Source of the DNA: Microcoleaceae cyanobacterium
Lineage (GTDB): Bacteria; Cyanobacteriota; Cyanobacteriia; Cyanobacteriales; Microcoleaceae
Assembly (NCBI GenBank): GCA_051652765.1
Contig: JBOFUV010000030.1
Coordinates: 1 to 28,646 of the forward strand
Direction of reading: 5' to 3'
DNA length: 28,646 bases
Shown here: positions 1 to 28,646 of the stretch, piece by piece
How the letters are laid out: every line of letters begins with the position of its first letter
How positions within the stretch are numbered: position 1 is the first letter of the stretch
The notes under the pieces: generated by a model
What the model was told of the DNA's origin: nothing
What the model saw: the letters and a program-made list of their open reading frames with translations, nothing else
The model's database searches: none
Made by a program: the position numbers and the translations under genes

Positions 1-278
1 GCAATATCAATCCATTCGCAGGAATTTTACTCGCCGCTATTTGTGTTGCCGCAGGATTTGGAGCGATACGGATTCTTATGGGAATAGTAGATTTCATCAA
101 AAATCCTTCACGTCCTCGTATTGGAGGTGGCTGGGGTGGTTATGGATCTGCTGGCTGCGGAGGCTGGGGTGGGGGTGATTCTGGTAGTCATAATTCTAGT
201 GACTCTGGTGGTAATGACGGCGGCAGTGGTTGCAGTGGCGGCGGGGGTTGCGGTGGCGGAGGTTGTGGCGGTGGATAG
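1..278 (+). CDS. 3' end of a membrane protein with a Gly/Ser/Cys-rich C-terminal tail (partial; probable cassette gene)
   Basis: Frame is open from base 3 (NINPFAGILLAAICVAAGFGAIRILMG...: hydrophobic helix) to TAG at 276-278 and ends GGSGCSGGGGCGGGGCGGG. An attC-like site starts 3 nt after the stop. Confidence 0.75.
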   Translation, partial: NINPFAGILLAAICVAAGFGAIRILMGIVDFIKNPSRPRIGGGWGGYGSAGCGGWGGGDSGSHNSSDSGGNDGGSGCSGGGGCGGGGCGGG

Positions 279-280
279 CC

Positions 281-366
281 GTATAATAATTCGCTTGGAG
301 CGGACTGCCGAAAGATGTTGGTGCATTGCAAAAGTTGTTCGCAGCCGCTCAAGCGCACCGTTATCT
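281..366 (+). repeat. attC-like site 1 (86 nt)
   Basis: R'' GTATAAT (AAC>AAT) at 281-287, R' GTTATCT at 360-366. Left arm CGCTTG[G]AGCGG[A]CTGC[C]GAA pairs with right arm TTCGCAGCCGCTCAAGCG, leaving three single unpaired bases, as expected for attC extrahelical bases. Confidence 0.85.
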
Positions 367-491
367 TGCCAGCGCACCACAGCTTCCCTGTGGAGTTGAA
401 CCGAAGGGCGACTGACTATGGTGAGAGAGGGTTTGCATCATCTGCGCTGGTCGTTTTGCTGAGTTAAGAGACAGTTAGCTTGACTTGGGCG

Positions 492-559
492 GGCTAACCA
501 ATCACTGCACCCGACCTGCAATAGTACTATTGGATTAGTCCAAAAGCTATCTGTTAAGA
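492..559 (+). repeat. Truncated attC-like site (left arm only)
   Basis: GGCTAAC-CAATC-ACTGCACCCGAC matches the left-arm layout of the other sites (GGCTAAC-AATTC-AAATGCAGCGGAC). No complementary right arm is present; the sequence runs into GTTAAGA at 553-559. Confidence 0.55.
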
Positions 560-603
560 CAGTGCTTCTAGGCTATCTGCTGTGCCCGGTACGTCCTTTT
601 TCG

Positions 604-612
604 TGGTAAGAT
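604..612 (+). promoter_or_regulatory. Putative extended -10 promoter of the R-M operon
   Basis: TGgTAAGAT, 37 nt upstream of the methyltransferase ATG. Confidence 0.4.
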
Positions 613-649
613 GAAGCGCTACATGTAGTGTGGCTGGAATAACCTTACT

Positions 650-1657
650 ATGGCAGAGCAACTGGTTCTCCCCTTTCTGAAAAACTCTACATTCCTGACG
701 ACTGTTGAGCTATGCGCTGGTGCTGGTGGACAAGCACTGGGATTACATTCAGCAGGGTTTCACCATCTTGCTCTTGTTGATAATGATCAAAGCTGTATAA
801 CTACGCTGCAAGAAAATTTCAAGGGAGTTAATGTTTATTTAGAAGATCTCAAAACATGGAATGCTAAACCTTTTGAAGGTGTTGATTTATTAGCGGCTGG
901 TTTACCTTGCCCTCCATTTTCAAAAGCAGGTAAGCAACTTGGTTCTAATGATGAAAGGAATCTTTTCCCTTCAATACTAGACATCATAAGCGAGGTAAAA
1001 CCCAGAGGAATCATGATCGAGAATGTCCCTGGATTATTAGAACCTAGATTTGAAGAATTTAGATCTAATTTTCAAGAGCAACTTCGGAAGATGGGTTACA
1101 CTCCTGCCTGGAAGTTATTAAATGCTTGTGACTATGGTGTTTCTCAGTTACGACCGCGTGTTGTACTAATTGCACTTAAAAAGGATTTAGCTTCAAATTT
1201 TTCTTGGTCTCGACCTCTGAAGAGTGATCCTCCTACTGTTGGCGAAGCTCTTTATGATTTAATGGCTGAGAATGGGTGGGGAAAAGTTGATGAATGGAAG
1301 CAGAAAGCCAACAAAATTGCGCCTACCTTGGTTGGAGGAAGTAAAAAGCACGGTGGTCCTGATCTTGGACCAACAAGGGCTAAGAAAGCATGGGCATCTC
1401 TAGGAGTTAATGGACATTTAATAGCCCAGTCAGCACCCCAACCTGATTTTGATGGCAATCCCTATTTAACAGTTAAAATGTGCGCTAGACTTCAAGGCTT
1501 TCCTGATAGCTGGTTCTTCTCAGGTAAGAAAACGGCTGCATATAGGCAGGTTGGTAACGCTTTTCCCCCACCCGTTGCGGCAACGATAGGAAGAGAATTA
1601 TTTAGAGTACTTACAACGACTAAAAAAGTGTTCGCAATTAGTTCTAACCTCAGTTGA
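650..1657 (+). CDS. C5-cytosine DNA methyltransferase (type II R-M; M.NaeI/M.NgoMIV-like)
   Basis: Motifs I (ELCAGAGG), IV (GLPCPPFS), VI (ENVPG), VIII (QLRPR), IX (RLQGFPD) and X (YRQVGNA). The variable region GGSKKHGGPDLGPTRAK resembles GCCGGC-specific methyltransferases (from recall). Confidence 0.95.
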   Translation: MAEQLVLPFLKNSTFLTTVELCAGAGGQALGLHSAGFHHLALVDNDQSCITTLQENFKGVNVYLEDLKTWNAKPFEGVDLLAAGLPCPPFSKAGKQLGSNDERNLFPSILDIISEVKPRGIMIENVPGLLEPRFEEFRSNFQEQLRKMGYTPAWKLLNACDYGVSQLRPRVVLIALKKDLASNFSWSRPLKSDPPTVGEALYDLMAENGWGKVDEWKQKANKIAPTLVGGSKKHGGPDLGPTRAKKAWASLGVNGHLIAQSAPQPDFDGNPYLTVKMCARLQGFPDSWFFSGKKTAAYRQVGNAFPPPVAATIGRELFRVLTTTKKVFAISSNLS

Positions 1658-1658
1658 T

Positions 1659-2495
1659 ATGCCAAGAGTACCTACAAATAACCGTAATGCAGAAGCAGCA
1701 GTACAAGCATTCATAAATGATTTAACTAATAGAGGTTGGGGGCTAAGTGAGGCGTGGCTTGCTATTTCTAGGCAGCTTATGACCTGTGAGATATGGGATG
1801 AACTTAGAAAGACTTGGGTGCGGTATTACAATCAGCCTGTTTTACGAGAAAGGAACGACTACAAACTTTTAGCTAATAGTAGTCCGAATCAGGCTCTACA
1901 GGAGTCTACTCTTGTTGGTGATTACATTGCCCAAGAATTGAATATTCCCAGGGAAAATTTATGTGATGAGCTTGGCATATTCATGAAGGCATTGTCTATT
2001 CAGCCCAATAATCCTAGAGGGCATTCTTTCCGCTCTATTATTGCAGAGGTTTTGGCGCGATATAGTGATCCTCAGATCACTGTGCGAGAGGAAGTCAATC
2101 CCTATATTTTATTTTCAGGTAGTCAATTTAATCTTCGCTCTAAGAATCCCAGAATAGATATTGTTGCATATCGCAATAATCTTCCAGTTGCTCTCTGTTC
2201 GACTCGATGGACTTATCGCCATGACCGAGTTGACTTACTTGAAGAAGCCAGAGCTTATATGAATGCTGCTAAGGAGCTTAATCCTAATATTCACTTCTTT
2301 GGCATAACGGCAGAAATGAACCCTGCACGTCTTAAAAAGGTTGTCGCTCAGACTCTACCATTGATACCGTCTGCTGATGTTGACTATCTTGTACATTTAC
2401 ATGCACCTTTAGCTACAACGGTCGTAAACCACAATGGAGATTTAGTTCATCTTCTAGATCTCGTAGATTGGGTCAATAGCTCCCATACTTGGTAA
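1659..2495 (+). CDS. Putative type II restriction endonuclease, PD-(D/E)xK fold, CCGG-family-like
   Basis: Starts 1 nt after the MTase stop. Contains RIDIV...STRWTYRHDRVDLLEE, resembling the S-x-K-W-T-x-R-x-D-R...E motif of NgoMIV/Cfr10I/Ecl18kI-type enzymes. Confidence 0.7.
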   Translation: MPRVPTNNRNAEAAVQAFINDLTNRGWGLSEAWLAISRQLMTCEIWDELRKTWVRYYNQPVLRERNDYKLLANSSPNQALQESTLVGDYIAQELNIPRENLCDELGIFMKALSIQPNNPRGHSFRSIIAEVLARYSDPQITVREEVNPYILFSGSQFNLRSKNPRIDIVAYRNNLPVALCSTRWTYRHDRVDLLEEARAYMNAAKELNPNIHFFGITAEMNPARLKKVVAQTLPLIPSADVDYLVHLHAPLATTVVNHNGDLVHLLDLVDWVNSSHTW

Positions 2496-2519
2496 TAAGT
2501 GATGAGGTGTACGACAGCC

Positions 2520-2605
2520 AGCTAACAATGCGTTGGTGCGGACGGTATAAAGTCTGTCGTCGGGAGTTAGAGGTTACTAGCCGCCGCTGACTGGGAACGT
2601 TAGCC
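2520..2605 (+). repeat. attC-like site 2 (86 nt)
   Basis: R'' AGCTAAC at 2520-2526, R' GTTAGCC at 2599-2605, internal GCGG(AC)...GCCGCCGCTGA. Same length as site 1, 24 nt after the REase stop. L-box pairing is imperfect. Confidence 0.75.
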
Positions 2606-2725
2606 TGCTTCTCCGATAGGTTTTTGAGTTGGTTAGAATCTGGGGATAGGGTAGTTTGGGGTTTCACAGTCATTTAGTGGGTGACGCGATCGCCCAGCAT
2701 GATTTCAATCTTGAGGAAGATAATT

Positions 2726-2803
2726 ATGGCACAGCAGTTTTCGGGTACGGTTCAGATTTTGAACACCTCATCAGGCTCACCCACAGTTGTGCTTGACTGT
2801 TGA
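2726..2803 (+). pseudogene. Short ORF, probable truncated cassette gene (MAQQFSGTVQILNTSSGSPTVVLDC)
   Basis: GAGGA RBS-like motif before ATG 2726 and a -10-like TAGAAT at 2634-2639, but only 25 codons; followed by GTTAGAT at 2812. Confidence 0.35.
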
Positions 2804-2863
2804 GGGATTCAGTTAGATGTGGTTACAGGTTAAACTGGGGACAGATAAGCAACTTCCTCACCA

Positions 2864-3100
2864 ATGCCTACGGTTCTTCAGGTTGGGCCTTATAGTTTCA
2901 TCTTTTTCAGCTCTGATAGAGGTGAACCAGCTCATATTCACGTTAAGCGAGATCGGCAGTTAGCTAAGTTTTGGCTTAGTCCTGTTTCTTTAGAAAAGAA
3001 TCGAGAGTTTAAAGACCACGAATTAAATGATATTTCCCAGCTTGTGGAGGAACACGAACAAACACTATTGGAGGCTTGGCATGACTACTTTGACGTTTGA
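2864..3100 (+). CDS. DUF4160 family protein (HicA-like putative toxin)
   Basis: MPTVL...FFSSDRGEPAHIHV...AKFWL...LLEAWHDYF signature; overlaps the downstream DUF2442 gene. Confidence 0.9.
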   Translation: MPTVLQVGPYSFIFFSSDRGEPAHIHVKRDRQLAKFWLSPVSLEKNREFKDHELNDISQLVEEHEQTLLEAWHDYFDV

Positions 3101-3422
3101 GACAGAACCTCTTGCAGCACAGGTTAGACTAATCGATGAAAAGCTAATTGTAGACTTGATCGATGGACGAAGTTTAATTGTTCCCTTATCTTGGTATCCC
3201 CGTTTGCTCAATGCCTCTCAAGAGGAGCGACAAAACTGGCAACTCTTAGGAGATGGTTACGCAATCGAGTGGGTTGATTTGGACGAACATATTGGTGTTG
3301 AAGGTCTGCTAGCAGGTAGACAGAGCGGTGAAAGCCATCATTCTTTTGAACGTTGGCTGGCGACACGAGGCATTTCTTCACAGCTTAATCGGGCTAACAA
3401 TTCAAATGCAGCGGACAGTTGA
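3081..3422 (+). CDS. DUF2442 family protein (putative antitoxin)
   Basis: L-x-DGR-x-L-x-VPLSWYPRLLNAS...R-x-NW...IEW-x-DLDEHI-x-VEGLL signature. ATG 3081 is preceded by GGAGG. The C-terminus reads into attC site 3. Confidence 0.9.
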   Translation: MTTLTFETEPLAAQVRLIDEKLIVDLIDGRSLIVPLSWYPRLLNASQEERQNWQLLGDGYAIEWVDLDEHIGVEGLLAGRQSGESHHSFERWLATRGISSQLNRANNSNAADS

Positions 3423-3478
3423 GAGGTGCTGGTGCTGAATTTGAGTTCAACTGCCGCCGCTGAACTCAATCGTTATGC
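3392..3478 (+). repeat. attC-like site 3 (87 nt)
   Basis: R'' GGCTAAC at 3392-3398, R' GTTATGC at 3472-3478. CAGCGG/CCGCTG and CAGTTGA/TCAACTG arms pair. Confidence 0.85.
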
Positions 3479-3546
3479 AGCTCAGGCTGTTGGTTGGGAC
3501 GGTAGCCTGAAGGTTATCTTTATAGTGCTGATTGGGACTATAATTT

Positions 3547-3939
3547 ATGCAAATCATCGCTTCTGCTATCTCACTCAATGTTGATGATGTCACCGCATCC
3601 GCCACATTCGCCAAGCAACACTTCGGCTTTAGCGAGGAAATGTCAGCCGATGGCTTTGTGTCACTCTCTAGGAAAGATATTGGGTTTAACCTAATTTTCC
3701 TGAGAACTGGGTTGGAAAGCTTCAAGCCAATCCATCTGCGCGGACATCAAGCAGACGGTTTGCTGATTGTTTTAGTGGTGGACGACATCGATACAGAATA
3801 TGAGCGAATACAAGCAGAAGGGGTAACGATTACGACTGCAATTGAAACCGAACCCTGGGGTGAACGATTCTTTCAAGTCAGCGATCCAAATGGTGTTGTG
3901 ATTCAACTTGTCCAGTGGATGACAGAGCCAACTCAGTAA
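3547..3939 (+). CDS. VOC / glyoxalase-bleomycin resistance family protein
   Basis: ISLNVDDV...VVDDID...EGV...TEPWGERFFQVSDPNGVVIQL motifs. Confidence 0.9.
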   Translation: MQIIASAISLNVDDVTASATFAKQHFGFSEEMSADGFVSLSRKDIGFNLIFLRTGLESFKPIHLRGHQADGLLIVLVVDDIDTEYERIQAEGVTITTAIETEPWGERFFQVSDPNGVVIQLVQWMTEPTQ

Positions 3940-3992
3940 TCGTGATCTAAGATTGTGTAAATGGCAAGAACACAATGCCAATAATTCCAATT

Positions 3993-4223
3993 ATGAACTA
4001 CAGAAACTACATCACGATCGAACCCAATAAACGCGGTGGTAAGCCTTGTGTACGTGGCTTGCGAATTACGGTTTATGAAGTGCTTGAGTACCTAGCTTCC
4101 GAGATGACCGAAGCAGAAATTCTCGACGATTTTCCCGATCTGACACGAGAAGATTTAAAAGCCTGTATTGCTTATGCTGCTGACCGTGAGCGTCGGTTTA
4201 TGACCGCTCCATTATCCGCATGA
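3993..4223 (+). CDS. DUF433 family antitoxin (VapB45-like)
   Basis: ITIEPNKRGGKPCVRGLRITV...EILDDFPDLTREDLKAC. ATG 3993 preferred over 3975. Confidence 0.92.
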   Translation: MNYRNYITIEPNKRGGKPCVRGLRITVYEVLEYLASEMTEAEILDDFPDLTREDLKACIAYAADRERRFMTAPLSA

Positions 4224-4465
4224 AATTACTGTTTGATGAAAACTTATCGCCTAAATTGCCGAACCGTTTGAGCGATCTTTTCCCAAACTCGCTTCACGTT
4301 CGAGATGTGGGCATGAAAGCAACAATCGACCCAATAGTTTGGGATTATGCAAAAGACAATGATTTGATGATTGTCTCGAAGGATGCTGACATGCACGATC
4401 TGAGCTTAGTATTTGGGAATCCGCCAAAAGTCATTTGGCTTCGACTGGGAACCGATCCTTCCTGA
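4220..4465 (+). pseudogene. DUF5615 PIN-like toxin (VapC45-like), probably 3'-truncated
   Basis: MKLLFDENLS...IVSKDAD...PPKVIWLRLG then an abrupt TDPS-stop at 81 aa; family members normally continue further. ATGA overlap with DUF433. Confidence 0.75.
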
Positions 4466-4570
4466 TTTATGAGTGGTTAACCTGGATTCCGTAACCCTGG
4501 AGCAGTATTATTGGCCTGATTTTTCTAGCCAGTACTGCCCAAGCAGTTGCCGAATAAACTGTAGGATAGA

Positions 4571-5029
4571 CTAGGACGCGGCCTTTAGGGAATAGTCAGT
4601 CACTTCAATATCGAGTAGCTCAGTCACCACATCAATAGGAATATCCATGATCTGCCAAAGATGTCTGAGGAATTCTTTCTCCTGGATCAATGGCGGGCCA
4701 TCAATGAGCACCAGATCGGTTGCGACTCTAAAGGCACTTTCTTGATAGTCCGCAGGCAGAGATTCTCGGGCGATCGCGACCAAAGGTTCAATTCCTCGGG
4801 TAGACAGCAGATTAAACAAATCCTCCAGCATTTCTCGCAAACGTTGCTCTGAATAGTCCGTAAATAACGGTTGAACCAGCAAAAGATCAACAATCCGCTG
4901 CCTCTCCACCCCAGAAAGATAGCCATCGGCGGCGATCGCTGCTACTCCAATGGCGGCAAAAGCCTCCGATGGGGACAAGGAAACCCGATCCCCATCTTGA
5001 CTCCTAAAAACAATACTGAAAAGACTCAC
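4571..5029 (-). CDS. Tellurite resistance TerB family protein
   Basis: LSPSEAFAAI...AIAADG...E...AFRVATDLVLIDG...EKEFL motifs. Confidence 0.8.
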   Translation of the reverse strand: MSLFSIVFRSQDGDRVSLSPSEAFAAIGVAAIAADGYLSGVERQRIVDLLLVQPLFTDYSEQRLREMLEDLFNLLSTRGIEPLVAIARESLPADYQESAFRVATDLVLIDGPPLIQEKEFLRHLWQIMDIPIDVVTELLDIEVTDYSLKAAS

Positions 5030-5118
5030 CTGAGATCAATTCTCCTTGGTTCAGAACAAGTTAAATTTGTTCTATCCTAGCTGCGATTTCCAAACCTGGC
5101 AATTAGACCTATGCCAGA

Positions 5119-5478
5119 TTATCGATTTGAGCCATTGGGAGCGCCTGGTAATACCATCCCCTCAGCCGCCATACGATAGGGTTCAACGGCATCATTAAAG
5201 TCAATAGGCAGCACGGCAACAACGTTTTCATGGGGACGAGGAATGATCACCCAAGTTTCTAGGGTTCCACCGTAGACTTTCTCAACGGCAGCAATTCCTG
5301 CGTCCATTGAAGTTTTAACTTCTGAGACATCACCCCGAATCATGATGGTAAACCGCGCACTTCCGGCTCGAATGTATCCAACCAGAGTCACTCGACCTGC
5401 TTTGACCATCGCATCAGCAGCAGCTAAAATGCCTGGAAATCCCTTGGTTTCGAGTGCTCCAACGGCTTGTTGTGACAT
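5119..5478 (-). CDS. ccmK4: Carboxysome shell protein CcmK4
   Basis: BMC domain AVGALETKGFPGILAAADAMVKAGRVT...GSARF...IPRPHENV; downstream partner of ccmK3; GGAGA RBS before ATG 5478. Confidence 0.92.
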   Translation of the reverse strand: MSQQAVGALETKGFPGILAAADAMVKAGRVTLVGYIRAGSARFTIMIRGDVSEVKTSMDAGIAAVEKVYGGTLETWVIIPRPHENVVAVLPIDFNDAVEPYRMAAEGMVLPGAPNGSNR

Positions 5479-5610
5479 GCAAATTTCTCCTGAGTGAATC
5501 AAACGCTGTAGGGGGTCGCGTTCTTATTGTAGAAAGATTAGGGAACCTCTGACTAAGTTAGAAGTTATATTAAGGACAAGTATTGCTAATCTGTCTTCCT
5601 ATCTGTTTTC

Positions 5611-5919
5611 CTAGGGCCTAAATGGTTCACTGACCTCCGTATAATCGATCGGCATTACCGCTTCCAAATTCTCCGGCGGATTGGGTACAATGTAATGAGT
5701 GATAACTGTACAGCCAAAAACCTTCTCTGCAGCTTCTACTCCCGCTTTCATCGCAGGCACAACTTCAGAAGTCCTACCTCGAATCGACACTAAAAACTCG
5801 CCTCTTTCTGCAAGTTCGAACTGCACCAATGTCACCTGGGCTGCTTTGACCATCGCATCAGCGGCAGCTAGTACGCCCGGAAATCCTAAAGTTTGAATCA
5901 CTCCAACTGCCTCTGGCAT
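5611..5919 (-). CDS. ccmK3: Carboxysome shell protein CcmK3
   Basis: BMC domain MPEAVGVIQTLGFPGVLAAADAMVKAA...VPNPPENL. Confidence 0.92.
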   Translation of the reverse strand: MPEAVGVIQTLGFPGVLAAADAMVKAAQVTLVQFELAERGEFLVSIRGRTSEVVPAMKAGVEAAEKVFGCTVITHYIVPNPPENLEAVMPIDYTEVSEPFRP

Positions 5920-6144
5920 GTCAAATTTTCCTAAACGTCCTGAAAATAGCTGATCTAGACAATATTCTACGGCAACCTCTGACTATAAACCTCACCCTCC
6001 CAGCTTTTCTTGATTCTGAGCCAAACTTGCCGTGGGTTAACACTCAGTTCAAAAGTCAGGAATCAGACAAGAATTCGGCTTGACCTAGACAGCCGTCCTA
6101 ACTGTCCTAGGATATTGAGGCCACACTGCATCTAAAATCCCTGG

Positions 6145-6192
6145 AAGGTTTAGAATTTTCAAGGGTTAGAGTTTTCAAGGGTTAGAATTTTC
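6145..6192. repeat. 3 x 16 bp tandem repeat (AAGGGTTAGAATTTTC)
   Basis: AAGGTTTAGAATTTTC / AAGGGTTAGAGTTTTC / AAGGGTTAGAATTTTC in the divergent ccmK3-kinase intergenic region. Confidence 0.9.
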
Positions 6193-6319
6193 CTGCTTGA
6201 GAATTGGTAACGAGAAACAATTTGATAAAGTGACACCTTCGTTGATGACAAAACGGAATAGGAAGTGAACAATAAAGTCAAGGCAATTATTGTTCTTTCC
6301 GCGTGAGAGATAAAATCCC

Positions 6320-9300
6320 ATGGGCCTGAACCACCAGCCATCTGGTTTTAATCAAAATTCCTCAACACCAAGACTCTCCAGCCAACAAATGCAGCAGTGT
6401 TTGGAACAGTTTCCCAGGGCGATCGCCCTACTGGATTGTCAGATGCGCTATCTGCTCACCAATCGACGCTGGCGAGAAGCGTTAGGCGGGTCTGACCATA
6501 CCCTAATGGGGGACTCAGGTGAAAAAAAACATCCTATCTTGCCAGACAATTGGCTAGACATTCAGCAATGTTGCCTTGCAGGGCAGAGCCAGACTTGGGA
6601 AACCATGGATGTTCAGCAGACTGGGGACTGGCAACGTCAGTTACAGCGTGATCTACAGGGAAATCTACAGACTTGCTGCCGGTGGGAAGCTCATCCTTGG
6701 TACGGAGACTCCGGCACCGTGGAAGGCATCATTCTCTCCTTGGAAACCGGTTCCTGGTACAGTTCATCGAAATCGAGTCCTCTGTCCGATCAAGATATCC
6801 TGGCTGAGTCTCAACTTCAATCATCTGAAGTGCTCTTTCAGCAGCTTTTTGAGCGATCAGCTGATGCAATTCTAATTTTGGAGGATGGCATTTTTACCGA
6901 TTGCAACCAAGCCACCGTTGCGATGATGGGCTATGAAACTAAAGCTGAATTTCTGGCGTTGCATCCCTCTTGCCTCTCCCCAGAAATCCAACCCGATGGA
7001 CGTTCCTCCTTTGAAAAAGCGAATGAAATGATTGCGACAGCCCGAACAAAAGGAACCCATCGCTTTGAGTGGATGCATCAACGCAGGGATGGGGAAGACT
7101 TTTGGGTAGAGGTTTTACTGACGGTCATTCCCTTAAAAGACAAACAAGTTTTGCATACTGTCTGGCGAGAAATTGGCGATCGCAAACAGGCTGAGTTTAT
7201 CTTGCAAAGCCGAACGGCTCAGCTTTACAAGCAAAATCAGGCTCTGATCCAGCTCGCCAAACATCCTGCCGTGAATCAGGGCGATTTAGAAACAGCTCTA
7301 CAATTGATTACTACGGTCACCGCTCGAACCTTGAACGTTGAGCGGGCCAGTATTTGGCTATACGATCCGGAGCGGATCTCAATTCACTGCCAAGACCTAT
7401 TTGAACAGACCTCAAAACAGCATCACCAAGGAACTCGACTGAATATTTCAGACTATCCCAACTATTTTGCAACTCTGGCCCATGAGGATATTATTGCGGT
7501 TCAAGATGCCAATCTCGATCCAAGAACCTGTGAATTTTCCTCCAGCTATCTGCAACCGTTGGGAATTGCATCTATGCTCGATAGTCCGATTCGCCTGAGC
7601 GGAGAAACCGTTGGAGTCATCTGTCTAGAGCACATTGGGCAAGTCCGTCCCTGGCAACCTGAAGACGAAAACTTTGTGCGCTCCGTAGCGGATTTGATTG
7701 CTTTAGCCATGGAAGCTTGCGATCGCCAGTGCAGCGAAGCCGAACTGCAAGAACGAGCGGTTCAACTCCGTCAGCAAAACCAGGCTCTCATTCAACTTGC
7801 TAAACATCCTGCGGTGAATCAGGGTAAGTTGGAGCTAGCGATTCAAACCATGACGGAAATCGTTGCTCAAACCCTCCAGGTTGAACGAGTCAGCGTCTGG
7901 TTTTATCGGGCTGACAAAACCAATCTTCAGTGTGAAGATCTTTATAAACAAGCCACTCAGGATCATCACCAGGGCAGTGTATTAGATGTGATCGCCTATC
8001 CCGACTACTTTCAGGCGATCGCCACAGAAGAAATAATCGCGATGAATGATGCCCAGACTGACCCACGCACCCTTGAATTTGCTGAAGCCTATTTAAAACC
8101 TTTAGGAATCACATCAATGCTGGATAGTCCAATTCAGTTTGGAGGTGAAACTATTGGCGTGATCTGTATTGAGCATATTGGCAAGATGCGCTGCTGGGAG
8201 CCAGAAGATGAACACTTCGTGCGTTCGGTGGCTGACCTGATTACTCTTACCCTCGAAGCTCGCGATCGCAGGGAAACCGAAGCAGAATTGCAGCAAAAAG
8301 AGGAACAGTACCGCAGCATCTTTGAAGCCGTCAGCGATGCCATCTTGATTAACGATTTAGCAACGGGGCAACTCGTCGAAGTCAATCCAGCAGCCCATCA
8401 AATGCATGGCTATCGCTATGAAGAATTTCTTCAACTCTCCCCCACCGAATTTATTCATCCTGATTCTCTAAAAACATTCACAGAGTATCTAGAAGTTGTC
8501 AAAGCAGGCAAACCGTTTACCTGTGAAGCCCTAGATCTTCATAAAGACGGCTATTCAATCAATATTGAAGTGCGAGGCACTCGGTTTAACTACAATGGTA
8601 AACCCCATGGGTTGGGAATCGTGCGAGATATTACCGATCGCAAGCAAGCAGAATTACAACTTCAGCAGAAAACTGAGGCTTTAGAACAGACCTTACGAGA
8701 ATTGCATCGCACCCAAGCCCAAATGGTGCAGAGTGAAAAGATGTCTGGTTTAGGCCAAATGGTCGCAGGGGTAGCCCATGAGATTAACAATCCGGTTAAC
8801 TTTATCCATGCAAACTTACCCCACGCTGAGGAATACGTGGAAGATTTACTCAGCCTAATTGAACTTTATCAGGAACACTATCCTGATCCGACCGAAGACC
8901 TGCAAAAAACAATTGAGAAAATCGAACTAGACTTTCTCAAAGCAGACTTTATCCAACTCTTACAATCTATGAAAGTTGGCACCGATCGAATTCGAGAAAT
9001 TGTGTTATCTCTCCGAAATTTCTCCCGACTTGATGAATCTGATCTCAAAAAAGTCAACCTACATGAGGGTCTGGATAGTACGTTAATGATCCTGCGAAAT
9101 CGATTCAAGACTCAACCCGATCAACGACCCGAAATTCAACTCATTCAGGACTATGGCAACCTCCCCCTAGTTCAATGTTATCCAGGTCAACTCAATCAAG
9201 TCTTCATGAATATTCTCAGCAATAGCATTGATGCCTTGGAAGAAACTTGGATCAGTCAAACCGGGAATCATAAAACAGGAACAACTCCTCTACAAATTCG

Positions 9301-9562
9301 GATTTGTACTGAAGTGATTGAGCCAAATTGGGTCAGAGTTCGGATTGCTGACAATGGCAAAGGAATGCCAGAAAGTGTTCGGGAGAAGCTATTTGATCCC
9401 TTCTTTACAACCAAGCCAGTCGGCAAAGGAACCGGATTGGGATTATCGATCAGCTACCAAGTGATGGTTGAAAAACATGGTGGCAAACTCGAATGTTATT
9501 CAACTCCTGGATTAGGAACCGAGTTTGTGATTGACCTCCCGGTTGATCCGAGTCCTCCTTAA
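6320..9562 (+). CDS. Multi-sensor histidine kinase (PAS-PAS-GAF-GAF-PAS-HisKA-HATPase)
   Basis: H-box [10 protein letters not shown]-box [37 protein letters not shown] motifs (RDITDRK) and two near-identical GAF domains. Confidence 0.95.
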
Positions 9563-9643
9563 TCAGGGAAATTTAGGGGGATCAAACCCTACTTGAGTGC
9601 CGATTCAGAGATTTACACACGGTAGCCTTACATACGGTAGCCT
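9549..9643. repeat. Degenerate cyanobacterial REP-like dispersed repeat with a 15 bp terminal duplication
   Basis: GTCCTCCTTAATCAGGGAAATTTAGGGGGATC resembles the common CCCCCTT..AAGGGGGATTTAGGGGGATC element (from recall). TACACACGGTAGCCT/TACATACGGTAGCCT at 9614-9643. Confidence 0.5.
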
Positions 9644-9935
9644 GAGCATGAGAGCGAGGATCAGGTCTTAGGAAAAGCCAAACCCAGAGACGATTCTACT
9701 CCCCGACGTTGACTCCAGTAATCGTCGGGGATCGTGGGACTTTTAAACTCATCATTTTTTGGTAAGATGAACTCACGTAAAATTAAAATGACGCTAATTC
9801 TCCTCACACAAGCACAAATTGCTGTAGATCTACTACAGAGTTAGTTGCGCCTTGATCTGCGACTAGGGGGAACTCTAGAAATCTCCCCCAATTCTCTCAA
9901 GGAGAGGGCTTAATTGTTCATCAATTGGAAACGAT

Positions 9936-10256
9936 ATGCCCAAGGGGCCTTTTATTACTATGCAGGGCGATGGTAATTCACAGATTAGTTTTTACTATGA
10001 AAATGGCTCGGTGGAGACACTGAGTGTACCGACTTCATCTCTCGAATTGGGAGAACAACTCCCACAGGTACTGAGTAAACCTTGGTTGACCTTCCACCTC
10101 ATCGACCAGACGATTAGTATTTGTATGGCTAAAGTCCTAAAAGTAGAGGTAAAACCTCCAATTCCCCAGCTAGAGGGAGAGGCTGTTTTCCATGAAACCC
10201 AGAGGGTTACCACCTTGCAGCGTGGAGCTGCAGGTCGATTGGGAATCAACATGTAG
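9936..10256 (+). CDS. Hypothetical protein
   Basis: 106 aa ORF with normal composition, co-oriented with and 50 nt before DUF362; start could be ATG 9960. Confidence 0.7.
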   Translation: MPKGPFITMQGDGNSQISFYYENGSVETLSVPTSSLELGEQLPQVLSKPWLTFHLIDQTISICMAKVLKVEVKPPIPQLEGEAVFHETQRVTTLQRGAAGRLGINM

Positions 10257-10306
10257 TTTAATCACGTTTCTTGTTTAATCCCGTTCCTTGGAGGTTGGTG
10301 GGTTCC

Positions 10307-11266
10307 ATGACAACAGTTAGCTTGATTCAGGCCAGTTCCTATGAATCAGAGGATCTGAGGTCAGACCTAGACTCCCTGCTGGCTCCCCTGGGGGGAATTG
10401 CAAGGGTGGTAAAGTCAGGCGATCGCGTTCTACTCAAGCCCAATTTGCTGACGGGTTCCCGTCCGACAAGGGAATGCGTAACCCGCCCAGAAATGGTTGC
10501 TGAGGTCGCTCGAATGGTACTGGATGTAGGCGGAAAACCTTTCCTGGGAGATAGTCCAGCGTTTGGGAGTGCCTTGGGGGTGGCAACAGCGAATGGCTAT
10601 CTTCCTTGGCTTGAACCCTTGGGAGTGCCTGTGGTTGAGTTTCGCAGCCAGCGTTACCAAAGTCCGAGTCAAGACTTTAACCATCTACGCTTGGGAAAAG
10701 AGGCAATGGAGGCGGATGTAGTGATCAACTTACCCAAGGTGAAATCCCATGCCCAACTGACTCTTACCTTAGGGGTCAAAAACTTGTTTGGTTGTGTACC
10801 AGGGAAAATGAAGGCGTGGTGGCATCTAGAGGCCGGAAAAGATGTGAATCGATTTGGGGCTATGTTAGTTGAGACGGCCCGGATGATTCAGCCGGATTTA
10901 ACGATTATGGATGGGATTATCGGTCATCAGGGGAATGGGCCTAGTGGAGGAGAACCTCGGTTTTTAGGAGTGTTGGGGGCGGCTCAAAATGTGTTTGCCC
11001 TAGATCGGGCCTGGGTAGAAATCCTCAAGGTCGATCCGACTCGGGTTCCAACAATTGCTGCGGCCCAGAGATTAGAACTCTGTCCAGAGTTGACCGAGAT
11101 TGACTTTCCCCTGTTGCACCCTGAAGCAGTTCAAGTTCAAGACTGGAAACTACCGGATCACCTTGTTCCAATTGATTTTGGGGTGCCGCGCATTCTGCGC
11201 TCGACCTTGAAACATTTGTACATCCGGTTTATTCAGGAACCGCTAAAAGCGTATACTGGCCCTTAA
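10307..11266 (+). CDS. DUF362 domain protein
   Basis: GDRVLLKPNLL...GDSP...INLPKVKSH...TLGVKNLFG...DGIIGHQGNGP. ATG 10307 follows GGAGG. Confidence 0.92.
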   Translation: MTTVSLIQASSYESEDLRSDLDSLLAPLGGIARVVKSGDRVLLKPNLLTGSRPTRECVTRPEMVAEVARMVLDVGGKPFLGDSPAFGSALGVATANGYLPWLEPLGVPVVEFRSQRYQSPSQDFNHLRLGKEAMEADVVINLPKVKSHAQLTLTLGVKNLFGCVPGKMKAWWHLEAGKDVNRFGAMLVETARMIQPDLTIMDGIIGHQGNGPSGGEPRFLGVLGAAQNVFALDRAWVEILKVDPTRVPTIAAAQRLELCPELTEIDFPLLHPEAVQVQDWKLPDHLVPIDFGVPRILRSTLKHLYIRFIQEPLKAYTGP

Positions 11267-11298
11267 TTTCAGGCAAATATTTCAATATTGTTACAATT

Positions 11299-12912
11299 TC
11301 AGACAAAATGATGGGTCGCTTCAGCAAGGTGTTTTTTCAGGGTGGCATCTGAGAGAGGCCCCTGTAAATGATGCCATGGTAGAACTTGGTCAAGGTTCCA
11401 CTCAGCATGAACGTAATCCTCCAGTTCTGGCAGTGTTCCCCGCAGTTCCTTGAATGCCCGTCGATAACTTCCCAGGGAATCGCCATAATGACGCACCTGT
11501 TCTAACAAATAAGATAGGCGGCGATCGCCCCTAGAGATCAAAGCTTGCATCACTGACCATTTGTAGCTTTCAGGACGAAACTCAATTCCCTTGGATCTCA
11601 ACTGTTTTTCCAAAACCTTCAGCCGTTTTTCGGCATCTGGACTGACTCCAAACCATTGAAAGGGCGTATGGGCTTTGGGGACAAACGTACTACACCCCAG
11701 GGTCAATCTCAAGCCGGGAGCCACTTTTTTCAACTGTCCCATCAGGGCCACGGTGCTCTCTAAATCCTCGGGTTTTTCTCCTGGAATTCCCACCATGCCA
11801 TAGAGTTTCAGGGCCTGTAACCCGCCAACTTTAGCATTGATAGCAGCTTGAATAATCTCGTCGGTTTGGAGCTTTTTGTTGACAATGGCTCGCAGGCGAT
11901 CGCTACCACTTTCAATTGCAATAGTGATACTGCGAGAGTCTCGTTTGGCCAGAACTTCTGCCAATTTAACGGTGACCGTGTTGGTTCGGACAGAGGCAAT
12001 ACTCAGCCGAATGCCGTCATATTTTGGGTGATTGAGATAGTCTAATAACGCTTCAAATTCAGGGTGTTGGGTGACAGAAGCCCCCAAAAGTCCCAATCGT
12101 TTCGTCACGGTCAGCCCTTGCTCAATTGCAGGAATCAGAGAGTCCTCTAAGCTAGCCGTTCGGAAGGGGAGGGTAAGATAGCTCGCCAAACAAAAGCGAC
12201 ACATCTCTGGACAACTCCGTACCACTTCTACCATGTAAATATTCTCCCAGGCGGCCTTTTCTGTAACCACAGTAGAAGCTGAAAGGGTATTACCTCGGTA
12301 GGTTTGCTTCTGAACTTGAGCCGGAATCCCAGAGTCAATGGGGTCAATCGATTGAATTGCGCCCTCTGGGGAATGGTAGGTGACTTGATAAAGGCTGGGG
12401 ATATAAATTCCTGGAACTTGGGCCAAGTGACGGAGCTGAATTTGCCGTTCTGCCCCTCGAACTTGTTTGTATGCCTCAATAAATTCCCCTAACAAATTTT
12501 CCCCATCCCCCAACAAAATCAGATCAAAAAAGTCTGCAAAGGGTTCAGGATTAGCGGTAAGTACAGGCCCACCACCGAACACTAACGGGTCAGAACCTTG
12601 GCGTTCAGCAGCCCGCAAGGGAATATTTAACCCTTCAAGTTGGTTCAAAATATGGGCATAATCCAGTTCCCAAGAGAAGGAAAATCCAACCAGTTCTGGA
12701 GGGTTGGGCAGAGACTCATGAACATCCGTGAATAACCGACTCACCTGGACATCTGAACGCAGGGCCAAAGTTGCCCAGATCACTTGATACCCCAGACTAG
12801 TGATTCCTACCGTGTACTCATTGGGAAAAGCAAAAATAACTGGAATCGCATCAGTATTAGGAGTCGCTGGGGTAAATAGCAACCGTTCAGCAGCAAAGAT
12901 GGAAGCGTTCAC
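11299..12912 (-). CDS. B12-binding-like domain radical SAM protein
   Basis: CPEMCRFC (CxxxCxxC), GGPVLTANPEP, FVPKAHTPFQW. Probable GTG start at 12912; the ORF is open to 13002. Confidence 0.92.
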   Translation of the reverse strand: MNASIFAAERLLFTPATPNTDAIPVIFAFPNEYTVGITSLGYQVIWATLALRSDVQVSRLFTDVHESLPNPPELVGFSFSWELDYAHILNQLEGLNIPLRAAERQGSDPLVFGGGPVLTANPEPFADFFDLILLGDGENLLGEFIEAYKQVRGAERQIQLRHLAQVPGIYIPSLYQVTYHSPEGAIQSIDPIDSGIPAQVQKQTYRGNTLSASTVVTEKAAWENIYMVEVVRSCPEMCRFCLASYLTLPFRTASLEDSLIPAIEQGLTVTKRLGLLGASVTQHPEFEALLDYLNHPKYDGIRLSIASVRTNTVTVKLAEVLAKRDSRSITIAIESGSDRLRAIVNKKLQTDEIIQAAINAKVGGLQALKLYGMVGIPGEKPEDLESTVALMGQLKKVAPGLRLTLGCSTFVPKAHTPFQWFGVSPDAEKRLKVLEKQLRSKGIEFRPESYKWSVMQALISRGDRRLSYLLEQVRHYGDSLGSYRRAFKELRGTLPELEDYVHAEWNLDQVLPWHHLQGPLSDATLKKHLAEATHHFV

Positions 12913-13030
12913 AACAGTAAAATCATCATAAAGGCGTTCAGGAACAGCGATTTTAGACAACGGGCAGGATTTATAGGAGGATCTCTCAACATCGCATCTC
13001 AATAAAAACCGCTGTAATGCAGGATTGAAT

Positions 13031-13285
13031 TTAACGATATTTTAACTTAAACCCCAAAATTATTGAGGCTAGGATCAGCGTCAAAACATTCGCAATGATA
13101 ATTGGTAAATCCTGGAGCAAAAGACCATAAATTAACCAGAGAGACACTCCAATGCAAAAAATAATAAACATTTCTAAAGAGACATCCTGGGTTGACTTGG
13201 TTTTCCAAGTTTTCAGGACTTGAGGCAGAAAAGCAACTGTTGTGCAAGTTCCAGCAAGGAGTCCAATTAAGGTAACCAAAGTCAT
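13031..13285 (-). CDS. SemiSWEET (PQ-loop) transporter
   Basis: GLLAGTCTTVAFLPQVLKTWKTKS...LWLIYG...PIIIAN; three TM helices. Confidence 0.92.
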   Translation of the reverse strand: MTLVTLIGLLAGTCTTVAFLPQVLKTWKTKSTQDVSLEMFIIFCIGVSLWLIYGLLLQDLPIIIANVLTLILASIILGFKLKYR

Positions 13286-13383
13286 AAACTACTTGAATAT
13301 AATTTCACTCCCCTATTCTAAATCAGTCATTTACTCCATGGAGTTTTGAGGAAGGAGATACTTATCTACTGACAACAAAAACA

Positions 13384-13413
13384 AAGATCCCAGCTTTAAT
13401 AAAGTGGGATCTT
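13384..13413 (-). terminator. Putative intrinsic terminator after psbJ
   Basis: AAGATCCCA-G-CTTT aat AAAGTGGGATCTT hairpin followed on the minus strand by TGTTTTTGTT. Confidence 0.65.
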
Positions 13414-13464
13414 ACTCATCCTCAAGCTGAAGACCTGAGGCCAAAAAAATGTCAACTCAGCAGC

Positions 13465-13584
13465 CTACATGGAAGAACCAATCCCCACATAGGAACCATA
13501 GAAAAACAGACCTACAACCACTAGAACACCTGTTCCAGCCACCGTTGCAATTAACCAAAGCGGAATTCGTGCTTGTCCAGACAC
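13465..13584 (-). CDS. psbJ: Photosystem II protein J
   Basis: Manual translation from [42 protein letters not shown]. Confidence 0.95.
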
Positions 13585-13711
13585 AGTTCTTACCTCGCTA
13601 GAATGTTTAAAATAAACCTCACTCAAAATAATTGAATTCAAGTGAGCAATTGAATTAAGTCACTCAAGAAATGTTGTTCAGGAAATGTCGTTCAAAAAAA
13701 TTAGGTTACAG

Positions 13712-13831
13712 TTAGTTAAAGAAATAACTAGAGAACAAAATTCCAAGAACAAAAACCAGAAGTAAACCGAGGTAGAGAGAAGTTCGGTTTAACTCAACAG
13801 GTTGACGATTCGGGTTGGGTATACGATCCAT
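13712..13831 (-). CDS. psbL: Photosystem II protein L
   Basis: Manual translation: [39 protein letters not shown]. Confidence 0.97.
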
Positions 13832-13840
13832 CGAAGCCTC

Positions 13841-13993
<153 letters not shown>

Positions 13994-13997
13994 TTAA

Positions 13998-14246
13998 CTA
14001 CTTGTCAATAAACTCATTAATCTGCTGTTTCCCACTAAAACGATCAGAAACAATCGGTAATTCCTGACGCTCTTGCGTAAAGTATTCATTGGGTCGGGGA
14101 GTTCCGAAAATATCATAGGCCAACCCCGTACTCACAAACAGCCATCCTGCGATAAAAAGAGCTGGAATGGTAATGCTGTGAATCACCCAGTAGCGGACAC
14201 TGGTAATAATATCTCCAAAGGGACGCTCACCTGTATCACCTGCCAT
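13998..14246 (-). CDS. psbE: Cytochrome b559 alpha subunit
   Basis: [40 protein letters not shown]. Confidence 0.98.
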
Positions 14247-14546
14247 GTGTAACTATCCTCCAAAAGTCATCAACAAAAAAGCATTGAACGCAAAATGCAA
14301 ATTGCAATTATTAGATTAGGTTTCTAAACAGACTTCTGCTGATGCAGAAAACTCTAAGTATTTTCGCTTTTCCTCTGCTTGGAATGAGTAGGAGTTGAAC
14401 CTTGAATCTGGCAAAAACTCCATCCCCCTCAACCCAACTGAATCGTGGAAAAACCTGAAACTCTATCCTTAGCTAATAATAATACGAAGCCAGCATCTTC
14501 GTAACCTATTCAATCAATTTGACCTAGGCTTTACCTCCAAAAAAAC

Positions 14547-15554
14547 TCAAGCCGCATCTGCTGGCGCACCAACATATCTCAACAGGGTTCCCCGTTGACC
14601 CAGAACGAATCCTTTTTCTGGAGTAATGAACTTGATCCGGTTAAAGTTAGCTGGGACATCCCCAACCTGACGATCTCTCTGCCAAGTTTCACCCCCATCA
14701 AAGCTACAAATCAGGTTTCCGCCGCCCCCACTAACCCAGATTTCCTCTGGAGTTCGATAGGCCAAGTCTAGAAGGCCCCAACTCGAAGCATATTCAGGGT
14801 TGATCGGGTCTCCCCACTCTTCTGCGTTTTCACCCGAGCCGCTAAAGCGAATCTCACCGCCGCGAGCAATCATCCACAGACGACCATCTTGACCAAATCC
14901 GATATTCTCTAGCTTCTTAGAGCTATAGCGATTGCGGGGTTCCCAGGCGCTTTCTCCCGGTTCCCAAGTCGAGTAAAAGTTTCCCTTGGCAGAGACAGTC
15001 ATGTAGCGACCATCAGCAGACCGAGAAATATTTCGAACGATCCCAACAGCATCTTCGACAAGGGCTTTCCAGGTCTGCCCTCCATCCTTGGTCACATAGA
15101 TTGCGCCCACATCCGTTGTCATTTCTGCTGAGTTTTCACCCAGAGCAACGATGCCATAGGGAGAACCAGGAAGCTTTGCGCTTAAGGTGATCCGAACCCA
15201 TGACGCGCCTGCATCAGTGGTATGCAGCAGAATTGCAGGTTCTCCGATCACCCATCCTTCGGAGTTGAGGAAGCTGACTGAGTTGAATCGAACTTTTCCA
15301 TCTCCCAAGTCTAAAGCCTTGGTCTCCCAAGTTTTTCCTCCATCTGTGGTCTCTAGCAAGGTTGCCTCACTGCCAACAATCCAACCATGATTCAAATCTT
15401 CTGCAAAGGCAACATCCAACAGGTTACTGGCCGTGGCTACGGGGGTGATTTCCCATGGGTTGTAGCTCAAATCTGGAAGAAACTTGCAGCTCGTACACAG
15501 CAAAATCGCAGCAAAGGCAATCGCCAGTTTTCGGAGAAATTTCATAAAACTCAT
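14547..15554 (-). CDS. ycf48: PSII assembly factor Ycf48/Hcf136
   Basis: BNR repeats (TTDGGKTW), lipoprotein-like signal (LCTSC), position between rubA and psbE. Start could be 15545-15557. Confidence 0.95.
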   Translation of the reverse strand: MSFMKFLRKLAIAFAAILLCTSCKFLPDLSYNPWEITPVATASNLLDVAFAEDLNHGWIVGSEATLLETTDGGKTWETKALDLGDGKVRFNSVSFLNSEGWVIGEPAILLHTTDAGASWVRITLSAKLPGSPYGIVALGENSAEMTTDVGAIYVTKDGGQTWKALVEDAVGIVRNISRSADGRYMTVSAKGNFYSTWEPGESAWEPRNRYSSKKLENIGFGQDGRLWMIARGGEIRFSGSGENAEEWGDPINPEYASSWGLLDLAYRTPEEIWVSGGGGNLICSFDGGETWQRDRQVGDVPANFNRIKFITPEKGFVLGQRGTLLRYVGAPADAA

Positions 15555-15586
15555 CACTTTATCAACTTTGATATACAGTGCTTTAT

Positions 15587-15922
15587 CTATTTCAGCCCGT
15601 ACAAACTCATAAAAAACAAAAAACCTAAAGCTAGCCCCCCAAAAATCAGAATACTCTTTTGCCGAGAGGTCATGGTGTTGACCCCAAGACCATAACCCAG
15701 GTTTTCTTGAAACCCAGAGGGGCCTTCGTTGGAACCAACGTTGATGAACTGATTTCTGAGGTTACCACAAACTGGACAGCGCCACTTGTCAGGCAAATCC
15801 TCAAAGGAGGTTCCAGCCGGTATATTCCCTTTAGAACTTCCTTTGGTTGGCTCATAGACGTAGCCACAGACTTTACATTCGTACCGATCTAGTGCTTTTG
15901 TTTCGGTGGCTGACTCGCTCAT
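15587..15922 (-). CDS. rubA: Membrane-anchored rubredoxin
   Basis: YECKVCGYVY...WRCPVC, C-terminal TM helix, canonical rubA-ycf48-psbEFLJ order. Confidence 0.95.
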   Translation of the reverse strand: MSESATETKALDRYECKVCGYVYEPTKGSSKGNIPAGTSFEDLPDKWRCPVCGNLRNQFINVGSNEGPSGFQENLGYGLGVNTMTSRQKSILIFGGLALGFLFFMSLYGLK

Positions 15923-16124
15923 GATAGCCCTTGAACACCTTCTTTAGGTGAATCTTAAATGTTTATTACACAATATTACAGAATCTCAGGCATCTTGATC
16001 AATTGGCTTAAGCAATTGACTCAGGGGCCGTGTTTGCAAAATCTTCTCAGATCTCCGACCACAATGCCCTAACCCTTATATAATGTTGGAGACAGTTGCA
16101 AAATGATAGAAAATTATATCTACC

Positions 16125-16487
16125 GTGTTTGTTTTAAGCGGTTATGAGTACTTCCTGGGCTTTTTGTTGATTTGTAGCCTAGTTCCATTGTTGGCTCTTG
16201 GTGCTTCCAAAGTGTTGCGACCCAAGAGTAGAGCTGGTTTTCGTAAGACCACCTATGAGTCTGGATGCGAACCCATTGGTGGAGCCTGGATTCAGTTCAA
16301 TATTCGATACTACATGTTTGCTCTGGTATTTGTGATCTTTGATGTAGAGACTGTGTTTCTCTATCCATGGGCAGTTGCATTCAGTCGGCTTGGACTGTTG
16401 GCATTCCTGGAAGCTCTGATCTTCATCGCAATCCTTGTCATTGCATTGGTTTATGCATGGCGTAAGGGTGCTTTGGAGTGGTCTTGA
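16125..16487 (+). CDS. ndhC: NDH-1 subunit C
   Basis: [11 protein letters not shown]...[11 protein letters not shown]...[12 protein letters not shown]...WRKGALEWS. Confidence 0.97.
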
Positions 16488-16548
16488 AGCTTAAGTTTTA
16501 GAGTGAACGTTAACGTGGTCTTTCAACGTAGTCTTTCAGAACTGAACT

Positions 16549-17280
16549 ATGGCAGCCCAAAATCTCTCACCGAATACAGCAACGATTCTGAATCCGATTG
16601 AGCGAACTGACGTTACTCAATCTTTGTCTGAGAACATCATCCTGACCACTGTGGATGATCTTTACAACTGGTCGAGGCTCTCCAGTCTCTGGCCGCTGTT
16701 GTATGGAACAGCTTGCTGCTTTATCGAGTTTGCTGGGTTGATTGGTTCCCGATTCGACTTTGATCGATTTGGTCTCGTTCCCCGTTCTAGTCCTCGGCAA
16801 GCCGATTTGATTATTACGGCTGGAACCATCACTATGAAGTATGCTCCGGTTTTGGTCAGACTGTATGAACAGATGCCAGAACCCAAGTATGTAATTGCGA
16901 TGGGAGCCTGTACGATTACCGGGGGAATGTTCAGTATGGACTCTCCTACGGCAGTCCGAGGAGTCGATAAGCTGATTCCAGTGGATGTTTATATCCCTGG
17001 CTGTCCTCCGCGTCCTGAAGCCATTATTGATGCCATTATCAAGTTGCGGAAGAAGATCTCGAATGATTCCTTACAAGAGCGAGGAAACCTGCAACAAACT
17101 CATCGGTACTATACTCGTTCCCATGGGATGAAACCTGTTGATCCGATTCTGACGGGACAATACTTGCAGTCTGCAACCCGCCAGACACCCTCACCGCAAT
17201 TGGCTGAGGCATTGGGAATGTCGATTCCTCCGGCTCTACTTGCTGAACCCGTCCTAGCTGAACTAGGAAAGGAGGACTAA
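16549..17280 (+). CDS. ndhK: NDH-1 subunit K
   Basis: [25 protein letters not shown] Fe-S motifs. Confidence 0.97.
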
Positions 17281-17281
17281 C

Positions 17282-17791
17282 ATGACTGAAACTGAAGCAT
17301 CAGCTCCCTTGGCTGCGGTTGGGCAAGTCTCTCAATGGCTGACTCAAAACGAGTTTGAGCATGAGTTTCTTGAGAAAAATCACTCTGGCATCGAAGTGAT
17401 CAAAGTCAATCGGGACTACTTGCTCCCGTTGTCTACTGCGTTATATGCCTACGGGTTTAATTGTCTGCGGTGTCAGTGCGCCTATGACATTGGGCCTGGA
17501 GGAGATCTGGTCAGTGTTTACCACTTGGTTAAGATTAGTGACAATGTGGAACAACCCGAGGAAGTTTGCGTCAAGGTTTTTGTTACTCGGGATGACCCTA
17601 GGGTTCCATCCGTTTACTGGATCTGGAAAGGTGCAGACTTTCAAGAGAGAGAGTCCTATGATATGTATGGGATTGTCTACGAAGGCCATCCCAACTTGAA
17701 GCGGATTCTGATGCCAGAGGATTGGGTGGGTTGGCCCTTGCGAAAGGACTATATCTCACCTGACTTTCATGAGTTACAGGATGCTTACTAA
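17282..17791 (+). CDS. ndhJ: NDH-1 subunit J
   Basis: [14 protein letters not shown]...[23 protein letters not shown]. Confidence 0.97.
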
Positions 17792-18077
17792 AACTTCTTC
17801 TAGCTTCTATTCTGATTCCACAGTGAAATTTCAATTTTAGGGTTGAATTTTAAGGTTGGGCAGTAGGGATTTTAGTTGAATGAGTCGGCTATACATTGCC
17901 AGAACTCTGGGAAGTTTGATATAGTTGCCTACGAATTAGATAAAGTCTTTAGCTTTTTCAGGCTTGGCTTGCATTGTGTAAAATAAACTAGTGCATCTGT
18001 ACGGTATTAGCAGGCACTTCGTCCCTAGTCCAAACAGAGTTATTCTTTGCACACTACTTTGGTGGAGGAGTTAAATC

Positions 18078-19613
18078 GTGACTACAACAATAGCAGGATC
18101 AGTATTTCAGGATCTTAATGCCAACGGTGCTGTTGATGCTGGAGAAGGGTTGCCCAACGTTACTGTTTTTCTAGACACTAACGGAAATGGCTTACCAGAA
18201 GGTTTGGAGGCAATTAGCCTAAGTGATGGTGCTGGGTTTGGAGCTTTCAGTTTCAACAACCTTCCCGCAGGCACGTACAACCTTAATATCGTTACGCCCC
18301 CTAGTTTTATCCAGTCTATTGTTCTTCCTACAGCGATTACGATTGATGGGGCTGCAGGGGGTTCTCCTGCATTATTTAATGTTCCGATTGTATCAGCCGG
18401 GATTCCTCCGATTGCTCCCCCAGTTACGTTTTTGACCGGAAACATCCAGGGTGTGGCCTTCATTGACAATGATGCTGACGGGGTCTATGACCGCAATGTC
18501 GAATCGACTATACCGGGGGTAGAAGTTGGTCTGGACTTGAATAATGATGGAATCATTAGTGTCAGTGAGCCGATCGCTGTTACTAACGAAGCTGGGTTTT
18601 ACGCAATTCAGCAGGTTTTCCCGTCTCAGTACATCAAGGAAGTCCTCAATCCAGGTGATTTTGAATCGACGACTGACAATCCCGAAGTTATCCCAGTTTC
18701 AGGTGGGTTCACAACCTTTAGTGAAGAAGGTCTAGTGATTCCTGACAGTGTGTATGGATTTGTGATTGAAGATTTGAACGGGAATGGCTTCCCTGATCCC
18801 AACGAACCTGGGATTCCTGACGTAGAGGTCTTATTGGATGACGGTTCAAGCACCACGACAGACGAAGATGGTTTTTATCTGTTTGATGGTCTGGACACAG
18901 GAATTGGTGGAGGAGACGATCCTCAGAATCCCTTTGATCAGTATGTCAATGAAAACCCCGGTGAATTTGAGGAACTGTTTGGCGGATTCACCGTTGAAGT
19001 GGTTCCTCCAACCGATGCCTTCTTGATCACTTCGCCTGTGCCTCCAACTGTTGACACTCCCGGGGTCTTCGGGGTTGGTGTTGCTCCTGGTGAAAGTAGA
19101 CAGGTTAACTTTACCTTGGCGTTTGTACCGAGCGGTGTTAACTTAGTTCCAAACTCGATTGGTGGAGTCGTTTTCGAGGACTTCAACGCGAATGGTTTCC
19201 TAGACTTTGACCCAGTCACTGGGTTTGGAGATAGTCGTCTTCCAGGCGTTGATTTGTACTTGGATCTCGACTTTGACGGGGAACAAGGAGATGATGAGCC
19301 TGCAACATCTACTGATTCCTCCGGTAATTTTGTATTCTTCAATGTTCCTCCTAGCATTGTTGATCCAATTACTGGTGTGGCCATTGATCCTTATGTTGTT
19401 CGGGCTGAAGCACCTGACGTGGCAGAGAACTTAACAACTCCAGTTCCTTCCATTACCCTGATTAATGGTCAAGCCGCTTCATTGGCAGTTGGGTTCTCTG
19501 ACCTAACTCCATTCCCTCCTAGCAACCCATTTGCACAGGCTGACGGTGGCATTGATGGAGACGCATTAGTGCCTGTGTTCTCTGCTCCTGTAGCTACTCC
19601 TTTTATCGTGTAA
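18078..19613 (+). CDS. Acidic SdrD B-like repeat protein (four Ca-binding beta-sandwich modules), probable surface/extracellular protein
   Basis: Four repeats of G-x-V/A-F/I-x-D-x-N/D-x-N/D-G...E-x-x-(L/I)P-x-V-x-V-x-LD...T-D/N-x-x-G-x-Y/F. GGAGGAG RBS before GTG. Confidence 0.85.
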   Translation: MTTTIAGSVFQDLNANGAVDAGEGLPNVTVFLDTNGNGLPEGLEAISLSDGAGFGAFSFNNLPAGTYNLNIVTPPSFIQSIVLPTAITIDGAAGGSPALFNVPIVSAGIPPIAPPVTFLTGNIQGVAFIDNDADGVYDRNVESTIPGVEVGLDLNNDGIISVSEPIAVTNEAGFYAIQQVFPSQYIKEVLNPGDFESTTDNPEVIPVSGGFTTFSEEGLVIPDSVYGFVIEDLNGNGFPDPNEPGIPDVEVLLDDGSSTTTDEDGFYLFDGLDTGIGGGDDPQNPFDQYVNENPGEFEELFGGFTVEVVPPTDAFLITSPVPPTVDTPGVFGVGVAPGESRQVNFTLAFVPSGVNLVPNSIGGVVFEDFNANGFLDFDPVTGFGDSRLPGVDLYLDLDFDGEQGDDEPATSTDSSGNFVFFNVPPSIVDPITGVAIDPYVVRAEAPDVAENLTTPVPSITLINGQAASLAVGFSDLTPFPPSNPFAQADGGIDGDALVPVFSAPVATPFIV

Positions 19614-19626
19614 GCTAGCTGCTTTT

Positions 19627-19660
19627 ATTAGGTCTGTTTACGGTAAACGGACTAATTTTC
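19627..19660 (+). terminator. Putative intrinsic terminator
   Basis: ATTAG-G-TCTGTTTA cgg TAAACGGACTAAT followed by a T run. Confidence 0.6.
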
Positions 19661-19858
19661 TAGATCACCATAAGCTGGGTTCAACTTTAATTGTTGCCTA
19701 GTTAATGGTGATTTTTTTTGAATTGTGAAATTTGCGAGTTAATTTGCTGTGGATTGGTTTTTCATTTTGTATTGAACGACTCAGAATTAAACGTGAGAGA
19801 CTACTATATCTTGTAGAGTGGGTTTAAAGTATTGATTACTTATTGAGAATTTTGCTCT

Positions 19859-21127
19859 TTGTCTTCACAATTGTCTAATTTTGAATTTCCTGCAAATATT
19901 CTGCGCTTAAGCAATGGCCTAACCGTCATTCATCAGGAGGTTCTAGCTACTCCAGTTGTTGTCGCTGATGTGTGGGTCAGAGCTGGGTCTGTTGTAGAAC
20001 CTGACCCTTGGTCAGGCATGGCCCACTTTCTAGAACACATGATTTTTAAGGGCACTGATCGGGTTGCACCTGGGGTGTTTGATCAACTAATTGAGTCTCA
20101 GGGCGGCATCACTAATGCAGCCACAAGCCATGATTACGCCCATTTTTACATTACGACGACTCTCCAGCACATAGAGAGTGCATTGTCCTTGCTGAGCGAA
20201 ATCCTACTCAACGCCAAAGTCCCAGAGGACGAGTTTCAGCGAGAACGAGAAGTGGTTTTGGAGGAGATACATCAGGCTCAGGATAACCCCGATTGGATTG
20301 AGTTTAAAACTCTAATGGAAACAATCTATGGGCCTCATCATCCCTATGGTCGCCCTGTCCTTGGAACAGAAGATAAATTGAAGCATCAGTCGCCCCAAGA
20401 CATGCGCTGCTTTCACCGCTGTCACTATCAGCCGCAAAATATGGCTGTTGTGATTGTTGGCGGGGTTGGATGCCAGCAAGCCTTGAAGCTTGTTGAACAG
20501 TCCTTTACCGTCTTTCCATCTTCGGAGCAATGTCCTTCCTTTTCTCGGGTTACCCAGCTCCAACCCAAAGGAATCCGCCGTCAACATCTGACTTTACCAA
20601 CGGTAGAACAAACTCGCCTAACAATGGCTTGGATTGGCCCTGGAGTTGAGCAAATCCAGGATGCCTACGGTTTAGATGTGCTGTCTGCAGTATTGGCGGA
20701 AGGAAAAACATCCCGCTTGGTTCGAGTTTTACGAGAAGAAATGCAGCTTGTCTATGACCTATCCAGTCATTTTTCCCTTCAGCAAAAGTCAAGCATTTTA
20801 ACTCTGAGTGCCTATTTAGACTCACAAAACTTGGAAAAAGTTGAAGCACTCATTTGCGAGCATATTAGTGAACTACAGGATCACCCTGTCTCCGAGGTTG
20901 AACTAGCCCGCAGTCAACGGTTACTCTGTAATGATTATGCGTTCTCCACAGAAACTCCAACTCAACTTGCCGGGTTGTATGGGTACTACTTCACGATTGC
21001 TCAGCCGGAGGTGGCAATCACCTATCCTCAGCGAATTCAGGCCCTTCAGCCTAGTGAGTTAAAGAGCTTGGCTCAACAGTATCTCAAGTTAGATGACTAT
21101 GCCGTTGCAATCGTGAGCCCAAGTTAG
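19859..21127 (+). CDS. M16 family zinc peptidase
   Basis: Inverted zincin HFLEH motif, NAATSHD, EREVVLEE, HPYGRPVLG. Confidence 0.95.
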   Translation: MSSQLSNFEFPANILRLSNGLTVIHQEVLATPVVVADVWVRAGSVVEPDPWSGMAHFLEHMIFKGTDRVAPGVFDQLIESQGGITNAATSHDYAHFYITTTLQHIESALSLLSEILLNAKVPEDEFQREREVVLEEIHQAQDNPDWIEFKTLMETIYGPHHPYGRPVLGTEDKLKHQSPQDMRCFHRCHYQPQNMAVVIVGGVGCQQALKLVEQSFTVFPSSEQCPSFSRVTQLQPKGIRRQHLTLPTVEQTRLTMAWIGPGVEQIQDAYGLDVLSAVLAEGKTSRLVRVLREEMQLVYDLSSHFSLQQKSSILTLSAYLDSQNLEKVEALICEHISELQDHPVSEVELARSQRLLCNDYAFSTETPTQLAGLYGYYFTIAQPEVAITYPQRIQALQPSELKSLAQQYLKLDDYAVAIVSPS

Positions 21128-21693
21128 GACTAAAGGTGACTTTTAAAGGATGTGTAAAGTCTATAAAACTTGAGTCAACTTTCCTGCAAGTTTTTCGTAG
21201 CACAGAGTATTAGCTTAAAAACCGCCACAAATTCTCTAATTTGAGCCTCAAAAACCCAGGAACTTTACATAACTCAAACAAACTTTTAAAAACTTTACGT
21301 AAATATATACAGATCCCCTGAATCAAGATAAAATAGTAGTAATTCGATTAAATTATTCTTTTCAAGTTCAAAGCTGCCATTTAAGATCACTTGTTTTAGG
21401 CCATCTGTTTTAAACCGCCCAGTTAAAATCTCAAAAAGTACAAATTTCAAGCTACAGCTTTATAACTTCTGGTTCAAGGCTGCTTATCACATCTTCAGAA
21501 AATTCAGTGCAATATTAACTGAATTTTTTGATGAATCCTAGAGTTTAGATGACCTGTAGGTTGCATTTTGACTCAGATCAATAATTCGCTTGATTAACAG
21601 GCGAACTGACTTCTTTTAACTTTTCAAATCTGACATTTTCCAAGTTTAGTCCCTTTTTAAAAACGATCTATAGAATGCGAGAGGTAATTTACA

Positions 21694-21876
21694 ATGATAC
21701 CCCAGTTTTTATGCCCCTGTTGCTCAGATTCGCTCCTGATTCATTTTAGCCATCATAGAAAAGTCGGATTTTGTATGAAATGTCATCAAGAGATGCCTTT
21801 GCTAGAAAATTATGGCTTAGCTGATTTGAGAACTTTTTCTCACAGGGCCAAAAGCAAGACGTTGGTTACCTCCTAA
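21694..21876 (+). CDS. Small putative zinc-ribbon protein
   Basis: CPCCSDSLL-x-H...FCMKCHQEMP (two CxxC pairs); GAGG RBS. Confidence 0.65.
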   Translation: MIPQFLCPCCSDSLLIHFSHHRKVGFCMKCHQEMPLLENYGLADLRTFSHRAKSKTLVTS

Positions 21877-24291
21877 GCCGTACAGCCAAACCATCACAAC
21901 AATCCAATGAATTAGGGTCACAGTCCAAAGGGAGGGAGACAGAATGTAAGCAATGGCGCAGGTCACGCCAAGTAAAGCGACTAGGGTCAGAAAAGTTGGG
22001 TCAAAAAAGGTTGGCTTTCCGGCTGGGTAATGAGTTAGTGCCATGACTGGGTGATAAATCACGAACAGCAATACACTAATACCTACCCACAAGACCCACG
22101 TCAAGAGCGAGACTCGCTCTGAGGGATGAGGGACTATGAATACCCGAAATATCAACTCTTCCAACAGGGCAGGGGCAAATAAAGCTCTGACTGCCCCCCA
22201 AAATAGTTCAGACCAATGGTCAAATCCCCGTTTTGCCTCAATGAATCCAGTCAATAGCCCGACTGGGACGGCGATCGCTCCGTAAAGTACAAGTAGGCTA
22301 AAAGCGACAACAACGTCTTTCCATTGCATCGGAATGCTAGCTAAGATTAAGCGATTGAGAAAAGTTGGGACAATCGGCCATTGTCCCATCACACCTGTTG
22401 GGGCCACAGGCATGATTCCCGGATCTTCTCCGCCCACCTGATTAGTCCGAATGAACCACAATTGTGCGCCATGGTCTAACAAAATACTGCTGACTTCATC
22501 ATGGCTATTACGAGGCAGCATTGACTGCCAACTGAGCAATGCATTGGCCAGGGTGTTTTCCAGAACAAAGCCATTGCGATTATTAATTCCAGCCATAAAT
22601 TCCGCATTTTCTTTCCAGTCTGAGCGAACTACTCCACGCGGAGCCAACTTAGCAGTTATATCCTGCCCCAAAGCAGCGAGTTCTTGAAAACGCAAAGTCT
22701 GCGGATCGTTAGGATGGGTCTTGAGCCAGTCCTGAATTGCTGGAGTTGAAGAGAACTTTTGCTTAATCCGCTCGATCGTAATGTAGAGCGCTTGATTAGC
22801 ATCCTGAACACAGGAAACTGCCGGGGTTACTAGTGAAACCCCTGTACCGTCTCCGGTGCGATATCGGGCGGTCATAATTTGTAATTCGGTCAAAAGTTCC
22901 TGCATCGGAGAAAGCACAATGCCGTCAAAGTCATAATCCTGAGTTAAAGCATCTAGCTTGACTACAACATCAGACACTGGGCGAGTTCCAAGCCATCCCC
23001 GTTGCAAGTTGCCCATGTAATTTGCCCAGGTATGGCTTCCTGCCAGAATTCCGTTGGGATTCTGAGCATACACCTGCTCATATAACGGATTGAACTTGAG
23101 TTCGTTTGTGAATGGATCGCGCACCACTTGAGTGACACCGTAAGCAAAGTGTCCGGTCACCGTTCCAAACGGGGCAGGTTCTCCGTTCTCGCCCCCAATC
23201 CCCCCAAACAGATGAATCAGAAGAGCATAGTCTCCCTCCTGCCAATCTGCGATCGCTGCTGCTGCTGTCGTTGCAGAGGGATCAATTAGGACGCTTTGGG
23301 CAGTCCCTTTACGGTCTTTGGTTCTATACCAGTTTTGCGTCTTGATATAGTCCAGACCCGATCGTCGGCCTAAAACAATCAGCTCGGGTTTCAACTGGAA
23401 GGGCCGACGAGGTTGAATGGCTTGTACAGTAAACACACCATTTTGATTTTGAGCACCGTAGAGATACCAGCCTGCTTTGCCTTCGGGGGAATCCTCAATG
23501 TAACGAGGCGTAGAAGAGAACAATCCTTTGGGGCCAGGGGGCTGCTGCGGAATATAGATTGTTCCTTGGGGGCCATCAAACTGTTGGGACTCGCGGTTAT
23601 AATGGCGAGCCTTAAAGAAGTTTCCTGGACAAGGCGGCTCACCTGGACAAACCGGAACGTAGGGGTCTTGATCGGCTGTAGATTTCAGGATCTCAAATAG
23701 TCCCACATATCGACCAGTGACTTGAGTCGGCTCTCGCTCAATTTGTAATGTGGGCAACCCATCAGCCCCTGTTACCACCTGAACTTGATCTAAACGAACG
23801 ATCACACTATCACTAGGTCTGCCACCTGCAAGGGATTGCAGCGGGCCAACTTGGGATCGACCATTCAGACGAGTGGGCAATACGTTGCCCTGAGCTTGAC
23901 TTTTTTCTGCGGTTTCAGTGAAGTTGACATCTGTCGTCACCTTGTTCACATAGGTTTGTAGGTTAGGGGTTTGTTTCCAGGTCAAGCGGATTTTCTGCCC
24001 CACCAAATTTTGGTTTGCGGTAACTGCTGCATGTACTTCAATCCAACACCAATCAGCGGCGAGATTGGCTTGCTGAAGCTCCTCGATCGTGGGTAGGATC
24101 AATCGTCCGACCCAGTCTCCCGTCGGATAATAGAGTTGCGGAGAAACAGTTTGCTCAATTGGAAAGTAACTCGATTGGTTAAAGGGAACCTGACTAGTAA
24201 TGGAGTACTGGGACTGCTGAGGTATCGACTGAGCTAGAGTGATGCTTGAAAATAGCAGTAAGGCGATCGCCCCAAGTATAAATCGCTGCAT
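21817..24291 (-). CDS. Large protein with a C-terminal CPBP (CAAX protease/Abi) intramembrane metalloprotease domain
   Basis: EELIFR, FVIYH and HW motifs in C-terminal TM helices; N-terminal signal-like MQRFILGAIALLL. ORF is open to ATG 24378. Confidence 0.85.
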   Translation of the reverse strand: MQRFILGAIALLLFSSITLAQSIPQQSQYSITSQVPFNQSSYFPIEQTVSPQLYYPTGDWVGRLILPTIEELQQANLAADWCWIEVHAAVTANQNLVGQKIRLTWKQTPNLQTYVNKVTTDVNFTETAEKSQAQGNVLPTRLNGRSQVGPLQSLAGGRPSDSVIVRLDQVQVVTGADGLPTLQIEREPTQVTGRYVGLFEILKSTADQDPYVPVCPGEPPCPGNFFKARHYNRESQQFDGPQGTIYIPQQPPGPKGLFSSTPRYIEDSPEGKAGWYLYGAQNQNGVFTVQAIQPRRPFQLKPELIVLGRRSGLDYIKTQNWYRTKDRKGTAQSVLIDPSATTAAAAIADWQEGDYALLIHLFGGIGGENGEPAPFGTVTGHFAYGVTQVVRDPFTNELKFNPLYEQVYAQNPNGILAGSHTWANYMGNLQRGWLGTRPVSDVVVKLDALTQDYDFDGIVLSPMQELLTELQIMTARYRTGDGTGVSLVTPAVSCVQDANQALYITIERIKQKFSSTPAIQDWLKTHPNDPQTLRFQELAALGQDITAKLAPRGVVRSDWKENAEFMAGINNRNGFVLENTLANALLSWQSMLPRNSHDEVSSILLDHGAQLWFIRTNQVGGEDPGIMPVAPTGVMGQWPIVPTFLNRLILASIPMQWKDVVVAFSLLVLYGAIAVPVGLLTGFIEAKRGFDHWSELFWGAVRALFAPALLEELIFRVFIVPHPSERVSLLTWVLWVGISVLLFVIYHPVMALTHYPAGKPTFFDPTFLTLVALLGVTCAIAYILSPSLWTVTLIHWIVVMVWLYGLGGNQRLAFGPVRKSSQIS

Positions 24292-24298
24292 AAACCGA

Positions 24299-24334
24299 CG
24301 TTGGGACAATCGTTGGGACAATCGTTGAGACAAT
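24299..24334. repeat. 3 x 12 bp tandem repeat (CGTTGGGACAAT)
   Basis: CGTTGGGACAAT CGTTGGGACAAT CGTTGAGACAAT; gives LSQR x3 if the upstream ATG is used. Confidence 0.9.
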
Positions 24335-25003
24335 TTCAAGGGGCCTAAGCAGAGGTGCGATCGCAGATACTCAATCATGACTCCAGGAATACTCCAAACA
24401 TTAAAGTCTTTAAAATTGAAGCCTTGTTCAGCTCCAGAATTATACTAGATCGAGACTCTTCAGCCTAAATGCACGGAGATTCTTCAAAAATTCAAGCAGA
24501 TCTGAAAAGGTGACCTTCCCTGATACACTTTGTTTCACTTTAAAATTGAGGATAAACACTTACCTCTATCTAGTTTTAACAGGGAAGTGAAATGTCGGAA
24601 GTTAAACTTAGAGAAAAACTTTCCATCACTCTAGCCTTTGTTGGAAAACCAGTTCAGGCTTTGGCTATTTTTCTGGCCTCCTCAAATCTTAAGATTTCTC
24701 AACTGAATTTGCAGAGCTTCTTTATCAGGTGATTTAAAAGTTTTTATAAGTCTGGATATTTAGTTCCAGAATACTTTTACAGGTGCTATGATGCTAAAAT
24801 CCAGTTTGAAAAAGTTTGGGTTATCCGTTTCAAGAACTGAAATTTGGTCAACTCCTGACTTAAGCAATCAAGCTGTGTTGAATTTTTTTGCAAACTCTTC
24901 TGAGTTCAGCTAGAGTTGACCCCTAGGGTTTAATTCGTGCTAGAGCAACCATTAGTCAAATCCCAAAAATAACCTGAAATAACTTGAGGAGATTGAGTGA
25001 ATT

Positions 25004-25300
25004 ATGAACAAAGAACAACTCGTTCAAGAAACTGCTTACAAAGCCGGAGTCACAAAAAAGCAAGCTGATGCAATTATTTCAGCAATTTGCGAGTGCATCA
25101 TGGAAGCTGTTTCTGGCGGTGATAAAGTTACTCTCGTTGGTTTTGGCTCTTTTGAGGCTAGACATCGTAAAGAGCGGGAAGGACGGAATCCAAGCACAAG
25201 GGAACCCATGACAATTCCAGCAACAACCGTTCCAGCCTTTTCAGCGGGTAAAGCGTTCAAAGAGATGGTTGCCAAAGACACTGATGAAGATGCTGCCTAG
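25004..25300 (+). CDS. hup: DNA-binding protein HU
   Basis: MNKEQLV...VTLVGFGSFE-x-R-x-RKEREGRNP...PAFSAGK. Confidence 0.96.
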   Translation: MNKEQLVQETAYKAGVTKKQADAIISAICECIMEAVSGGDKVTLVGFGSFEARHRKEREGRNPSTREPMTIPATTVPAFSAGKAFKEMVAKDTDEDAA

Positions 25301-25380
25301 TCAAGCCACTGAGTGAGACAGTTGAGTGAGAGAGTAAAGCATTGGTCTAGCCTGCCAAAGTCTAAAATCTCAGTCACATA

Positions 25381-25411
25381 AAAAATCAGCAACCTCAAAT
25401 GAGTTGCTGAT
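25381..25411. terminator. Hairpin between convergent hup and TPM genes
   Basis: ATCAGCAAC-C-TC aaat GAGTTGCTGAT with an A run on the left (T run on the minus strand). Confidence 0.6.
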
Positions 25412-25540
25412 ATCAACGATAGATAGATTTTCAGGAGAGGAAATTCAATTTTTGACCTTTCTGTGATTTCTTCCTCTCCTCACTTTGTCTGCCTGGTCTC
25501 TTCTTACTCCAACTCTATACTTCGCGTTTGAGTGAATACC

Positions 25541-26344
25541 TCAAGTCTCAGATGCTGAAGATTGACTAAACATAGGAGCAAGATAGGCTGCTAGGGCACA
25601 AATTAGAAAGGCCGCAATGTTTCGGGTCAAAGGCACCCAGTCGGTAGTGCGAGAAATTACTGGCCCTATGCCAAAGGCAATAAACAAAATGCCCCAAAGG
25701 GGTGAAAAGATTAAGGCCCACTGCCAAGCCACTAACTGCCCAGACTTCCTGGGAACTGCAGCAACTCCGCAGATCAATCCTCCCAGGGCAGAAGTAATCA
25801 GCGTCAAAATCCACTGCTCTCGAGGCAAGCCTGGAACAACACGACATCCACCCTGTAGAAGACAAAACTTAACCGCATTCAGTGACTGAATGATGGACTG
25901 ATCTTCTCCATTGTCTCGGACAAAGAACTGGTTTCCATAGCGAGTCTGCAACTCAACCCAGAACGTACGGGAAAGCAGTGCATAAAGTTCTCGACCCACA
26001 TTAAAGTTTAAAATATTTCCCCCTCGCTGATCGGCCACCAAGAGCACACTCTTGTTATTCAAGTCCCAATAATCTTTGACTGCTCGTCCAGGAGTTTGAT
26101 CAAACTGAGTTAGAACCCTCAACCGCCAACCGGTTTCCTGTTCAAACGCTTCTAACTCTTGGGAAAGTGCATGTTCCTGAGTGCCAGTCAAGATTTCAGC
26201 GAGGTCAACCACAGCAGTTTGAACCTCTGGGAGCAGTTCTGGGTTGTCAAAAGCATAGGCATTCGGGGCAATCGCCCAGCTTAACAATCCAAAGCTGACT
26301 GCAACGATAGATACACAGAATCGACGGAACCATTCTCGCTTCAT
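25541..26344 (-). CDS. TPM domain-containing protein
   Basis: Signal peptide, DNPELLP...VVDLA...ETGWRLRVLTQ...CRVVPGLPREQW, C-terminal TM helices. Confidence 0.85.
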   Translation of the reverse strand: MKREWFRRFCVSIVAVSFGLLSWAIAPNAYAFDNPELLPEVQTAVVDLAEILTGTQEHALSQELEAFEQETGWRLRVLTQFDQTPGRAVKDYWDLNNKSVLLVADQRGGNILNFNVGRELYALLSRTFWVELQTRYGNQFFVRDNGEDQSIIQSLNAVKFCLLQGGCRVVPGLPREQWILTLITSALGGLICGVAAVPRKSGQLVAWQWALIFSPLWGILFIAFGIGPVISRTTDWVPLTRNIAAFLICALAAYLAPMFSQSSASET

Positions 26345-26583
26345 AGGACAAACTCTAACTGCCTTAAGATTGTGCACAACTAAATCAGGTTGTTAACCAA
26401 CAGATCATCAAAAAATCATATTTCTTTACCTTTCTTAACTTTAGCACAGGATTCTTCTCAGCTTTTTGCGATCTGGAAAGTATTAAAGCTAGTAACAATT
26501 TGTCGCGATCACCCTACCCCCTAAATTCATCTCATCAGTCAAAATAGTAGAGGTGAACTATGTATATTAGCAAAGGAGTTGCA

Positions 26584-27306
26584 ATGGCAAACACCAGTAA
26601 CTTCCGTCAAGCCATGAAGGAAGCCAAAACCAAAGCATTGGTTGGCCCGAACGTCATTGCTAATGCTCTTCCTTTTGTCGGGGGAGGATTAATGCTGACG
26701 GCAGTGGGCACTTTCGGTGGCCTCAAAGTTTTAGAAACGAATCCCAGTATCTTTTTCCCCACCTTCATTGGGGCAATGATCTTACAAGTTGTGCTATTTT
26801 TCGTAGCTCAAGGGATTGCTACAAAAGGCAACAACAGCACCGCTCTTCCTCTGTTGGCGACCTACAGCCTGCTTACAGGGTATACCCTGAGTGGGCTAGT
26901 CAGTAACGTTCTGAATACCTCAGTTGGTCTGCGAGGCATTGGCTTTGCTGCCTTGGGATGTGGGGTCACATTTGTACTGGCCCGTCAGATTGGCTCCAAC
27001 CTATCCGATGAAGATGGAATGGCACTGACCCGCACCGTGCAATTGGGAATTATTGCCCTGTTCGTTGTGATTTTGGGCCAATTTGTCTTTGCATTGTTCG
27101 GTGGAACGACCCCAAATTTCTTGGAGATTGCGATCTCTGGTGTGGGAGTATTTCTATTCGCAGGTTCGGCAGTCGTGGACTTTTACATTCTGCCCCGCGT
27201 CTATCGAGACGATCAATACCTTTCTGCCGCCCTATCAATGTATTTGACATACATTAACCTGTTTATCTTTATTCTGCGGTTGTTAAGTGCTTTAAATCGG
27301 GATTAG
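26584..27306 (+). CDS. Bax inhibitor-1/YccA family membrane protein
   Basis: About seven TM helices, C-terminal AALSMYLTYINLFIFILRLL; AAGGAG RBS before ATG 26584. Confidence 0.92.
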   Translation: MANTSNFRQAMKEAKTKALVGPNVIANALPFVGGGLMLTAVGTFGGLKVLETNPSIFFPTFIGAMILQVVLFFVAQGIATKGNNSTALPLLATYSLLTGYTLSGLVSNVLNTSVGLRGIGFAALGCGVTFVLARQIGSNLSDEDGMALTRTVQLGIIALFVVILGQFVFALFGGTTPNFLEIAISGVGVFLFAGSAVVDFYILPRVYRDDQYLSAALSMYLTYINLFIFILRLLSALNRD

Positions 27307-27402
27307 TTGGGTCGAGATGGCTGATCTAACTTCAGCCTGAAGCTTCAGATTGAAAGTGAGATCTTAAATCTCTTGTTCGTTAAAGTATTGAAGAAATTCC
27401 AG

Positions 27403-27428
27403 ACGCACAGCATGACTGTGCGTTTTTT
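27403..27428 (+). terminator. Intrinsic terminator
   Basis: ACGCACAG catga CTGTGCGT TTTTT. Confidence 0.75.
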
Positions 27429-27828
27429 GTGGCAACCCTGGGAATTACGGATCTATCTTGTTCAAATGCTAAAAGCAAAATTCAGTAGGATTTCCGAGGT
27501 GCTGCCTACGGTTTAAACGTTATTAATAGAACAGGACTCAAAAGGTAATCTAGATTTAATTCAGATTAATTCAGATGTCTTTGTACTCCTGTGGTAGATC
27601 GGTGATTGAACATGGGCTTGGTACTTGACCTAGGTGGCTGGGAAACGTACTAGCCCATTTTTTATGCTGATTGACTTTTGCGGTTAGGTGCCCGACCTAA
27701 CGCTGATGACTCAAGTCAGATTACTATATTTACTCATAATTTACTCATCAGGTTCTGTCTGGTTGTCCCGCTTAATTTGAGTAAAAATGATATAAGGTTA
27801 ATAAGACAGTCTTTCTCCAGGCAAAATT

Positions 27829-28646
27829 GTGCCCAATCGGACTTTTGTAACTTTTATCTTTGCGGCCTTGAGTTGGGGTATTGCTGCTTCACCTGTTTCT
27901 GGACAGGCTTTATTACCCTATACGCCTCAGCTTGATGCAGAACAGCTTGAGCAAAACGGCTTGGATTTAATTCAAGAAGCAGCTCAATTAACTCGTTTCC
28001 AACAGTATCAACTGGCATTGCCTCGAGCTGAATTGGCAACTCAACTTGCCCCCAGTAACTATCAGACTTGGGCATTGCTGGGAACTCTGTATTTGCAAGT
28101 CAACCGAGTTGAAGAGGGAATTGAAGTTTTGCAAAAGGCCCAGTCTCTCGCTCCGGAAGAGGCAGGGATTCGTTTTGTCATCGGTGAAGCTTATTTTCGT
28201 CAAAAGCAGTATCAGAAAGCCATCGATCAAATTGAGGCGGGGCTCAAAATACAGTCTGATGTTCCAGGAGCACTCTTTGATCTAGGCAATGCTTACTTCA
28301 TGCTGGAAAAGTATGATGCGGCGATCGCCCAGTACGAAAAAGCTTTCGCTCAAGAAAAAAATCTTTGGCCTGCCATTAATAATATTGGGTTAGTGCACTA
28401 TGAGCGGGGAGACACAGATGCCGCGATTGAGAGATGGCAAGCCGCAGTCGCGATCGATCAAAAAGCGGCTGAACCTCTTTTGGCCCTAGCGGTAGCCCTG
28501 TACACCCAAGGCAAAGTTGAGGAGGGTTTAGCGACAGGGGAAACAGCCTTGAAGATCGATGGTCGCTATGCCGACGTTGATTTTCTCAAGGAAAATCTTT
28601 GGGGCGATCGCCTGATTGGTGACACTGCAAGGTTTCTGGCAACACC
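27829..28646 (+). CDS. Tetratricopeptide repeat protein (partial, runs off the window)
   Basis: Manual translation from GTG 27829: MPNRTFVTFIFAALSWGIAASPVSGQALLPYTPQL...ALFDLGNAYF...WPAINNIGLVHYERG; no stop before the window end. Confidence 0.9.
   Translation, partial: MPNRTFVTFIFAALSWGIAASPVSGQALLPYTPQLDAEQLEQNGLDLIQEAAQLTRFQQYQLALPRAELATQLAPSNYQTWALLGTLYLQVNRVEEGIEVLQKAQSLAPEEAGIRFVIGEAYFRQKQYQKAIDQIEAGLKIQSDVPGALFDLGNAYFMLEKYDAAIAQYEKAFAQEKNLWPAINNIGLVHYERGDTDAAIERWQAAVAIDQKAAEPLLALAVALYTQGKVEEGLATGETALKIDGRYADVDFLKENLWGDRLIGDTARFLAT

Follow-up and report, generated by a model that had tools for sequence, protein, structure and literature searches.

The 28,646-nucleotide window analysed here, meaning the whole contig JBOFUV010000030.1 (C30 below) of a Microcoleaceae cyanobacterium, carries a true integron cassette array, probably most of one short array, in a 5.04-Mb assembly with 88 attC sites, grouped into 38 clusters, and 20 attI sites. 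Taken alone the window array is ordinary, and cyanobacterial attC arrays and CALINs are already known; what is unusual is the layout, with many platforms per chromosome, each headed by a stub of intI. No such number of attI platforms per chromosome was found in the literature searched, where the per-genome tables of surveys may nevertheless list multi-CALIN cyanobacteria. The assembly is 99.97%-complete and consists of 158 contigs that break at repeats; as the window coincides with a contig, the assembly offers no sequence on its left.

A sequence-only reading of the window had described three imperfect palindromes of common layout, and all three are present (Table 1), with a mean column identity of 74%. 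The single unpaired bases that it placed in the left arm of the first site are there as well, and read as T-N6-C on the bottom strand, a pair of extrahelical bases described as a recombinable type (PMC3053210). Judged by this motif, by compensatory pairing and by swaps exactly at G|TT, the repeats are attC sites. A profile seeded with the three window sites and then iterated (cut-off E<=1e-3) found the 88 sites in the genome and none in the reversed genome. Over the 55 full sites used as the covariation test set, the attC structure (R''/R' helix, L''/L' helix and two unpaired left-arm bases) was paired in 86.6% of cells, 14 of 19 pairs had changes on both sides, and the observed pairing was reached by 0 of 500 shuffles, slid controls giving 29-48%. 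The L''/L' stem was 90.3% paired, with double changes in 10 of 12 pairs, and shows the two extrahelical bases six apart and the unpaired R-L spacer expected of attC. The R''/R' cores RYYYAAC/GTTRRRY pair, the AAC/GTT pairs being retained in 52-54 of the 55 sites; attC 1 carries AAT in place of AAC. Minimum-free-energy folding of the bottom strand was significant for site 1 only (z -3.0, against -0.35 for site 2 and -1.8 for site 3), and because of its weakness for sites 2 and 3 it was replaced by covariation as the attC test. Orientation relative to genes is non-random, as had been expected: the longest upstream ORF is co-oriented with the site in 60 of 88 cases and opposite in 12, and 16 sites have no ORF.

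Table 1. Features of the left part of the window.
Feature	Position	Strand	Details
Gly-rich-domain protein, C-terminal third (cassette 1)	1..278	+	~residues 204-300 of ~300 aa; cut by contig end
attC 1	281..366	+	86 nt; R'' 281-287; unpaired G297, A304; crossover G|TT at 360/361
Gene-less cassette body, multi-copy in genome	360..491	+	BLAST, start search
Right-truncated attC of gene-less cassette	492..555	+	profile search; junction against intact cassette in L235
C5 cytosine DNA methyltransferase, 335 aa	650..1657	+	PF00145 E 3e-68; TIGR00675 above cut-off; PADLOC MTase_II/DruM2
Predicted type II restriction endonuclease, CCGG-core fold group, 278 aa	1659..2495	+	predicted fold; no Pfam family
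attC 2	2520..2605	+	86 nt; crossover G|TT at 2599/2600
DUF4160 + DUF2442 pair, putative toxin-antitoxin module	2864..3422	+	Pfam domains; DhiT match weak, E 0.1
attC 3	3392..3478	+	87 nt; crossover G|TT at 3472/3473
Last cassette, own attC lost	3472..4451	+	glyoxalase/VOC, DUF433, DUF5615
Glyoxalase/VOC gene	3547-3939	+	last cassette
DUF433 gene	3975-4223	+	last cassette
DUF5615 PIN-like gene, 81 aa, truncated	4220-4465	+	cut at 4451; no attC
Scrap of sequence found left of 22-bp repeats in other platforms	4477..4533	+	same orientation; 83-86% identity to C101, C50, C45
Conserved host gene, right flank marker	4571..5029	-	no Pfam family; synteny with congeners

About five cassettes can be distinguished in the window, carrying respectively the Gly-rich protein, no gene, the C5-methylase and nuclease, the DUF4160/DUF2442 pair, and a truncated glyoxalase-DUF433/DUF5615 set. 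The description of the repeats as gene-end elements holds for the three sites and needs correction in detail: attC 3 overlaps the final 31 nt of the DUF2442 ORF, a fourth, truncated attC follows the gene-less cassette, and the DUF5615 gene, whose homologues continue past position 4451 with other letters, has no attC. The proposed attC cassette array with restriction-modification and toxin-antitoxin cargo is supported by covariation, Pfam and Foldseek matches, complementarity of sites to their own cassette starts, and the finding of the restriction-modification cassette in L235 as well. The AlphaFold model of the nuclease (pLDDT 95) had its best Foldseek matches in PspGI and NgoMIV (E 2e-4, TM 0.40-0.45), followed by Bse634I, Ecl18kI, PfoI and Cfr10I, and together with the methylase, a pairing kept in L235 and L236, it is a predicted Type II system of a C5 methyltransferase with a PD-(D/E)xK nuclease. 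GCCGGC is seen 3 times in the genome against 377 expected; since a dozen other palindromes are likewise avoided, this does not assign the nuclease target. The DUF4160/DUF2442 pair presumably has a toxin-antitoxin role. Across the arrays of the genome, defence cassettes include restriction-modification, Mrr, HNH, Cap4/ABC-three-component and toxin-antitoxin genes, and 47 of 121 cargo ORFs have no Pfam family.

These cassettes are mobile units bounded at G|TT, and the gene-less, restriction-modification and last cassettes occur with varied neighbours. In L235 the restriction-modification cassette has an intact attC on both sides and a different cassette after it, and its start is exactly the one predicted from the window R''. 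Related metagenome contigs begin at 3466-3472, within attC 3; contigs of two studies start at the crossover and continue across the glyoxalase gene into DUF433, and a third covers 3472-3873. Among 46 adjacent pairs genome-wide, the R'' of a site fits the start of its own cassette better than that of the next one in 35 and worse in 5 (means 5.72 and 3.96 of 8; Wilcoxon p 1.3e-6); random starts gave 3.59, and at most 4.30 over 5000 draws. The gene-less cassette has 18 BLAST matches in the genome; 16 starts of it were found, behind different attC sites and twice directly behind attI, with a column identity of 92% over 11 copies, and a search of 300 further genomes from the order gave no genuine match. 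Comparison with the intact cassette in L235 indicates that a short deletion via TATCTG microhomology joined the truncated attC of the gene-less cassette to the restriction-modification cassette. A group IIC-attC intron after site 1 was ruled out, the sequence being this gene-less cassette with its own attC.

The platform that heads the window array (stub and attI) most likely lies some 0.75 kb left of the window, on contig C146, judging from synteny and the split Gly-rich gene: positions 1..278 match the C-terminal part of homologues, the N-terminal part of which corresponds to the ORF that follows the attI of C146, and 10 of 11 bases in the R'' of attC 1 can pair with the cassette start found at that attI. 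A second copy of the Gly-rich cassette is split between contigs C132 and C21, and one and the same base of this two-copy cassette is the end of C146 and C132 and the beginning of C30 and C21; the left neighbour could be C132 rather than C146, a point that runs counter to the proposal made below. None of 14 small-share DNA sequencing runs spans the join between C146 and the window, and the listing gave no RNA run. On the right, the host gene at 4571..5029 abuts a glycosyltransferase gene in two congeners (G001 and G002) with no array between, which is the empty site, and in the genome under study this glycosyltransferase gene is located on C146. No attC match was obtained in G001. For the arrays on C17, C34, C64, C82, C74 and C21, the two flanks are separated onto different contigs in both draft congeners, and at the one locus that could be tested the platform locus is not shared with a congener.

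In the 20 attI sites conservation stops at G|TT, and 19 different first cassettes follow. The same motif stands beside full-length intI in G002 and in another genome (G017), between the divergent intI and the first cassette. A platform consists of a 5' intI stub, a run of palindromes spaced by about 40 bp and attI, most keeping 21-117 N-terminal intI codons. Twelve of the 20 share an identical breakpoint at codon 21, giving a 21-codon stub accompanied by a 22-bp tandem repeat, and this breakpoint reads C|AT, not G|WT. Since the shared truncation occurs on two platform haplotypes and one chimera (C103), homologous exchange subsequent to loading may have spread it; the platform tree, with 1 of 18 inner branches well supported, was used for the two haplotypes only. 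Arrays of the 22-bp repeat occur at about 23 loci, some of them without a platform, and also in G002; on C88 and C71 they adjoin intI at different places, which suggests as probable that, prior to the deletions, the repeats were located 3' of intI. Of the loci that contain a long intI relative, 80 from metagenomes and 5 from genomes, none had the repeat or the 65-bp link, and no ancestor with repeats beside an intact intI was found, one of the searches, which gave no exact match at all, possibly omitting near genomes. A search for Pc in one platform gave 1 consensus match against 1.6 expected by chance.

The genome-wide search for the recombinase itself came out negative: no IntI exceeds the TIGR02249 cut-off in the assembly, fragments end at residue 117, and the C-terminal, catalytic half is absent from the 158 contigs, although an intact intI could be unassembled, because the assembly breaks at repeats. 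The suggestion that the window is a CALIN serviced in trans is upheld as to the CALIN, with three full and one partial attC and a stub nearby (CALINs having at least two attC and no intI within 4 kb), and altered as to the service, which in the absence of IntI from a 99.97%-complete assembly would be past or provided by incoming DNA. The companion suggestion, a distal array end with intI and attI to the left, is most likely right about attI; what stands there of intI is a 21-codon stub, and the array would then be short and complete, not a distal end. An intact intI with the IntI-specific insertion, as in a complete integron, was not found beside the array in this draft assembly. Sedentary chromosomal integrons occupy a single locus conserved in the species or genus, or exceed 19 attC per array; here G001 and G002 have no array at this locus, and clusters hold 1-5 attC.

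We propose that the window cassettes were inserted by an integron integrase, the attC bottom strand recombining with attI at G|TT, and that this happened behind the attI of C146, if the join is right. That attI is one of 20 platform copies dispersed over the chromosome, and units of platform plus cassettes may have moved as circles, most likely excised by the integrase, with one end at an attC and the other upstream of attI, and reinserted elsewhere, the copies being mixed afterwards by homologous recombination. We favour this route only tentatively, at somewhat short of an even chance. Hints of circular units may be seen in the left-flank scrap at the right end of the window array and in the attC just upstream of repeats or stub on C116, C61 and C138. 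Among 12 intI breakpoints, a single one proved to be an attC/G|TT fusion, which counts against the proposal, as do the C|AT of the shared codon-21 breakpoint, the presence of the shared truncation on two haplotypes and a chimera, and the left ends of the copies: they differ, and those placed at G|WT by eye in 7 of 12 were not put there by an automatic k-mer walk, each 22-bp unit holding two GWT. The tandem platforms of another genome, G016, with their near-full intI copies, are ambiguous as proof of integrase-made whole-integron circles, since the boundary that recurs there is one at which cassettes commonly start. The arrays would now be frozen unless integrase arrives on foreign DNA, and the toxin-antitoxin and restriction-modification cassettes may help to hold them. 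A wider reading, possible though we would not call it probable, is a distributed system in which the platform (promoter region and attI, with a stub intI) is itself a mobile unit excised and reinserted by the integrase like a cassette, giving about 20 independent docking sites per chromosome, each loaded in trans by a temporarily present integrase.

The same anatomy would arise without trans loading if complete integrons, intI still intact, had multiplied to many loci and been loaded in cis. One deletion allele (repeats, 65 bp and stub) would then have displaced intI from most copies through homologous recombination, with the repeats as one arm of homology and the stub as the other. We regard this as possible, at less than an even chance. 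Integrase inactivation is described as common (PMC3108266), the truncation is on both haplotypes with C103 chimeric, C88 and C71 link the repeats to other intI points, and G016 and G036 have several near-full and two full copies, respectively; against this, about 12 separate conversion events would be required, and the assumed ancestor was not seen among the loci with a long intI relative. Rather unlikely in our judgement is a spread free of integrase, by IS5-type transposition or by homologous or illegitimate recombination at the 22-bp arrays, e.g. after natural transformation. Platform copies on C45, C67 and C101 do begin with an IS5-like end, the transposase tail of which we take to belong to the IS5 family, and the dispersal of the repeat arrays, some platform-less, would suit it. 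So would the identity of platform and cassettes to G002 (84-93%), above that of flanking genes (~70-76%), a difference that points to horizontal exchange. Yet most copies lack the IS end, neither a common right end nor a target duplication is seen, and the attC fused exactly at G|TT within intI codon 70 in G002 would be left unexplained. As a composite IS5 transposon the element was rejected, no matching second end being found.

Other readings deny the window a platform, or the repeats an integrase. That the window array is a plain CALIN, formed when cassettes inserted into a genomic attG, is improbable, even though that route has been shown in E. coli (10.1101/2022.09.11.507474), 12 of the 38 clusters are internal without an upstream attI, and the C146 join is a proposed one; synteny and the split Gly-rich cassette put attI just left of the window. 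It is very improbable that one large chromosomal integron, of which the window would be the distal end, was split by the assembler or by rearrangements, as the 10 of 38 clusters that meet a contig end on their upstream side and the homogeneous attC lengths, typical of large chromosomal integrons, might suggest: the 20 attI are separate, 10 of them more than 4 kb from both contig ends and two on one 220-kb contig, the flanks are different core genes, and intact intI is absent. Least of all do we credit REP/MITE-like or terminator palindromes unrelated to integrase. Two of the three window sites fold no better than shuffles, as these would, but clusters are headed by attI and intI stubs, the sites covary and complement their own cassette starts, the same cassettes stand beside other neighbours, and a scan of 1-6000 gave no Rfam match.

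Similar platforms exist in relatives. In G002 the attI is matched 7 times, with 0-2 mismatches, and the stubs vary in length. G028, which belongs to the same order and is nearly complete in 2 contigs, carries two homologous platforms, one at 963 kb and the other at 3084 kb, each with a cut intI and its own array. An N-terminal IntI profile and clade-specific attI motifs make the origin of CALINs testable across genomes, and the present analysis supplies the attI motif of this cyanobacterial integrase clade along with a stock of defence cassettes. If the distributed system is real, many present CALINs would be headless platforms with a live attI. Twenty attI make twenty first positions, and therefore many cassettes should be expressible at once, unlike in one long, mostly silent array.

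The sequence-only reading held such arrays to be little studied in cyanobacteria. Integrons and attC of the phylum are in print (PMC4889954, PMC8352920), and a paper devoted to them was not found in the literature searched. From the phylum-level attC covariance model of Ghaly et al. 2021 (PMC8352920) it follows that cyanobacterial cassettes were known; in what is presented there, nothing is said of platform number or intI stubs. According to Cury et al. 2016 (PMC4889954), pseudogenes were screened with an IntI C-terminal profile, 95% of CALINs had no intI pseudogene, and attI was searched for classes 1-3 only; N-terminal stubs would be missed, because such a profile cannot see them. Like the CALINs or SALINs described there and elsewhere (PMC9024848; 10.1101/2022.09.11.507474), the present clusters are short (1-5 attC) with no functional intI nearby, in a genome that may lack IntI; unlike them, 16 of 38 lie downstream of an attI of their own, in most cases together with a 5' stub of intI. 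Off-target recombination by IntI at secondary GNT/GWT sites and attI fragments, which rearranges DNA outside the array, is reported from mobile class 1/2 integrons on plasmids, and not, in what these sources present, as platform multiplication across a chromosome (PMC10127599, PMC12901181). The short, ORF-less, multi-copy cassette resembles the gene-less promoter cassettes in Vibrionaceae arrays as outlined in 10.1101/2023.11.21.568050, but is unrelated in sequence, and no sigma-70-like promoter was found on the cassette strand in 270-700. Close parallels, as far as the account in 10.1101/2025.06.18.660453 extends, are the sedentary integrons of Xanthomonas with inactivated intI, which share homogeneous attC, an intI disrupted by deletions or stop codons, additional CALINs at other places, gene-less cassettes, toxin-antitoxin and restriction-modification cargo and cassette exchange between species; Xanthomonas has one platform, at ilvD, whereas here there are 20 attI platforms at different loci.

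The three repeats that the sequence-only reading placed at the left end of the window are indeed there, align with one another at 74%, and belong to an array that is real and of a known kind. The window makes up all of contig C30. An iterated profile run over the whole genome (5.04 Mb in 158 contigs, rated 99.97% complete, with BMC-domain genes and 3231 GCGATCGC sites consistent with a cyanobacterium) found 88 related sites at E<=1e-3, falling into 38 clusters of one to five sites on 34 contigs, and none in the reversed genome. In the 55 full-length sites lying inside fetched loci the textbook attC fold pairs 86.6% of cells, with compensatory changes in 14 of 19 pairs; none of 500 shuffles paired as highly, and slid controls reached 29-48%, although the tested structure, derived from the same sequences, has an advantage over these controls. 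The unpaired bottom-strand bases are T-N6-C, the extrahelical type described as excised by integrases (PMC3053210). MFE folding alone is persuasive for only one window site, attC 1.

Coordinates of features in the window and in other fetched loci
Location	Feature	Remark
281-366	attC 1
360-491	gene-less cassette	16-18 copies, internal inverted repeats; two (C68, C50) carry an IS5-like insertion at the identical base
492-555	fourth attC	right-truncated
650-1657, 1659-2495	genes of the R-M cassette
2520-2605	attC 2
2701-2863	short ORF remnant	follows attC 2, precedes the DUF4160 gene
3392-3478	attC 3
6145-6205	repeat with a 16-bp period, three copies	upstream of a 1080-aa sensor kinase gene, presumably PAS/GAF-type
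L092:5052-8570	Cap4 nuclease, MC2, AAA ATPase: ABC-three-component defence system	first cassette region, C34 platform
L091:1383-5194	DUF2281-PIN pair interrupting a type ISP R-M gene	directly after attI
L097:753-1622	transpeptidase/beta-lactamase-fold gene	on a cassette, end of C156 array
L090:443-742	palindrome TTATAC.GAAA.TTTC.GTATAA	C17 platform and others; also in metagenome loci with intact integrases
L102:553-1072	22-bp tandem repeat, GATCAA in phase, <=17 copies	C67 and about 22 other loci, also congener G002 (C107); 44-bp variants with short palindrome; spacing iteron-like; mostly beside integron debris, alone at C63, C109, C145
L056-L058 (G016:C1:4478000-4501000)	tandem run of five intI copies or stubs, every one with attI and a different set of cassettes	ahead of three of them stand the same PIN TA cassette and a scrap similar to the end of a gene, presumably prfA

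Cassettes move at the crossover point, G|TT. Among adjacent attC pairs <3 kb apart, R'' was closer to the start of its own cassette than to that of the next in 35 of 46 cases (worse in 5, tied in 6), with means of 5.72/8 matches against 3.96/8, while random starts averaged 3.59/8 and peaked at 4.30 across 5000 draws. The gene-less cassette occurs at 16 start positions; it follows a large variety of attC sites and, in two cases, attI itself. A search of 300 other genomes of the order gave no copy. The R-M cassette has an intact copy between two attC sites in a Leptolyngbyaceae MAG (L235), starting exactly where the R'' in the window predicts and followed by a different cassette; another locus (L236) has the same R-M genes, with no attC match there. 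By a short deletion through TATCTG microhomology, the window's gene-less and R-M cassettes became joined and the former lost the right half of its attC. Metagenome contigs of three studies begin at 3466-3472, the attC 3 crossover, and since two of them continue through the glyoxalase into DUF433, these genes form one cassette. Homologues extend beyond 4451, where the window's copy of the DUF5615 gene is cut.

The genome-wide integrase search that the earlier reading had suggested gave no IntI match at the TIGR02249 cut-off. IntI proteins of relatives recovered only fragments reaching residue 117, and two C-terminal matches (38-46% identity) look like other tyrosine recombinases. About 19 loci here match the DNA that lies upstream of the near-full intI in congener G002, and the attI motif that they define, TAATAACTA G|TT, occurs at 20 places on 19 contigs, ten of them >4 kb from either contig end. 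Its conservation stops at G|TT, beyond which the 20 sites have 19 different first cassettes. Twelve attI are preceded by intI codons 1-21, all broken at one identical base, with a common 65-bp link and a 22-bp tandem repeat; of the others, four follow stubs of 24, 34, 58 and 117 codons, three lack a stub and the last is interrupted by a contig end. Between stub and attI, and also upstream of intact integrases in relatives, lie about six imperfect palindromes spaced by ~40 bp, candidate binding sites of IntI or a regulator; deletions between them shortened five platform copies. Upstream, 16 of the 38 attC clusters have an attI and 10 reach a contig end; 12 are internal without attI.

As for the window's own platform, in both congeners (G001, G002) the counterpart of host gene 4571-5029 directly adjoins a glycosyltransferase gene. 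On contig C146 that glycosyltransferase gene is followed by repeats, stub, attI and the start of a Gly-rich protein, 54 codons up to the contig end; by comparison with homologues, this piece and window 3-278 are two ends of a ~300-aa protein, and attC 1 R'' matches the cassette start on C146 at 10 of 11 bases. The Gly-rich cassette is two-copy, C146 and C132 stopping at one base and the window and C21 starting at one base; synteny picks C146 as the probable left neighbour, with C132 as the alternative. Since about 450 bp are absent across the proposed join, attI would lie ~0.75 kb left of base 1, in an array of ~5 cassettes.

The window array encodes a C5 methyltransferase and a 278-aa partner that has no Pfam family. 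The predicted structure of this partner (pLDDT 95) most resembles PspGI and NgoMIV (E 2e-4, TM 0.40-0.45), and the two proteins are a predicted type II R-M pair. The DUF4160/DUF2442 and DUF433/DUF5615 pairs we take to be TA-like, with a weak match to DhiT. In 25 other array regions with 138 ORFs, 121 were sent to Pfam, leaving out 17 short or overlapping ones; families include Mrr, HNH, NotI-like, type ISP, Uma2, Cap4 with ABC-three-component parts, PIN, ParE, PemK, HicA, GNAT and SDR, and 47 ORFs had none. Separately, many 6-bp palindromes are strongly avoided in the genome (observed/expected: TGCGCA 1/413, GCCGGC 3/377, GTCGAC 5/496), in line with a long R-M history.

A covariance model trained on this genome, scoring at most 108 candidates per genome, had matches in 25 of 41 genomes (83 sites here, 19 in G002, 0 in G001, 24 in G036, 18 in G032). 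G002 has seven attI matches with 0-2 mismatches, stubs of varied length and one near-full intI containing a stop; identity to G002 is 84-93% in platforms and shared cassettes, against about 70-76% in flanking genes. Because homologous platforms also occur in the two-contig assembly of G028 (one at 963 and one at 3084 kb, both with a cut intI and with 3-4 attC apiece), along with two further stubs, the multi-platform layout is not in general an assembly artefact. Of 251 genomes of the order, 23 have an IntI above the cut-off; N-terminal pieces were frequent among the matches listed, where contig ends confound them. Seven near-full intI matches in genus g64 each have a single in-frame TAG, which may be either a shared nonsense mutation or the terminal stop.

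Footprints and established integron biology indicate that IntI loaded the cassettes at attI; how platforms multiplied we can only infer. Possibly, if at somewhat less than even chances, the integrase would excise platform-plus-cassette circles and reinsert them elsewhere. One attC of G002 (L053:2614-2902, contig C63) joins intI precisely at a GTT in codon 70, apparently a case of the integrase recombining into its own gene; on C116, C61 and C138 an attC immediately precedes the repeats or stub; a scrap of platform left flank stands in the same orientation at the right end of the window array, as in a circular permutation; and IntI is described as both inserting and imprecisely excising at GWT sites (10.1101/2022.09.11.507474). 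However, only one of 12 intI breakpoints is such a fusion, the shared one reads C|AT, and platform left ends are variable.

The truncation, moreover, occurs on two haplotypes and one chimera, which shows homologous exchange between platforms and tells against circles. Such exchange permits loading in cis before the deletion spread, so that whole integrons may have dispersed before a sweeping intI deletion, a reading we hold only slightly less likely than circles. Three platform copies begin with an IS5-like end, again at odds with circles; spread mediated by IS or repeats is, in our view, slightly less likely again. These routes are not mutually exclusive.

Functionally the window array resembles a chromosomal integron whose integrase is dead; formally it is a CALIN, falling outside the definitions of complete and sedentary integrons. 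Cyanobacterial integrons were already noted by Cury et al. (PMC4889954), and Ghaly et al. built a cyanobacterial attC model (PMC8352920). In the full-text literature, with few subscription papers and main texts only, we found neither a study devoted to cyanobacterial arrays nor one describing a chromosome with many platforms of attI plus stub. Klebsiella is described as having as many as four complete integrons in a genome, and an archaeal MAG as having 107 attC across 18 contigs (PMC9024848, 10.1101/2022.02.06.479319). We regard the many attI-plus-stub platforms as an apparently new arrangement of a known kind of element. Xanthomonas, as described in 10.1101/2025.06.18.660453, likewise combines dead integrases with additional CALINs; it has one platform locus, whereas here attI occupies 20 places.
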